This document shows, one piece after another, positions 1-64,000 of a stretch of 64,000 nucleotides of DNA. A model generated the notes under the pieces. The model did not search any database, was not told where the DNA came from, and saw only the letters and a list, made by a program, of their open reading frames with translations. The DNA comes from an uncultured bacterium (lineage in GTDB: Bacteria; Cloacimonadota; Cloacimonadia; Cloacimonadales; Cloacimonadaceae). The stretch spans positions 28,976-92,975 of the forward strand of contig CALDSN010000098.1 in NCBI GenBank assembly GCA_937924555.1, written 5' to 3'. The first letter of the stretch is position 1; each line of letters begins with the position of its first letter. Position numbers and translations under genes: made by a program.

Positions 1-876
1 ATAGGACCCGCATACAGCGATATAACCGCCAGAGTCGGCTTACGGTTGGCAGATTTGGCATATCCCATATATCTCAAGCAGCGGTTGGAGGATTTGTATG
101 CCTACCATAAGCTGAGCATCAGCCCCAAAGCAATGAAGGAGCAGCTTAAAGCTCTGGAAGGGGCTTGGATGGTGCTGGAAAGCTATGTTGGGGATGTGGA
201 AACATTGCTAAATACGGGTATAGACAAGAAAAGCAAAATCCTCTTTGAAGGGGCGCAGGGTGCACTGCTCGACCTCAGCTATGGCAGCTATCCCTATGTA
301 ACCTCCTCCCGTGTGATGACGGATGCAGTGGGGATTGGCACGGGATATTCCGCCAGGAAGATAGATAACATTATCGGCGTGTATAAAGCCTACTGCACCA
401 GAGTTGGCGAAGGACCCTTCCCCACCGAACTGATGGATGAAACGGGTAACCGCATTCGCACCGTGGGCAATGAGTTTGGCAGCACCACCGGCAGACCTCG
501 CCGGGTAGGCTGGTTCGATGCCGTGGCAGCAAGCTATTCGGCAAGGATTAACGATGTGGACAGCATGGCTCTAACCTGCCTGGATGTGCTTAGCGGATTG
601 GAAGAGCTGAAGATTTGCACAGCATACGAGGTGTCCGGCAAGACAAGCAAGCATTACCCCGCACACCCTCTGGAGCAAGACTTGGTGAAACCGGTGTATG
701 AGAGCTTCAAGGGATGGGATAAGGATATCAGCACCTGCAAGAGCTTTGCCAAGCTGCCTGTTAATGCCAAGAGGTATCTGGAGGCGGTGGCGGATTTGCT
801 TAGCATTCCCATCGGCATAGTGTCAGTGGGAAAAGACAGAGAACAGACTTTTAAGCTTAAGATAAAAGGGTATTGA
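1..876 (+). CDS. purA: Adenylosuccinate synthetase (5'-truncated by window edge)
   Basis: Frame open from base 1 (IGPAYSD..RVGLR); motifs FEGAQGALLD, YPYVTSS, RVGEGPFPTE, EFGSTTGRPRRVGWFD. Confidence 0.97.
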   Translation: MGPAYSDITARVGLRLADLAYPIYLKQRLEDLYAYHKLSISPKAMKEQLKALEGAWMVLESYVGDVETLLNTGIDKKSKILFEGAQGALLDLSYGSYPYVTSSRVMTDAVGIGTGYSARKIDNIIGVYKAYCTRVGEGPFPTELMDETGNRIRTVGNEFGSTTGRPRRVGWFDAVAASYSARINDVDSMALTCLDVLSGLEELKICTAYEVSGKTSKHYPAHPLEQDLVKPVYESFKGWDKDISTCKSFAKLPVNAKRYLEAVADLLSIPIGIVSVGKDREQTFKLKIKGY

Positions 877-2057
877 GCATGAAGCGGAGTGTGTTGATAG
901 TTCTTAGTATGCTGTTTGCATACTGTGGGGTGTTTGCCGATACTGCGGACAGTTTATCGCTACCCCTGCCTCAATTCATGAATCCTTTCTATGACAGCTT
1001 TTCCCGTAATTACTTTGGGGCTGCTGCAGCGGGAAGAGGGTATGCCGGAGCAGCCTATCTGGGTGATGTGTGTGGGGTGAGTTTGAATCCTGCTACTTTA
1101 CTGCCGGATTCCACTGCTGTATCTGCCGAGATGGATTTGAAACTGCCGGTTAGAGCAGGCGGATACCCCTCCGTGGCATATTATTCCACCCGCAACCCCT
1201 TTGGCTTGGTGGCGGTGAACGGAAAGCTTAATGATAAGGTAAGTGCTGCCGTTACATACAGCCTGCCTAAATCCATCTATCTGGATGATTTCTCCATTAT
1301 TATCAATCAAGGTGCAGGGATTGTGCAACGCTTTCCCAGCTACTATCTAAACCAGCTTACCCTGAATGCTGCCTATCACAATAAAAACTGGCACTTGGGG
1401 CTGAACCTGAACAACCAATTGCACTATATTGATGATCCCATCTTCCTGCATACTTGGGAACGGGTTCGCAGCTATAAGTATGCGTTAAGGGTTCAACCGG
1501 GTGTCGTTTATTCGGGTAAGCGAATCAGCTTTGGGCTTAGTGCCATGCCTCCGGTGGAGTTCAATTGGGACTTGAAGTTTGCGGAGTATAAGGTGCTGGA
1601 GCCCCTATGGGTAAATGCAGGGCTGAGTCTGACGAACAAAGAGAACCGCTATCTCTTCGACGCAGAATATGAAGAGTTTAGCAAGATAGACCCCAAGTAT
1701 CACGATAGGATGATGCTTAAAGCAGGCTATGAAAAGGACATGGGCAAGGTTATTTACCGTCTGGGTTATCTATATAGCCCGGAAGTGTATAGCGGTGTGA
1801 TAAAACTGCCCGAGAACCCTGAAGCCAGCATGTCCAGCAGTTACTGGTGGGGTGATGTGTCTAAAACCTTGCTTATATACCCCAATGAACAGCATTTCCT
1901 TACCGGTGGCTTTACATACTTTCATAAATACGGCACCTTCAGTGCATCTGCCATGCAGGTTGTTTCCGGGGAGGAAACTCAGTTCCAGTTCAATATGAAC
2001 CTCAGTTTCTATCTGGACAGCATACGCCGATTGGGGCAAAGGAAGCCAAGTGTTTAA
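873..2057 (+). CDS. Signal-peptide protein, probable outer-membrane beta-barrel (FadL/long-chain fatty acid transporter-like)
   Basis: N-terminal signal peptide; 'GAAAAGRGYAG..NPA' FadL-like N-terminus; alternating aromatic/hydrophobic strands. Confidence 0.5.
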   Translation: MSMKRSVLIVLSMLFAYCGVFADTADSLSLPLPQFMNPFYDSFSRNYFGAAAAGRGYAGAAYLGDVCGVSLNPATLLPDSTAVSAEMDLKLPVRAGGYPSVAYYSTRNPFGLVAVNGKLNDKVSAAVTYSLPKSIYLDDFSIIINQGAGIVQRFPSYYLNQLTLNAAYHNKNWHLGLNLNNQLHYIDDPIFLHTWERVRSYKYALRVQPGVVYSGKRISFGLSAMPPVEFNWDLKFAEYKVLEPLWVNAGLSLTNKENRYLFDAEYEEFSKIDPKYHDRMMLKAGYEKDMGKVIYRLGYLYSPEVYSGVIKLPENPEASMSSSYWWGDVSKTLLIYPNEQHFLTGGFTYFHKYGTFSASAMQVVSGEETQFQFNMNLSFYLDSIRRLGQRKPSV

Positions 2058-3177
2058 CCCCGTGGTGCAGATTCGCCGTGTGGAAAGCTATGACCTCCCC
2101 TTGGTTGAGGAAGCGGTACGCAGCTTCTTCAAACTTGCCAAGAGCGGGATGCTTAACCGCTGTAAACGGGTATTGATTAAGCCCAACGCTCTGGGAGCGT
2201 ACCCCCCTGAACGAGCTGTAACTACCCATCCTGTGGTGCTGGAAGCCATCATCCGCTACCTGCTGGAAAAAAAGAAGGAAGTGTGGATTGGAGACAGCCC
2301 AGGTGGAACAGTGAACGTGGATAAAGTATGGCAGACTTGTGGTTTTGCCGACCTGGCTGAACGCTATCCCATTAAGGTAGTAAACCTTTCCACAGAGGGC
2401 TTTCGAGAACTGAAATACAAAGGAACTTCTGTAAAGATAAGCGAGGCATTCTGGCAATGCGGAACAGTTATCAATGTAGCTAAGTATAAAACCCATAGTT
2501 TAACTGCCTTCACCGGTTCGCTGAAGAACCTCTATGGCCTTGTTCCGGGGATGGTCAAGACCGATTACCACCGCCAGTATCCCGATACCAAGGGATTCTC
2601 GGAACTGCTGCTCGCATTGTACGCCCTTACCAAGAAGCGTATCTGTTACAGCTTCATTGATGGCATCGTCGGCATGGATGGTGCAGGTCCTTCAGCCGGC
2701 ACACCCCGCCCCTTTGGCTTGTTCATGGGCTCTAGTTCCATCCCTGCTTTGGACTACACGGCGGCAAGAATCATGGGCTTTGAGCTTGGTGATGTTCCAT
2801 ATATGAGTGCAGCCCTGCATCAGGATGGCATTCTGCCCTCACACATCGTAATCCCCACAAGCTTCAAGCATTATCGCATCCCTAATGCCGATATCCGCGG
2901 AGTGAAGCTTAGCAAGAATACTCTTAAGTATGTTCCTTCCTTCGCCAAGTATGCCTTTAAGGCGTTGTTTGACCTTCATCCCCAGGTAAGTGACCGCTGC
3001 AAGAACTGCGGTATCTGTGCCAAAAGCTGCCCCGTGGGTGCCATCTCATGGAATGCCCCCGAGCACCCATTTGTGCATAGCAACAAGTGTATTAAGTGCA
3101 TGTGTTGCCACGAGCTTTGCCCTTACCAAGCGATAGATATACACAAATCATTTGTTGCCAGGATGGTGATGCGATGA
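2050..3177 (+). CDS. DUF362 family protein with C-terminal 2x[4Fe-4S] ferredoxin domain
   Basis: LIKPN, TTHP, KYKTH, TGSLKNLYG motifs; CKNCGICAKSCP and CIKCMCCHELCP. Confidence 0.9.
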   Translation: MFNPVVQIRRVESYDLPLVEEAVRSFFKLAKSGMLNRCKRVLIKPNALGAYPPERAVTTHPVVLEAIIRYLLEKKKEVWIGDSPGGTVNVDKVWQTCGFADLAERYPIKVVNLSTEGFRELKYKGTSVKISEAFWQCGTVINVAKYKTHSLTAFTGSLKNLYGLVPGMVKTDYHRQYPDTKGFSELLLALYALTKKRICYSFIDGIVGMDGAGPSAGTPRPFGLFMGSSSIPALDYTAARIMGFELGDVPYMSAALHQDGILPSHIVIPTSFKHYRIPNADIRGVKLSKNTLKYVPSFAKYAFKALFDLHPQVSDRCKNCGICAKSCPVGAISWNAPEHPFVHSNKCIKCMCCHELCPYQAIDIHKSFVARMVMR

Positions 3178-3494
3178 AAGCAAGAAAGCAAGCAGCTCCC
3201 AAGAGTGTGCGAGTGGTCTTCTGGTCTGCCTTTTCCTTGATAGCTTTATGGATTTTGCTACTGGGAGGCAACAGCTTTTACAACACTTGGAAGCTCCAGC
3301 GTAAAGTTCACTTACTGGAGAAAGAAACCACCCACCTCAAAGCCGTTAATGATAGCCTTGCCCAAGAGAATGAACGGCTTAAAACGGATCCTGAAGCAGC
3401 CGAGAAAGCTGCACGGGAAAAATTTGGCTTAACCAAACCGGACGAAACAGTCTTCCGCTTTGTCCCCGCCAAAGAGGAAGCTCCGGACAAGTAA
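3174..3494 (+). CDS. ftsB: Septum formation initiator, FtsB/DivIC family
   Basis: ATG overlaps upstream stop; one TM helix, coiled coil, EKAAREKFGLTKPDETVF motif. Confidence 0.85.
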   Translation: MKARKQAAPKSVRVVFWSAFSLIALWILLLGGNSFYNTWKLQRKVHLLEKETTHLKAVNDSLAQENERLKTDPEAAEKAAREKFGLTKPDETVFRFVPAKEEAPDK

Positions 3495-3495
3495 C

Positions 3496-5160
3496 ATGGC
3501 TAATACCCGCAGCTTCGAAATCGCCGGATTCACCTCCATAGCTCCTGAGCTTAGAGAAGAACTGAGAGGCTTGATTTCGCAGATGCTGGAGGTGGATGAT
3601 ATTAACCGTCCCGAAAGGTGCGAAAAGATATTAGATCTCATAGAGCGAAACTGTTCCTTTACCCGCAAATCCCCCGTTCTGCACGAATTCACAGCTATCA
3701 TCATTGAGTACTTGCTGCAATACTTTCTAAGGGTGAAGTGTTCTCATGAGAGCGACATATACCATTTTTTGGGCTTGCTTAATCACACCCCCATCACTCC
3801 CGAATCCCCCTATTATCACACCCTGCTAACCAATATCAAGCCCATTAGCGATGTGGATCCCGGCACTCTCGACAAATTCAACCGTCTCCAGTTGTTATAC
3901 ATTTTCACCGAGAATATGGATTTTGATAATGCCCGACTTTTGCTTGCAGAATTGGAGCAAGTGCTAAGCCGTGAACATGCTCAGTTATGGGTTTTGTTAA
4001 ACTTAGCAAAGGCTCGCATCCTGAAACAGGACAATCGCATCAAAGAGCTGTTCCGCATGCGTTTGCTGCTGATTGTTGAGACCTATGAAGTGGATAGCTG
4101 CGATTCTGCGATAAACTTCCTATTGCGCTGGATTATGGTGGTTAACTGGCAACGCCAGACTGTGCTGAAAAAGGCATTGCTGATGCGGGTTTACCAAAGC
4201 ATCGCAGATCAACGCAGCCTCAACTGTGCTGTGGTGCTCTACGAACTTTTTGCCCTGGAGGACAGGCTGGTTCCCCCCTCAGAGAAGCTTGCCTATCAAA
4301 AGAAGCTTATCAAATTCCCCGCTTCCATTCTCAATGTACAGCAACTGCAAACCCTTTACTTCTTTGCGGGTAACTATAACAATGGAGTGCAATCACACTT
4401 CAAGGAATCCATCCAAAACTATCAGTATTCCAACTACTTCCTGCATAAATGCTGGGAGCACTTGCTGGGCTTAAGCAGGTTTATGCGCATCCAAACCAAG
4501 CCGGAATGTTATTACAGTGCCATGCCCTATCTTGATGTGCGCATCCATGAGCTTAGTAATCAGGTTAGCATGCAGAATAACGCTTATGTGGAAAGCCTTC
4601 AGGCAGATTATGGCAAAATCGAGGAGCTGTATCAGAAAGTGGGTGAACTATCCCTTACAGACAGCCTCACAGGTCTGCGCAATCGTCGTTATCTGGAGAA
4701 TAACCTCTTCCAAATGGTGGTGTTAGCAGCAAGGCATAAAGTGCCGGTGTGTTTCAGCATGTTAGATATCGACTTCTTTAAGCTTACCAATGATACTTTT
4801 GGCCATCAAGCAGGGGATTATGTTCTGAAAGAGCTTGCCCATATCCTAATTAGCGAGTTTCGTAAGAGTGATATCATCATCCGCTATGGCGGGGAAGAAT
4901 TCCTGGTTATTCTCTTTGATTCGGATGTGGAACGAAGCAGCTTGATTATGGACGGCTTGAGGCAGAAGATTGCCCAGCATAGCTTCGAATTCCGTCATCA
5001 CACCATCCCCGTTACGGTTAGCATCGGCATCTCTTGTGATAACAGCCAGGATCCACGTCACAGCGATCTGAACAAATTTATAGCCCATGCGGATAGTGCT
5101 TTATACAAGGCAAAGAACGATGGACGCAACCGTCTGATTGTGTATTCTCCCCATATGTAA
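3496..5160 (+). CDS. Diguanylate cyclase (GGDEF) with long uncharacterised helical N-terminus
   Basis: TDSLTGLRNRRY, DIDFFKLTNDTFGHQAGD, RKSD I-site, RYGGEEF, LYKAKNDGRN; start chosen just after ftsB stop. Confidence 0.9.
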   Translation: MANTRSFEIAGFTSIAPELREELRGLISQMLEVDDINRPERCEKILDLIERNCSFTRKSPVLHEFTAIIIEYLLQYFLRVKCSHESDIYHFLGLLNHTPITPESPYYHTLLTNIKPISDVDPGTLDKFNRLQLLYIFTENMDFDNARLLLAELEQVLSREHAQLWVLLNLAKARILKQDNRIKELFRMRLLLIVETYEVDSCDSAINFLLRWIMVVNWQRQTVLKKALLMRVYQSIADQRSLNCAVVLYELFALEDRLVPPSEKLAYQKKLIKFPASILNVQQLQTLYFFAGNYNNGVQSHFKESIQNYQYSNYFLHKCWEHLLGLSRFMRIQTKPECYYSAMPYLDVRIHELSNQVSMQNNAYVESLQADYGKIEELYQKVGELSLTDSLTGLRNRRYLENNLFQMVVLAARHKVPVCFSMLDIDFFKLTNDTFGHQAGDYVLKELAHILISEFRKSDIIIRYGGEEFLVILFDSDVERSSLIMDGLRQKIAQHSFEFRHHTIPVTVSIGISCDNSQDPRHSDLNKFIAHADSALYKAKNDGRNRLIVYSPHM

Positions 5161-5191
5161 CCCCACTTAAGTAAATCGTAAGTATAAAGCT

Positions 5192-5216
5192 AAGGGCGAA
5201 CAGATTGTTCGCCCTT
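5192..5216. terminator. Hairpin between convergent genes (probable bidirectional terminator)
   Basis: AAGGGCGAAC-agatt-GTTCGCCCTT, perfect 10-bp stem. Confidence 0.65.
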
Positions 5217-5236
5217 GCTTAATTTGGATACGATGC

Positions 5237-6232
5237 TTATTTTACTCGCACAATCTTTTGGGTGTTATTGGTGGATGCGGAGTTGATGTGGCAGAAATAT
5301 ATGCCATTGGCACAGGTGTTCCCCTGTTGATCCAAGCCGTCCCAACTAATCTGATGAAATCCTTCTATTAGCTTGAAGGACTTAAGCATTTGACCACGGG
5401 AGTTGTAGATGCTTACTTCTGCAGTTTCTCCTGCCTTCACATCCACATCCATGGAGGTGACATCACCAATTCTGGCGGGATTGGGATATATGTTTCTCAA
5501 GGCTGTTCCTTGCGGAAGTTCAGGAGCTGCTTGCTCTTCCGGAATGGTCACATTGATGGGTCCAAACATATCACTTCCTTGAAAATCCAAACACTCCAAC
5601 CAGTACCAATAGCTTCCACCTGCGCAAACTTCATCATCGCGATGGGTGTAGGTGGTGGTGGTTGAGCTGTTGGTTGCCGGGATCATTATCGGGGTGATGG
5701 ATACCGCTTCCGCAATATCCTGTATCTCAGCACGATACACGCGATAACCGCGCATGTTTGTTTCGGTTTGGCTTGTCCAGGAAAGGCTTACAAAGCTTGA
5801 TGCACTGTATGCTCCCATGAAGTTGGTAAGCTCCACAGGTAGGGGGACAACGCTCTCCCAGGATGAAAAAGCTCCCCAAGTCCAGCCACCGGTCTCAACC
5901 GCTGCCACATAGGCATAGTAATCCGTGCCGGCATCTAAACCGACAACATCAAACTTATACACGCCGGGGGAATCAAAGCTAAAGCTCGCTGCCCAATCTC
6001 CGGGCTGGTTCCAATTCGGATCGCAATATGCAGGTGCATTATACACCGCTGTGGTGGGGTGCAAGCCAAGATAATAGTAGTCCACATCTGCCGCTGGCTC
6101 AGCCGACCATTTGATTGTTCCCGTAGTGGGGCTTGTTTTCTCGAAGGATACCCAGTTCGGATGCCCGGGCGTTGCTGCTAAACATAAACCAATTACCAAG
6201 ATTAAACTCAGAGCCAGTATAACTCTTTTCAT
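5237..6232 (-). CDS. Secreted protein: FN3/Ig-like domains + FlgD-Ig/T9SS-type C-terminal domain
   Basis: Signal peptide; PLPVELTNF linker domain; NIYPNP...YNSRGQ...WDGLD...GIYFC...KIVRVK. Confidence 0.85.
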   Translation of the reverse strand: MKRVILALSLILVIGLCLAATPGHPNWVSFEKTSPTTGTIKWSAEPAADVDYYYLGLHPTTAVYNAPAYCDPNWNQPGDWAASFSFDSPGVYKFDVVGLDAGTDYYAYVAAVETGGWTWGAFSSWESVVPLPVELTNFMGAYSASSFVSLSWTSQTETNMRGYRVYRAEIQDIAEAVSITPIMIPATNSSTTTTYTHRDDEVCAGGSYWYWLECLDFQGSDMFGPINVTIPEEQAAPELPQGTALRNIYPNPARIGDVTSMDVDVKAGETAEVSIYNSRGQMLKSFKLIEGFHQISWDGLDQQGNTCANGIYFCHINSASTNNTQKIVRVK

Positions 6233-6285
6233 GTGTTCCTCGCAAAATAATTATTTCCCTTTGGGGGATTGGTGACAAGTTATAA

Positions 6286-6301
6286 AGCATGAGCTGTTCC
6301 A
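6286..6301 (-). promoter_or_regulatory. Candidate sigma54 -24/-12 promoter
   Basis: Minus strand TGGAACAGCTCATGCT, GG-N10-GC spacing, ~55 nt before ATG 6232. Confidence 0.45.
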
Positions 6302-6447
6302 AAGCAGTACCACCGTCGTGATATGCCTTCTATATGTTTTGGTAGCTATAAGATACAGAATATCCTAAGAGCTGTATTCCTCCTCCTTAGCTCAGATTTT
6401 GGGGTGGAATTCCATATCTGGATTCCATTATTGGAATTGCTTCCCCC

Positions 6448-6554
6448 CTTAGCCCTTGCCTATGGGGTTACCGTTGAGATACGGTTGCGATTCCCAGTGA
6501 TTTGCTGGGAGGCGCAACCGCATCTCAACGGTAACCCCATAAGCAAGGGCTAGG
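6448..6554. repeat. Long intergenic inverted repeat (42-bp arms)
   Basis: 6448-6489 pairs with 6513-6554 (2 mismatches, 1 G.T); inner TCCCAG/CTGGGA stem. Confidence 0.9.
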
Positions 6555-6580
6555 AAGCGAGAAGGAGAAACCCGTGCATT

Positions 6581-6650
6581 TATTTCGCTACACATAGAAA
6601 TAGCTTGACGAATAAGCAGCCCCTGCTAATGTATCGCTAAATAACGAAAT
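6581..6650 (+). promoter_or_regulatory. sigma70 promoter flanked by two putative ArsR operators
   Basis: TTGACG 6605-6610, TGnTAATGT 6624-6632; TATTTC-N10-GAAATA 6581-6602 and a similar copy 6631-6650. Confidence 0.65.
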
Positions 6651-7260
6651 GGATGTGGATATGGATGCCTTACAGTTGTTTAAGGGATTGGCGGATGAAT
6701 CCAGAATGCAGATTATCCGCTTGCTCAGAACCAAGCCCTATTGTGTGGAAGATATCGCCGAAGAGCTTCAATTGGCGGTTTCCACCGTGTCGGCACACTT
6801 GAAGAAGCTGCAAAGTGCGGGCTTGGTGTATGCCGTAAAAGTGCAATATTACAGTGTATATCATCTAAAGAAGGAGATATTGGAGATGAAACTAAATGAG
6901 ATTATGCCTCCTGAGGCAGAGATAAAGCCGAACAGGACGGAGATTCTGCGCAACAAAGTGTTGCAGACCTATTTCCGGGATGGCAAGGTTAGCCGTTTGC
7001 CCACCCAAAACAAGAAGCGGTGGATAGTGTATCTGGAGATAATAAAGCTCTTTGAGCCGGGGAGAAGCTATCCTGAAAGAGAACTGAATGAGCTTATTGC
7101 CACCGTGTATGAGGACTATTGCATGGTGCGCCGTGAGCTGGTTGATGAGGGAGTGCTGAGCCGCCAGGATGGGATATACCGGCTGGTGGAGAACTATGAA
7201 GCCAATCCGGGCTTTTACCAAAAGATTTGGCGGATGAGCGAGGAAAGCTTGGAGGCGTAG
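6649..7260 (+). CDS. ArsR/SmtB-family regulator with C-terminal DUF2087
   Basis: FKGLADESRMQIIRLL...STVSAHLKKL; LPTQNKKR...YPERELN...DYCMVRRELVD. Confidence 0.88.
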   Translation: MDVDMDALQLFKGLADESRMQIIRLLRTKPYCVEDIAEELQLAVSTVSAHLKKLQSAGLVYAVKVQYYSVYHLKKEILEMKLNEIMPPEAEIKPNRTEILRNKVLQTYFRDGKVSRLPTQNKKRWIVYLEIIKLFEPGRSYPERELNELIATVYEDYCMVRRELVDEGVLSRQDGIYRLVENYEANPGFYQKIWRMSEESLEA

Positions 7261-7377
7261 CAAACAAGACGAAGCCAAGAATTGAGTTGACAAATATTCT
7301 TGGCTTTGTCCCCTTGCAAAAAAGATAAAGCAAGGGGTTGGCGGGCTTTGCTTGCCGGCAAAGATGGTGGTAAACAC

Positions 7378-8919
7378 ATGGTAGGAAAAGCGCTTACATA
7401 CACAACCATTGGCATTGATGCGCAACAGGTATCCGTGGAGTGCGACAGCAGTTCCGGCTTTTATGTGGTGAATATCGTGGGGATGGCGTCCTCTGCAGTC
7501 AAGGAAAGTAAGGACAGGGTGTTTGCCGCCATTAAGAATGCGGGATATGACACCGCTCCCCGAAGGTATACCATAAACCTCGCACCGGCGGATATCAGGA
7601 AGGATAGTGCAGCTTTGGATTTACCTATTGCAGTTGCTGTTCTGGGCTGCAACAAGATCATTAAAGTAAACGACTACCGCAAGATAGGCATCATCGGAGA
7701 GCTTTCCTTGGATGGTAATGTTCGTCCTGTTTCAGGTGTGTTGCCCATTGCCATTGCTGCCCGAAAAGACAACATCGATACTCTGATTGTCCCCTTTGAG
7801 AATGCGGAAGAAGCAGCCATCATCGAAGGCTTGAATGTTATACCCGTTACTTCCCTGCGTGAATGTGCCGATTGGCTTACCGGGCAGATAAATCTGGTTC
7901 CCGCCTCGGTTGACCGCGATAAGATATTCCAGGTGCTGAACGACTTCCCTGTGGATATGCATGATGTAAAGGGGCAGTTTCAGGTAAAACGTGCTTTAGA
8001 GGTTGCCGCAGCAGGTGGGCATAACCTGCTGATGGTTGGTCCTCCCGGTAGCGGTAAAACAATGCTGGCTCGCAGAGTGCCTACCATTCTGCCGGAGCTT
8101 AACTTGGATGAAGCCCTGGAAGCCACCAAGATTCACAGCGTTGCGGGGATGTCCAAACACTTCCGCAACGGAATCCTTACCACGCGTCCCTTTCGATCTC
8201 CACACCACACTATTTCGGACATTGCTCTAATTGGGGGTGGAGCTTTCCCCAAGCCGGGAGAGGTTAGCCTTTCGCACCGCGGTGTATTGTTTTTGGATGA
8301 GTTACCTGAGTTCAAACGTGCAGTTTTGGAAGTGCTGCGTCAGCCATTGGAGGATGGGATTGTAACCATTTCCCGCGCTGCCACAAGCCTCACCTTTCCT
8401 GCCGAGTTTATGTTGATTGCCAGCATGAACCCCTGTCCTTGCGGCTATAACGGGGCAAACATCCCCAATCATAACTGCAATTGTGAGTGGGGAGCCATCC
8501 AGCGTTACCGCAACCGGGTATCCGGTCCCCTGCTGGATAGAATAGACATTCACGTAGAAGTACCGACGGTTACCTACGCGGATTTGGCATCCTTGCCCAC
8601 GGGCGATAGCTCGGCGGTTATCCGCACCAGGGTGAACAAAGCCAGAGCCATACAGCAAGAGCGCTTTGCTGAGTCCGGGATATTCAACAACTCGCAGATG
8701 AACTCCAAGCTATTGCGTAAACATTGCATTCTGGATACTGCCAGCCATGCTCTGTTGCAGAATGCGATAGATAAAATGGGCTATTCTGCCAGAGTGTTCG
8801 ATCGTATCCTGAAGGTTGCGCGCACCATCGCCGATCTGGAAGGCAGCAAGGGTATAAATAGCGAGCATATAAGCGAAGCAATCCAGTATCGTACTTTGGA
8901 TAGAAAGTACTGGAACTGA
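7378..8919 (+). CDS. comM: YifB/ComM Mg-chelatase-like AAA+ ATPase
   Basis: INLAPADIRKD...LDLPIA, GELSLDG, GPPGSGKT, RPFRSPHHT, LFLDELPEF, SGPLLDRID; true start probably 7378. Confidence 0.95.
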   Translation: MVGKALTYTTIGIDAQQVSVECDSSSGFYVVNIVGMASSAVKESKDRVFAAIKNAGYDTAPRRYTINLAPADIRKDSAALDLPIAVAVLGCNKIIKVNDYRKIGIIGELSLDGNVRPVSGVLPIAIAARKDNIDTLIVPFENAEEAAIIEGLNVIPVTSLRECADWLTGQINLVPASVDRDKIFQVLNDFPVDMHDVKGQFQVKRALEVAAAGGHNLLMVGPPGSGKTMLARRVPTILPELNLDEALEATKIHSVAGMSKHFRNGILTTRPFRSPHHTISDIALIGGGAFPKPGEVSLSHRGVLFLDELPEFKRAVLEVLRQPLEDGIVTISRAATSLTFPAEFMLIASMNPCPCGYNGANIPNHNCNCEWGAIQRYRNRVSGPLLDRIDIHVEVPTVTYADLASLPTGDSSAVIRTRVNKARAIQQERFAESGIFNNSQMNSKLLRKHCILDTASHALLQNAIDKMGYSARVFDRILKVARTIADLEGSKGINSEHISEAIQYRTLDRKYWN

Positions 8920-8973
8920 TTTCCGGCTTTAATCATCAATCTTGTTTTTCAGTTACAAGTCAAAACTTTGAGC

Positions 8974-9002
8974 TTGACACCTTTTTGTAACCAGACTATA
9001 GC
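8974..9002 (+). promoter_or_regulatory. sigma70 promoter of AraC gene
   Basis: TTGACA-17 nt-TATAGC. Confidence 0.55.
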
Positions 9003-9031
9003 AAAACTTATCATATATCAAGGATGAACGG

Positions 9032-9876
9032 ATGGATAGCGCATACCACATTCAGAAAGCTCTGGATTACATTGAAGCGAATCTGAAGAACAAGCTCTAT
9101 TTGGAAGAGTTGGCAGACAAGGCCAACTTCTCCGCATGGCACTTTCACCGCGTGTTCAACGCCTTAACGGGGGTCACGGTGGGAGAATGTCAGAAGCATC
9201 ACGGGAACTTGTTTATGGCAGAAAAAGCCTTGAATTGATCGCCGCGGAGTATCAATTCGGCTCACGGGAAGCTTTTTCCCGTGCTTTCAAAAGCTGCTGT
9301 GGCATCAGTCCCGGATTGGTGCGCAAGCGTATGTCGCCCATCATCAACTATTCGCCTGTCCGTCTGCATTCAAGCCGTGCATTAAAAGGAGAGAAAATGC
9401 TTACACCTCGTTTTGAATCCAAAGCTGCCTTCACCGTTATCGGCATGTCCTGCCAAAGCACCATGCAGAACAACGTTATCCCCAAATTGTGGGGTGAATT
9501 CAATGCCCGCTGCGAAGAGATTAAGAACAGCGTGAACCCCAATACTTGCCTTGGCATCTGCATGTCTGATCCCAATGTGGAAATGACCGAGAGCACTCCT
9601 TTCACATATCTTGCCGCGGTGGAAGTAAGCAACAGTGCAGAAGTACCGGAAGGAATGATGGTAAAGAAGCTTCCTGCTTCAGATTATGCTGTATTTGAAC
9701 ACCATGGTAGTCTGGAGACTCTGGGCAATACCTACGATGATATTTATAATGGATGGTTCTCGCAAGCTCCATACTTGCAGGATAAGGATTATGACTTCGA
9801 GCTATACGACGATCGTTTCGTGTTCGGCAGTCCGGATTCAATTATGGAGATTTGGGTTCCCATTAAGGCAAAATAG
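9032..9876 (+). pseudogene. Frameshifted AraC-family regulator with GyrI-like effector domain
   Basis: HTH1 (IQKALDYIE...FSAWHFHRVF...TVGE) in one frame; HTH2 + GyrI (SEAS...YQFGSREAFSRAF...MEIWVPI) resumes in another frame at ~9187. Confidence 0.85.
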
Positions 9877-9895
9877 CAGCTAAATAGGCTTATAT

Positions 9896-9936
9896 AAGCG
9901 GTGGCTGGGTTGCTGAATCCGGCTACCGCTTTTATT
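9896..9936 (+). terminator. Intrinsic terminator
   Basis: AAGCGGTGGCTGG...CCGGCTACCGCTT followed by TTTATT. Confidence 0.75.
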
Positions 9937-9961
9937 GTTTCTTCCCAAGAGGAATAGCTTG

Positions 9962-10021
9962 ATCATTGCATAATCATTGCATGTTTCATCCGTAATAAAC
10001 ATGCAATGATCATGTAATGAT
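9962..10021. repeat. Palindromic repeat family A, copy 1 (ATCATTGCATR 11-mers)
   Basis: 25-bp arms, 10-nt loop; related copies at 49183 and 61164. Confidence 0.9.
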
Positions 10022-10122
10022 AGCCGGTGTGGGATAAATTGGTTGACATAAACGGCGGTTCAAATCTATGTAGCTAAAATAGTTGATTTCTTTAACAAGA
10101 TATAAAATAAGGAGTTACCCTA

Positions 10123-13100
10123 ATGGCTAAACAAAAAAAAGCTACCATGGACGGCAACACAGCTGCTGCTCATGTTGCGTACGCTTTCGCCGAAGTGGCT
10201 GCGATATACCCTATCACGCCATCTTCCACCATGGGTGAGCTTTCCGACGCCTGGGCATCGGAAGGACGCAAGAACATTAATGGCACCACCGTCGATGTTA
10301 TCGAGATGCAATCCGAGGCAGGTGCCGCAGGTGCCGTGCACGGCTCACTTTCTGCCGGTGCGTTAACCACGACCTTCACCGCTTCACAGGGCTTGATGCT
10401 GATGTTGCCCAACATGCACAAGATTGCCGGTGAACTGCTTCCCACAGTTTTCTATGTTACTGCCCGTTCTTTGGCAGCGCAATCTCTCTCCATTTTTGGT
10501 GACCACAGTGATGTGATGAGCGCTCGTAACACAGGCTTTGCCCTAATCGCCTGCAACAGTGTGCAGGAAGTGATGGATCTGGGCTTGGTGGCTCAGCTTG
10601 CCACCATGAAAACCAGCATACCCTTCTTGGTTTTCTTCGATGGCTTCCGCACCAGTCACGAACTACAAAAGATTGATGTGATAGATTATGAAACCATGGC
10701 AGAACTGGATGATGGCGAGCTTATCGAAGCTTTCCGCATGCGTGCCCTCACGCCGGATAATCCCCGCATCAAAGTTGGTCAGCACGCTCCGGATGTTTAT
10801 TTCCAGGGTCGTGAAACCAGCAACCTGCACTACCAGAAAGCTCCCGGCATCATTGCTGAAACGATGAAGCAAGTGGCAGAGAAGATAGGCAGAAGCTATC
10901 AGCTCTTCGATTATGTGGGCCATCCCGAAGCCGAGAGTGTAATTGTTGCCATGGGTAGCGGTTGCGAAACCATTGAAGAAGCTATTAACTATCTTAACAA
11001 TGAACGCCACATGAAGCTTGGCTTGGTGAAAGTACGCGTGTACCGTCCCTTCGACGTGGAAGCATTCCGCGCCAGCCTGCCGAAGAGCGTGAAAAACATA
11101 GCCGTTTTGGATAGGACCAAGGAACCGGGCTCCATCGGCGAACCTCTTTATTTAGACGTGGTTTCTGCCCTGAAGGATAGAAGCGACCTGCATATTATTG
11201 GTGGACGCTATGGCTTGTCCAGCAAAGAATTCACCCCCAGCATGGTGCTTGCCATCTACAAACATTTGGCTGCCAAAGGCTTCCATGGCTTCACCGTTGG
11301 TATCAAGGATGATGTTACAAATCTCTCTCTGCCTATTGATGAGATTATCAGCACCCTCCCGGAGGGAACAATATCCTGCAAGTTCTGGGGCTTAGGTTCC
11401 GATGGTACCGTTGGTGCCAACAAGAACAGCATCAAGATTATCGGCGATAATACCGATATGTATGTGCAGGGTTATTTCCAATATGACAGTAAAAAGAGCG
11501 GTGGAACCACCAGAAGCCATTTGCGCTTTGGTAAAACCCCCATTCATAGCCAATACCTTGTTACCCGTGAGGATTTCGTAGCCTGCCACAATCAGGCATT
11601 TATCGGCAGATTTGACATCCTGGGTGGAATCAAGGAAAATGGCGTGTTCCTGCTGAACTCCAATTGGGATAGCTCCGAAGCTTTCTTCAAACTAACCTGC
11701 GCCATGCAAGAGACCATTATCAACCGCAAGGTTAAATTCTATAACATCGATGGGCTCAAGATTGCCGAAGAAGTTGGTCTTGGCGGTAGAGTAAACACAG
11801 TTATGCAAACTGCCTTCTTCCTCATCTCCGGCGTGCTGGACAGAGAGGAAGCCATTGCTTTGATTAAAGCCAGTATCAAGAAGACCTACGGACGCAAAGG
11901 CGAAGAAGTTGTGCAGATGAACCTGAATGCTGTGGACAAAGTGAATGAAGCTTTGGTACAGATTGAGATTCCTGCCACTCTGCCCGCATGCAATATGCCT
12001 ATGAAGAAGCTCGTGCCGGACGGAATGGATGACTTCACCAATCAGGTTATCGAGCCGATAATGCGTGAAATGGGCGACCAGATTAAGGTCAGCGAAATGA
12101 CCTTAGATGGCTATGTTCCTACCGGAACAGCTAAACTGGAAAAACGCCAGGTTGCTCCCGCAGTGCCACACTGGATTGCCGAGAACTGCATCCAATGTAA
12201 CCAATGCTCCTTTGTATGCCCCCACGCTGCAATTCGCTCCAAGCTGATTAAAGAAGAGGATCTGGCGGATAAGCCGGCAAGCTTCAATACTTTAAAAGCA
12301 ACCGGAGCCGAGGGATACCAGTATAAGATTCAGGTTTACATCGATGACTGCCAAAGCTGCCGTGTATGCGTGAACGAATGCCCTAAAGCTGCCTTGGTGA
12401 TGAAGCCCATCGAAGAAGAACGCAGCGTTGGCGAACAGATAAACTATGAATATTTCGATGCTCTGCCCAACGATGTGATGGCAAACTTCAAGGAAGGCAC
12501 AGTTAAGGGTAGCCAGTTCAAGCAGCCCTTACTGGAGTTCTCCGGTGCCTGCGCAGGTTGCGGTGAAACACCATATATCAAGCTGCTTACCCAGCTTTTT
12601 GGCGACCGCATGATAATTGCCAATGCCACAGGTTGCTCCTCCATTTGGGGCGGCACCTTCCCCACAACTCCATATTGCAAGAACAAGGATGGCAAAGGTC
12701 CCGCCTGGGCAAACAGCCTCTTTGAAGATAATGCGGAGTATGGCTACGGAATGCGTCTCGCAGTGCGTTCGCATCGTAAGCTACTCAAGCTTGCCCTGCA
12801 ACACCTGATGGAAAAGAATATCGATTCTGCACTTAAGGAAGCAATCGGTGCCCGCCTTGAAGCCTGGGATGCCGTGGATGCCCCTGCCAAAGAAAATGCA
12901 GCCAAGATAAAAGCCATGCTGCCCAAAGCCATGGAAACCGCCTGCGAAGGTTGTGCCAAGCTGATGCGCCGTGCCATAGAACTGCAGGATTACCTTATCG
13001 AGAAGTCCATCTGGGCTATCGGTGGTGACGGTTGGGCTTATGATATCGGTTACGGCGGACTTGACCACGTGATGGCTTCCAATCACAATATGAATGTGTT

Positions 13101-13638
13101 TGTGCTGGATACCGAGGTCTATTCCAACACCGGCGGTCAGGCATCCAAATCCACCCCTATGGGCTCAATTGCTCGCTTTGCCGAATCCGGAAAGAGCACC
13201 AGCAAGAAAGACCTGGGGATGATGATGATGAGCTATGGCTATGTGTATGTTGCCTCCATTGCCATGGGTGCAAACAAGAATCAGGCTATTCAGGCAATCC
13301 AGGAAGCAGAAGCTTACCCCGGTCCCGCTATTATTCTTGCTTATGCTCCTTGCATCAACCATGGCATAGATATGTCCATGAGCCAGAAGCATGAGAAGCT
13401 GGCGGTGGATGCAGGTTATTGGTTACTGTATCGTTACAACCCGCTCAACAAACTTCAGGGCAAGAACCCCTTCACTCTGGATAGCAAAGAGCCTACCGTG
13501 AACGTGCAGGAGTTCCTGAATGCCGAGAAGCGTTATTCCGGCTTGAAGAACATCTTCCCGGATAGAGCCACCGAGCTTAATGAAGTTGCCGGCGTGTTCT
13601 TTAAGGAAAGGTACGAAGCTTACAAGAAGCTAACCTAA
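10123..13638 (+). CDS. nifJ: Pyruvate:ferredoxin (flavodoxin) oxidoreductase, single-chain
   Basis: YPITPSS, EMQSEAGAAG, two 4Fe-4S motifs, EFSGACAGCGETPY, GGDGWAYDIG; RBS AAGGAG. Confidence 0.98.
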   Translation: MAKQKKATMDGNTAAAHVAYAFAEVAAIYPITPSSTMGELSDAWASEGRKNINGTTVDVIEMQSEAGAAGAVHGSLSAGALTTTFTASQGLMLMLPNMHKIAGELLPTVFYVTARSLAAQSLSIFGDHSDVMSARNTGFALIACNSVQEVMDLGLVAQLATMKTSIPFLVFFDGFRTSHELQKIDVIDYETMAELDDGELIEAFRMRALTPDNPRIKVGQHAPDVYFQGRETSNLHYQKAPGIIAETMKQVAEKIGRSYQLFDYVGHPEAESVIVAMGSGCETIEEAINYLNNERHMKLGLVKVRVYRPFDVEAFRASLPKSVKNIAVLDRTKEPGSIGEPLYLDVVSALKDRSDLHIIGGRYGLSSKEFTPSMVLAIYKHLAAKGFHGFTVGIKDDVTNLSLPIDEIISTLPEGTISCKFWGLGSDGTVGANKNSIKIIGDNTDMYVQGYFQYDSKKSGGTTRSHLRFGKTPIHSQYLVTREDFVACHNQAFIGRFDILGGIKENGVFLLNSNWDSSEAFFKLTCAMQETIINRKVKFYNIDGLKIAEEVGLGGRVNTVMQTAFFLISGVLDREEAIALIKASIKKTYGRKGEEVVQMNLNAVDKVNEALVQIEIPATLPACNMPMKKLVPDGMDDFTNQVIEPIMREMGDQIKVSEMTLDGYVPTGTAKLEKRQVAPAVPHWIAENCIQCNQCSFVCPHAAIRSKLIKEEDLADKPASFNTLKATGAEGYQYKIQVYIDDCQSCRVCVNECPKAALVMKPIEEERSVGEQINYEYFDALPNDVMANFKEGTVKGSQFKQPLLEFSGACAGCGETPYIKLLTQLFGDRMIIANATGCSSIWGGTFPTTPYCKNKDGKGPAWANSLFEDNAEYGYGMRLAVRSHRKLLKLALQHLMEKNIDSALKEAIGARLEAWDAVDAPAKENAAKIKAMLPKAMETACEGCAKLMRRAIELQDYLIEKSIWAIGGDGWAYDIGYGGLDHVMASNHNMNVFVLDTEVYSNTGGQASKSTPMGSIARFAESGKSTSKKDLGMMMMSYGYVYVASIAMGANKNQAIQAIQEAEAYPGPAIILAYAPCINHGIDMSMSQKHEKLAVDAGYWLLYRYNPLNKLQGKNPFTLDSKEPTVNVQEFLNAEKRYSGLKNIFPDRATELNEVAGVFFKERYEAYKKLT

Positions 13639-13656
13639 GCTAATAAGTATATACAA

Positions 13657-13690
13657 AGAAAGGCGGAACCAAACGGCTCCGCCTTTTCTG
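13657..13690. terminator. Bidirectional intrinsic terminator
   Basis: AGAAAGGCGGAACC-aaac-GGCTCCGCCTTTTCT between convergent nifJ and rfbB. Confidence 0.8.
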
Positions 13691-13706
13691 TTTAAAGCTG
13701 TATATT

Positions 13707-14777
13707 TTAGCCCAGTCCCAGCCGTTCCTGGCGATAACTGTTGTCCTGGATGTGCTGCCACCACTCACGGTTCTCAAGATACCACTCCACAGTCTTGCGG
13801 ATGCCTTGGGTAAAGGAAACGCTTGCTTCCCAGCCCAAGTCATGCTTAATCTTGGAAGCATCAATGGCATAGCGTAGGTCGTGCCCCGGTCTATCCGCCA
13901 CATACTGTATCAGTTCACGGTAGCTGCCCAAGGTTGAGGAAGGCTGCAACTCGTCTAGGTGATCACAGATTTGATGCACGATTTGGATGTTCTGCATCTC
14001 GCAGTTACCGCCAATGTTGTAGGTTTCTCCGGCTTTACCGCGAGTAATTACCGCCTCTATGGCACGGCAATGATCGTCCACATACAGCCAATCGCGTACA
14101 TTAAGTCCCTTGCCATACACAGGCAGAGCTTTATGCGCCAGGCAGTTGATTATCATCAAAGGGATAAGCTTCTCAGGGAACTGGTATGCCCCATAGTTAT
14201 TACTGCAATTGGAGATGGATACCGGCAAGCCAAAAGTGCGATGCCAGGCACGCACCAAGTGGTCGGAACCTGCCTTGGAGGCAGAGTATGGTGAGGAAGG
14301 GTCATAGGGTGTGCTTTCCGTGAAGGCACCGCTAATGCCCAAAGAGCCGAACACCTCATCTGTTGATACATGATGGAAGCGAAAGCCCTGCTTGTCTGCT
14401 TCACTCAGGCTTCTATAATACTTCAGTGATGCTTCCAGCAGCGAGGCAGTGCCAACAAGATTGGTGTTTATGAACTGCATGGGAGCGTCGATGGAACGGT
14501 CAACGTGCGACTCCGCAGCAAAGTTGATGATTGTATCCGGCTGGAAGCTTTCCAGTAAAGCAGCTATTTGTGCCGTGTCGCATATATCCGCTTGGACAAA
14601 GAAATACCTGCTTTCACCATAGCGGGATTCAATATCACGCAAGCTTTCTCTGTTCCCGGCGTAGGTGAGTTTATCGATATTCAGCAACTTCCCGGAAAAG
14701 GCAGGATTGCCAAAAAGGAAGTGGATAAAGTTAGCCCCAATAAAGCCTGCACCACCCGTGAGGACTACATTTTGCAT
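13707..14777 (-). CDS. rfbB: dTDP-glucose 4,6-dehydratase
   Basis: TGGAGFIG, NFAAESHVDRSI, HVSTDEV, YSASK, DRPGHDLRY. Confidence 0.97.
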   Translation of the reverse strand: MQNVVLTGGAGFIGANFIHFLFGNPAFSGKLLNIDKLTYAGNRESLRDIESRYGESRYFFVQADICDTAQIAALLESFQPDTIINFAAESHVDRSIDAPMQFINTNLVGTASLLEASLKYYRSLSEADKQGFRFHHVSTDEVFGSLGISGAFTESTPYDPSSPYSASKAGSDHLVRAWHRTFGLPVSISNCSNNYGAYQFPEKLIPLMIINCLAHKALPVYGKGLNVRDWLYVDDHCRAIEAVITRGKAGETYNIGGNCEMQNIQIVHQICDHLDELQPSSTLGSYRELIQYVADRPGHDLRYAIDASKIKHDLGWEASVSFTQGIRKTVEWYLENREWWQHIQDNSYRQERLGLG

Positions 14778-14782
14778 GAAAC

Positions 14783-15631
14783 CTACTTCAATTTGCCAAG
14801 CAAGCTTTTAAGGTGCTCCAATTCCTGAGGGGTCTTGTACTCCAAGGTTATTTTGCCTTTGCCTTTATGCTCCCGCACGGTTGCCTTCACTCTGAACAGA
14901 GCACTCAATTCCTGCTCGAAGCTGCGAGTTAAGGCAGTACGTTTTGGGGTATCATCCTCTTGCTGTAGGGATTGAACATACACCTTTGCCTTCTCTTCTG
15001 CTTGACGCACGGTTAGTTTATACTTCACAATGAACTCGGCAAAGCTTTGGCGATATTCCTCTTCCACAGCCAGCACGCAACGGGCATGCCCGGGGCTGAG
15101 TAACTCACCACCAACCATTCCCTGCACTTCCTTGGGAAGCTTGAGCAGGCGGATGCTATTGGTGATGGTGGCACGGTCTTTGCCCATCACCTGCGCTATC
15201 TGGGCATGAGTAAGCTGAAAGTCTTCCGCCAAGGCGTTGTAGGCAAGTGCTTCCTCCATGGGGTTAAGGTCTTCGCGCTGGATGTTCTCAATTATCGCCA
15301 ACTGCAATTGCTCTTTCTTGCTTACGCTGCGGATAACCACGGGAACCATGTCCAAGCCGGCAAGTTTGGCAGCTTCCAAACGCCTCTCACCTGCGATAAG
15401 CTCGTATTGAGTGGCACTGGTCTTGGTAACTATCAGGGGTTGGATAATCCCGTTTTCTTTAATCGATTCGCTCAGTTCAGCCAAGCGTTGGGGGTCAAAT
15501 GTCTTGCGCGGTTGATAGCTGTTGGGTTGAATTTGCCCAATGGGCAGAGTGCCTATCCCCAATTGGGGGCTGTTGTTACTATCCCGCTCCGGTATCAGAG
15601 CTGATAAGCCGCGTCCAAGGCGTTCATTCAT
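14783..15631 (-). CDS. parB: ParB/Spo0J partition protein
   Basis: LGRGLSALI, QPRKTF, AGERRLEAA, ENIQREDLN, HTH. Confidence 0.96.
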   Translation of the reverse strand: MNERLGRGLSALIPERDSNNSPQLGIGTLPIGQIQPNSYQPRKTFDPQRLAELSESIKENGIIQPLIVTKTSATQYELIAGERRLEAAKLAGLDMVPVVIRSVSKKEQLQLAIIENIQREDLNPMEEALAYNALAEDFQLTHAQIAQVMGKDRATITNSIRLLKLPKEVQGMVGGELLSPGHARCVLAVEEEYRQSFAEFIVKYKLTVRQAEEKAKVYVQSLQQEDDTPKRTALTRSFEQELSALFRVKATVREHKGKGKITLEYKTPQELEHLKSLLGKLK

Positions 15632-15641
15632 TGCGTTTTCC

Positions 15642-16406
15642 TTACTTGCTGCGTTCTATAACTTCGTTGGCAAGGTTCAGGTAGCTCATCGCTCCCGGAG
15701 ACCGAATATCATACAAAAAGATAGGCTTGCCAAAGCTTGGGGCTTCAGTGAGCTTTATGTTACGGGGAATAACCGAGCGGAACACCTTTTCCCTGAAGTA
15801 ACGGTGCACTTCTTTGGCAACCTGCATGGATAGGTTCACTCGTTTATCGAACATGGTGAGAAGTATTCCCAAGATTCCCAGATTGGGGTTTAGATTCTTT
15901 TGAATAAGCCGTATGGTAGTGAGAAGCTGGCTTACCCCTTCCAGGGCATAGTACTCACACTGAATGGGCACCAACACATCTGTGCTGGCAGTCATGGCAT
16001 TCACCGTAAGCAAGCCCAAAGAGGGCGGGCAATCTATCAGGATGAACTCATAGTCGTTCAAAATGGGCTGCAAGGCTTCCTTCAGCTTGTGCTCACGGGC
16101 AAACTCGTGCACCAGTTCTATCTCCGCTCCGGTAAGATTTATGTTTCCCGGAACGCAGAAAAGGTTCTCGGTATTGGTCGGCATAATCGTATTGGCTATT
16201 GGCACTTTGCCGATGAGGGCATCATACACCTGCAATTCCAGCTTTTCTTTATCTATCCCCACCCCGCTGGAGGCATTACCCTGCGGATCAAAGTCTATCA
16301 GCAGAGTCTTTTTCTCCAACACTGCCAAAGCAGCAGCGAGGTTCACGGCGGTGGTGGTTTTCCCCACTCCGCCTTTTTGGTTAACTATGGTAATTACTTT
16401 TGCCAT
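15642..16406 (-). CDS. parA: ParA/Soj ATPase
   Basis: [31 protein letters not shown]. Confidence 0.97.
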
Positions 16407-16432
16407 ATATGTCCTTATCTTTCTGTCTCAGT

Positions 16433-17074
16433 TCAGCGCATCATCAGGTCACGCTGTTTAATTGCCACAATCCTGCGCAGTCCCAGGTCTGCATCGGTCT
16501 TTTCCCACAGGATCTCATGTTTCAGGTTCTCGATATCGGTCAGTTTCTGGGATTTGTAGAACACCAGCAGTCCCGATGGCTTAAGCAGTCTGCGTAGCGG
16601 TGCCAAATATCTTTCTTCCAAAGCCACTGCTCTGCTTACGATGATATCATAGCTGGGGCGACCTGCCAAAAAGGCATAGTCTTCCACCCTGGCGCATACT
16701 ACAGAAGTGTCATTCAAGGATAGTGCTTCGCTGAATTCCTGCACGGCATGGGTCTTTTTTTGCACGGAATCCAGCATCACCATGGTGCAATCCGGAACCA
16801 CCAACTTCAATGGTATTCCCGGGATTCCACCCCCTGAACCGAAGTCCAGCACTGTCTTATCACTCAAATCCAAACATTCCAGAGCAAGCAGGCTGTCAAG
16901 GAAATGCTGCACCCAATATTTCTCTGCAGGGAGGTTGCGGGATACCAGATTAATCATTCGGTTGGCAGAGGACAAAAGCTGAAAATAGTGCTCAAATCGT
17001 CCCATCAACTGGGCTGGGTTGCTAAAGCCTCGTTCCGTGATATATTCTTCAAAGCGTTTCTTGGGTTCGGTCAT
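16433..17074 (-). CDS. rsmG: 16S rRNA m7G527 methyltransferase
   Basis: NLVS...HFLDSL, LDFGSGGGIPGIPL, VSRAV; directly upstream of parA. Confidence 0.93.
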   Translation of the reverse strand: MTEPKKRFEEYITERGFSNPAQLMGRFEHYFQLLSSANRMINLVSRNLPAEKYWVQHFLDSLLALECLDLSDKTVLDFGSGGGIPGIPLKLVVPDCTMVMLDSVQKKTHAVQEFSEALSLNDTSVVCARVEDYAFLAGRPSYDIIVSRAVALEERYLAPLRRLLKPSGLLVFYKSQKLTDIENLKHEILWEKTDADLGLRRIVAIKQRDLMMR

Positions 17075-19602
17075 GGTGTTTCCTCCGGAAGGTTGCGGAT
17101 GAGTGCTTGCACCAGAAATGATTCATCCTTGTTCATGGTCTTAAGCGCAGCCAAAGCTTGCTTGCTACCGATTTGGCGCAAAGATCTTGCTGCGATATAG
17201 CGATATCTCTCGCTGGGGTGAAAGGCATATTGACTGATGGTTTGGATGCTCTCCTCGCTATTGATGCTTCCCAATAGTGAAATGCAGGAGGTGATATACC
17301 TCTTTGCCGCCAAATGCTTGCGGATAGGCACGATAAGGGTGCTGTCTCCAACCCCTGCAATCAGGCTCATTGCCATCTTGGCTTTTGTACTATCCGCATC
17401 TTCCACAAAGTCGAACAAGCGGCTTTTGAAGGCGGGAACCTCATCCAAAAACGCTTCCAAAGCACGATACTCCAGCCCCGAATCTGTGCTAAGCTTATGC
17501 TCCACAATATAGGGCAAAGCTTCCTCACTACGCGCAGCCAAAACCTTGCGGGCTTCTTTAACCCTATTCACCGCAGAGCCAACTTCCCACTCCGCTGCGG
17601 CGGCAAACACTTCGGCAATAGGCGCATCGGCAGCCACCAAGGGATCCATCTCTATTGCTTCCACCTTTTCCTGCACCTGCTCCGAGGTCTGGTCAATATC
17701 CCTGCCAATGCCGTATGAGCCTTTTTGCCATGTCTTGCCATCGGCTTTGGTGCTATCGGGATAGCTATCTTTTCCGCCCATATCCAGGAACAGCCCAATG
17801 CTCCCCGTGGAGCGGGCAAAGGCACCATTGCCATAGTTCTGGGCTTCATTGCGTTCATAACGGTCATCTCCGTTCTTATCCACGAAGATACCCACAGAGT
17901 TGCTAAGCCCCACCCCATTGCCACCTTGTATGGAATAGGCATCGTTGCCGCCATTGTCTATCAAGGCACCCACGCCCCAATCATGCCCGGCACCTTGTCC
18001 CGGTCCGTGACGACTGTAATAGGTGTCGTTGCCGCCACCGTCATACAGGAAGCCGCAGGATAGATGTATCCCGGAGCCTTGGGGGTAGTAGATGGCATTA
18101 TACACATCGTTGCCGCTTTCGTCTATCAGCACTCCTGTGGCATACCAATAGCCCACACCCTGGGCATAAACACCACCGAGATACTTGTCATTTCCTTTTT
18201 GGTCATAAACCAGTCCCAAACCTCCGGCAAAGTCCGAACGCATGCCAAAGCCCATTCCTTGCCCCATGCTGCGGTAATCATCCGGCATCAGAGGAGCATG
18301 GAAGTATTTACCTCCCAATTGGTAAACATCAGCCCCGGCATAATCCAACACGGCACCCACTCCCCGCACACTGCCCATGCCTTGTGCCATGGTTGTGGCA
18401 GTATAGGTGTCGTTCCCGCTGTAATCCACCAGCATGGCAATCCCTTGCATGGCAGCAGCTTGGGAGAACAATCCGCTTTTATAGATATCCTCTCCGGCAT
18501 AGTCCACATGCAGGTTAAAACCCAGCAGACTGCTGAAGGCATAATCATCGGTCAAATATGTGTCATCACCTTTGATGTCAAAGGACACCCCAAGCCCTGC
18601 CAAAGAGCAGAACATTGCGGTTGCTTTTGTGTTGCGAAACAAATCGTTTCCGCTGTAATCCACCAGCAAATAAGCAAGGTTCTTCCTTCCTGCTTGCAGG
18701 TTAAGCTCATAGATGTCGTTGCCCGCAGGCTCCAGCATCAAACAAACAGGTTTATCGGCATAGTCGTATTGGTCATAATAATCCGCCATCACCGTGCCGA
18801 TAACCATCAAGCCGTGCTTAGTGTTTTTCACTATTGGCTTACGGTTGGTGTACAGCAACTTTGCAGCACCGTTTTTCAGCACCTGTGAGGCAGCCAGGTA
18901 TTTGAGGGATGCATTCTGCAGGAACTCGTAGTTTATATCCTGAAATATCTCTTCCAAAGCCTCGGTAGAAAGGCTATCCGGCTTGGGAAGCTGCATTGCG
19001 GCAAGCAGTTCGTTATATTTTTCCCTGTCCTCTTCTTCAGCGAAGGCATTCAGGTAAAAAGCAGTGAGGCTATCCAGGCGGGCAGTGCCAATACCTGTGC
19101 GAATGGCGTTCATTTCACCGCTTAAGCCGTTTAACACCTGCTCCCAAAACTTAAAGATGTCCTTGGGTTTGCGCACCTTGGCTTCAAACATCTTTTCATA
19201 GGCATAATATGCTTCGGCATACACATCAATGGCATCGGGAGTGCCCCAGGCTATACCGGCAAAGTGGTTTAACTGCACAGCGGGGGACGAGCTGTCCATC
19301 CCGGCGCAAATGCCGCGTAAATCTCCCACTTGATTGATGCCGGCAAGCGGATTCTGCAACGCATTCATGTGCCATGCGCTCTTCTGCTTGCAAGAGAGAT
19401 CCCAATCCTTTTCAAAACTGAGGGACTTGCTGCTCAAGCCTGCTTCTTTCAGCATGGCATCAAGCTGCATCGTGGTTGCTTCACCCAGCACGGAATAGTC
19501 CGCAGATAAACTATCAAGCTCCGAAGCCATAGTGGTTTGGGCATATATTAGGGAACATACAAACAATGTAAGCAGAATGGTAAAAAAGCTTTTATGCAAC
19601 AT
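17071..19602 (-). CDS. Large exported protein with ~12 DxxGxDxY glycine-rich repeats and C-terminal HEAT-like repeats
   Basis: Signal peptide from 19602 (RBS GAGG); repeats DYSGNDTY, DESGNDVY etc.; helical C-terminus. Confidence 0.75.
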   Translation of the reverse strand: MLHKSFFTILLTLFVCSLIYAQTTMASELDSLSADYSVLGEATTMQLDAMLKEAGLSSKSLSFEKDWDLSCKQKSAWHMNALQNPLAGINQVGDLRGICAGMDSSSPAVQLNHFAGIAWGTPDAIDVYAEAYYAYEKMFEAKVRKPKDIFKFWEQVLNGLSGEMNAIRTGIGTARLDSLTAFYLNAFAEEEDREKYNELLAAMQLPKPDSLSTEALEEIFQDINYEFLQNASLKYLAASQVLKNGAAKLLYTNRKPIVKNTKHGLMVIGTVMADYYDQYDYADKPVCLMLEPAGNDIYELNLQAGRKNLAYLLVDYSGNDLFRNTKATAMFCSLAGLGVSFDIKGDDTYLTDDYAFSSLLGFNLHVDYAGEDIYKSGLFSQAAAMQGIAMLVDYSGNDTYTATTMAQGMGSVRGVGAVLDYAGADVYQLGGKYFHAPLMPDDYRSMGQGMGFGMRSDFAGGLGLVYDQKGNDKYLGGVYAQGVGYWYATGVLIDESGNDVYNAIYYPQGSGIHLSCGFLYDGGGNDTYYSRHGPGQGAGHDWGVGALIDNGGNDAYSIQGGNGVGLSNSVGIFVDKNGDDRYERNEAQNYGNGAFARSTGSIGLFLDMGGKDSYPDSTKADGKTWQKGSYGIGRDIDQTSEQVQEKVEAIEMDPLVAADAPIAEVFAAAAEWEVGSAVNRVKEARKVLAARSEEALPYIVEHKLSTDSGLEYRALEAFLDEVPAFKSRLFDFVEDADSTKAKMAMSLIAGVGDSTLIVPIRKHLAAKRYITSCISLLGSINSEESIQTISQYAFHPSERYRYIAARSLRQIGSKQALAALKTMNKDESFLVQALIRNLPEETP

Positions 19603-19757
19603 CTTAACCTCTTTGAGAGGCAAATATCTGTCATGGTATCAAATTGTCAAATCCTTTCCCGTTTCTTATCCCGGTTTGTGCCACCACAGGATTAATACGG
19701 GGTATCTGGGGTGCTGTCCCTAATTCCAACATCACTTCACCACCACATATTTCCGAG

Positions 19758-19807
19758 GTGATTCCCTCATCCCACCCGGGAGTCACGAGGGAGTCACCTA
19801 AGAATGA
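19758..19807. repeat. Palindromic repeat family B, copy 1 (GAGGGAGTCAC 11-mers)
   Basis: 39/40 identical to 33049-33088. Confidence 0.88.
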
Positions 19808-19936
19808 TGAGACATTTCTTGCATGAATGTTCGATATACGCAGGATGAAATTAAAAAAGAGGAAAAGAGGATAAGAGAGGGTTAAGCGGTAAACGTTAGA
19901 CGTTAGACGCGCTGCGAACAATTAGCAACCATTCGA

Positions 19937-20498
19937 GTCCCAGCGGGACGGCATTTTAGATAGAAAAGGTGTATGAACTACATATCCTCCCCCCTGAAAG
20001 TCCCATCGGGATGGCAAACTCACCCTCCCATATACCCCTCCAATTAATGATTAATATGCCATCCCGATGGGACATGACATCGATGCCACTTGTGAAGAGG
20101 CTAATAGGATAGCAGGTTAATAATGCAATGTAGGGGGCTTTCCCTGTGTGTTTGCCCAATGAATGCTAATGGAATAAACTATATCCTGCCGTTAAGTTCG
20201 GAGGGCGACATAGCATAGCGACGGGTTCGGAGCATTTGCGCAGCAATGCGCAGACCCTCGTAACGACACCCCATAAAGTGAATAAGCCCCCTGTGGGCGA
20301 CAGATATTAGCCCGGGGTGCAGCGATAGCGTAACCCCGGGTATGGATTGCTGAACCCTTAACAAAATAGATACCCCCCCCCTCCAAGGGCGGATTCTATC
20401 CGCCCTTGGAGGGGGGGGGTAATAAATGATATACATCTAAGCTACTCATATACCTCGGGTTTACACCTCAGGCTAGTATCTTTACGCTCCGTTGGAGC
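19937..20498. repeat. Cluster of REP/BIME-like short hairpins (RAYT-associated style)
   Basis: GTCCC-agc-GGGAC, 17-bp IR 20000-20016/20057-20073, CCCGGGGT...ACCCCGGG, GCTCC-gtt-GGAGC. Confidence 0.6.
20371..20421. repeat. Perfect 24-bp-arm palindrome with C9/G9 ends
   Basis: TA-C9-TCCAAGGGCGGAT-tct-ATCCGCCCTTGGA-G9-TA. Confidence 0.92.
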
Positions 20499-21143
20499 TT
20501 TGCTGTTATGCCCTTTTCTATGCGATTAAATTAAACGCTTCCTCAATAGACCTTGAAATTCGCTGGAGCATTTCTCCACCAAAACCATTCCCCTGCGGTA
20601 GCAACATCGGCGCTATGTATGTTCCTGCCTTTCAAATGGGATAAGCCGGGTCACAAGACACTCCAGATACATGAACTCCCAGCCCTTAAGCAATGCCCAT
20701 AATGATGTGAGGCAATGTGGTTAGTGCTTTTTCCGTTGATAAACATGGCATTGTTATACCATCGCTGAATAACTATACGATGCTTCTACGGATGAGTAGT
20801 AACAAACCGATAATTTTATCCTCATATACAGCTATGAGTTACAGAGATTCTGGGGAACACTTTGGTAAAAATAGAACTAATATACAAAGGAGGAAAGAAA
20901 ATTATGGATATCGTGGCTAATTGGCTAATTAAACTTAGGGCGTCATTAAAATTACATGGTGAATCGAGCAAAAAACAGAGCTTGACTAGGCAGCATAACC
21001 AATAGGGAGGTAATGATGACTTAGATGGATTCACAACTCGCATAGCAATGTGATGGGGGTTTAATTCCCTTAACACAAAGACTTCAAACATAATATTTCT
21101 TTTAATCACTAGGACAAGTAAATAACAACACAAAGGAGAAACA

Positions 21144-23327
21144 ATGAACAAGAGTTTTATGATCATTTTACTGGGTGTTCTAATTACAGTTTTTTCGATA
21201 GCCCAGATTTATGCCTGCGCAATGACTGCAGTAGTATGCCAAGGTGATTATACATTGCAAAGCGGAATGGTTGATTTCGGTGATGGCTCTTCTGGCGGTG
21301 GAGAATCTTATTGGCTTTACAATCAAAGCAGTTCTAACCAAGACGGACATGGAATGGTGTATTATCATAGAGCGGGATATCCAGGGCATAGCAATAAAGT
21401 ACTGCAATGCAATAACCCTATTGATTCTTTCTTCGGTGGAAGTAACAACCACGTTTATAGGCACAGTGGTCAGTTGAGCAATGCTCCTTACTCAAATAAC
21501 TATAATTGTTTTGTAGGTGCAGCAAAACAGAAACAAGCAAAGATATTCATGGGTCATGTAAGGTTAAGAAGTGATGGCCCTTTGGGAGCTTTTGCGCCTT
21601 TTGTATATCGCCATATAGACTATGTTAATGGAGTGCCCGACACTACTGATTATAGTTTTTCCCATCATGGCACAGTGAATAAATGGAGTCTGTATAATAT
21701 ACCCAGTTTTCAGAGTTGGCTGTCTAATTACGATATCCAGAATATACTAGACGGCAGTCCTACTTACTACTCATTAGCCGACAGTGTGAACAACTATGTA
21801 GACTCAGACTACCTCTTTTTGTGGTTAGTTAAATACATAGAAGATAATGCTGGAGATGTGAAACGAGGCTTAGTGGAAGGGTTGACAGCTCTAACGACAA
21901 ATAACATCGACGGGCAGAAAAACATTTTATTCTCTGATGGGACTGGAGTATATGCTTATTCCAACAACATCGATGCGATTCACAAAATGTCATACAAATC
22001 ACTACAATCTATCTATCATTACATAAGAAGCTCTGGTACCGTAGAAAGCGATTGGACTTCTCTGTCAACGCACAATCTATACTATTTCCCGACACAAGGG
22101 CAAATGGAGATTACTTATAATGCTGATAATTGTGTAACTGCGAGCTTTGCCCTGAAACAAGGATTGAACTGGATTGGATTCCCTGTTTTAGAAAGTACTT
22201 ATGGCTTATATCCAGATTACACACTCAGAGACGTCAATCAATATGCAACTACATTACAAACTAAAAACTTGACTCAACTACAACCAGCTTGGATAATTGA
22301 CGGCGATACACATCTGTGGCCTAATGGTGTATCCCTTTCCAGAACAAACGGCTACATTCTCAACATGAGTAGTGCTTCACCCGTATATGAATACTCAACC
22401 TGTGGCCAGAGAACCCCAAATAGCACTGCTTTGAGTTTATACCAAAACAACGAAAACTGGGTCCCATATTTTGTTACATACTCTCAGACACCTGCAAATG
22501 CCTTTGGTAGTAACTACTCACATGTTACTGCAATATATGCTCAAGACTGGTATAGATACAAGTACAAAGGGCAGTGGTACGGCTATATTCAACAAGGTGC
22601 AACAGGTACTATGGACTATGGGAAGATGTATAAAGTATATGTTGATCAAACCATATCAAACTTCACTTGGTCTGCTTCTGCCAGAACACAAAGTTTTGTG
22701 AAAGAGAACACTAGCTACTTTCAGTTTGCAGAACAGCCAGAATACCAAGCAATTGTGATTGAATCCATTCCTGACAGCCCAATCTTTGATGAAATTGGAG
22801 TGCTAAAGGATGGGTTATGTGTTGGTGCTCTTAAGTTTAATGGTTATCCAATCAATCTTCAAGTGTATGACAACTCTTCACCGGATGAGTATGATTACGT
22901 GCTCTATTCAGGTGCTAAGAGTAGCAACTACATGGAAAAGAAGTATTCGTCTACATCAATAGATATTAAAAATTCAGTGATTGATAGCGGTAGGCATCTA
23001 TTCTCTCTTGTAAGCCTATCGGGCAGTCAAGAAAGTGAAACAGCAGTAAGTCCTGCACTATCTGCGAGCATCTACCCCAATCCAATGCATGGTATCACCA
23101 ATATAGAAATCCAAGCTACCGCAAAGAGTGCAGTTGATGTTAGCATTTTCAACCTAAAGGGGCAATTGGTTAAAGAATTGGTTTCTAGCGAGATATCCAA
23201 GGGAAACAACACCTTTATCTGGGATGGGAAAGCTAATGATGGACGACCTGTAGCTAAAGGTATATACTTCTGTAGGATAATATCACCAAACAATCTATTG
23301 ACAAAGAAGCTGATAGTTTTAGATTAA
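21144..23327 (+). CDS. Secreted class II glutamine amidotransferase-like (Ntn hydrolase) with T9SS-type C-terminal domain
   Basis: Signal peptide then Cys25; NQDGHGMVYY, IFMGHVR, FSHHG, DSDYLF, NILFSDG; C-terminal YPNP...WDGK...GIYF. Confidence 0.75.
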   Translation: MNKSFMIILLGVLITVFSIAQIYACAMTAVVCQGDYTLQSGMVDFGDGSSGGGESYWLYNQSSSNQDGHGMVYYHRAGYPGHSNKVLQCNNPIDSFFGGSNNHVYRHSGQLSNAPYSNNYNCFVGAAKQKQAKIFMGHVRLRSDGPLGAFAPFVYRHIDYVNGVPDTTDYSFSHHGTVNKWSLYNIPSFQSWLSNYDIQNILDGSPTYYSLADSVNNYVDSDYLFLWLVKYIEDNAGDVKRGLVEGLTALTTNNIDGQKNILFSDGTGVYAYSNNIDAIHKMSYKSLQSIYHYIRSSGTVESDWTSLSTHNLYYFPTQGQMEITYNADNCVTASFALKQGLNWIGFPVLESTYGLYPDYTLRDVNQYATTLQTKNLTQLQPAWIIDGDTHLWPNGVSLSRTNGYILNMSSASPVYEYSTCGQRTPNSTALSLYQNNENWVPYFVTYSQTPANAFGSNYSHVTAIYAQDWYRYKYKGQWYGYIQQGATGTMDYGKMYKVYVDQTISNFTWSASARTQSFVKENTSYFQFAEQPEYQAIVIESIPDSPIFDEIGVLKDGLCVGALKFNGYPINLQVYDNSSPDEYDYVLYSGAKSSNYMEKKYSSTSIDIKNSVIDSGRHLFSLVSLSGSQESETAVSPALSASIYPNPMHGITNIEIQATAKSAVDVSIFNLKGQLVKELVSSEISKGNNTFIWDGKANDGRPVAKGIYFCRIISPNNLLTKKLIVLD

Positions 23328-23402
23328 GCATAGTCAATGAACTTGTCCATCGGGTGGGGTAGTCTCCACCCGATGGAATGAAAACAATAAGGGGAAATAA
23401 GT

Positions 23403-25760
23403 ATGCTGACAACAAGACTGAATGGCAGTAGACCGACGCAGAATACAAGCATAGTCATATGGGTAATGCTATTCATTGCCATTTCGGTATTGCATATTGG
23501 CAGCATAAGTGCTGAAGTAATCGTTGTGGCATCTGACAACACCGGACAAGCTAACACCATTCAGGCCGGCATTAATCTGGCTGCGGTTGGTGATACGGTG
23601 TTAATCTCCCATGGGATTTGGACTGGTGCCGTTGTGATTGATAATAAACCGATAACAATTGGGAGTTATTTCATAATTGATGGCGATTCCACCCATATCA
23701 GCCAGACCATTATTGACGGTGAGGATACCAGAACCGGTATTATAATTCAAAACTGTAGCGGTGCTGTTGATACCTTAAAAGTGATTGGACTTACAATCAC
23801 GAATTGCCGTAGTAATTGGTATCCTGATACATCTGATTATTCAGTTGGAGGAGGCATAGGTATCCGTTCGTCTGATGCAAAAGTTATCAGATGTAAAATC
23901 TTCCACAATAGGGCTTATTATGGAGGCGGTATTGGGGTATATCAAGCATCTGTTTACCTATATGGTAACGAAATATTTTCAAATAGCGCTATTACATCTG
24001 GTGGAGGACTGAGTGGAAGAGGGTATAGTAATATGTACATATACTTTGATGGGTATGACCTAAACAGCGTATTTGATAACTATGCCTCGCGAGGTTGTGA
24101 CATCAGTTATGCATACAACAACTATCCTACTTCTGTTATCCTCAATAAAGGATCTGTCAGTTCTTTAGACCCATATTTCTATTTTTTGCCGGGTCAAACA
24201 ACAGTAAATGTTCTTCAGCCGATGATTACTCAAATAGACCACGACCTTTGGGTTAGCCCAGATGGTGACAATAACAATAATGGAGAAACACCACTGTCGC
24301 CACTGAGAAATATTTCATATGCCCTAGCAAAGATAAAACCCATAAGTGGTATTACTCGTACTGTTCATGTAATGCCTGGAACATATTCACGGAGTCAAAC
24401 TAATGAGGCTCTTCCCCTTCAACTAAAAAGCGACGTTAACCTATATGGTTCGGATATGGAAAGTGTCATTCTCGATGCAGAGCATTATGGAAGTTTCATA
24501 TGTGGTAAAGACGCTCAATCAAACCTTTTGATAAAGAACCTATCTCTCATAAATGGTTACTCAACAAACGACTATTTGTTTTGGATGGAGGATGTCGCTA
24601 GTGGGCATACGAACAACCTGACTGTAGATAGCATCCACATTAGAGACTCATGGGTGAAGTTTGATGCTTTCAGGATAATGTCTTGTCACAACCTCACGGT
24701 GAACAACCTCATCATTGAAGATTCTCAAGTGGGTAATGGGTTCAACATATATGCTTATGAGACAGGTAACTTCTCAAATTTCAGAGTACAGAGGCTTAGT
24801 TCAACCAATTATGATATGTATAATTCATCCTGTACGGGTGGAGGAATAGGAAAACCATTAAGTGCAGCAACATTGCAGACCACGATTAATATCTCAAACT
24901 TCCTAATTACCGATATTGTTGATACCTCCCAAATCTGGCAGAACATGCCCAGTGGGTTGTCCATTAGTGTGGAAGGTGGCAATTGCGATTTGAATGTTAG
25001 CAATTGCACTATAGCCAATAATAGCTCAGTTACTCAGAGTGGAGGATTGAACATAACGCTTGAGAACTGCAATATCCAAGTGTATAATACTGTTGTATCG
25101 GGTAATACACCATATGAAGTAGCGATGGCTGCTTTCGATGAATCCTCCTTTGCCGATGTTTCATTCAGTAATTGTATGGTTACCGGTGGTAGTGATAGTT
25201 TGTTCCTGCTTTCCGGGGACATCTCTCACACTTGGCTAGAAGGTAATCAATCTGGTGTTCCACTGTTCAGAGGAGGGGATGATATCCACAACCCGCAGTA
25301 TTACAGCCTTTCTGCCTCTTCTCCCTGCATCGATGCGGGAACACCCGACACTACGGGCTTAAGCCTTTTGCCCTATGACCTGGCGGGGAACATGCGCATC
25401 TGGAATAATGTGATAGATATGGGCTGCTTTGAGTTTGGTGCTCCACCTGTGGGAGTTGACGACCCTGTGGTTCCCCAGCCTACCGGGGCTATCTACGCAA
25501 GCAACTACCCCAATCCCTTTAACCCCGAGACCAATATCAGCTTCTTCCTGCCGGAAGCGGGCAACACCGAGCTGTGCATCTATAACCTGAAAGGGCAGGT
25601 AGTGCGCAGATTGATAAGCTCCCCCTTGGGAGCAGGCACGCACCGGGTGCTGTGGGATGGCAAAGATGAAAGCAACAGCCCTGTTGCCAGCGGGATGTAT
25701 CTCTTCCGGGTGCAGTGCGGTAAACATCAGTTCAGCGGCAAGATGGTATTGGCGAAATAG
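23403..25760 (+). CDS. Secreted parallel beta-helix (pectin-lyase-like/DUF1565) protein with T9SS-type C-terminal domain
   Basis: TIQAGIN...GDTVLI, GGGI repeats, WVSPDGDN...ISYAL, SPCIDAG...DMGCFE, NYPNPFNPET. Confidence 0.85.
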   Translation: MLTTRLNGSRPTQNTSIVIWVMLFIAISVLHIGSISAEVIVVASDNTGQANTIQAGINLAAVGDTVLISHGIWTGAVVIDNKPITIGSYFIIDGDSTHISQTIIDGEDTRTGIIIQNCSGAVDTLKVIGLTITNCRSNWYPDTSDYSVGGGIGIRSSDAKVIRCKIFHNRAYYGGGIGVYQASVYLYGNEIFSNSAITSGGGLSGRGYSNMYIYFDGYDLNSVFDNYASRGCDISYAYNNYPTSVILNKGSVSSLDPYFYFLPGQTTVNVLQPMITQIDHDLWVSPDGDNNNNGETPLSPLRNISYALAKIKPISGITRTVHVMPGTYSRSQTNEALPLQLKSDVNLYGSDMESVILDAEHYGSFICGKDAQSNLLIKNLSLINGYSTNDYLFWMEDVASGHTNNLTVDSIHIRDSWVKFDAFRIMSCHNLTVNNLIIEDSQVGNGFNIYAYETGNFSNFRVQRLSSTNYDMYNSSCTGGGIGKPLSAATLQTTINISNFLITDIVDTSQIWQNMPSGLSISVEGGNCDLNVSNCTIANNSSVTQSGGLNITLENCNIQVYNTVVSGNTPYEVAMAAFDESSFADVSFSNCMVTGGSDSLFLLSGDISHTWLEGNQSGVPLFRGGDDIHNPQYYSLSASSPCIDAGTPDTTGLSLLPYDLAGNMRIWNNVIDMGCFEFGAPPVGVDDPVVPQPTGAIYASNYPNPFNPETNISFFLPEAGNTELCIYNLKGQVVRRLISSPLGAGTHRVLWDGKDESNSPVASGMYLFRVQCGKHQFSGKMVLAK

Positions 25761-25887
25761 AGCATTCTTGGGGCAGACACATAGGGGAAGCCCCTACATC
25801 ACATTATTCACCTGTTAACCAGCTAACCCGCTAATTTAATCACAAATCTGTCACCAAACCCCAAATCTGTCACCCGCATGGTAAAGA

Positions 25888-25903
25888 AGGCACGATTTTT
25901 GCA
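25888..25903 (+). promoter_or_regulatory. sigma54 -24/-12 promoter
   Basis: AGGCACGATTTTTGCA, GG-N10-GC; preceded by direct repeat AAATCTGTCACC x2. Confidence 0.6.
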
Positions 25904-25980
25904 AATCCTTTTTGTTGACACAAAGTCCCGTTTGTGTGGGATGGACTAAACTTATGGCAAGCAACAAGTATCGAGGTTTT

Positions 25981-27150
25981 ATGCGCAAGAAATGGAGAAT
26001 AATCATAGGGATTCTTATTCTGCTGGTGATAATCACCGTGGCAGTTAAGAGCTGTGGCAAGAAGAAAGCGGTGGTTGCGCCCAGCAATACTGCAACCGAG
26101 ACCGCAACCGTCACCAAAGGGGAGATTCTCTCCCGCACGGAGATTACAGGCGAGGTTCAGCCTCAAACCATTGTGTCGCTCAAGTCCAAGGTAAGCGGTA
26201 AGATAGTGAAGTTTTACGCTGCGGAGAATGACTATGTGAAATCCGGGCAGATTATCGCCGATATTGAGCCGGATTACAACCAGGCAAACACGCTGTTTAA
26301 CACCAAAGCGCAGTTGCAGCGTGCCGAGATGCAGCTTGCCAATGCACAGAAGGATTTGGCTGATAAAAGCACTCTGCTGGAGAAGAAATACATCTCCCAA
26401 GAGGAGTTTGACAAGGCATCGGACGCTTTGAAGACCGCTAAGATTGAGTTTGCCCAGGCCAGCAGCCAATACGAAATGATTCGCGATCTGGATGTTCCGG
26501 GCAAGGTTACCCATGTGTATGCCACCTCCAGCGGAGTGGTTATCGAGCGTAACATCAACGAAGGTGAGATGGTGCAATCCAGCATCAGCAGCTATGGTGA
26601 AGGCACAGTGGTGATGAAGATTGCCGACTTGAACAACATGATTGTGAAGAGTAACATCAACGAAGTGGATATCGCCAAGTTCAAGATGGGCCAGGAAGCG
26701 GAGATAAATCTGGATGCCCTGCCATATAAGCAGTTCAGCGGCAGGATAATCAAGATTGCCCCCCAAGCAATAACGGTAAACAATGCCAAGGTGTTCCCCG
26801 TGGAAATAAGCATCAATGCGGTGGGGCAGCTTGCCAAACCGGGGATGACGGCGAATGTAACCATCATCGGCGAATCCCGCAAGGATGTGTTGGTTATACC
26901 CATCCGAGCAGTGTTTAGCAACGACAGTAACCAGGATATCGTGTATTTGGTGTCGGACACCAAGGCTGCTCCGGCAGCAAAGAAAACTAAAGCTATGCCC
27001 GTCTCTGCTCCAAGCGGAGTTGCCACTCCCGTTAAGCTGGGGGCAAATGACCTGCAGCAGGTGGAAGTTATTGAAGGACTAAAAGAAAACGATAAGATAT
27101 TGCTTAATGAGCCGGGAACGCAGAAAGCGAATTTCGGCATGATGATGTAA
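25981..27150 (+). CDS. HlyD/MacA-family periplasmic adaptor (membrane fusion protein)
   Basis: N-terminal TM, GEVQP..VSLKSKVSGKI, lipoyl-like halves, coiled-coil hairpin, KPGMTANV. Confidence 0.92.
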   Translation: MRKKWRIIIGILILLVIITVAVKSCGKKKAVVAPSNTATETATVTKGEILSRTEITGEVQPQTIVSLKSKVSGKIVKFYAAENDYVKSGQIIADIEPDYNQANTLFNTKAQLQRAEMQLANAQKDLADKSTLLEKKYISQEEFDKASDALKTAKIEFAQASSQYEMIRDLDVPGKVTHVYATSSGVVIERNINEGEMVQSSISSYGEGTVVMKIADLNNMIVKSNINEVDIAKFKMGQEAEINLDALPYKQFSGRIIKIAPQAITVNNAKVFPVEISINAVGQLAKPGMTANVTIIGESRKDVLVIPIRAVFSNDSNQDIVYLVSDTKAAPAAKKTKAMPVSAPSGVATPVKLGANDLQQVEVIEGLKENDKILLNEPGTQKANFGMMM

Positions 27151-27159
27151 GAGAGGAAC

Positions 27160-28143
27160 ATGATAAGGATACAGAATTTAAGCCGCAACTTCGGGAATCT
27201 GAAGGCGGTGGATAACATCAGCTTCGACATTAAGGACACGGAGATATTGGGCTTTTTGGGACCCAATGGAGCCGGCAAAACAACCACACTGCGGATGCTG
27301 GTTGGATATTTGCAGCCCAGTGGCGGCAGCATAGAGCTGGACGGCAAGAGCATCTTTGCCGATCCCTTGGCAGCCAGCAGTCAAATAGGGTATTTGCCGG
27401 AGCAGAACCCCTTGTATGATGATATGAGTGTGTCGGAGGCTTTGGCGTATTTTGGTGCCTTGCGCAGCATGAGTAAAGCGGTTTTCAAGGCAAGAAAGGA
27501 ATTCGTGGTGGCAAACTGCGGGTTGGCAGAAGTGTTGAACCAGCGCATCGGGACATTATCCAAAGGCTATCGTCAAAGGGTTGGTTTGGCGCAGGCAATA
27601 TTGCACGACCCACGCATCCTTATCCTGGATGAGCCTACCTCCGGACTGGATCCCAACCAGATAATGGAAATCCGCGACCTTATCCGCACCTTGGGCAAAG
27701 AAAAGATGCTTATCCTTTCCAGCCATATTATGCAGGAAGTGCAGGCACTTTGCGACCGAGTGGTGATTATCAACAAAGGCAAGATTATTGTGGACGACCA
27801 AAAGGAAAACCTGGGCAACTATCTGGAGAATAGCGAAGTGCTGCATCTTGAAGTAGAAGGTGAAGGGATAGAGTTTGGCGCATTTGCAGAGCAGTATGCC
27901 GGGCTTGAACTGCAAAGCGAAGCAGTTGATGAAAGGCATTGCATACTGAAGCTGAAACAACCCAAGGGTATGGATTTACGTCAGGATGTATCCCGATATA
28001 TAAACGAAAAAGGATGGCTTATCCTGGAAATGCGGGTGGAAAAACAGAGCTTGGAACAGATATTCCACCGTTTGACGGGGGAAGATAACAGTGTGCATTT
28101 TACAGCACCTCAAACGGATGAGAACATCGAGGAGCAACAATGA
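27160..28143 (+). CDS. ABC-2 transporter ATP-binding subunit (GldA-like)
   Basis: GPNGAGKTT, LSKGYRQRV, LDEPTSGLDPNQI, SSH. Confidence 0.93.
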   Translation: MIRIQNLSRNFGNLKAVDNISFDIKDTEILGFLGPNGAGKTTTLRMLVGYLQPSGGSIELDGKSIFADPLAASSQIGYLPEQNPLYDDMSVSEALAYFGALRSMSKAVFKARKEFVVANCGLAEVLNQRIGTLSKGYRQRVGLAQAILHDPRILILDEPTSGLDPNQIMEIRDLIRTLGKEKMLILSSHIMQEVQALCDRVVIINKGKIIVDDQKENLGNYLENSEVLHLEVEGEGIEFGAFAEQYAGLELQSEAVDERHCILKLKQPKGMDLRQDVSRYINEKGWLILEMRVEKQSLEQIFHRLTGEDNSVHFTAPQTDENIEEQQ

Positions 28144-28862
28144 GAGCAATTTGGATAATAGCTAAAAAAGAATACCAACTTGCCATGCGCTCCATCTCCA
28201 CCTACATTGTGCTTACGCTGTTCTTGGTGGTAAGTGGCTTGTTCTTCTCCAATATCATCTTCAAAGTGGGGCTGGCGGAAATGCGCAGCTTGTTTGAGAT
28301 CATGCATGTGGTATTTGTATTCTACATTCCTGCCATAACCATGGGAAGCATAGCCAGGGAAAGGCAGAGCGGCACACTTGAGCTTCTGTCCACCCTGCCG
28401 ATAAAGCTCTCCTCCATCATCTGGGGGAAAGTGCTTTCCTGCTTGATGCAGCTTAAGACCTTGGTAGCTTTCACGCTGGTGTTTTTGGGGATAATCGCCA
28501 TCTTTGGCGAAGGGATAGACTATGGTGCGGTGGTGTGCGGATATCTGGGCTTGATTCTTGCGGGAACAGCCTATATCAGCATTGGGGTGTTCGCCAGCAG
28601 TTTACCGAGCAACCAGATACTGGCCTTTGTGCTGGCACTGTTGATTTCTGCCTTCTTCTATGTACTGAAGTTCCTCATTGTGCTAATCCCCATGAACCTG
28701 ATGCAGCCCTTGATGTATTTGAGTTTCGACAATCACCTTGCCAGTTTTCTGAAGGGAGTGGTGGATACCAGAGACATCCTGTTCTTCCTTGCCGTGACGG
28801 CAGTCTTTGCCTTGTTGGCGGAGTTTAACCTGCAAAGCAGAAACATGATGCAGGAGCGCTAG
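28140..28862 (+). CDS. ABC-2 permease (GldF-like)
   Basis: IAKKE, ITMGSIARERQSGTLELL, KGVVDTRDILFF. Confidence 0.9.
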   Translation: MRAIWIIAKKEYQLAMRSISTYIVLTLFLVVSGLFFSNIIFKVGLAEMRSLFEIMHVVFVFYIPAITMGSIARERQSGTLELLSTLPIKLSSIIWGKVLSCLMQLKTLVAFTLVFLGIIAIFGEGIDYGAVVCGYLGLILAGTAYISIGVFASSLPSNQILAFVLALLISAFFYVLKFLIVLIPMNLMQPLMYLSFDNHLASFLKGVVDTRDILFFLAVTAVFALLAEFNLQSRNMMQER

Positions 28863-28863
28863 G

Positions 28864-30441
28864 ATGAAGATACTTAATAAGAACAGAAATACCGTCCTAA
28901 GCACTCTGTTACTGAAACTGGGGATAATCCTGCTGGTGCTGTTGGTTGCCGGGTATCTGAAGCTGAGGCTGGATCTATCCTATAACAAAGCCTATTCCCT
29001 CAGCGCAGTTAGCAAAGAGGCAGTACGCAGCCTGAAAGATAACATGGTACTAAAGATCTATGCCAGCGAAGAGCTGCCTCCCGAAATGAGCAAGCTGGAT
29101 AGATACTTCAAAGACCTGCTTACCGAGTATCGCATGGCAAGCCGGGGTAAGTTCCATTATGAGTTCATCCGGGGCTTAAGCATGGATGAACTGCGCACCC
29201 AAGCCGAAGAGAATGGCTTGAGCAGTATGTTCTTCAACATCTATGAGAACGATAAAACCACCAACAAAGAAGTTATCTATGGGGTGGTGTTTGAGTATCA
29301 GGGTAAGTTCGATTCCATGAACCTGCTTCCCCGCATAGAGCCGAAGCTGGAGTATGAGCTAACCCTTAAGGTGCAGAAGCTCTCCAAATACATCCTGCCG
29401 GAAATCTCTGTGTTCCGGGATTCGCTTTTCGTGCAATTACCTTCTAAGCGTTATGAGCAAGCCTTATTTTCCAACTATCAGGTGGTGGATACCGACCTGC
29501 TAACCCCTCCCAAACAGACGGATGTGATGATCTTTGGCGGAGTGTTGGACAGCCTGTCCATGACCCAGCTTTACAACTTGGATCAGTACGTGATGAAAGG
29601 GGGCAAGCTGTTGGTGATGCAAGACAGAGTTGCTACCGACGGCAGTGCTATCTTCCCGTTGGATTCGAATATCTTCCCCTTCCTGGAGAACTATGGGGTG
29701 CAGATTGATGAGAATATGGCAATGGATATCTATTGTGACATCCGTCAAATAGGGGTGGAGAACTCTTTGCCTTTCCCCATTTATCCGGTGCTACGCGGTT
29801 CCGATCACCCTATAACGCGTAATATTGCGGACATTGTAATGTATCTTTCCAATGGCTTACATTTTGTGAAGAAGGATGGTTTACGCTTCACACCTATCCT
29901 CCAAACCTCTGCAACCAGCGGGATACTGGAAGCACCGGACTTCCTTTTGGAAGAGAAGGTGTTCCGCAGCCCGGATCCACAGCTTTTCAGTAAACCTCCT
30001 ATCACCATGGGGGCTATTGTGGAAGGCAAGGCTAACAGCTTTTTTGCCGCTAAACCCGAGTACCAGAAGCCGGGCTTTGTGAAACAAACAGACAAGTTCC
30101 AGATGGTGGTGTATGGCGATAGAGACCTTAGTATTGATTCTGATAAAGAAATCTTTGCCGACCGCAATTACATTGTGCTGAACGCAGTGGATTGGATGCT
30201 GAAACGCAATTCCATGATCGCTATTCGCTCACGCCATATGCAAACAAGCATCCTCAACATCCCCTACTATATGCAGAAACACGAGATAGTATGGGGAGAT
30301 GTAGCCAAGATAGAGCGGAATATCAAGACAGGCATCAAGCTTGCCAGCACCGTTGTACCTTCCTTGTTGTTGATAGGCATAGGGTTGTTTATGGCATTAA
30401 GACGCAAGCAAATGCAAGGGTTTAAGAATGAAGAAGAATAA
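28864..30441 (+). CDS. GldG-like ABC transporter auxiliary component
   Basis: RLDLS..KAYSLS, LEYELT, LDQYVMKGGKLL, C-terminal TM. Confidence 0.85.
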   Translation: MKILNKNRNTVLSTLLLKLGIILLVLLVAGYLKLRLDLSYNKAYSLSAVSKEAVRSLKDNMVLKIYASEELPPEMSKLDRYFKDLLTEYRMASRGKFHYEFIRGLSMDELRTQAEENGLSSMFFNIYENDKTTNKEVIYGVVFEYQGKFDSMNLLPRIEPKLEYELTLKVQKLSKYILPEISVFRDSLFVQLPSKRYEQALFSNYQVVDTDLLTPPKQTDVMIFGGVLDSLSMTQLYNLDQYVMKGGKLLVMQDRVATDGSAIFPLDSNIFPFLENYGVQIDENMAMDIYCDIRQIGVENSLPFPIYPVLRGSDHPITRNIADIVMYLSNGLHFVKKDGLRFTPILQTSATSGILEAPDFLLEEKVFRSPDPQLFSKPPITMGAIVEGKANSFFAAKPEYQKPGFVKQTDKFQMVVYGDRDLSIDSDKEIFADRNYIVLNAVDWMLKRNSMIAIRSRHMQTSILNIPYYMQKHEIVWGDVAKIERNIKTGIKLASTVVPSLLLIGIGLFMALRRKQMQGFKNEEE

Positions 30442-31363
30442 GAAAGCACTGCTGATAGCCCTAATCCTGCTTTTTGTGATATACGTCGTTTTGCGTCTCA
30501 AGCGTCCCGAGGAAAAGCAAAGCCCTATCTTCGGGCTGGATTCATTGGCAATTGCCTCCATTGAGATGTATGACATGGCAGATACCTTGAAGCTGCAAAA
30601 GACCAAGGGCACCTGGAACCTGCTGTATCCCGTGGTGTGGAAGGCAGATACCCTGCGGGTAGGCGAACTATTCCACAAAGTGCTGATGGCAAAATCTCCC
30701 AAAACCGAAATGGGAGTTGGTAAACAAGCAGTGGACAACTTTCAACTGAATGACAGCCAAGCCCTTCATGTAATCATTGGAGACAGTAAGGGCAAGAAAA
30801 AGGTGCATGTGCTGTTCAGTAATATGGGTAATCCCTATGACTATTTCCGCTATGCCGGGGATGACAAGGTGTTCCAAATCAAGACCAAGGTGATGAATTC
30901 TTTTAGTCCTGATATTGCATATTGGCGGTCTCCGGATGTGGTGCAGCACACAGAAGAAGCCTTGGAAAGGATAGAGGTTAAACATCCCCAAAACAGCTAT
31001 ATCCTAACCCGTAAGGGCAGCAACTGGTTCTTCAAGGATGCGCTAAACGACTTTGCCATACCTTCCTCAAATCTGGCGATTATGAAGATTGTGCACCTCC
31101 TGAGCAATCTGGATTCGTTCGTGTTTATCGATGGCAATGACGCGAAATATAAGGATAAGTTCAAGGAACCTGCTTGTGAGGTTACTTTATACCTGTCCAA
31201 CAAGAGCACCCAGAAGCTCAGCTTTGCCCTACATGAGGACAAGAACTACCTGATGATGATTGATGATGACCCAACCGTGTTGTTCCTGGTCTCAACCGAT
31301 TCCGTATATCGTTTCTTACGGAGTGCAGAGATATTCAAGCTTAGAGGATACTTACAAGGATGA
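30428..31363 (+). CDS. DUF4340 domain protein
   Basis: N-terminal TM; W.L..P..WKAD; usual position after GldG-like gene. Confidence 0.75.
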   Translation: MKKNKKALLIALILLFVIYVVLRLKRPEEKQSPIFGLDSLAIASIEMYDMADTLKLQKTKGTWNLLYPVVWKADTLRVGELFHKVLMAKSPKTEMGVGKQAVDNFQLNDSQALHVIIGDSKGKKKVHVLFSNMGNPYDYFRYAGDDKVFQIKTKVMNSFSPDIAYWRSPDVVQHTEEALERIEVKHPQNSYILTRKGSNWFFKDALNDFAIPSSNLAIMKIVHLLSNLDSFVFIDGNDAKYKDKFKEPACEVTLYLSNKSTQKLSFALHEDKNYLMMIDDDPTVLFLVSTDSVYRFLRSAEIFKLRGYLQG

Positions 31364-31782
31364 TTACCATCAGCACCGTTACATCCTTGAACAGGGAAAC
31401 ATACACCCAGCTATTAGCTCTTTGGGATGAAGCAGGTATAAGCAACCCTGCCCGTAGCGACAGCTTTGAGGCAATCAATCACAGTTTAAGCAACGGTGGC
31501 ACTGTGCTAACGGCAACTGAGGGAGAAAACTTATTGGGCTCAGCTTGGCTCACTCACGACTTTCGCCGTCTCTATGTTCATCACATGGCAGTTATGCCCA
31601 AGCACCAGAACAAAGGCATCGGGGCATCGCTTATTACCAAAGCGTTGGAGATTGCGCACAGTTTAGGCTATCAAGCAAAGCTGGAAGTGCATAAGGATAA
31701 TCCATCCGCCAGGCATCTGTATAGAAAGTATGGCTTCACCGAGTTGGATGGGTATATTACTATGATAAAGAGAGATATCTAA
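31360..31782 (+). CDS. GNAT N-acetyltransferase
   Basis: MAVMPKHQNKGIG, N..ARHLYRKYGF. Confidence 0.9.
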   Translation: MITISTVTSLNRETYTQLLALWDEAGISNPARSDSFEAINHSLSNGGTVLTATEGENLLGSAWLTHDFRRLYVHHMAVMPKHQNKGIGASLITKALEIAHSLGYQAKLEVHKDNPSARHLYRKYGFTELDGYITMIKRDI

Positions 31783-31805
31783 ACAGCCGCTACGAGGAGT
31801 TTAGC

Positions 31806-32903
31806 ATGAAGAAGAGAGTTCTTGTCGCCACCGGTGGAGGTGACTGCCCCGGTTTGAATGCCGTTATCCGCGCCATAGTGAAACGTGCCTCCCGTGAGCA
31901 TAACTGGGAGATAATCGGCAGCATCGATGCCTTCGATGGCTTGCTGCGAGACCCTATGCACTTGGTTGAACTAACCCCGGAAAAGGTTGCCGGCATACAT
32001 GTGCAAGGCGGCACCATAATTGGCACCACCAACAAGGGCGGTCCTTTTGCCTGGCCCATCAAGAATGCAGATGGCACCTGGGATACGGTGGATAGAAGCA
32101 AGGACTTCATGGATAGGCTTCGCTATCAGAACATCGATGCCGTAATCAATATCGGCGGTGATGGTTCCCAGCGTATTTCGCAACAGCTTTTCGAGCTTGG
32201 CTGCCCCATTATTGGAGTGCCCAAGACCATAGATAATGACCTTAGCCTCACGGATTTTACCTTCGGGTTCCAAACTGCCGTGGATATCGCCACGGATGCC
32301 GTGGACAAGCTGGTAACAACCGCTGCCAGTCACCACAGAGTGCTCATTCTGGAAGTTATGGGACGTTATGCGGGCTGGATTGCTCTGCATGCCTCCATCG
32401 CAGGCGGGGCAGAGGTGTGCCTTATTCCTGAGATTCCTTATGATATCAATAAGGTTATGGAAGCCTTGAACACCCGCATCGACAACGGTAAAGGTTTTGC
32501 CAACATCGTTATTGCCGAGGGTGCCATGCCCATCGCCGGAGAAATGACCTTTTCCGAGAACGACACTCCCGGAGCGATGAAGATTCGCTTGGGTGGTGCC
32601 GGATTGCGCCTCTCCCAGGAGCTTAAAGATGCTGGCTGCAGCATTGAGATTAGAGAAACCATCCTCGGTCACCTTCAACGCGGAGGCAGTCCCAATGCCT
32701 TCGACCGCATCCTTGCCTCCCAATTCGGGGTAAAAGCCTTTGAGCTGGTGTTGGAGCAGAAGTGGGGGCACATGGTGGCATACCGGCATCCAAATATTGT
32801 CGCTGTTCCAATTAAAGAAGCCATTCAAGAGTATAACCTGGTGGATACAAAATCTGACCTGATGAACACCGCCAGAGGCATGGGTATCTGCTTGGGGGAT
32901 TGA
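31806..32903 (+). CDS. pfkA: 6-phosphofructokinase (ATP-dependent, G104/K124 type)
   Basis: TGGGDCPGLN, GGTIIGT, IGGDGS, PKTIDND, EVMGRYAGW, LGHLQRGG. Confidence 0.95.
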   Translation: MKKRVLVATGGGDCPGLNAVIRAIVKRASREHNWEIIGSIDAFDGLLRDPMHLVELTPEKVAGIHVQGGTIIGTTNKGGPFAWPIKNADGTWDTVDRSKDFMDRLRYQNIDAVINIGGDGSQRISQQLFELGCPIIGVPKTIDNDLSLTDFTFGFQTAVDIATDAVDKLVTTAASHHRVLILEVMGRYAGWIALHASIAGGAEVCLIPEIPYDINKVMEALNTRIDNGKGFANIVIAEGAMPIAGEMTFSENDTPGAMKIRLGGAGLRLSQELKDAGCSIEIRETILGHLQRGGSPNAFDRILASQFGVKAFELVLEQKWGHMVAYRHPNIVAVPIKEAIQEYNLVDTKSDLMNTARGMGICLGD

Positions 32904-32932
32904 GTGTAAACATTATTCACTTTTAAGTTCTG

Positions 32933-32970
32933 AAACCGCAACCAATTGATTAGGCTGCGGTTTTTTTTTT
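32933..32970 (+). terminator. Intrinsic terminator after pfkA
   Basis: AAACCGCAACC...GGCTGCGG followed by T10. Confidence 0.85.
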
Positions 32971-33027
32971 GCGGGGTTCATTCTTCTCCCCTCCATTTCC
33001 TTTAAGCTTCCTTGCAGATTTCAGTAT

Positions 33028-33099
33028 TCATTCTTAGTTGATTCCCTCGTGATTCCCTCATCCGACCCGGGAGTCACGAGGGAGTCACGAGGGAGTGAT
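33028..33099. repeat. Palindromic repeat family B, copy 2
   Basis: (T/G)TGATTCCCTC x2, then CCGGGAGTCAC GAGGGAGTCAC GAGGGAGTGAT. Confidence 0.88.
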
Positions 33100-33321
33100 G
33101 TGGCTTGGCAGCAGGTGAGGTGTAGCGAGAAAGTTCTTGACAGATTGCCTTTGCCAATTATCTTGTAGCTATACATCAAAGAGATAAAGCAATCCAAAAA
33201 TCCAATAACCCTCATTAGGGTTTATTATTTGGCAAAACAACCAAAGTTACCATGCCCAATGGGCTTGAACGCTATCTACAAAAGTGGTTATGAAAATCGC
33301 ATAAACCACGGAGCAGGATGA

Positions 33322-34158
33322 ATGATTAAAGAAATGGGACGTCTTAACATAGACGACTTTAAGTTTCTGGATGCATCGGTGGAGAAAATCTTCCGTAATG
33401 TGGAAAAAGGCAAATTCGCCTTGGCAGAAAAACAAATAATTGAAATCGGCAACACAGCTAACTACTTTGTGCGCGAAGAACTGGGCAAAAGGTTAGCTCA
33501 ATATTCCGGCAATGGCGAAATGGATGAAATATGCAGTCATTTGCTGGATAACTTCATCTATGGGGTGCGGGCAACCGGACTTTTTTACTTCTATTACAAG
33601 CACCAAAGCCGTCCGGAAGTGATAGTTAAAACTATCGAAAAGACCTTTGAGAGTGTGCCTTGGGAATCCGAAACCATCTGTTTTGACATGTGGAAAAAGG
33701 CTCCCGAAGTGATGAAGGAACATATGCCCCGCTGGGCTGAATCCCCCAACGAAAAGAAACGTGCCATCAGTATGCATGGCATGGAAAATATAGCCTCACG
33801 GCACCCCCAATATATCCTAACCTTTATCTCCAATCTATTGGATGACGAAAGCGAAGAAGTGCAGAAGAAGATAAGCCACATCCTTACTCAAGTGGGACGT
33901 CAACGCCCTCTGCAATGCTACAGCAATGTTCGCCGTTGGCTAATCGATGCCGATGAAAAGCGCATCCGCACCATCTGGCAGACCATGAAGAAGCTGGCTA
34001 ACATCTTCACCCAAAAGAGCAAAAGGGACAAATCAGCAGACTTTATCAACATTACCCAGCGCACTGTTCACGAATGGAGAAACGACCCCAATCACAATGT
34101 CTCCAGTATGGGAAACAAGCTTGCCGGGTTAATGAACATAAAAAGTAAGAAATCGTAG
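33322..34158 (+). CDS. HEAT-repeat protein, DNA alkylation repair-like
   Basis: All-helical, repeated W..S.NE..R / L.DESEEVQK.ISH.L patterns. Confidence 0.55.
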   Translation: MIKEMGRLNIDDFKFLDASVEKIFRNVEKGKFALAEKQIIEIGNTANYFVREELGKRLAQYSGNGEMDEICSHLLDNFIYGVRATGLFYFYYKHQSRPEVIVKTIEKTFESVPWESETICFDMWKKAPEVMKEHMPRWAESPNEKKRAISMHGMENIASRHPQYILTFISNLLDDESEEVQKKISHILTQVGRQRPLQCYSNVRRWLIDADEKRIRTIWQTMKKLANIFTQKSKRDKSADFINITQRTVHEWRNDPNHNVSSMGNKLAGLMNIKSKKS

Positions 34159-34168
34159 GGTAACAAAC

Positions 34169-34960
34169 TTGGCGGAACAGGGTCTTTCCCGCATTGCCAT
34201 CATCCTTGTAGAGCCTATCTACAGCGGTAATGTTGGGGCAATTGCCAGAATCATGAATAACTTCGGGGTGAGCGAATTGCGCATCGTGGGCAAGGTGCCG
34301 GAGAAGAACGACTTTTACCTCGCCATGCACTCCGGGCACATCCTGGAGCAAGCAAAGACCTTTGATACTTTGGAAGAGGCAATTGCCGGGTTGGACAGGG
34401 TTATCGCCTTCTCCCGCCGCATTGGAAAAACTAAGCCCATGGACATGAATCCCCGCGAGATGGCACGCTATGTGCACGCTTTACCCAAGCTGAACATTGG
34501 CTTGGTGTTTGGCAGAGAAACTTCCGGTTTAACCGATAAAGAAGCGGATTTATGCGAGTTTCGTTGCCACTTCCCTGCGAATCCCGAGTTCCCCTCTATC
34601 AACCTGGCGCAAGCAGTGGCATTGGCTATCTGGGAACTGTATGCTTTGCCCATGGACGAACAGGCAAAGATTAACGCCAAACTGCACGCAGTTAGCGGAG
34701 AAGAGCTGGATAGCATCCGCAATTATATGCTGGAAGTGATGCAGGCGATAGGCTTCTTCCGCAGCTATGAGAGCACGAATTGGGAAGGCTTCCTGAAAAA
34801 GATGATGGCGCAGCTTAACCCCAATAAAACCATGCTGTACAGATTCAGACAGATGTTTAACCGCTTCCATGTGCTGGTTACAGGAAAAGGTCTGGGCTAT
34901 GGTTCGGAAATTGCTGTCCAAAAGACTGATGATATAACAGAGGAAGCAGGAGAGAAATAA
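34169..34960 (+). CDS. trmJ: tRNA (C/U32-2'-O)-methyltransferase TrmJ, SPOUT family
   Basis: ILVEP..SGNVGAIARIMNNFG, VFGRETSGL, SINLAQAV. Confidence 0.88.
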   Translation: MAEQGLSRIAIILVEPIYSGNVGAIARIMNNFGVSELRIVGKVPEKNDFYLAMHSGHILEQAKTFDTLEEAIAGLDRVIAFSRRIGKTKPMDMNPREMARYVHALPKLNIGLVFGRETSGLTDKEADLCEFRCHFPANPEFPSINLAQAVALAIWELYALPMDEQAKINAKLHAVSGEELDSIRNYMLEVMQAIGFFRSYESTNWEGFLKKMMAQLNPNKTMLYRFRQMFNRFHVLVTGKGLGYGSEIAVQKTDDITEEAGEK

Positions 34961-34997
34961 CTTACAAACAGAGCTTCCTAAGGTAAGGAGCTTGATG

Positions 34998-35744
34998 ATG
35001 GCGAGCAAAAGTGATGCTAAGTTTGCAGATATCCAAAGGGAAGTTGCAGCTTATTGCAGCGAACACGGCGACCCCGTATTGGTGGCGAAGTATAGCCGCT
35101 ATTTCAGAGAAGGCTATGATGCCTATGGGCTTAGCGAAGAGAAAGTGCATACACTTCGCGACAATATATCCTCCAAGTACAATCTAAACTGCAAGGAAAT
35201 TATCCGCTTGGGCGAACAGCTTTTACAACCGGGGAAGTATGAATATGGCACGGTGGCGATTCTCCTTCTGATGAAGCAGACCGCAGCCTACGATGCAGAT
35301 ACTCTGCAGGGAGTGAAAAGCTGGTTTGATTCAGGTGTTAACAATTGGGCTCACTCGGACATCCTGTGCTCGCGGGTAACTCCGGTGTTCCTGGAAAAGG
35401 GAATTGCCCCTTTGGAAAGCTTTGCCTCATGGCGAAAAGCTGAGAGCAGATGGACCAGACGTGCCGTGCCCGTAACCATGCTTTGCCTGCGTAAGACAGC
35501 AAATCCGCAGGAACTGCTCAGCTTCCTTAACCCGATGATGGACGATGCGGAAAGAGTGGTGCACCAAGGTTTGGGCTGGTTCCTTAGAGAGCTGTGGAAA
35601 TTACACCCGCAGCCTGTGGAAGACTTCCTGCTGCAACATAAGAACCATTGTGCCAGGCTAATTATCCAATACGCCACAGAAAAGATGACTTCGGAGCATA
35701 AACTCCGCTTTCGCAAAGATAAGATTAAGAAGGGATTGATATGA
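34998..35744 (+). CDS. DNA alkylation repair protein (AlkD-like HEAT)
   Basis: VNNWAHSD, WTRRAV, VHQGLGWFLRE, LIIQYATEK; RBS AAGGAG. Confidence 0.8.
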   Translation: MASKSDAKFADIQREVAAYCSEHGDPVLVAKYSRYFREGYDAYGLSEEKVHTLRDNISSKYNLNCKEIIRLGEQLLQPGKYEYGTVAILLLMKQTAAYDADTLQGVKSWFDSGVNNWAHSDILCSRVTPVFLEKGIAPLESFASWRKAESRWTRRAVPVTMLCLRKTANPQELLSFLNPMMDDAERVVHQGLGWFLRELWKLHPQPVEDFLLQHKNHCARLIIQYATEKMTSEHKLRFRKDKIKKGLI

Positions 35745-38476
35745 AACGCATATTTGTTATTTTGTTAATGCTGATAAGCCTAAGCTCGCTTGTTTATGGC
35801 TTGCAACTGGTAGTGCCATTTGAGGTCCCCGCTGAGGGATTTGATTCCATAACTTTAGCTAAGCTTGGCTATGGCAGCACGGTTAACCCCGGTAGTATGC
35901 AAATGCCGGTTAAAAGCATAAATGTGTTGCTGCCTCCGGGAGCTAAAGTGTTGGATTATACTATCACTTTAACAAGCCCCAAGCCTGTAATGGGATATGC
36001 GCCAGTGCGCAACAATGCCTTTAGTGACGGGGATAAGCTGCTCAGTAGGGCTAATGATGACCGCACACTTCCTGCATCTGTGTATCTTGGGATGCGAAAA
36101 TGGGGAGAGCTATGCTATGCAGCATTTAATGTTCTGCCGGCAACTTGGGACGGAGCTATGTGGCAATGGAGCCCTTCCTGCACTATAGATATCAGTTTCA
36201 GCCAAAGCAAAGCCACAGGCAAGATACCCTCCAGTTTTACTGATAACAGCTTCTTTGCCAACCCCGGCGCAATAAATAAATGGTACACGAAGGACACCCA
36301 GCGTAACTATGACATATTGGTGATTGGAACCCCCGAACTGTATGCCGCCATGTCAAGCTGGGTGAGCTTCCGCTTCAATCAGGGCTTGCAGGTAAGCTTC
36401 ACCGAGATTGCCACTGCCCTCAGCCAGGGAACGGGTACTTCTAATGCTGAGAAGCTGCGTAGCTACTTGCAAAGCCAGTATAGCAGCAATAACTTCTGCT
36501 ATCTGCTGCTCTTGGGAGATTATAACACCATCCCGGTTGCCTACCTTACTCCGGAACCGGATGGTTGGGACCAAGTACCTTCAGACTTCTTCTATGGAGA
36601 CCTCAGCAGCAATTGGGATAGCGATAATGACGGGCGATTGGGGGAATACTCCGGCGGGAACCTGAACCAAGACTATGAAGTGGACTTCACCCCTGAGGTG
36701 TTTGTGGGAAGGCTTTCCACCAATAGTCCTGCATTGATGGCAAACATAGCAGGCAGGATTGTTGCCTACGAGCAAAGCACAGAGCCATGGAAGCAGAAAA
36801 ACCTGCTGCCAGCGGCGTATCTGAACTATAATAACGAGCCGGAAGCAGGTTTGTCCGCCACGGACGGTGCGGACTTCATGGAATATGTTAGGGATACAGC
36901 CCTGGCGGGACAGCAGAACTTCAGCATGTATGAACAGCTTGGAGTGGTGCCTTCCTATCCGGGTGACCTTGCTCTCTCAGAGGAGAACTTCCGCGAGGTG
37001 CTGAATACCCAAAGCTGGGGGATGATAAACTGGAGCGCTCATGGCAGCGGGACATCCTCGGCACGTAAGATATGGATGGACGACATCAACGAGGATAATT
37101 TCCCTGATCAGGACGAGATGACATGGATGGGCTTGGTGGATAGAAGCAGCTTTGACAATCTGGATACCAACACAGGAACGGTCATCTTTGCCGCTTCCTG
37201 CTATAATGGGCTTATCGATGCTGATGAGCCTTGCTTGGCGGAATACGCCTTGCAAAAGAGAGCCGTGGGGGTTCTGGGTGCCACGCGCACGGGTTGGTAT
37301 AAGGTGGGTTGGCGCAACCCGGGATGGGGTGGGCTAAGCTCTTACAACTACCATTTCTTGGAGAACTTCCGCCAAACAGGGATGGATTTGGGCACTTCGC
37401 ATGCCTATACCAACCTGTTACATACTCGCTATTACCTCTTTGGAGATCCGCTGGATTCGGGAGGGATAATATGGCCTGAACTGCAGAACGTATATGCCTA
37501 CCTGCTGTTTGGTGATCCCTTGATTGGCTATACTCCCAACCCAATCCCTCCCCAAGGAGAAGTGTTGGTGTGGGAACCCACAGGACAGCAAGGCATTGCA
37601 GTGGTAAACGCCCTGCGTGAAACTCTCAACATGAATGTTATCTACACAGATAAGCTTATCCCGGATTATGATTATATCCATAACTTTGCTGCGGTGTTCT
37701 GTCTCTTGGGCTTAGGCGAGGATACTTACGAGCTTGAGCCTGATTCATTCGAGCATAGCCTGTTAAACAGCTATCTTGAGGAAGGGGGAAGCCTGTATCT
37801 GGAACGAGGCTCGATTCCCAATACCATCATCTCACCTCTCTGGGCTAAGCTTGGTGCAAGTTCCTTGCCAAATGCCGTAACTCCCATACAAAGCATCAGG
37901 CACCTTAGCTCCAATATGACATGGCAATATGATGCTACATCAACCCTTGCTCAGGCACTTACACCAGCATCTGACTCTGCTTTACCCTTGTTTGCCACAA
38001 ACAATATGGATCCCATCGATGCCTACCTCTCCATCTGGAACAGCAATGGTTTGTATCACAGTATTGCTTCATCCTTCTCGCTTGCAAGAGTGTTGGAGGG
38101 AGAAAATAGCCTTGCAGATATGCTGAGTATTGTGTGTGACACTTTGGGAATTAGCACGGGTAACCCATCTTCTGTGCAGGATGAAACTAATATCATGCCC
38201 ATCCGGAGGGTGAGTTCATATCCCAATCCCGGAAGGGGAACTGTGCACTTTGCTCTTAGTAACATCAAGGGAGTGCCCATTGAACTGAATATCTATAACA
38301 TCAAGGGGCAATTGGTGAGAGGCTTGGCTTCCCCTGCAGGTTCCTCCGATACAATCCGGTTACTATGGGATTGCCGTGATTCCGCCGGTAGAGCTTGTGG
38401 TAGTGGAATATACCTTTATCACGCAAGGGTTGGTGATATTAGTATTAGTGGTAAGCAAATCCTGCTAAAGCAATAG
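35741..38476 (+). CDS. Peptidase C25 (gingipain-like) with propeptide and T9SS-type C-terminal domain
   Basis: LLLGD, SDFFY, VFVGRL, catalytic WSAHG and SCYNG, YPNP...GIYLY. Confidence 0.88.
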   Translation: MKRIFVILLMLISLSSLVYGLQLVVPFEVPAEGFDSITLAKLGYGSTVNPGSMQMPVKSINVLLPPGAKVLDYTITLTSPKPVMGYAPVRNNAFSDGDKLLSRANDDRTLPASVYLGMRKWGELCYAAFNVLPATWDGAMWQWSPSCTIDISFSQSKATGKIPSSFTDNSFFANPGAINKWYTKDTQRNYDILVIGTPELYAAMSSWVSFRFNQGLQVSFTEIATALSQGTGTSNAEKLRSYLQSQYSSNNFCYLLLLGDYNTIPVAYLTPEPDGWDQVPSDFFYGDLSSNWDSDNDGRLGEYSGGNLNQDYEVDFTPEVFVGRLSTNSPALMANIAGRIVAYEQSTEPWKQKNLLPAAYLNYNNEPEAGLSATDGADFMEYVRDTALAGQQNFSMYEQLGVVPSYPGDLALSEENFREVLNTQSWGMINWSAHGSGTSSARKIWMDDINEDNFPDQDEMTWMGLVDRSSFDNLDTNTGTVIFAASCYNGLIDADEPCLAEYALQKRAVGVLGATRTGWYKVGWRNPGWGGLSSYNYHFLENFRQTGMDLGTSHAYTNLLHTRYYLFGDPLDSGGIIWPELQNVYAYLLFGDPLIGYTPNPIPPQGEVLVWEPTGQQGIAVVNALRETLNMNVIYTDKLIPDYDYIHNFAAVFCLLGLGEDTYELEPDSFEHSLLNSYLEEGGSLYLERGSIPNTIISPLWAKLGASSLPNAVTPIQSIRHLSSNMTWQYDATSTLAQALTPASDSALPLFATNNMDPIDAYLSIWNSNGLYHSIASSFSLARVLEGENSLADMLSIVCDTLGISTGNPSSVQDETNIMPIRRVSSYPNPGRGTVHFALSNIKGVPIELNIYNIKGQLVRGLASPAGSSDTIRLLWDCRDSAGRACGSGIYLYHARVGDISISGKQILLKQ

Positions 38477-38513
38477 ACTTTGTCCTTTTAAGGGAGAGGC
38501 TTACACCTTCTGT

Positions 38514-41423
38514 TTAAGCTTCTCCCTCCAATGCTTCCTGAATCTTGTCAGAGAGTTCTTTCAGGGTGAAGGGTTTGGATATGAAGTGCACATCTGCATC
38601 CAATATACTCTGGTGAGCGATAACATTCGCAGTGTAGCCGGACATAAACAGGCTCTTAATCTTTGGGTGAATAGCAGTGATGTTCTTGGTTAAATCTCTG
38701 CCGTTCATTTCGGGCATTATCACATCCGTTATCAACAGCTTAATCTCTCCCACATAATCCTTAGCTATTTGAATGGCTTCTCTTGGGTTCCCGGCACAGA
38801 TGACTTCAAAGCCCATCTTCTCCACCATCCGCTTGGTTATGCGCATAATGGCAGGCTCATCTTCCACCAGCATCACAACACCGCTTCCCTGCAGCACTGT
38901 GCCATTGTGTTCAGAGGGTTTGGCTTCACCCGAGGCGTTGATGTAACGGGGGAAGTATATTCTAAAGGTGGAGCCTACTCCAGGCTCGCTGTACACTCCA
39001 ATAAAGCCGTTATTCTGCTTCACTATTCCGTAGATGGTGGATAAGCCCAGTCCTGTTCCTCTGCCCACTTCCTTGGTGGTAAAGAACGGCTCGAAGAGGC
39101 TTTCCAGCAGGTTTTTCTCAATTCCACAGCCATTGTCGCTGACCGACAGACACACAAACTCTCCGGGTAATACTCCGCTTTTACGGGCACAATCCACTTC
39201 ATTAATAGTTACTGCACTCGTTTCAATGCGTATTTCTCCCACATTACGGATGGCATCACGTGCATTTATACACAGATTAGTTAACACCTGGTCCAGTTGA
39301 GAGGGGTCAATCTTGATGTCCCACAGGTCTTCTCCGGGGAACCACAACAGATTAATATCCTCCCCAATAAGCCGTTCCAGCATCTTAAGCATGTTCTGCA
39401 AGGCGATATTCAGGTTCAGCACCTGAGGGGCAATGGTTTGCTTCCTGGCGAAGGCAAGAAGCTGCTTGGTGAGTTCCGAAGAGCGTTTACCTGCTTTGAT
39501 AATCTCATTCAGATCTTCATAGAGCGGGTTATCTTCGCCAATTTCCTCTGCCAAAAACATGGCATGTCCGATAATGATGCTGAGCATGTTATTAAAGTCA
39601 TGCGCTACTCCTCCGGCAAGCCGTCCCACAGATTCTATCTTTTGCGCTTGGCTAAGCTGTTCCTGTAACCTATCCTTTTCAGCTTCAGCTCTCTTACGCT
39701 CGGTGACATCCATGAAGATACATGCAAACTGCATCGGAGCAGGGCGGAAGGCCGTAACCTCGAAATACTTGTCCAATTCTCTTGCATAGCTCTCAAAATG
39801 CGCGGGTTCCCCGGTTAATGCCACCTTCCCATATTTTTCGACCCAGTGCTTCTCAATATCCGGTAACACATCCAATACTCTTTTACCGGCAATATGTTCA
39901 TTCCGTAACCCCGTAATGCGTTCAAAAGCCGGATTTACGGCGATAAATCTATAGTCTATCGGTTCGCCGGCTTCATTACAGATAATATCATGCAGAGCAA
40001 ATCCATCCAACATTTCGTTGAACAGGATTTGGTATTTGCTTTCTATCCTTCTCTGCTTCTCCAAAGCAATTGCCAAGCTAATCTTACTGTAGCTGAGATT
40101 GGATATCATTCCTGCAAGCTTACCATAGTATGCCATTATCGCTTCCACTTTCTGCTTATTCCACCGCGGAACTCTTCTTAGGGCTGCAATGTAATCTTCT
40201 TCGTTAAAACCGTATAATCTTGCTTGATTGCGAAATAGCTCTTCATCGACTACTTCATCATCATACATGAATTGCCCGAGGAATATGTTACCCACATGTT
40301 TCCCTCCTAACACGATGGGGGTTACTAAATCCCAGAGGTTGTTTTTACAGTGATATGCTTTAAAGGTACCCAGTTCCACACCCTTAGAGAGAACTACATC
40401 ACTTTCCACACAGTTAAGGCGGGTGGCAGGATTTACGCGGTGGAACTTAGTGCAGATATCTTGCCAGCCGACAGAAATAAGCACCTTACCTTCCACATCC
40501 AAAATTCCACATACGGCATTTGTTAATGTATGAAAATCAGTTAGTAGGGATTGAAGTGCATCCACATCCAGAATATGCTCCAGCTTTAGGTCGCTGAGGT
40601 CACCAGTGGGATCAGTTATGGCATTAAGCTTGTCGCGGACTGCCGCTTCGCTGTCTTTTAAAGCTTGTTCAGCCTCAATTTGCTTGGTGATGTCAATAAC
40701 CGTGGTAATGAAGTTTATAAAGTTTCCATCCTTATCCCGGTTGGCGGCAACGCTCATATCACCCCATATATAGCTGCCATTCTTGTGGACATACCGTTTC
40801 CTGAAGCGTACAGAATCCTTTTCTCCGCTTAGCAGGGGGCTAATCTCCCTCTCTACCATTTGGATATCTTCCGGGGGAGTTATCTCCTGCCAAGTGTGCG
40901 CAACAAGCTCTTTTTCCTCATAACCCAGCATAGCGCAAAAAGCAGGATTAACCCTTATCTCTCCGTTTGGTTGGGTGATGGATTTTCCCACATTAGAGCC
41001 ATCAAAGATCTTCTTGAACATCAGTTCGCTTGCTCGTAAGGCATCGTCCAAGGCGATTTTTTCGCTGATGTCTCTTGCTGAGGCGAAAAAATACTCGCCG
41101 TGGAGGGATGTACGCCATTCCATCCAATGAAAGCTGCCATTGCGTGCCCGTATCCTATTGTTGAAGTTGAGCACTTTTTCCCCGCTCCGTAAGCGTTGCA
41201 TTTCCTGCTTTGTGCTCTCCACATCATCGGGATGGACATAACTTAGGATATTCTGACCCAACATCTCTTCAATAGGGTAACCAAAGGTTTCTTCCCACTG
41301 AGCGTTAAGCTTGCAAAAGATACCATCTCCGGTGGTTATGCAAAGCAAGTCCAAAGAAGAATCAAAAAAACTGTTAACCAAGTCTAAACTGTTGTTCGGC
41401 ATACGGTTATTGCTTACATCCAT
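38514..41423 (-). CDS. Hybrid sensor histidine kinase: PAS-PAS-PocR-PAS-HisKA-HATPase-REC
   Basis: VHPDD PAS, WQDICTKFHR...CVESD PocR, AGGVAHDFNN, FEPFFTTK..GTGLGL, LLITDVIMP. Confidence 0.93.
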   Translation of the reverse strand: MDVSNNRMPNNSLDLVNSFFDSSLDLLCITTGDGIFCKLNAQWEETFGYPIEEMLGQNILSYVHPDDVESTKQEMQRLRSGEKVLNFNNRIRARNGSFHWMEWRTSLHGEYFFASARDISEKIALDDALRASELMFKKIFDGSNVGKSITQPNGEIRVNPAFCAMLGYEEKELVAHTWQEITPPEDIQMVEREISPLLSGEKDSVRFRKRYVHKNGSYIWGDMSVAANRDKDGNFINFITTVIDITKQIEAEQALKDSEAAVRDKLNAITDPTGDLSDLKLEHILDVDALQSLLTDFHTLTNAVCGILDVEGKVLISVGWQDICTKFHRVNPATRLNCVESDVVLSKGVELGTFKAYHCKNNLWDLVTPIVLGGKHVGNIFLGQFMYDDEVVDEELFRNQARLYGFNEEDYIAALRRVPRWNKQKVEAIMAYYGKLAGMISNLSYSKISLAIALEKQRRIESKYQILFNEMLDGFALHDIICNEAGEPIDYRFIAVNPAFERITGLRNEHIAGKRVLDVLPDIEKHWVEKYGKVALTGEPAHFESYARELDKYFEVTAFRPAPMQFACIFMDVTERKRAEAEKDRLQEQLSQAQKIESVGRLAGGVAHDFNNMLSIIIGHAMFLAEEIGEDNPLYEDLNEIIKAGKRSSELTKQLLAFARKQTIAPQVLNLNIALQNMLKMLERLIGEDINLLWFPGEDLWDIKIDPSQLDQVLTNLCINARDAIRNVGEIRIETSAVTINEVDCARKSGVLPGEFVCLSVSDNGCGIEKNLLESLFEPFFTTKEVGRGTGLGLSTIYGIVKQNNGFIGVYSEPGVGSTFRIYFPRYINASGEAKPSEHNGTVLQGSGVVMLVEDEPAIMRITKRMVEKMGFEVICAGNPREAIQIAKDYVGEIKLLITDVIMPEMNGRDLTKNITAIHPKIKSLFMSGYTANVIAHQSILDADVHFISKPFTLKELSDKIQEALEGEA

Positions 41424-41617
41424 CTAATCTTCCTAATCCACACATCTCATTAAATTGCTGTTGAAGTCCGCACATTGTCGGGATTTCCTCGCTTTGGCCT
41501 TCGCCAAGGCACACCTCACCTAAGCTTGCTTGATATACATACTAAACATATATCTTTCTGAGGCAACTACAATAATTTAGCTCCTCATCCTACTCGCTTG
41601 TTATAGATATCCTGTCT

Positions 41618-41694
41618 GGTATCAATACGGTATCATTACGGACTTATTGCGGACAAACAGCGCAATGAGTCCGTAATGATACCGTGTTTATCCC
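41618..41694. repeat. Palindromic repeat family C (GGTATCATTAC 11-mers)
   Basis: 25-bp stem 41627-41651/41661-41685, one G.T, 9-nt loop. Confidence 0.88.
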
Positions 41695-41749
41695 AAGAAG
41701 ACAGAGGGGAAATAACAAGAGCCAAATTGGGGAGGCTGAGGGAAGGAAA

Positions 41750-43435
41750 TCAGCGAGGTGTATATAAAAAAACCATATCCCCCTTGTTATACGAGGGATA
41801 GGATGCTACCAAGCGATAATCACGGGTGAACTTCACATTTAAGGCAAGTTCTAGTTTGTGGATGAACTCTTGTTTCAATTCTCCAGCGAGAGACAGCAAC
41901 ACTGGTTTTGAGGGGGTATCACTCTTTGCCAGAATGGCAAAATATAGGTCTTCCGTTTCCCGGGACCACAGCACTGTGCCGGGTTCGAAACTGCCAAGGG
42001 CATACACCAAACCGGGATGCTTATACACGGCGATTATCCCCTGTTGAGGGGTGAAGCCATAACGCGAAAGGATACCCTCTGTCTGGGTTAGGAACGCCCA
42101 CTTTGGGAAGTCATATTTAATGCCCTTATAGGCGTTATTCTGCATGTATAATGGTTGAGAACGGTATGGATGCTGCACATATTGAAACAAGCCGAAAAAC
42201 AGCACATATAGCATGATGTACGCTGCATAGCGGATAGCTTTGGCGGGATAGAATAAACCCAGCAGCAAGCTGAACCCGCCAAGCAGCAGTGAATAGTAGT
42301 ATTTGGCACCCCAATTGAGCGGGTTGGACGAACCCAAGGCACCCAGATAGGGAAGATAGAGCAGCATACCAATAAGGATTATATAGAGGTAATTGTCTCG
42401 CAGGAAACTGGGAACTGCCTTTGCTGTGGTGCTAAGATGCAAGCTGGGGGGAAGTAGCAAATAACCGATTGAGAGGTACACATAGAACAACAGGAACCCG
42501 GAGAGCAGCATCTCACCCTGCAGATGGGAGTATAAGCCGGTGGCGGTTACATAGAGCAGCATCCCCAGGGCTGCCAAGGATGCCGTTAGCTTCATGCCTT
42601 TGTTTCCGGTGAGGAGGGTGATGCGTGCCAGCAGCAGCACAACGAGAGCTTGCAACATGGCGTATAGGTTCAGTTTGGCAATATCCATTAAAGATTTGAC
42701 GAGGAGCTTGGTGTCGTAGATGATATACTTGCTCAGATAGTGGTAGAAATTGCCATAATAGGCTATCATGCCGGGTTGGATAAGCAGATTGAGCAAGGTG
42801 GCGGTGCCAAGCCATGCCAAGATGAAGGCAAGTAAGCTCCTTAGCTTATGTTGTTTGGAACATAGAAGGACGACGCTGCCGAGTAGCAATCCACCCAAGG
42901 CGGTGGGGAGTTTAACCGCCAAGATGAAGGCAAGCGGGATGGCGGAAATAGCTGAGAACAGGGTATGGTATCTTTCCTTACCTGCAGTAGCCAAGAGCAT
43001 GGATGCGGCAAAGAGGGTTAGGAGAAACTGGTTTAAGCTGTTGTAGGAAAGCTCGGAAGGAGAGCCGGCATAGGAGGCGATGAATCCTGAAAAAGCCGCA
43101 AGAAAGATAAAAGGGAAGGATATCGCTTTACTCCGCCTATAGCTAAGCACCAGATATATGCTGCTGGCAAGGTAAGTTGTGGCGAGGAGATTTATCAGCA
43201 ACCCAAGAAAACGCAGGGGTATAAGTCGGCGCATGGCTGTGGGAAGGAGGGAGCGGAGGAGGATATGCTCATACATATGCCCGCCGAACTCCACAGGTTG
43301 GGCATCCTGATAACGCAGCACATAATAGCCTGCATCACTGAAGTCAAAGGCTTTGTCAAAGCCCCAGATGATGGTGCCCAGTGAGAAGAGGACAAGCAAA
43401 ATGCCGATGATGGTGTGAAGCGGTTGCTTAGCCAA
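41750..43435 (-). CDS. Polytopic membrane protein, probable GT-C glycosyltransferase (GtrC-like)
   Basis: TM1 followed by acidic loop FDFSDAGYY; ~12 TM; periplasmic C-terminus; follows gtrA/GT2. Confidence 0.65.
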   Translation of the reverse strand: MAKQPLHTIIGILLVLFSLGTIIWGFDKAFDFSDAGYYVLRYQDAQPVEFGGHMYEHILLRSLLPTAMRRLIPLRFLGLLINLLATTYLASSIYLVLSYRRSKAISFPFIFLAAFSGFIASYAGSPSELSYNSLNQFLLTLFAASMLLATAGKERYHTLFSAISAIPLAFILAVKLPTALGGLLLGSVVLLCSKQHKLRSLLAFILAWLGTATLLNLLIQPGMIAYYGNFYHYLSKYIIYDTKLLVKSLMDIAKLNLYAMLQALVVLLLARITLLTGNKGMKLTASLAALGMLLYVTATGLYSHLQGEMLLSGFLLFYVYLSIGYLLLPPSLHLSTTAKAVPSFLRDNYLYIILIGMLLYLPYLGALGSSNPLNWGAKYYYSLLLGGFSLLLGLFYPAKAIRYAAYIMLYVLFFGLFQYVQHPYRSQPLYMQNNAYKGIKYDFPKWAFLTQTEGILSRYGFTPQQGIIAVYKHPGLVYALGSFEPGTVLWSRETEDLYFAILAKSDTPSKPVLLSLAGELKQEFIHKLELALNVKFTRDYRLVASYPSYNKGDMVFLYTPR

Positions 43436-43445
43436 GCAGCGAACC

Positions 43446-44387
43446 CTATTTGTCTTTGCGGATAATATAGCCGGGGCGGTTCTTTACCTCGTCGAAGATG
43501 CGCAGTAGATACTGTGCCAACACGCTGATGGAAAGGAGGATAAGTCCGCAGAAGAAGGACATGATGATGAGGGTGGTAGTCCAACCGGGAACACGGAAAC
43601 CGCCAAGTTGGTCTTCCCCCATCAGCTTGAGGATGATGGAGATAACTATCACCACCAAAGAAAGCACAAAGGAACCACCGCCCACAAAGGAGATTAGTTT
43701 GATGGGGAAATCTGAGGAGGCATAGAAAGTATCCTTGAACAGTCGAAGCTTCTTTTTGAAGGTCCAGCGGGATTTATGTCCTTTAGTGCTGGGGCGTTCA
43801 TAGGGTAAGTAAAGAGGATCGAAGCCGAGGCGCATCACCTCGATTAATGCGGAGGTGTTTATGGGGTGGATGCGCTGGTTCAGGATGTCGGCAACTTCTC
43901 TATCCACAGCGAAGATATCGGCACCAAGAGGAGGGAAACTGATGTCGGAGAGCTTATTCATAAGGAGGTAGTAGCTGCGGGCAAAAAGCTCGTTAAAGAT
44001 TCCGTCGTTGCGTTTGCTGCGGAAGGGGATAATCACCTGTGCGCCTTTCTGCCACTCCCGGTATATCTGCACATAAACTTCCAGAGGGGTTTGCCAGTCG
44101 TCCGGCATCATGCTCACCAGATCCCCTTTTGCCACAGATAACCCGGCAAAGATGGCGTAGTGAGAGCTGTAGTTGCGGCTGAGGCGGTATGCCTGCACCT
44201 TGGGGGATGACGCTTCAAGGGTCTTGGCGATGTTGTAGGAGTCATCGGTGGAGCCGTCATCGATAATGATGAATTCGAACTCTATGCCTTCGGCTTGGAA
44301 ACCGGAAGCAAGCTTGTGATACACCTGCGGGATGCGGTTGCCACTGTGGTATGACAACAGAATGAGAGAGAACAAGCCTGTTCTCAT
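43446..44387 (-). CDS. GT2 polyprenol-phosphate glycosyltransferase (GtrB/ArnC-like)
   Basis: IIDDGSTD, RLSRNYS, two C-terminal TMs, YLLRIFDEVKNRPGYII; ATGA overlap with gtrA. Confidence 0.92.
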   Translation of the reverse strand: MRTGLFSLILLSYHSGNRIPQVYHKLASGFQAEGIEFEFIIIDDGSTDDSYNIAKTLEASSPKVQAYRLSRNYSSHYAIFAGLSVAKGDLVSMMPDDWQTPLEVYVQIYREWQKGAQVIIPFRSKRNDGIFNELFARSYYLLMNKLSDISFPPLGADIFAVDREVADILNQRIHPINTSALIEVMRLGFDPLYLPYERPSTKGHKSRWTFKKKLRLFKDTFYASSDFPIKLISFVGGGSFVLSLVVIVISIILKLMGEDQLGGFRVPGWTTTLIIMSFFCGLILLSISVLAQYLLRIFDEVKNRPGYIIRKDK

Positions 44388-44776
44388 TGCTTTCCTCCTT
44401 GGGGGGAAAATACGATGCGCGACCAATGGTAGTTATAGGCTAAAGTGAAGGGAATAACCATGTAAGAAAGCAGCCAGTTCGGGAAAGGCAATAACACCCG
44501 GAATACATATAACATTCCCATGCCCAGGAGCATCCCCGAAAGATACACGGCGAAGTATTGCAGCATTTGCTTGGAGCTGTGACGGCTGCTGAAGGTGAAA
44601 ATGCGGTTAAGCGTATAGGAAAGCAGAATGGTGGTGATGTAGGTAAGCATGTAGGTAAGCTGCAAGGGTGTGTGATATAGCTCCAAACAAACATATAGGA
44701 TAAGCATGGAGAGGAGGGTTACCACCACTCCCACTCCGGAAAAGCGGATGAAGTCTCTGACACTAAAGTCCCGCAT
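44384..44776 (-). CDS. GtrA-family flippase
   Basis: FIRFSGVG, four TMs, [20 protein letters not shown]. Confidence 0.88.
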
Positions 44777-45890
44777 ATTGCTCCAGTGTGGATACAATGT
44801 GTTGCAATTCTTCTGTGGCAAGATATGGATTCATAGGTAAGCTGAGGCAGTGTTGGGCAATCTCCTCGGCAATGGGGAAGGAGCAGTGAGACATTTCTTG
44901 GTAGGCTTCCTGCTTGTGGGGAGGAATGGGGTAGTGAATCATGGTGCTTACCCCGGCTTGCTGTAAGTGAGATTCCAGGGCTATACGGTTCTGCGTTTGG
45001 ATAACAAATTGATGCCAACAGGGAATAAGCTCTTCTGCGGCAGGAGAGACAGAGCGAAGCTTGGTATAGGGTAAGATTATCTCGGGATTGTTCACTCCCA
45101 GATATGCATTAGCTATATTGTGACGCAACAGGTTGTGGGCATCCAGATGCGGGAGTTTAACCCGAAGGATGGCTGCTTGAAGCTCATCCAAACGGCAATT
45201 GTAACCTTTGTAAAGGTTGTGATACTTGCGGCTGGAACCGTAGTTTGCCAACATGCGCAGTTTAGTAGCAAGCTCATCGTCATTGGTTGTAATAGCACCC
45301 CCATCGCCATATGCTCCCAGGTTTTTACCGGGGTAAAAGCTGAAGGCCGCAGCATCACCCCAAGCCCCGCACTTGATACCGTTGTATGATGCACCATGTG
45401 CTTGAGCTGCATCTTCCAGAACCTTTAAATTATATTGCGAGGCAAGCTTGTTGATAGGCTTCATATCAGCAGGCATACCGTATAAATGAACGGGGATGAT
45501 GGCTTTGCTGCGTGGGGTTATAGCTTGTTCAATACGTTTGGGATCAAGGTTGTAAGTAAGCACGTCTGGTTCAACGGGGATGGGGGTAGCTCCGCAGTAG
45601 CTTACGGCTAACCAAGTGGCAATATAGGTGTTGGAGGGGACAAGAACCTCATCTCCTGCACCAATGCCCCATGCTGTAAGCGCTAAAAACAAAGCATCAA
45701 GTCCATTGCTGACCCCTATGCAGTGCTTTACCCCGATGTATGCTGCAAACTCCTGCTCGAAAGCAGCCACTTCCTCGCCCAGAATATACCAACCCTTAGC
45801 CATCACTTTGGCTATGGCTGCGTCAATCTCCTGCTTCAGCTCACGATAGCTGTTGCCAATGTCGTAGAAGGGGATATCATGCTTTTGCAT
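44763..45890 (-). CDS. fdtB: dTDP-3-amino-3,6-dideoxyhexose aminotransferase (FdtB/QdtB, DegT family)
   Basis: [36 protein letters not shown]. Confidence 0.9.
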
Positions 45891-46278
45891 AGCGGAGATA
45901 CTCGTTATAGTCTCTGATGTAGTCACCTTCGTCAAAGTACTCTGAACAAAGAACCATCAATACTGCTCCCGGGCAGAACTCGCATATATCCACCCACAAA
46001 CCGGGAGCAATGGTAGCAAGATACATGGGGGTATCGAGGGTCAGTTCCTGTGTGCTATGCCCATCACTGATTCGCAACCTGCACGAACCATTCAGACAGA
46101 TAAAACTCTGGTTCAGTTCTTTATGAGCGTGTCCTCCACGATTAAAGCAGCCATCATTTCCCCAGATGTAGAACACTCGCTTAATTATGAAGGGTAAGTC
46201 CTTCTCACCTTCCACAACAGAGAGGTTACCCCGGGCATCGAACATGGTGCTTATTGGCTTAAGCTCTATGTTCATCAT
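45877..46278 (-). CDS. fdtA: dTDP-4-keto-6-deoxyhexose 3,4-ketoisomerase (FdtA/QdtA cupin)
   Basis: [30 protein letters not shown]. Confidence 0.92.
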
Positions 46279-46826
46279 AAGGCATATCCGTGATATTTGT
46301 CAATAAGGTAGGCAGTGACGGTACTTCTAATATCGTCAGTTCCGGGATGCTTTCTTGATGTACCTGGGTGGTAAATCAGCTCTATCTCACCAGTGGGTCC
46401 TTCTGCTCTTCCTACGACAACCCACCCCAGTTTTGCATGCAAACTACGTATGGCAGTATTACTCGCCAATTGGGATGCTGCCAATGGCTTTCCGGCAAGA
46501 TGCATATAATCATGCATCATTTCTGTACCATATCCTTTGCCCTGGTATTCACCGCTTAAGGCTATGGTATGAGTAGTGAAACTTCCTCTATCTGTAAGAG
46601 TAACAAATCCAATCGTAGTACCCGGTTCATCAATAGTCTCGAATAGGTACGCACGCATTTGATGCTTATTTGTCTTCCACCAATCTACCTGATCCTTTAA
46701 GTTGCGATAGGGCAAGTCTATTGTCGCTAGCTTTTCCAGATTTTCGTTATAGATTATGCGCATGCTGTCCAAGTGCTTCAATGTCCTAACTCTAACTCTT
46801 TTTAACTGAATCTGACTTTTAAGCAT
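46275..46826 (-). CDS. GNAT acyltransferase (putative sugar N-acyltransferase)
   Basis: EYQGKGYG motif A, N.AIRSLHAKLGW; start 46826 overlaps crotonase stop. Confidence 0.75.
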   Translation of the reverse strand: MLKSQIQLKRVRVRTLKHLDSMRIIYNENLEKLATIDLPYRNLKDQVDWWKTNKHQMRAYLFETIDEPGTTIGFVTLTDRGSFTTHTIALSGEYQGKGYGTEMMHDYMHLAGKPLAASQLASNTAIRSLHAKLGWVVVGRAEGPTGEIELIYHPGTSRKHPGTDDIRSTVTAYLIDKYHGYAL

Positions 46827-47550
46827 CCAATACCCCTCTACCCACAGAGTTCTGCACCATTGACACAACCATGGCATATTCGGGATCATCGGCTTGGGGC
46901 ATATTATATCCACCATGTCCCTTGAAATGCTGCTTGTAAAGCCGATAATTATGGTTCCCACTGTTTAGTTTTGCACACAACTCCTGCAAGCGAGTTAACA
47001 AGTTTACCTCGCATAATTCATCCACCAATTCCATAGCTGCTGCTTGCATTGGGTTGATGAACTCACCCATCAGAAGCATTCTAGCGCTGTGTAATCCTGC
47101 TTTGGCTATGATCTCACGCATCAATCCGGGAAGGCTTATACCTTTGGGATATTCAGGGAAACCAATCTTGATTTTTTCGTTGGCATCAATTAAACGATAG
47201 TCTGTGGCTAAAGCAAGTACAGCCCCGCTTCCCACAGCATGACCATTGATTGCGGAGATAATCAACTTAGAACTACGGAGGACTTTATAGAGCAAAATAT
47301 CCAGCAGATACAGAGTGCGGATTGCGCTCTCTTGTTCCAATTTTGCCATAGCTTCAAGGTTCATTCCGGTGCAAAAAGCACGCTCCGACCCCGTGAAGCA
47401 GATTATATCCACTTTAGGGTCACTATCATACTTATCAAAGGCTGTTGCTAGTTCAACAATAATCTCTTGAGTCAGTGAATTCTTTTGTTCAGATCTCAAA
47501 GTTAGTAAAACAGAGTTATCGGTTATGTAGCTGACAAATACATTATCCAT
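46819..47550 (-). CDS. Crotonase-fold (enoyl-CoA hydratase/isomerase) protein
   Basis: NSLT.E, AFCTGMNL, AINGHAVGSG..LALATDYR, GFPE, GLVDEL-like motif. Confidence 0.88.
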   Translation of the reverse strand: MDNVFVSYITDNSVLLTLRSEQKNSLTQEIIVELATAFDKYDSDPKVDIICFTGSERAFCTGMNLEAMAKLEQESAIRTLYLLDILLYKVLRSSKLIISAINGHAVGSGAVLALATDYRLIDANEKIKIGFPEYPKGISLPGLMREIIAKAGLHSARMLLMGEFINPMQAAAMELVDELCEVNLLTRLQELCAKLNSGNHNYRLYKQHFKGHGGYNMPQADDPEYAMVVSMVQNSVGRGVLDA

Positions 47551-47563
47551 GGTTTCTCCCGCT

Positions 47564-48421
47564 TTACACCAAGCTTTCCAGATACTCGCCATATCCGCTT
47601 TTTCTTATTGGAGCTGCGATTCTTAGCAATTGCTCTTTGCTGATAAAACCTTTCCGATAAGCTATCTCTTCGATGCAGCCTATCTTAAAGCCCTGTCTTT
47701 GTTCTATCACCGAGATGAACTGTGATGCCTGCAACAAGGACTCAAATGTCCCCGTATCCAGCCAGGCATAGCCCCTACCAAACACCAGCACATTAAGCTT
47801 ATTCATCTCCAGATATACTTTGTTCACATCCGTGATTTCATATTCACCTCGGGCAGATGGTTGTATCCTATGGGCAATCTCCACCACACTGTTATCGTAG
47901 AAGTATAATCCCGGCACGGCATAGGTGGATTTCGGCTCGCTGGGTTTTTCTTCCAGGCTAAGCACCTTTCCGCAGGAAGCGAACTCCACCACTCCATAAC
48001 GCTGGGGGTCAACCACGGGATAAGCAGTGATGATGGCTCCATCGGGCTTAGTGCACTCTGCCAGCCTGCTTTGGATATCCGCTCCGTAAAAGATGTTATC
48101 TCCCAGGATAAGGCATACGCTATCTCCGCCAATGAAATCTGCACCAAGCACAAAAGCCTGTGCCAAACCGTTGGGAACTTCCTGCGCCACATAGCTGAAG
48201 CACATCCCAAGTTGGCTACCATCACCCAATAATTTTATGAAACTTTCTTGTTCGGCTGGAGTGGTGATTATCAACACTTCCCTTATGCCAGCAAGCATTA
48301 GCACGGAGAGGGGGTAATATATCATCGGCTTGTCATAAACAGGCATAAGCTGCTTACTGACGGCAATGGTCAAGGGGTGCAATCTGGTGCCGGAACCTCC
48401 GGCGAGGATGATACCTTTCAT
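47564..48421 (-). CDS. rfbA: Glucose-1-phosphate thymidylyltransferase
   Basis: [49 protein letters not shown]. Confidence 0.97.
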
Positions 48422-48663
48422 TGTTCCTTACAGGACTTTCAGCTTTTTCCACCGCTAAAAGCCATCTATTATCCTTATAATTATCTTGATATTGCCTTTG
48501 TGACGGGAGTCCCCGTAGCTGTCAATTCATTTCTTGTTTGAAGGAGCAGGTAGCATGCGATTTGCATGATGAAGCAGCGTAGCTTTCCTTATTTTCTCTC
48601 TTGACGAGGATCAAGCTTTTTGATGAGTGTGCCACAAAAATATAAGTCATCAAGGAGTTCACC

Positions 48664-49158
48664 ATGGATGCTATCATTAGACTTGCTACAGATGTGGACA
48701 AGGAATCCGTGATTGGTATTCTAAACCACTATATCCAAAACAGCATGGCGGCATATCCACAACATCCAATGCCCCTGCAAGCATGGGAACCGATGCTTGC
48801 TATGTGTCGTGACAACAATCTCTGGGTGGCAGAAATCCCCGGAGAAGGGGTTGTAGGCTTTGCCATGCTAAAGTGGTATATGACCAAGGATAGCTTTGCG
48901 CACACCGCCGAAACAGGCTATTTCATCCACCCCGCTCACACGGGTAAAGGCTTGGGCAAGTTGCTTCTCACTGCATTGGAAGATGCCGCCAAAAAGATGG
49001 GTGTTACAATGCTGGTTGCCAATATCTCCTCGTTGAACCCCGAAAGTCTTGCCTTTCACAAGAGAACAGGATTTGTTGAATGCGGAACTATCCCGGCAGT
49101 GGGTGAGAAGAAAGGTAGCAAGTTCGACATCGTGTGGGTGTATAAGGCTATCGCATAG
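48664..49158 (+). CDS. GNAT N-acetyltransferase (phosphinothricin/MddA-like)
   Basis: YFIHPAHTGKGLG, NPESLAFHKRTGF..CG. Confidence 0.88.
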   Translation: MDAIIRLATDVDKESVIGILNHYIQNSMAAYPQHPMPLQAWEPMLAMCRDNNLWVAEIPGEGVVGFAMLKWYMTKDSFAHTAETGYFIHPAHTGKGLGKLLLTALEDAAKKMGVTMLVANISSLNPESLAFHKRTGFVECGTIPAVGEKKGSKFDIVWVYKAIA

Positions 49159-49182
49159 TCTAAAACAAGCTTCTTCCTTGCT

Positions 49183-49254
49183 ATCATTACATGATCATTG
49201 CATAATCATTGCATAAGAAACATGCAATGATTAGGTAATGAGCATGTAATTCAA
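49183..49254. repeat. Palindromic repeat family A, copy 2
   Basis: Three 11-mers per arm; between convergent genes. Confidence 0.88.
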
Positions 49255-49279
49255 ATGAGAGGATAAGAACATAGGAGCG

Positions 49280-50470
49280 TTAGCCCATAGGATGTTGGGT
49301 GTCTATATTCTGTACTCTAATGATGAAATAGAGCATCCCGGCAAAGCCAAAAGCAGAGGCAGAGAAAAGGTTTATCGCCGGGTTGTAGTTCCACAGCAAG
49401 GCTCCCCCAAAGGCTGCCACCGATACCACCACATCGCGGATAAGGTAGTATCTGCCAAAGGTGCTTGCCTTGGCACCTTCAGGGGCAAGCGAGAGTATGA
49501 GGGATTTGCGGGAAGGCTCGCCGAATTCTTTTAAGCCTCTAATGATAAACGCAATTATCAGAGCAGGAAAACTGCGCGAGAAATAGAGCACCAAAGGGAA
49601 GATGGCAAAGTTGAAGAAAGTGATAGCTACATAAGGCTTACGGCTGCTTTTATCGGCAAGATATGCCACGGGGATATACACCAGCATCGCCGTTAGCATC
49701 TCCACCGTGGTTAACACGCCGAATTGAAAAGCGCTCAGGTTGCGATTGTTCATCACCCACACCACCACAAAGGCATAGGGTATCTGCTCGCAGAAGCGGA
49801 TCAAGATATCTGATACCAATAGATTCTTGAGATTGCGATTGAAGCTATGTTTAATACCCTTGACGTTCTTGCTGTTATGGGGAGAGCTTTTATCCGAAAT
49901 GTAACGTTGTTGCACCACAAGGGCTACCAACGCAAAGAAAATTGCGGCTAAGAAGGCATATCGCACTCCCTGCAACCTGCCGAAGTGAACGATGAAGAAT
50001 CCCCCGATTAGGGGACCCAACGCCATAGGAACACGGCGAATAAGGGAATGCAGGGTGATGCCCATGGTCTGTTTATCCTTGGGCAACACTGCCGAAACAA
50101 GCTCCATCGTTGCAGGCAGGGAAAGCGATGTCCAGGATAAAAAGAACACAGAGCCTAGCAATACCGCATACCAGCTTGGGACAAGCACCACAATAAGGTA
50201 GCCAAAGATAGCCAGAAAGTTGAAGCAGAGTAGTGATTTCTTGTAACCGATTCTTGTGGCAAGCCAGCCACCGGGGTATGAATACAGAGCTGAAAGCAGG
50301 TTGTCCATGCCGTTCAGTAAGCCGATTCCTATTGTTGAACCGCCCAAGGCAAGGAGATAGATGGGTAGGAAACGCTCTGCCATCTTTTCGCCCAAACCTA
50401 CCAGCACCGCCATAATAAGCATAGCAGCCATGCTGGGTCTCAAGCCCAGGAAATCAACCACTTTCTTCAT
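49280..50470 (-). CDS. MFS transporter
   Basis: 12 TM; GWLATRIGYKK and YLADKSSRK motif-A-like repeats. Confidence 0.9.
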   Translation of the reverse strand: MKKVVDFLGLRPSMAAMLIMAVLVGLGEKMAERFLPIYLLALGGSTIGIGLLNGMDNLLSALYSYPGGWLATRIGYKKSLLCFNFLAIFGYLIVVLVPSWYAVLLGSVFFLSWTSLSLPATMELVSAVLPKDKQTMGITLHSLIRRVPMALGPLIGGFFIVHFGRLQGVRYAFLAAIFFALVALVVQQRYISDKSSPHNSKNVKGIKHSFNRNLKNLLVSDILIRFCEQIPYAFVVVWVMNNRNLSAFQFGVLTTVEMLTAMLVYIPVAYLADKSSRKPYVAITFFNFAIFPLVLYFSRSFPALIIAFIIRGLKEFGEPSRKSLILSLAPEGAKASTFGRYYLIRDVVVSVAAFGGALLWNYNPAINLFSASAFGFAGMLYFIIRVQNIDTQHPMG

Positions 50471-50490
50471 GCTTACCTACGCTAATGATG

Positions 50491-52212
50491 TCAGCGCTGT
50501 TGCAAAGCCTGCAAGGCTTGTTTTGCTTTCTCTTGAAAGCCGGGAAACACACTGTCGTCCAGTGCTTTGATATAGTATTCCTTAGCACGGATAAGGTCGT
50601 TGTTAGCTTCCAGGATAAAGCCAATATGGTAGGCAATCTCTCCGGGGAGATTCTCCATTTGCATGGGGATTTGGATGTACTCCATAGCTTTTTGGGTGTA
50701 ACCTGATAGCATATAAAACCACGCCATACTGTCATGATAATAGGCATTGTTGGGGTCCAACTCCAAGGCTTTTGTGATAAGGCTGCCTGCTTCCTGCAGG
50801 GAATCGGGATAGTCCAGTAAACTGAAGCCCAGGTCGTTGAGAAACACGGGATTATCGTGGAAGCGGACCACAGCTTTACGCAGTGAAGAAAGCTTTTCCT
50901 GTTCTCTACCCTCAAGCAGGTACTTCGAAATAACACTGGTCCAATCCTCTTCATAGCCTTGGTCTCGGTTCACGAAGTATTCACTAAGCTCGGTGCGAAG
51001 TGCTTTGAGTGAATCGGGTGGGTTCAGGAAATCCTTGTGAGCGCTGATGATATAACGCGAAAGAGGGTTATCAGGCAATCGTTTCTCACAGGCTTTCTGC
51101 AAATCAGAGTAGTCCTCTGTATCTGCCTCAGCAGAGTTCTGTAGTTTAAGGGTAAAGCGTAGAGTGTGGTACAGCATCATATCGTCCACATCTTTGCTGC
51201 CATGCAGTAGGTCAGCATAATCAAGAGCTGTACCCATGGCAGGGGAAAATAGGGACTGACCGAAAAGGAACACTGCAAGTTCGGCAAGTTCTTCGGGCGT
51301 GTGTATTGAGTTGGTGGTGGCTTCGCGGCAACGCAGCAGAATGCTGTCGTCAAAACGCATATATGCGGCAAAAGCCAACTCGGCAATGAGCTGTGTGTCG
51401 CTTGTAGCAAGGATGGAATCAGCCAAACTGAGAACTAATTTGAGTTTCAGGGTTTTATTAGCCGTCTGCAGGAAATCCTTCATTGCCTCTTTGTCCTGGG
51501 GATAAGCGTAACTTGAAAATAGCTTTGCGGCTTCCTCATCATCAGCTTGGCGAATAGTAAGGTCATTCACCATCTTGGCAGTGATTACCGAGGGGTTTAG
51601 TGCGTAAGCTTCCTTCATGATGTTCAGAGCTTTGTTTCTATCTGTCATGGTATACATATTAGCACAATAAATGAGGTCATCCGCATTGCCCTTTGCCAGC
51701 TTGTAAGCCTGTTGTAAGAGCTTTTCATCAGCTTTTTGTTCATCAAGATATTGCTGGAAGTACTTCTGCAGATATGCTCTGCTGGAGGGGAAACGCGCTA
51801 CGGACTCATTAATCGCCCATTGCATTCCTGTAGAATCCTGCGCTTCGTAATAAACGCTGTATGCCATCTTAAGCAAGTCTTGGTCGAAAACCATACTCTT
51901 GCGAGCTGCATTGAAAGCAGCGGGGACATCCTCGCCGATATCCTGCCCATTAATATAGGCGTAACCGCTGTTTATCAGTATCTGGCGGGGTATCTGCCGG
52001 CTATCTATATCTTGCAGCTGTGCCAAGCGATATAACTCATCCGCAGCTTGGTAGTTACCTTCATAATGCATCAGCGAACCGGAAATGTAATAGTATATGG
52101 ACGCAATTGTGGGATGTGAGTTATCCGGCTCTGCCTGAGGGAACTGTGCCGAGGGTGTGGCACAGGCAGAGAGAAGCAGAAGCACAATAGCCAGAAGGTA
52201 TATGCGATGCAT
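50491..52212 (-). CDS. TPR-repeat lipoprotein
   Basis: Lipobox LSAC; C-terminal TPRs LNDLGF, ALELDPNNAYYHDSMAW. Confidence 0.85.
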   Translation of the reverse strand: MHRIYLLAIVLLLLSACATPSAQFPQAEPDNSHPTIASIYYYISGSLMHYEGNYQAADELYRLAQLQDIDSRQIPRQILINSGYAYINGQDIGEDVPAAFNAARKSMVFDQDLLKMAYSVYYEAQDSTGMQWAINESVARFPSSRAYLQKYFQQYLDEQKADEKLLQQAYKLAKGNADDLIYCANMYTMTDRNKALNIMKEAYALNPSVITAKMVNDLTIRQADDEEAAKLFSSYAYPQDKEAMKDFLQTANKTLKLKLVLSLADSILATSDTQLIAELAFAAYMRFDDSILLRCREATTNSIHTPEELAELAVFLFGQSLFSPAMGTALDYADLLHGSKDVDDMMLYHTLRFTLKLQNSAEADTEDYSDLQKACEKRLPDNPLSRYIISAHKDFLNPPDSLKALRTELSEYFVNRDQGYEEDWTSVISKYLLEGREQEKLSSLRKAVVRFHDNPVFLNDLGFSLLDYPDSLQEAGSLITKALELDPNNAYYHDSMAWFYMLSGYTQKAMEYIQIPMQMENLPGEIAYHIGFILEANNDLIRAKEYYIKALDDSVFPGFQEKAKQALQALQQR

Positions 52213-53273
52213 TACTTAACCTTGAAGGAATTGGAGATGGTGTATAGCTCCACAAGGATGGGCAGTTTATCCCCTGCAGGAAAATATACGATGTTGTCTA
52301 TCAGGTAGGCTGTTTTGGTGTCAGCATCCCAAAAGGCAAAGCTTTGAAAGCCTCCTCCAATGGCAAGCTTCATGTTCTTCCAAGCGCCTAGCAGTCGGTA
52401 ACCTTCGTATTTACCAAACTTAAAGGGCTCTTTGCGGATAAGCTGCGCATCAAACTCGTCCCCTTCAAAGTACTTTTGCCCCAGTTCTTTACGCTTGTTC
52501 AACACCCAGTTAATATCCAGCTTATTTTCGGGCATGGCTTCGTAATACACAGATACGTACTTATCCGGAATCTCGCGGTTTTGCATCTTGGCACGATAAA
52601 GGAAACTGAGGAATCTTCCCTGTTTGTCATTGGAGAATATACGATAGGTGTCGGGTATTTGGATGCTATAAGGGTAGTTATCAAAGAAAGACGAGGGAAG
52701 CACTTTACCTTGATAGGCGTAGTAGCCCTGACGTTCGGCAAAGCGTTGTAAGAGGATACTGAAGATTGGGTCTGCTTGCACCGCACCAATCTTGCTAAGG
52801 CTAAGAGCATCCTTGGCAAGGAGGAATAGGATAATCTGATCTCGTGAGCTGTGGTTTCTGCTTACAAAAAGGTCACCACCACTTTGCTGAACCCGGGTGA
52901 TGAAGTCCTTTGCCAGAACGCTTCGCATGTAAGTGGATACGGGGGCGGTGCTCTCCAGATCGCCGATATATACAATATTCTTATACTTGGCAAGGGTGTT
53001 TGCCTCTGCAACATCTGTAAGGATGAGGTTGAAGTACTTTTCTGGATACACTATAGGCACTTCCCGCTCGATACCGCTGCGGACGAAAGGCTCCAATGCC
53101 TTCCAATTGGCTGGATCGCAGAACACATGTACATCTCTGTCATCGCCCATTGCCAAAGGCTTGGCATGGTCAATAATCTTGTCGAACATAGTGTAACGTT
53201 CATTTTCTGCTTTGGGCTTTGAGCAACCCACCAAGAGCAGTAAAGAGAGAAGAAACAGGAGATATCTGCGCAT
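52212..53273 (-). CDS. DUF4837-family lipoprotein
   Basis: Lipobox LVGC; E..FNL; RLLGAW...GGGF.SF motif. Confidence 0.7.
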   Translation of the reverse strand: MRRYLLFLLSLLLLVGCSKPKAENERYTMFDKIIDHAKPLAMGDDRDVHVFCDPANWKALEPFVRSGIEREVPIVYPEKYFNLILTDVAEANTLAKYKNIVYIGDLESTAPVSTYMRSVLAKDFITRVQQSGGDLFVSRNHSSRDQIILFLLAKDALSLSKIGAVQADPIFSILLQRFAERQGYYAYQGKVLPSSFFDNYPYSIQIPDTYRIFSNDKQGRFLSFLYRAKMQNREIPDKYVSVYYEAMPENKLDINWVLNKRKELGQKYFEGDEFDAQLIRKEPFKFGKYEGYRLLGAWKNMKLAIGGGFQSFAFWDADTKTAYLIDNIVYFPAGDKLPILVELYTISNSFKVK

Positions 53274-53274
53274 G

Positions 53275-53832
53275 TTATGCCTCCTTACGACGCGGTATTC
53301 TTAGGTAGTTGATACCGCTGATAACAGTGATAGCCGCCACCAACCAGAACCAAATGCTGATGGTAAGTATGACGGTTGGGCTTATCTCTACCGCTGTAGC
53401 CCAGAAGACGAATGCTGCAATGATGCCCAGCATCTGCATCACAGTCTTAATTTTACCTAGCTTATCAGCTGCAACCACGATGCCCCGGCGTTGATATACC
53501 TCTCGTAATATGGTAACCAGCAATTCACGGGCAAAGATGATGAGAAAGATAATCTTGCTGAGATTAAAAGGAGGCAGCCAACAAAGACCAAACAAGGCAG
53601 AAAGCACGAGTAGCTTATCAGCCAAGGGATCCATTATCTTGCCGAAATCGCTTATCACATTATACTTACGAGCCAACATCCCATCCAGATAATCCGTGAT
53701 TGAAGCCACCACAAAAACGGTAAGGGCATACCAATTGCGCTTATCATGCAGCGATACGAATAGAAAGTACAAAAATACGGGTACCAGTAAGAAACGAAGG
53801 ATGGTGAGGGCATTAGGAAGGTTGCGTTTCAT
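53275..53832 (-). CDS. pgsA: CDP-diacylglycerol-glycerol-3-phosphate 3-phosphatidyltransferase
   Basis: PNALTILR, TDYLDGMLAR...GKIMDPLADK, GKIKT. Confidence 0.95.
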   Translation of the reverse strand: MKRNLPNALTILRFLLVPVFLYFLFVSLHDKRNWYALTVFVVASITDYLDGMLARKYNVISDFGKIMDPLADKLLVLSALFGLCWLPPFNLSKIIFLIIFARELLVTILREVYQRRGIVVAADKLGKIKTVMQMLGIIAAFVFWATAVEISPTVILTISIWFWLVAAITVISGINYLRIPRRKEA

Positions 53833-54685
53833 CTTCACTCTCCACCAAAGTGGGTGCAGCATTGGGATTGATAATCTGCACGGGACGTTCTGCTAAAGCT
53901 ACTTCATGCTCGAAAGTATGCAGCGTGAAATGGGTGATGAGTGTGCCGATAAAAGCAGCAGCCAGTTGTGCTAGAAACACCCAATAGGGCACCAGCATCG
54001 GCAAATGCTGGAGATATATGAACCCAAAGTAACCCGCTATGCTGATGGGGAGGGGGATAAGTAGCATAGACCAAGTGTGTTCCACGCCTTGCTTGTGGTG
54101 GCGAATAATATCCACCACGGTATGATGTTTGCCTTTACTGAGAAGCAGAGTGTGCAGTTCGTAGCTTAGTCGACTGAATACGAAGATAAGTAACAGCACG
54201 ATAGAGGTAAATATGTGGAACACGATGCTGCGCCTGTTTAATACCTTCAATTCGTCCAACAAGCTATTATATGCGGTTGCCTGACTATCGATGTCTGCTT
54301 CGCTAATGTGGCTGCGGAGAATGTCCAACACCAAGGGCTTGCTCTTCAAGGCTTGGATGTTTGGCTCAAAGCTGATGGTTATTACAGCGGGAAGCTTATA
54401 GTCAGCTATCATTTCCTCACTTAAAGGCAGGTCGTATGCTGTTACAAGCTCATTGGCAGCCTCGGAGGCGGTTTCATAAATGACACTTCTTACTGCAGGG
54501 ATTGGCTTTATCTCTGTCAAGATGCTTTGCACTTTAGTGGAATCGGCAATATAAGCATACACCGATAGCTTGGATATAGCATCAAGCTTGGATTGAGTAC
54601 TCAGGGCGTGCTCATAGCCCAAATACTGCCATGCGCCGAACAGAGCAACGAGCATTACTATAACTAAGAAAAAGCGAGTGGTCAT
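53813..54685 (-). CDS. ftsX: FtsX-like cell division permease
   Basis: TM, periplasmic domain with LPAVITISF, three further TMs. Confidence 0.55.
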   Translation of the reverse strand: MTTRFFLVIVMLVALFGAWQYLGYEHALSTQSKLDAISKLSVYAYIADSTKVQSILTEIKPIPAVRSVIYETASEAANELVTAYDLPLSEEMIADYKLPAVITISFEPNIQALKSKPLVLDILRSHISEADIDSQATAYNSLLDELKVLNRRSIVFHIFTSIVLLLIFVFSRLSYELHTLLLSKGKHHTVVDIIRHHKQGVEHTWSMLLIPLPISIAGYFGFIYLQHLPMLVPYWVFLAQLAAAFIGTLITHFTLHTFEHEVALAERPVQIINPNAAPTLVESEDETQPS

Positions 54686-54687
54686 AT

Positions 54688-55317
54688 TTACTGTCCTTTC
54701 TCCAGATGGAATATCAGGGAGCTTTTTTCAACTTCGGTTGTGTAAAGGAGTCGCATCTGCTGCTTATAAGCTTCTTGGATAAGTTCCTGTTTGCGAGATG
54801 CGGGATATAGCAGCACTGCATGCTTGCCTGCTGATAGGTTCCTCGAGCAGAAAGCTAAAATATCCGGCAGAGTGCAGCAAAGCTCGGTGCGACACATTGC
54901 TCTGGATACGTTGGGACTGATTAAGCCGTGTCCCAGCTTCTGCCAGGGTGGATTGGAGATAATCAGGTCAAAGCCCGATATATCGTGGAAGCTTCGCAAG
55001 TCCGTATTGACAAAGCTTAGTTGCAGCTTAAGATTCTCTGCATTGGCGATTGCCAAGTGGTGTAGTTCTGCTTGGATTTCCAAGCCGAAGATATCCCACA
55101 TCGGCATGGCAAGCTTAAGCATCAGGCATAGTATTCCACTACTGCTCCCTGCTTCCAAAACTCTCTGCGGATTGTTGCTAAAGTTCTGTTTGATATATGC
55201 ATAAAGGGCAGCAGTGGCGGAGCTCACACCCAGAGCACTGCTATCTTGCAATAAACTGTGAGGTGCTTGCATCAATTCTGCAGGCAAGCTGACTTCACGA
55301 TACATTTGGGGTTCCAC
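54688..55317 (-). CDS. tRNA1(Val) A37 N6-methyltransferase-like SAM-dependent MTase
   Basis: LEAGSSSG, GLEIQ, FDLIISNPPW, MCRTE. Confidence 0.75.
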   Translation of the reverse strand: MEPQMYREVSLPAELMQAPHSLLQDSSALGVSSATAALYAYIKQNFSNNPQRVLEAGSSSGILCLMLKLAMPMWDIFGLEIQAELHHLAIANAENLKLQLSFVNTDLRSFHDISGFDLIISNPPWQKLGHGLISPNVSRAMCRTELCCTLPDILAFCSRNLSAGKHAVLLYPASRKQELIQEAYKQQMRLLYTTEVEKSSLIFHLEKGQ

Positions 55318-55319
55318 CC

Positions 55320-56225
55320 TCAGCCAATCTCCAGCATTCGGGTAATGCTCTGCTTTGCCTTCTCGGCAATAGCAGGCTCCACTTTGATGAGGTGCTGGTG
55401 TTGAAGGAGAGCTTGATACACATGCTCCATAGTAGTCTTCTTCATGTTCTTACATGCTGCTTGGGTAGATAGGGCATGCATCTGTTTTTCGGGATAAAGG
55501 TGCTTCAAATACTTGGTGAAGGTGGCTTCTGTGGCGATTATTGCCTTATCTCCCGTCTCCATCCATTTTGCCATTCCCCCGGTGCTCATCACCAGGTCTG
55601 CATGGCGCAGGATGTCTTCATCGCACTCAGGATGCGCCAACAGCGTATAATCTGGGTACTTCTCTTTCATGTTTAGCACCTGTTGCTCTGTGAAGCCCCA
55701 TTGATGCACCGGGCAATAACCATGCCAGGTAATCACTTCTCTACTGCTTTGCGCCCCAGCCCATGCCCCAAGGTTTTTGTCTGGAACAAACAGGATAGGT
55801 TTGTCTTCAGGCAATGATTGTAACACCTTCACGGCATTGGAAGAGGTGCAACAGATGTCGCTCTCTGCTTTTACCTGCACACTGGAATTAACATAGCACA
55901 CCACCGGTGATCCGGGATGACGGCTCTTGAAGTCCCTCAGTTGGGCGGCATTAATCATATCTGCCATGGGACAACCCGCATCGAGGGCAGGCAGCAGGAT
56001 TTCGCTATTTGGGTTCAGGATGGCTGCTGTTTCTGCCATGAAGCGCACTCCGCAAAAAACTATCACTTCAGCATCCAATTGCGATGCCAATATGGAGAGC
56101 TGCAGGGAGTCTCCCCGATAGTCTGCCAAGTCCTGTATCTCCACAGCTTGGTAGTTATGCGCCAGGATAACGGCGGATTTTTCTTCTTTCAGCTTCTGTA
56201 TCTTCTTCTTTAAGTCGGTATTCAT
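55320..56225 (-). CDS. nadA: Quinolinate synthase A
   Basis: ILAHNYQ, FCGVRFMAE, AGCPMA, YVNSS, CTSSN, CPVH, HPEC, CKNM. Confidence 0.97.
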   Translation of the reverse strand: MNTDLKKKIQKLKEEKSAVILAHNYQAVEIQDLADYRGDSLQLSILASQLDAEVIVFCGVRFMAETAAILNPNSEILLPALDAGCPMADMINAAQLRDFKSRHPGSPVVCYVNSSVQVKAESDICCTSSNAVKVLQSLPEDKPILFVPDKNLGAWAGAQSSREVITWHGYCPVHQWGFTEQQVLNMKEKYPDYTLLAHPECDEDILRHADLVMSTGGMAKWMETGDKAIIATEATFTKYLKHLYPEKQMHALSTQAACKNMKKTTMEHVYQALLQHQHLIKVEPAIAEKAKQSITRMLEIG

Positions 56226-56236
56226 GCTATCCTCAT

Positions 56237-56671
56237 TTATTGTCCGGTATGTCCAAACCCACCAGACTGTCTCTCGCTGGCATCAAGAGTATCCGATTCC
56301 ACTAATTCAGGTATTGCCACAGGGCATATCACCAACTGTGCAATGCGCATTTTTGCTTCGATGCTAAATGTATCTTTACCCATGTTTATCAGGATCACTT
56401 TAATCTCACCCCGGTAGTCCGCATCAATGGTGCCGGGGCTATTCAACACACTAACTCCATGCTTCAATGCCAAGCCGCTGCGAGGGCGAACCTGTCCTTC
56501 ATAACCTTGGGGGATCTGCATGGCAATTCCCGTGGGAACTGCAACGATATCGCCCGCTTGCAGGTTGACAGGCTCGGTAATATCGGCAAACAGATCGAAG
56601 CCGGAAGCATGCTCCGTCATGCGCTGCGGCACTGTGGCAGAGGGGCTAAGCCTGGTAAAAGCAAGCTTCAT
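56237..56671 (-). CDS. dut: dUTP diphosphatase
   Basis: SGFDL, RPRSGLA, GTIDADYRGEI, RIAQL, GGFGHTG. Confidence 0.97.
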   Translation of the reverse strand: MKLAFTRLSPSATVPQRMTEHASGFDLFADITEPVNLQAGDIVAVPTGIAMQIPQGYEGQVRPRSGLALKHGVSVLNSPGTIDADYRGEIKVILINMGKDTFSIEAKMRIAQLVICPVAIPELVESDTLDASERQSGGFGHTGQ

Positions 56672-57558
56672 GATTTGCGGGTTAGCAGGTATTCTGCCAG
56701 GATATCCAGCTTAAGGGCTTTCTCTCCTAAGGGAGCTATTATCTGCCGCGCTTTTTCGGTTAATTCTGCGGCTTTGGCACGGGATTCCTCGATGCCATAA
56801 ACAGAGGGGAAAGTGGCTTTGCTCACTCCGGCATCTTTACCAATGCTTTTCCCCAGCTCTTCCTGCGAGCCCTCGATATCCAAAAGATCGTCCACTATCT
56901 GGAACACCAGCCCAATAAGTCTGCCATATTCTTCAATCAGTTTCAGCTCGTTTTCCGGGGCACCACCAGCCAAAGCACCGAAGCGCAGGCAGATATTTAT
57001 CAAACGGGCGGTTTTATTCTCATGGATATAATTCAGGGTCTTCTTGTCCACTTTCTTGCCTTCGGATTCGATATCCACCATCTGTCCGGCAATCAAGCCC
57101 TTAATGCCCACTTCCTGAGCCAACTCACGAATGAACTGCACCCGTAGGGAGGCATCAATCTCAGCTAAGGTTATCAGTTCGAAAGCACTTATCAACAGTG
57201 CATCTCCCGCCAGCAAGGCAACCCCTTCGCCAAACATGGCATGGCAGGATTTCTTTCCTCTGCGGTATTCGTCGTCATCAATATCCGGCAGGTCATCGTG
57301 AATAAGCGAGAAAGTGTGGATCATCTCGATGGCAGCTGCCACGGGAGTAATTGGCTCCACATCTTCGCTATACATCCCAAATGCCAACAGGGTAAGGTAG
57401 GGACGCAAACGTTTTCCACCGGCAAACACGCTATAGCGAATGGCTTTATGTATCTCTTTGGGATATTCATCCTTACGGGGGAGGAATCTATCCAGAATGA
57501 TATTTACCAACTCCTGCTTCTCTTTCATGTCCTTTTTAAGCAGTATCTTTCTATCCAT
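56668..57558 (-). CDS. ispA: Polyprenyl (farnesyl/geranyl) diphosphate synthase
   Basis: GGKRLRP, LIHDDLPDIDDDEYRRG, FQIVDDLLD, GKD...KATF. Confidence 0.95.
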   Translation of the reverse strand: MDRKILLKKDMKEKQELVNIILDRFLPRKDEYPKEIHKAIRYSVFAGGKRLRPYLTLLAFGMYSEDVEPITPVAAAIEMIHTFSLIHDDLPDIDDDEYRRGKKSCHAMFGEGVALLAGDALLISAFELITLAEIDASLRVQFIRELAQEVGIKGLIAGQMVDIESEGKKVDKKTLNYIHENKTARLINICLRFGALAGGAPENELKLIEEYGRLIGLVFQIVDDLLDIEGSQEELGKSIGKDAGVSKATFPSVYGIEESRAKAAELTEKARQIIAPLGEKALKLDILAEYLLTRKS

Positions 57559-57793
57559 TTACATCCTCCGAAGCTTTGGGATTGGTTATCTGAGAACTAA
57601 GCAGCTTTATCTTGGCTTCGGCTTCTCCCAAACGGCTTTGGCAGTGGTTCAGGTAAGCAACGCCTTCCTCATATAATCTCAAGAGTTCATCCAGCTTGGT
57701 ATCTCCTCCGGATAGGCGTTCAACAATGCTTTCAAGCTCTTCCAGGGCAGATTCGAAGCTCAAGGGGCTAATTTTATCTGTTATGGCACTCAT
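57551..57793 (-). CDS. xseB: Exodeoxyribonuclease VII small subunit
   Basis: SFESALEELESIV...YEEGV...C...L..AE.KI; upstream of ispA. Confidence 0.93.
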   Translation of the reverse strand: MSAITDKISPLSFESALEELESIVERLSGGDTKLDELLRLYEEGVAYLNHCQSRLGEAEAKIKLLSSQITNPKASEDVNG

Positions 57794-57849
57794 GATAAAT
57801 CTCTCCCATTATCTATTTCACGCCTGTTTACAGAGGTTCTCTGTTTTTG

Positions 57850-58503
57850 TCAATTAGAAAGTGTAATAATTGCCAAAGCCACACCACTTTGGACTTCTAT
57901 CCTTGCCTCTTCCGCTTCAATTTCGTTGCTGATCCCCCGGCTTTGCTCTTTGCTGATGCACAAACGGTACAGCGAATACTTAAGCCCTAGGGAGTTAACA
58001 AACTCCACCTTGTCACTAAGCGGGATCAGGGAGAGGGTATGCCCTTCGTGACCATATAGTGTAGTGGTTTCGTGGATGATAAATATCTGTTGCCTTTCAT
58101 TTTCTACCCGAAGCTGCACCCCACTATCCACAGCCATCAGCAGGTTTTGCACAATTGCCATGGCATGGTCGAAGCGTCCCTGCATGTCGTTGCAGATAAT
58201 AATCTCCCGAAAGCCTTGCTCCATAGCCCACCTGATGGCAAGCTCCGTATCAGTTTCTTTCTTCTCGGCAGGATGACGGATAATGGTTGTTTGAGGATAC
58301 TTTGCCAAGAGTGAGCCCTCAACTGAATCCATATCTCCGATGATGATGCTAGGTTCTAAGCCCAACTCGTTGATACGCTGCAAGCCGCTATCTACGGCGA
58401 TCAGGCAATCACGGACTGAGATGCTTTCGTAGCGTGATACTATTTGCCGGGGAGCGTGATTTGTAAAAAGAAATGCTTTTGGGGTGGCATCAGCGAGATG
58501 CAT
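57850..58503 (-). CDS. thiN: Thiamine pyrophosphokinase
   Basis: AVDSG, IGDMDS, EKKETDTELA, GRFDH, GLKY, GISNE. Confidence 0.9.
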   Translation of the reverse strand: MHLADATPKAFLFTNHAPRQIVSRYESISVRDCLIAVDSGLQRINELGLEPSIIIGDMDSVEGSLLAKYPQTTIIRHPAEKKETDTELAIRWAMEQGFREIIICNDMQGRFDHAMAIVQNLLMAVDSGVQLRVENERQQIFIIHETTTLYGHEGHTLSLIPLSDKVEFVNSLGLKYSLYRLCISKEQSRGISNEIEAEEARIEVQSGVALAIITLSN

Positions 58504-59401
58504 AGGCAGGTTCGTCTATCCGGTTCAGATAGGCAATGGGGTTTAGCTTTTCCTCGTTCCGGCGCACTTCGTAATGCAGATGCGGTCCAGTTGACCTTCC
58601 CGAATTACCCATTAAGCCAATTATCTGCCCTTTGCTTACTTCTTCGCCCACACGCACCAAATAGCTGTAAAGATGAGCATAAACTGTTTCGTAGCCATTC
58701 TCGTGATTTATAATCAATCGCTTGCCATATCCTGTGTCATAATCTTGTTTGCTAACAACACCCTTTGCTGTGGCATACACGGGAGTGCCGGCTTGATTGG
58801 CAATATCAATTCCATAATGGAATTCAATCTCATTGCTGATGGGATGCACCCGCAAGCCCCAACCATCCGAGATGCGTCCAAAACTGGGGTAGATGGAGGG
58901 CATGCTATCCGGGGTTATCTCCCCTTCCGGCAAACCATATACAGTGGCATTGCCAAGCTCTGGATGGGACACATAGGATAGGATATACACCAGCTTCTGT
59001 TCCAGGTCATTAATCTGGTTCTTAAGGGCGGGGTCATAGGCAAAATCTGTCTGCTTTGCTCCAAGCTCCGGACTGTAAGAAGGATAAACCTTTTCGCTGG
59101 GTTCCGTCTTCACTCGCAGGGTATCCAGCATCACATAGATGGAATCCACCGTGGCAGCATAGAAATCCACTTTGTTGCGCAGACTGTTATTCTCTGTTTC
59201 CAGTTGTTCCAGCTTGGCTGTACGTTTGGATAAACCTCTGCCATACACCAAACTGAACACTGAAGAGCCAACTAGCAATACAATGAATATCACCAACGCC
59301 GCAAAGCTCCAGCGGGGTAACAGCAGATACCGCTCCTCTCCATCCGGGGTTATTTGATAGCTTATCTTAAGCTTATGCGGGGGTAGAAATTCGTGGGACA
59401 T
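58490..59401 (-). CDS. M23 family metallopeptidase
   Basis: TM + coiled coil; HYGIDIA, YAHL, STGPHLHYEV. Confidence 0.93.
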   Translation of the reverse strand: MSHEFLPPHKLKISYQITPDGEERYLLLPRWSFAALVIFIVLLVGSSVFSLVYGRGLSKRTAKLEQLETENNSLRNKVDFYAATVDSIYVMLDTLRVKTEPSEKVYPSYSPELGAKQTDFAYDPALKNQINDLEQKLVYILSYVSHPELGNATVYGLPEGEITPDSMPSIYPSFGRISDGWGLRVHPISNEIEFHYGIDIANQAGTPVYATAKGVVSKQDYDTGYGKRLIINHENGYETVYAHLYSYLVRVGEEVSKGQIIGLMGNSGRSTGPHLHYEVRRNEEKLNPIAYLNRIDEPAYASR

Positions 59402-59447
59402 GGCTTTCTAAACAATCCTTAATTAAGATTCAGTTGCAGCACTTCGG

Positions 59448-59463
59448 TGCAAGTTTCGTGCCA
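59448..59463 (-). promoter_or_regulatory. sigma54 -24/-12 promoter
   Basis: Minus strand TGGCACGAAACTTGCA, exact match to TGGCACG-N4-TTGCA. Confidence 0.75.
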
Positions 59464-59477
59464 AGGGGTAAGCAAAA

Positions 59478-59553
59478 TGGCATCCCGTAGGGGAATCGAA
59501 CCCCTGTTGCGTGACTGAGAATCACGAGTCCTAGGCCACTAGACGAACGGGAC
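59478..59553 (-). tRNA. tRNA-Glu(CTC)
   Basis: Cloverleaf; anticodon arm CGTGA-TTCTCAG-TCACG; GGTTCGATTCC; encoded CCA. Confidence 0.96.
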
Positions 59554-59594
59554 GAATAACAAGCGGTTTTCATAAAATGGCAAAACCAAAAAAC

Positions 59595-59669
59595 TGGCGA
59601 CCCCTAGGGGAATCGAACCCCTCTTGCAAGAATGAAAATCTTGAGTCCTGACCGATAGACGAAGGGGTC
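59595..59669 (-). tRNA. tRNA-Glu(TTC)
   Basis: Anticodon arm CAAGA-TTTTCAT-TCTTG; T-loop; encoded CCA. Confidence 0.96.
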
Positions 59670-59675
59670 GCAAAC

Positions 59676-59750
59676 TGGTGATCCAGGGCAGGCTCGAACT
59701 GCCGACTCTCTGCTTAAAAGGCAGATACTCTACCACTGAGTTACTGGACC
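59676..59750 (-). tRNA. tRNA-Lys(TTT)
   Basis: Anticodon arm TCTGC-CTTTTAA-GCAGA; GTTCGAG; encoded CCA. Confidence 0.96.
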
Positions 59751-60080
59751 TATTTTCGGTTAAGTTTTCTCACCAAATTTAGGAGCCCGGTTTCTGTCAA
59801 GGAAAAAGTGGTTGCTTTTCTGCCACATACCACTCATTTACATTCTGTCACGCATTTCTGAAGCATGACTATGGGAGTGTCTTTCCTTATTTGTTGCTAT
59901 CTGAGTTGTTTGCTGGCTTCCGAGGGCATGAATTAGGTTGACAGATTTGATATTATGCAATTTATGCTTGCGGCTATCTCAGTTTACTTACTGGCACAGC
60001 TTGATATAGCCATGTAGTGTAGATTGAATGTTGTACGCTTTTCGATGCACTCATCTAATAAGAATAAGTGGGAGTCCCCT

Positions 60081-60243
60081 ATGAAACAGTTGTTGTTGAT
60101 TTTGATTACATTGTGCTTTGTTGTGATTAGCTATGCCCAAACCCCTGTATGGCAATGGACTACCGGAGCAACTGTGAGCGGAAGTCAGTTTTGTAAAGAT
60201 GCTTGCTTTGATAGTAATTGCTAAACTTGGTGGAGAGCTGTAG
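60081..60243 (+). pseudogene. Collapsed remnant of a secreted SBBP-type beta-propeller protein
   Basis: RBS GGAG, signal peptide, AQTPVWQW..., stop after 47 aa; +1 frame reads IVIAKLGGEL*. Confidence 0.6.
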
Positions 60244-60283
60244 TGACCTTTGACATTTACAATATGCTTGCTCTAACTCACGC

Positions 60284-61150
60284 TTGATGCACTACCAAAC
60301 CTATAAACGGATTCTCTCGCCCTCTGGGGGGATGAATATCTACCGGGGCTGTAATCACGGTTGTATTTATTGCGACAGTCGCAGCAAATGCTACGGTATG
60401 CTGCACGATTTCGAGGATATAGAAGTAAAAACTGATGCTCCAGTTATGCTGAGAGAAGAGCTTAAATCCAAACGTAAAAAGTGTATCATCGGCACCGGGG
60501 CTATGAGCGATCCATACATTCCCCTGGAAGCAGAACTGCAATACACTCGCAGGTGCCTGATGGAGATTGCGGAGCAAGGCTTTGGCTTAGCGATACAAAC
60601 GAAATCCAAGCTCATCCTGCGAGATTTGGATTTACTGCAAGAGATTAACCGCAATGCCCGTTGTGTGGTGCAAATGACGCTAACCACATACAATGAATCT
60701 CTATGTAAGCTGCTGGAACCGGATGTGTGCGGCACTGCCGAAAGAGTGGAAGTATTACAGATACTGCATGACAATCATATTCCCACCGTGGTGTGGCTGT
60801 GCCCTATCCTGCCTTTTATCAACGATACGGAGGATAATCTGCGTGGAATATTGGGTTATTGCCGAGAAGTGGGAGTGCGAGGCATCCTGAACTTCGGAAT
60901 TGGCATGACTCTGCGCGAAGGTAACCGAGAATACTTCTATGCCAAGCTGGATCAGCATTTTCCATTGCTACGGCAGCGTTATGTAAGGAGTTATGGCAAC
61001 AGCTATATCCTCAACTCTCCCAATCACAAAAGCCTGATGCGCATCTTCAATGCTTATTGCGATGAGGCTGGTATCTTATATGGTGAGAACAGGATATTTG
61101 CATATTTGAGGCAGTGGGAACCGGATGCTGAGCAATTGGAGATTTTCTAA
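60284..61150 (+). CDS. Radical SAM protein, SplB/Rv2578c-like
   Basis: MNIYRGCNHGCIYCDSR, GAMSDPY, IQTKS, PILPFIND. Confidence 0.9.
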   Translation: MMHYQTYKRILSPSGGMNIYRGCNHGCIYCDSRSKCYGMLHDFEDIEVKTDAPVMLREELKSKRKKCIIGTGAMSDPYIPLEAELQYTRRCLMEIAEQGFGLAIQTKSKLILRDLDLLQEINRNARCVVQMTLTTYNESLCKLLEPDVCGTAERVEVLQILHDNHIPTVVWLCPILPFINDTEDNLRGILGYCREVGVRGILNFGIGMTLREGNREYFYAKLDQHFPLLRQRYVRSYGNSYILNSPNHKSLMRIFNAYCDEAGILYGENRIFAYLRQWEPDAEQLEIF

Positions 61151-61163
61151 GCCCTTTCTTGGA

Positions 61164-61236
61164 ATCATTGCATGATCATTGCATGTTTATTACGGACAAA
61201 ACATGCAATGATTAGGTAATGATTATGCAATTCAAG
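61164..61236. repeat. Palindromic repeat family A, copy 3
   Basis: ATCATTGCATG x2; loop is near reverse complement of copy-1 loop. Confidence 0.88.
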
Positions 61237-61354
61237 CAAGGAGGTCTATGCCGAAGCGAGAAGAAAAACCTGCTTGATTAAGGAGACCAAAAAAACACTT
61301 GACCAATATAAGCATATCTTATATGGGGAAGAATATGATAAAAATGGAGCCAAA

Positions 61355-61666
61355 ATGAACATACATTTTCGTGATGTCCAGACCGGCAGCGTGGAAGCCA
61401 GAGCAATTCTGGAGATAGCTGAGGGAGTGTTTTTGAACGAAGTAACCATCTTGAACATTGATGGTGAAACGGTGGTGGAGTTCCCCCGTAAGAGCTTTGT
61501 GGGCAAAACCAAACGAACTTTCTATATCGATATCATCACCTTTGAAGATAACGATAAACGCATAGTGTGGGAACTGGAAGTGAAAAAAGCCTATCGTGAG
61601 TGGCGTAAGACGAACAAGAAAGTCCTTGTATATGAAGAAAATAAGATAAATGGAGGATCATCATGA
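61355..61666 (+). CDS. Small protein, divergent SpoVG-like fold
   Basis: RBS GGAG; pattern A.A.lei..g..l.ev.i...G..V.FP.K...DI..R...v..AY. Confidence 0.5.
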   Translation: MNIHFRDVQTGSVEARAILEIAEGVFLNEVTILNIDGETVVEFPRKSFVGKTKRTFYIDIITFEDNDKRIVWELEVKKAYREWRKTNKKVLVYEENKINGGSS

Positions 61667-62877
61667 TCACCGATTTGCAAGATATCCTATCGACCAATAT
61701 CAAGGGTATGAAGCGTTCCGCAATTCGCGAACTGCTGAAGTATCTTGGAACTCCGGGCCTGATCTCCTTTTCCGGAGGTTTTCCCAGCCCTGCTTCCTTC
61801 CCCACGGAAGAGCTGAAAGAGATAATTACGGACGTTATGGACAATGAGGCTGCCTATGCCCTGCAATATGGTGCCACAGAGGGAGATATCCTGCTGCGCA
61901 CCTTGTTGGTGGAGCGTTACAAAGCCAGCGGCGTGGACATGAGCATCGATAATATGATCATCACCACTGCCTCACAGCAGGCTTTGGATCTCATTGCCAA
62001 GATGTTCATCAATCGTGGCGACTATGTAATCGTGGGCTTGCCCTCCTATCTGGGTGGACTTTCTGCCTTCAATTCATACGGAGCTAATATGGTTGGCATC
62101 CCCATGGATGAGGAAGGCGAAGACCCCAACATCCTTGAAGCCAAGCTGATAGAGCTTATCGGCATGGGTAAGAAACCGAAGTTTATCTATCTGATTCCTG
62201 ATTTCCAGAACCCAGCGGGGGTAACTATGAGCGAACGCCGCCGCAAAGAAATCCTGGAATTGGCATATAAGTATGATGTGCTTATTATCGAGGATAGTCC
62301 CTATCGCGAGCTTCGCTATGAAGGTACTGCACAAAAGACCATCTATGAAATGGACGGAACAGGTCATGTGGTGCTGCTTGGCACTTTCAGCAAGATATTC
62401 TGCCCCGGATTCCGCATTGGTTGGGTGGTAGGACATCCCGATGTGCTGGATAAAATCGTGGTGGGCAAACAGGCAACAGACCTATGCACCCCGCCCTTCA
62501 CCCAACGCATTGCTGCCCGTTATATCGAGAGAGGCTTCCTGGATCCCAAGATTGCCGAAATCCGCAAGATGTATGCCAAGAAACAACAGAATATGCTTAA
62601 GTCTCTGGAAGAATACATGCCCGAGGAAGTAAGCTGGACGCACCCTGAAGGCGGATTGTTCTTGATGGCGCATGGACCGGAAAACCTGGATACCAATGCC
62701 ATCCTGCTGGATTGTATCAAGGAAGCCAATGTTGCTTATGTTGCCGGAAACAGCTTCTTCTGCGATGGTAGCGGGAACAACACCATGCGCTTGAACTTCA
62801 GCTATGAAGATATCGAGAAAAACACCGAAGGCTGCCAACGCTTGGGTGCCTTCCTGAAGAAAGTAATCAAGAAATAA
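61663..62877 (+). CDS. PLP-dependent class I aminotransferase (LysN/ARO8-like)
   Basis: ISFSGGFP, LQYG, PDFQNPAG, IIEDSPY, GTFSKIFCPGFRIGW, PEGGLF. Confidence 0.93.
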   Translation: MITDLQDILSTNIKGMKRSAIRELLKYLGTPGLISFSGGFPSPASFPTEELKEIITDVMDNEAAYALQYGATEGDILLRTLLVERYKASGVDMSIDNMIITTASQQALDLIAKMFINRGDYVIVGLPSYLGGLSAFNSYGANMVGIPMDEEGEDPNILEAKLIELIGMGKKPKFIYLIPDFQNPAGVTMSERRRKEILELAYKYDVLIIEDSPYRELRYEGTAQKTIYEMDGTGHVVLLGTFSKIFCPGFRIGWVVGHPDVLDKIVVGKQATDLCTPPFTQRIAARYIERGFLDPKIAEIRKMYAKKQQNMLKSLEEYMPEEVSWTHPEGGLFLMAHGPENLDTNAILLDCIKEANVAYVAGNSFFCDGSGNNTMRLNFSYEDIEKNTEGCQRLGAFLKKVIKK

Positions 62878-62897
62878 AAATATAACCTGGAGGTACG

Positions 62898-63197
62898 ATG
62901 TCCAACAAAGTCGAAAAAGACAGAATGGGCATGATCATTCGTGCGGAAGACACTCCGGAAAAGATGGAAGTGGAAGTTACCGAGGTTAAAGCACCCGGTG
63001 ATGACGATTCTCCCGTACTGATCTATTACAATTGGTGCAAGAAGTGCGGTATCTGCGTAGCTTTTTGCCCCACCGGCTGCTTGGGAAGAAAGAGCGATGG
63101 CTCACCCTATGTGGCAGCACCCGAAAAGTGTATTCACTGTGAAACCTGCGACCGCTTGTGTCCTGATTTCGCCATAACCGGCGCAAAGGACCGTTGA
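62898..63197 (+). CDS. 2x[4Fe-4S] ferredoxin-like delta subunit of 2-oxoacid:ferredoxin oxidoreductase
   Basis: CKKCGICVAFCP, CIHCETCDRLCPDFAI; upstream of korA. Confidence 0.9.
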   Translation: MSNKVEKDRMGMIIRAEDTPEKMEVEVTEVKAPGDDDSPVLIYYNWCKKCGICVAFCPTGCLGRKSDGSPYVAAPEKCIHCETCDRLCPDFAITGAKDR

Positions 63198-63206
63198 GGA
63201 GAAAAG

Positions 63207-64000
63207 ATGCCGAAGAAAGAAATAAAAAGCAAAGCAGCCCCCAAGCCAAAGAAAGAAAGCATCGCCGTGAAACCGGAAAGCAAGCTGAGTGAACTAGAGG
63301 CTACCCGCGAGCGTAAGAATGTGCTGATGCAAGGTAACGAAGCAGTAGCATACGGTGCCTTGGATGCAGGTGTAAACTTCTTTGCCGGATACCCGATAAC
63401 TCCCTCCACCGAAGTGGCAGAAATCCTTGCAGCAGAGCTCCCCAAGCGTGGCGGAACCTTTATCCAGATGGAAGATGAGATTGCCTCAATCTGCGCCATC
63501 ACCGGAGCTTCCCTCGCCGGAGCAAAGTCCCTTACCGCAACCAGCGGACCGGGATTCTCCCTGATGCAGGAAGGCATTGGTTTTGCCAAGATTACCGAAA
63601 CCCCTTGTGTGGTGGTAAACGTGCAGCGCATGGGACCCAGCACCGGCATGCCCACCAGTCCCGCTCAAGGTGACATGATGCAGGCAAAATGGGGCTCTCA
63701 CGGAGACTCCCCGGCAATCGTGCTGTATCCCGCAACGGTTAAAGAAAGTTATGAACTAACTATCAGAGCGGTTAACCTCTCCGAGAAATACCGTACCTGT
63801 GTGATTCTGCTGCTGGATGAGGTAATAGGGCACATGCGTGAAGCCGTGAAATTGCCGGATATGGCGAATGTGCGTGTTATCAACCGCATCAAGCCCACAG
63901 TGCCCCCACATTGGTATAAGCACTATGACGAGAACCAGAAATATCTCTCCCCGCTTGCCAGCTATGGCGAAGGATATCGCTTCCATGTTACGGGCTTGAC
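63207..64000 (+). CDS. korA: 2-oxoacid:ferredoxin oxidoreductase alpha subunit (3'-truncated by window edge)
   Basis: QGNEAVAYGA, AGYPITPSTE, QMEDEIAS, ATSGPGFSLMQE, QRMGPSTG.PT..QGD. Confidence 0.93.
   Translation, partial: MPKKEIKSKAAPKPKKESIAVKPESKLSELEATRERKNVLMQGNEAVAYGALDAGVNFFAGYPITPSTEVAEILAAELPKRGGTFIQMEDEIASICAITGASLAGAKSLTATSGPGFSLMQEGIGFAKITETPCVVVNVQRMGPSTGMPTSPAQGDMMQAKWGSHGDSPAIVLYPATVKESYELTIRAVNLSEKYRTCVILLLDEVIGHMREAVKLPDMANVRVINRIKPTVPPHWYKHYDENQKYLSPLASYGEGYRFHVTGL

What the first reader, a model, noticed from the sequence alone, without database searches (positions are those of the whole stretch)
46275..47550. Low-GC crotonase + GNAT cassette; crotonase keeps only one catalytic glutamate
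Seen: hand-counted 60-nt lines in these two genes give about 37-45% GC versus about 52% in a GT2 line. The crotonase has GSGAVLALATD, with Val where hydratases carry the Glu144 equivalent, but keeps the Glu164 equivalent in GFPEYPKG. The GNAT has His where the usual Tyr of 'LY.KLGF' lies. Known: classical hydratases need both Glu; single-Glu members are often isomerases or decarboxylase-type. Inference: a swappable acyl-tailoring cassette, possibly making something other than 3-hydroxybutyryl (for example an enoyl or decarboxylated acyl).
Basis: partly seen in the sequence, partly recalled or inferred. Interest (0 to 1): 0.65.

Follow-up and report, generated by a model that had tools for sequence, protein, structure and literature searches.

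The report
Half-deleted sugar acylation module, Cloacimonadota
The crotonase and GNAT genes are the always-retained half of a previously undescribed four-enzyme module (FabH, FabG, single-glutamate crotonase, GNAT) that puts a short acyl group on a cell-surface amino sugar, and this strain has cleanly lost the FabH-FabG half and swapped in a rare GNAT allele.

Summary
All three observations hold. The crotonase and GNAT have GC 0.43 and GC3 0.40-0.43, against a window gene mean GC3 of 0.55. The crotonase has Val111 at the Glu144 position and keeps Glu133, the Glu164 equivalent. The GNAT has His130 at the usual Tyr position.

The context changes the reading. The genes sit in an operon: RmlA, crotonase, GNAT, FdtA, QdtB-like aminotransferase, GtrA, GT2, 561-aa membrane protein. 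This is a Gtr/Arn-like route that puts an N-acyl-3-amino-3,6-dideoxyhexose on a periplasmic acceptor.

Ten related Cloacimonadota loci carry FabH-FabG-crotonase-GNAT. Bacteroidota polysaccharide loci, including Parabacteroides goldsteinii, hold the same four genes in another order. The missing Glu144 is family-wide.

FabH-FabG was lost at least three times:
- a scarless deletion in the window;
- a deletion leaving stubs in HGW-Cloacimonetes-3;
- replacement by an FdtC-type acetyltransferase in one MAG.

Crotonase-GNAT always stays intact, with dN/dS of 0.12-0.19.

Against a strain about 99% identical in the shared stretches, the window differs by two recombination tracts. One removes FabH-FabG. 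The other swaps the GNAT core for a rare allele, to which His130 belongs; the family norm is Asn.

The acyl group is unknown. This is a new variant of a known kind.

The parts
47564..48421 (-). rmlA, glucose-1-phosphate thymidylyltransferase; first gene of the operon
   Evidence: TIGR01207 rmlA 454 bits against a cut-off of 360. 99.6% aa identity to L006.
47551..47563 (-). RmlA-crotonase spacer. In relatives it is the RmlA-FabH spacer with its ribosome-binding site. Here it is joined directly to the crotonase ATG, giving a scarless FabH-FabG deletion junction.
   Evidence: TAAAGCGGGAGAAAC is identical to the L006 RmlA-FabH spacer. The L006 contig carries 1840 nt where the window has 131 nt. 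The junction is identical in an independent Logan assembly, L007.
46819..47550 (-). Crotonase-fold enzyme, 243 aa. Val111 (47220-47218) sits at the Glu144 position and Glu133 (47154-47152) at the Glu164 position.
   Evidence: Pfam ECH_1 107 bits. No NCBIfam equivalog cut-off reached. Residue mapping.
47421..47551 (-). Recombination tract 1: the first 43 codons of the crotonase, 51-68% identical to L006, GC 0.336. In L006 the same interval holds FabH, FabG and a divergent crotonase 5' end (1840 nt).
46392..46873 (-). Recombination tract 2: the last 55 nt of the crotonase plus GNAT codons 1-145 (the whole catalytic core). A length-matched 482-nt allelic replacement, 52-70% identical to L006.
   Evidence: joint 46391/46874, '482 letters between'.
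46275..46826 (-). GNAT acyltransferase, 183 aa, rare 'class I' allele with His130 (46439-46437). Its start overlaps the crotonase stop by 8 nt and its stop overlaps the FdtA start.
   Evidence: Pfam Acetyltransf_1 31.7 bits against 20.7. AF2 pLDDT 89 with a GNAT fold. Alignment A3. The family has only 39 clusters at E<=1e-10 among 1.84 billion representatives.
45877..46278 (-). FdtA-type dTDP-4-oxo-6-deoxyglucose 3,4-ketoisomerase
   Evidence: Pfam FdtA 145 bits. Best PDB match is FdtA 2PA7 at 3e-35; QdtA scores 3e-30.
44763..45890 (-). DegT-family dTDP-3-oxo-6-deoxyhexose 3-aminotransferase (FdtB/QdtB-like)
   Evidence: Best PDB match is QdtB 3FRK at 3e-121.
44384..44776 (-). GtrA-like small membrane protein (putative flippase of the lipid-linked sugar)
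   Evidence: Pfam GtrA_DPMS_TM 63.5 bits.
43446..44387 (-). GT2 polyprenyl-phosphate glycosyltransferase (GtrB/ArnC/PgfS-like)
   Evidence: Pfam Glycos_transf_2. NCBIfam PgfS 139 bits and ArnC 96 bits, both below cut-off.
41750..43435 (-). 561-aa polytopic membrane protein with no Pfam family. Presumed GT-C-like transferase that puts the sugar on its periplasmic acceptor.
   Evidence: No Pfam or NCBIfam hit. Always last in the operon in relatives, with 72% mean column identity. Found in only 4 GTDB species genomes.
13707..14777 (-). RmlB-like dTDP-glucose 4,6-dehydratase candidate, encoded away from the operon
   Evidence: Pfam GDP_Man_Dehyd 298 bits. tblastn hit.

Best explanation
The crotonase and GNAT are the conserved core of an acyl-tailoring module for a dTDP-3-amino-3,6-dideoxyhexose.

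Shown by homology: RmlA (with an RmlB-like gene at 13.7 kb), FdtA and a QdtB-like aminotransferase make the dTDP-3-amino sugar.

Inferred: the GNAT N-acylates that amine with a short acyl thioester. The crotonase conditions that thioester. GT2, GtrA and the 561-aa membrane protein then move the acylated sugar via undecaprenyl phosphate to a periplasmic acceptor, as in Gtr/Arn systems.

In the ancestral module a dedicated FabH and FabG build a 3-hydroxy-C4-type acyl thioester de novo, and the crotonase acts between FabG and the GNAT. This crotonase family keeps the oxyanion hole and the Glu164-type base but never has Glu144. It therefore most likely performs a one-base reaction at C-alpha (enoyl formation or double-bond or stereo-isomerisation) rather than classical (S)-specific hydration.

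The window strain has lost FabH-FabG by a clean deletion that leaves the crotonase behind the old FabH ribosome-binding site. It has also exchanged the GNAT catalytic core for a rare allele with changes on beta4, beta5 and alpha4, including Asn->His130. I read this as a switch to an acyl-CoA taken from central fermentation metabolism, such as the crotonyl- or 3-hydroxybutyryl-CoA pool. On this reading it is natural reprogramming of the surface glycan's N-acyl group, not a foreign cassette.
For: Operon anatomy and sugar pathway.

Four-gene module FabH-FabG-crotonase-GNAT:
- Ten Cloacimonadota loci carry it or a contig-truncated part of it: L001, L003-L006, L010, L011, L018, L019, L034.
- Eight Bacteroidota-type loci hold the same four genes plus FdtA and DegT in a different order: L021-L024, L027, L029-L031 (L028 duplicates L027). 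FabH there is 62-69% identical.
- One of these crotonases is 100% identical to a Parabacteroides goldsteinii protein, in a Wzx-type locus.
- FabH and FabG are bona fide: 7e-73 to 4DFE with Cys/His/Asn present, and 4e-63 to FabG.

Crotonase: no Glu at the 144 position and an invariant Glu at the 164 position in all members, down to 21-25% identity.

Independent FabH-FabG losses with crotonase-GNAT intact:
- Window: scarless junction.
- L009: RmlA, 22-bp spacer, then the crotonase.
- L014: spacer holds FabH N-terminal and FabG C-terminal stubs.
- L012: an FdtC-type LbH gene (1e-56 to 7S43/4MZU) is fused to the last FabG codons.
- The backbone tree puts these losses in different clades, each next to a relative that retains FabH-FabG.

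Constraint: dN/dS of crotonase and GNAT is 0.12-0.19 wherever dS is unsaturated, including L012-L003 and L014-L003; 0.31 for the mosaic crotonase in WIN-L006.

Mosaic against the sister strain L006.

GNAT allele: class I occurs only in FabH-FabG-less loci, namely the window and L009/L017.

Expression hint: two 151-nt contigs of a metatranscriptome run match the window-specific GNAT allele with 1-2 differences.
Against: - No enzyme was assayed and the acyl group is unknown.
- The strict conservation of all four genes across two phyla suggests the crotonase and GNAT normally depend on FabH-FabG. The window deletion is recent (RmlA is 99.6% identical to L006), so intact genes there do not prove function.
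- In L012 an N-acetyltransferase sits beside crotonase-GNAT. That fits 'crotonase-GNAT alone cannot acylate'.
- The class I allele versus FabH-FabG loss association rests on two lineages (Fisher p = 0.08).
- FabG products are (R)-3-hydroxyacyl thioesters, probably on ACP, whereas crotonases classically handle (S)-CoA esters. No ACP gene is in the locus.
- Foldseek and PDB searches do not discriminate hydratase from isomerase.
Confidence: 0.55

Rival explanations
1. Relic. After the recent FabH-FabG deletion, the window's crotonase and GNAT have no substrate and are on the way to decay. The amino sugar stays unacylated, or the branch pathway is off, which would be glycan variation by loss of function.
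For: The four-gene module is conserved as a unit across Cloacimonadota and Bacteroidota. The window deletion is very recent. In L012 the loss coincides with gain of an FdtC-type N-acetyltransferase, as if a replacement acylation were needed.
Against: - Both ORFs are intact and translationally coupled. The crotonase gained an ATG start behind a good ribosome-binding site.
- L014 lost FabH-FabG long enough ago for the stubs to diverge (14 of 20 residues identical). It still has intact crotonase and GNAT with no branch acceleration (0.16/0.22 against 0.19/0.27 in L004) and dN/dS of 0.15-0.19.
- The window GNAT core is a distinct, conserved allele shared at 66% identity with a second FabH-FabG-less lineage. 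It keeps all family-invariant residues.
- RNA-run contigs match it.
Confidence: 0.2
2. Classical route. The crotonase is an ordinary short-chain enoyl-CoA hydratase that makes (S)-3-hydroxybutyryl-CoA from crotonyl-CoA, and the GNAT is a functional analogue of FdhC/QdhC that adds 3-hydroxybutanoyl.
For: The best profile matches in the PDB are C3-C4 hydratases and dehydratases (5ZAI 7e-47, 5Z7R 8e-43, 5JBW), ahead of the isomerase 1XX4 at 7e-32. N-(3-hydroxybutanoyl)-Fuc3N and -Qui3N made by GNAT-type FdhC/QdhC next to fdtA/fdtB are well known (PMC4869667). It would explain why crotonase-GNAT can work without FabH-FabG.
Against: The Glu144 equivalent is absent (Val, Leu or Phe) in every family member over deep divergence. 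From memory of rat hydratase mutagenesis, loss of Glu144 costs about 10^3-fold in hydration. If the GNAT only needed 3-hydroxybutyryl thioester, FabH plus FabG would supply it and the crotonase would be superfluous in the ancestral module. The GNAT shows no detectable sequence relation to any solved GNAT.
Confidence: 0.15
3. First reader's version. A low-GC, horizontally acquired crotonase+GNAT cassette that replaces FdtC-type acetylation and makes an enoyl or decarboxylated acyl group.
For: GC3 dip. Single-Glu active site. Synonymous divergence of crotonase and GNAT between window and L005 (pS 0.85-0.87) exceeds that of backbone genes (0.54-0.70), so the block has its own history.
Against: The pair is present in every relative and is never replaced. 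Its only homologues above 45% identity are in the same locus of Cloacimonadota. The crotonase core is 93-100% identical to the sister strain's. Low GC is shared by FabH-FabG in L005, L006 and L010 and is absent in clade B. Decarboxylase-type crotonases lack the Glu164 equivalent (from memory), which is invariant here.
Confidence: 0.1

Closest known systems
FdhC / QdhC (GNAT-type 3-hydroxybutanoyltransferases for dTDP-Fuc3N / dTDP-Qui3N; E. coli O103, Salmonella O55, Acinetobacter, Hafnia alvei)
   Same: A GNAT-fold enzyme encoded between or next to fdtA and fdtB with rmlA, presumed to N-acylate the 3-amino group with a C4 acyl-CoA (PMC4869667).
   Different: No detectable sequence relation: no FdhC-type chain appears in PDB searches at E<=1 or in the Foldseek top 50. 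This GNAT has its own small family of 39 clusters at 50% identity. It has Asn or His instead of the usual Tyr. It is always paired with a crotonase, and ancestrally with FabH and FabG; FdhC loci have none of these.
FdtC / QdtC / FdtD / H. pullorum N-acetyltransferase (LbH-fold dTDP-3-amino-3,6-dideoxyhexose N-acetyltransferases; PDB 7S43, 4MZU, 3FS8)
   Same: Same substrate class and same position in the pathway. A close homologue (1e-56) sits in relative L012 exactly where FabH-FabG lie elsewhere.
   Different: Different fold (left-handed beta-helix) and different donor (acetyl-CoA). Absent from the window.
Xanthomonas campestris wxc region 3 (wxcK aminotransferase, WxcM, WxcN small membrane protein) adding FucNAc side branches to the O-antigen
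   Same: A dTDP-3-acylamido-3,6-dideoxyhexose pathway combined with a GtrA-like small membrane protein for post-polymerisation branching. wxcK and wxcN mutants lose the branch (PMC4878081).
   Different: There the acyl group is acetyl, from an LbH domain. No crotonase, GNAT, FabH or FabG. Different phylum.
Arn pathway (ArnB/ArnA/ArnC/ArnT) and Gtr O-antigen glucosylation (GtrA/GtrB/GtrC)
   Same: The order aminotransferase, N-acylation, GT2 transfer to undecaprenyl phosphate, flipping, then GT-C transfer in the periplasm. GT2 resembles ArnC/PgfS and GtrA is a Pfam match.
   Different: dTDP- rather than UDP-sugar. Scores are below equivalog cut-offs. The 561-aa membrane protein has no family assignment. 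The acceptor is unknown.
Single-base crotonases: mitochondrial delta3,delta2-enoyl-CoA isomerase (1XX4, 1SG4). Also RpfF/DfsA, crotonases that act on FabG-derived 3-hydroxyacyl-ACP.
   Same: Like the isomerase, only the Glu164-equivalent acid is present and the usual P-G-x-G-G-T-Q-R-L loop is missing. Like RpfF, the genomic logic puts a crotonase directly after FabH and FabG.
   Different: Overall similarity is higher to short-chain hydratases than to the isomerase. RpfF has both Glu (from memory) and releases a free acid. There is no direct evidence for ACP substrates here.

Membership tests
Crotonase / enoyl-CoA hydratase-isomerase superfamily (Pfam PF00378) | ECH_1 domain above the gathering score; crotonase fold | tested here: met
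   107 bits against 27. AF2 model pTM 0.76. Foldseek TM 0.72-0.74 to crotonases.
Crotonase / enoyl-CoA hydratase-isomerase superfamily (Pfam PF00378) | Two oxyanion-hole segments (F-x-x-G... and G-x-G) | tested here: met
   AFCTGMNL and GHAVGSG align with the corresponding segments of solved hydratases. G62, G107 and G109 are invariant.
Classical enoyl-CoA hydratase (crotonase, EC 4.2.1.17) | First catalytic Glu (rat Glu144) in G-G-G-x-E | tested here: not met
   Val111 in the window. Val, Leu or Phe in all 20 family members aligned.
Classical enoyl-CoA hydratase (crotonase, EC 4.2.1.17) | Second catalytic Glu (rat Glu164) | tested here: met
   Glu133 is invariant.
Classical enoyl-CoA hydratase (crotonase, EC 4.2.1.17) | Reaches an NCBIfam equivalog cut-off | tested here: not met
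   Best score is 78 bits against cut-offs of 171-400.
Mitochondrial-type delta3,delta2-enoyl-CoA isomerase | A single catalytic Glu at the 164-equivalent position, with no Glu at 144 | tested here: met
Mitochondrial-type delta3,delta2-enoyl-CoA isomerase | Closest sequence or structure neighbour is an isomerase; isomerase activity | tested here: inconclusive
   1XX4 scores 7e-32 against 7e-47 for hydratases. Foldseek ranks both alike. Activity is not testable here.
GNAT superfamily | GNAT fold and Pfam match | tested here: met
   Acetyltransf_1 31.7 bits against 20.7. AF2 pLDDT 89. Foldseek probability 1.0 to PAT/SpeG/YncA.
GNAT superfamily | Motif A (Q/R-x-x-G-x-G/A) for CoA pyrophosphate binding | tested here: met
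   Y-Q-G-K-G-Y-G at residues 94-100. G98 and G100 are invariant.
GNAT superfamily | General-acid Tyr on helix alpha4 (common, not universal) | tested here: not met
   His130 in the window. Asn in nearly all family members.
FdhC/QdhC 3-hydroxybutanoyltransferases | Sequence homology to FdhC | tested here: not met
   No such chain found at E<=1 with the single sequence or E<=0.1 with the family profile. That FdhC structures are in the PDB is from memory.
FdhC/QdhC 3-hydroxybutanoyltransferases | Transfers 3-hydroxybutanoyl from CoA to dTDP-Fuc3N or dTDP-Qui3N | not testable with these tools
   Needs an enzyme assay.
dTDP-3-amino-3,6-dideoxyhexose pathway (RmlA/RmlB/FdtA or QdtA/FdtB or QdtB) | All four enzymes encoded | tested here: met
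   RmlA equivalog. FdtA 2PA7 3e-35. QdtB 3FRK 3e-121. RmlB-like gene at 13707-14777. Whether the configuration is galacto or gluco is not resolved.
Gtr/Arn-type lipid-linked periplasmic glycosylation | GtrA-like protein plus polyprenyl-phosphate GT2 plus GT-C transferase | tested here: inconclusive
   GtrA and GT2 are met. The 561-aa membrane protein has no family match, so a GT-C fold is assumed and was not tested.

The most novel reading that the evidence does not exclude
FabH-FabG-crotonase-GNAT is an undescribed four-enzyme module spanning two phyla: Cloacimonadota and gut Bacteroidota such as Parabacteroides goldsteinii. It would build a non-standard short acyl group de novo and put it on 3-amino-3,6-dideoxyhexoses, using a new one-base crotonase subfamily and a GNAT family with Asn in place of the catalytic Tyr. 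Natural strains would reprogram the glycan's N-acyl group by deleting FabH-FabG and exchanging the GNAT acyl-pocket allele (Asn->His130). That would be antigenic variation by switching the acyl donor rather than the sugar.
Probability: 0.3. Interest if true: 0.7.

Novelty: new variant of a known kind. Interest (0 to 1): 0.55.

Why it matters
N-acyl groups on rare amino sugars are major determinants of O-antigen and capsule specificity. The known routes use one transferase (FdtC/QdtC or FdhC) and a donor from general metabolism. Here a dedicated mini fatty-acid-type line (FabH, FabG, an unusual crotonase) is wired to a private GNAT family. It is conserved from anaerobic-digester Cloacimonadota to a cultured human-gut Parabacteroides, so it can be studied at the bench. 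The window offers a natural experiment: two nearly identical strains differ only by loss of FabH-FabG and by the GNAT core. That pairing could show how acyl-donor choice is encoded and how surface glycans diversify by small recombination tracts. It also defines a crotonase subfamily whose chemistry cannot be read from the two canonical glutamates.

Tried and rejected
- tblastn of FabH and FabG against the window found nothing. The deletion is not a relocation within 64 kb.
- Looking for FdhC-like relatives of the GNAT with the single sequence, the family profile and Foldseek. No specific relative was found, only generic PAT/SpeG-type GNATs.
- Using PDB and Foldseek neighbours to decide hydratase versus isomerase. 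The result was not discriminating.
- Literature searches for a described FabH/FabG/crotonase/GNAT sugar-acylation module, or for a P. goldsteinii glycan with such a group. Nothing was found. One search was rejected for syntax.
- Horizontal import from outside the phylum was rejected. All close homologues lie in the same locus of Cloacimonadota.
- His130 as a conserved replacement of the catalytic Tyr was rejected. The family norm is Asn.
- RNA evidence is thin: two 151-nt Logan contigs in one metatranscriptome run.
Full report
**1. What is at the coordinates**

On the minus strand, eight tightly packed genes form one operon:
- rmlA, 48421..47564
- a 243-aa crotonase-fold protein, 47550..46819
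- a 183-aa GNAT, 46826..46275
- fdtA, 46278..45877
- a DegT aminotransferase, 45890..44763
- gtrA-like, 44776..44384
- a GT2, 44387..43446
- a 561-aa membrane protein, 43435..41750

Stop and start codons overlap at crotonase/GNAT (8 nt) and at GNAT/FdtA.

Family assignments:
- RmlA reaches its NCBIfam equivalog cut-off.
- FdtA matches PDB 2PA7 at 3e-35.
- The aminotransferase matches QdtB 3FRK at 3e-121.
- An RmlB-like dehydratase lies at 13707-14777.

The operon therefore makes a dTDP-3-amino-3,6-dideoxyhexose. With GtrA, a GtrB/ArnC/PgfS-like GT2 and a large polytopic protein, it most likely delivers the sugar through undecaprenyl phosphate to a periplasmic acceptor. This last part is inferred from gene content. 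The 561-aa protein has no family match.

**2. The three observations**

*Composition.* Crotonase and GNAT have GC 0.429 and 0.428, and GC3 0.434 and 0.397. The other operon genes have GC 0.465-0.511 and GC3 0.51-0.66. Among 52 long ORFs of the window, GC3 averages 0.550 with SD 0.055. Only two other genes are as low. As plain GC, the 1276-bp stretch is at the 6.7th percentile of equal-sized windows. The discontinuity is real but moderate.

*Crotonase.* Alignments to solved hydratases place Val111 at the Glu144-type position and Glu133 at the Glu164-type position.

*GNAT.* His130 lies on helix alpha4, where many GNATs have Tyr.

**3. Relatives show what the window is missing**

Both proteins have very few homologues among 5.8 billion sequences (9 and 8). 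All lie in the same locus of Cloacimonadota.

Ten related loci read RmlA-FabH-FabG-crotonase-GNAT-FdtA-DegT-GtrA-GT2-561aa, or a contig-truncated part of that order: L001, L003, L004, L005, L006, L010, L011, L018, L019 and L034. L003 has a second, paralogous crotonase. FabH (7e-73 to 4DFE, Cys/His/Asn present) and FabG (4e-63) are genuine.

The window has neither gene anywhere in its 64 kb. Its RmlA stop is followed by the RmlA-FabH spacer with its ribosome-binding site, identical to L006, and then directly by the crotonase ATG. An independent assembly from another run (L007) is identical over 6672 bp.

**4. The four genes are one conserved module**

A metagenome scan with the GNAT family found eight distinct loci with FdtA, FdtA', GNAT, FabH, FabG, crotonase and DegT in a different gene order. 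FabH there is 62-69% identical. One of these crotonases is 100% identical to a Parabacteroides goldsteinii protein. It lies in a Wzx-type polysaccharide locus with an initiating GT4 and a GT2.

These crotonases are only 21-25% identical to the window's. They still lack an acid at the 144 position (Leu or Phe) and keep the Glu at the 164 position. G103, H104, G107, G109, D117, K128, G130, P132, E133 and D84 are invariant. The single-Glu pattern is therefore a defining, selected trait of a crotonase family linked to FabH, FabG and this GNAT. It is not a peculiarity of the window. D84 and H104 are candidates for a second catalytic group (inference).

The GNAT family is small: 39 clusters at E<=1e-10 among 1.84 billion representatives. 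It has no solved relative. It nearly always has Asn at the 'Tyr' position.

**5. Recurrent loss of FabH-FabG with crotonase-GNAT retained**

Besides the window, three other loci lack FabH-FabG:
- L009 has RmlA, a 22-bp spacer, then the crotonase.
- L014 (HGW-Cloacimonetes-3) has a 112-bp spacer. It still encodes 'MKQMLRKVYKIGTDACVPEM' (the FabH N-terminus, 14 of 20 identical) fused to 'INKGGYHG*' (the FabG C-terminus).
- L012 has an FdtC-type LbH N-acetyltransferase (1e-56 to 7S43 and 4MZU) in place of FabH-FabG. Its last codons, '..EWHLG*', are the FabG 3' end.

A backbone tree places these forms in different clades, each next to a relative that keeps FabH-FabG. L012 and L003 are almost identical in backbone. 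There were therefore at least three independent losses.

Crotonase and GNAT stay intact in all of them. Wherever dS is unsaturated, their dN/dS is 0.12-0.19, like their neighbours; the one exception is 0.31 for the mosaic crotonase in the window-L006 pair. L014's branches are not accelerated.

**6. The window is a mosaic**

Against L006, which comes from another metagenome, nucleotide identity runs as follows:

| Window interval | Content | Identity to L006 |
|---|---|---|
| 48421-47552 | rmlA and spacer | 98-100% |
| 47551-47421 | first 43 crotonase codons | 51-68% |
| 47420-46874 | crotonase core | 93-100% |
| 46873-46392 | crotonase tail and GNAT codons 1-145 | 52-70% |
| 46391 onward | GNAT 3' end | 95-100% |

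In the second interval L006 carries 1840 nt, including FabH-FabG, where the window has 131 nt. In the fourth interval a length-matched 482-nt stretch is replaced.

Synonymous divergence of crotonase and GNAT between the window and L005 (pS 0.85-0.87) exceeds that of backbone genes (0.54-0.70). The acyl block therefore has its own recombinational history. In clade A the whole FabH-FabG-crotonase-GNAT block is low in GC. In clade B it is not. The GC dip thus marks an allele lineage within the phylum, not a foreign import.

**7. The GNAT allele**

The window's GNAT core belongs to a rare 'class I' allele, shared at 66% identity with P0026/L017/L009. It differs from all others on three elements:
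- beta4: TPILAV becomes THTIAL
- beta5: AGSQLV becomes AASQLA
- alpha4: RHMN becomes RSLH, which includes His130

From general knowledge of GNATs, these elements frame the acyl-CoA site.

Both lineages with class I whose upstream region is known lack FabH-FabG. Nine of eleven class II loci have it (Fisher p = 0.08). This is suggestive only. A metatranscriptome run holds two 151-nt contigs that match this allele with 1-2 differences.

**8. Mechanism**

*Shown.* The sugar pathway is established by homology. The module's composition, its conservation, the recurrent loss of FabH-FabG, the mosaic and the active-site pattern are all observed.

*Inferred.* The GNAT N-acylates the 3-amino group. Supporting this, the family is always next to DegT, and a 33%-identical member lies directly beside DegT alone in L032. 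FabH and FabG build a 3-hydroxy-C4-type thioester. The crotonase transforms it with a single base.

For the window I favour a switch to a donor scavenged from central metabolism, with the class I GNAT adapted to it (confidence 0.55 for the overall explanation). The main rival is that crotonase-GNAT here are recent relics (0.2). An ordinary hydratase/FdhC-like route has confidence 0.15.

**9. Comparison with known systems**

- Closest in role: FdhC/QdhC (PMC4869667) and FdtC/QdtC.
- Closest in operon logic: the Xanthomonas wxc region 3, which adds FucNAc side branches (PMC4878081), and the Arn and Gtr systems.

Four literature searches found no description of a FabH-FabG-crotonase-GNAT sugar-acylation module. 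The library is incomplete, so this is not proof of novelty. I rate it a new variant of a known kind.

**10. Limits**

No enzyme data exist. The acyl group, the acceptor, and the ACP-versus-CoA question are open. Several inferences rest on few lineages.

Noticed in passing
window 21144-23327 and 23403-25760 (+): The two lowest-GC3 genes of the window (0.365 and 0.435; GC 0.396 and 0.437). Together they form the window's deepest GC trough, with a minimum of 0.38 at about 20.7-22 kb.
   Followed up: no
window 48664-49158 (+): A second GNAT of 164 aa, of the phosphinothricin/Acetyltransf_1 type, is divergently transcribed from rmlA. It is conserved at the same place in relatives L003, L005, L007, L010 and L012. 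It may or may not belong to the glycan system.
   Followed up: partly
L003:3700-4413 and L003:4460-5191: Two crotonase paralogues sit in tandem (48% identity to the window enzyme for the extra one), and both have the single-Glu pattern. L001 has only the 'extra' type. This looks like recombination between two cassette lineages.
   Followed up: partly
L021, L024, L027, L029, L030, L031 (for example L031:5173-5992): The Bacteroidota-type loci carry two, and in L027 three, FdtA-like cupin genes in tandem upstream of the GNAT. The role of the extra copies is unknown.
   Followed up: no
L032:1-1948: A high-GC contig in which a T4-lysozyme-like ORF is followed by a 33%-identical member of this GNAT family, a DegT aminotransferase and a GT2-like ORF. 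There is no FabH, FabG or crotonase. It may be a phage-borne or mobile glycan-modification set.
   Followed up: no
L012:9552-9941: The called FdtA gene is short (120 aa), but an in-frame ATG 30 nt upstream (MNIEIKKVNT..) would restore the usual N-terminus. This is probably a gene-calling artefact rather than a truncation.
   Followed up: no
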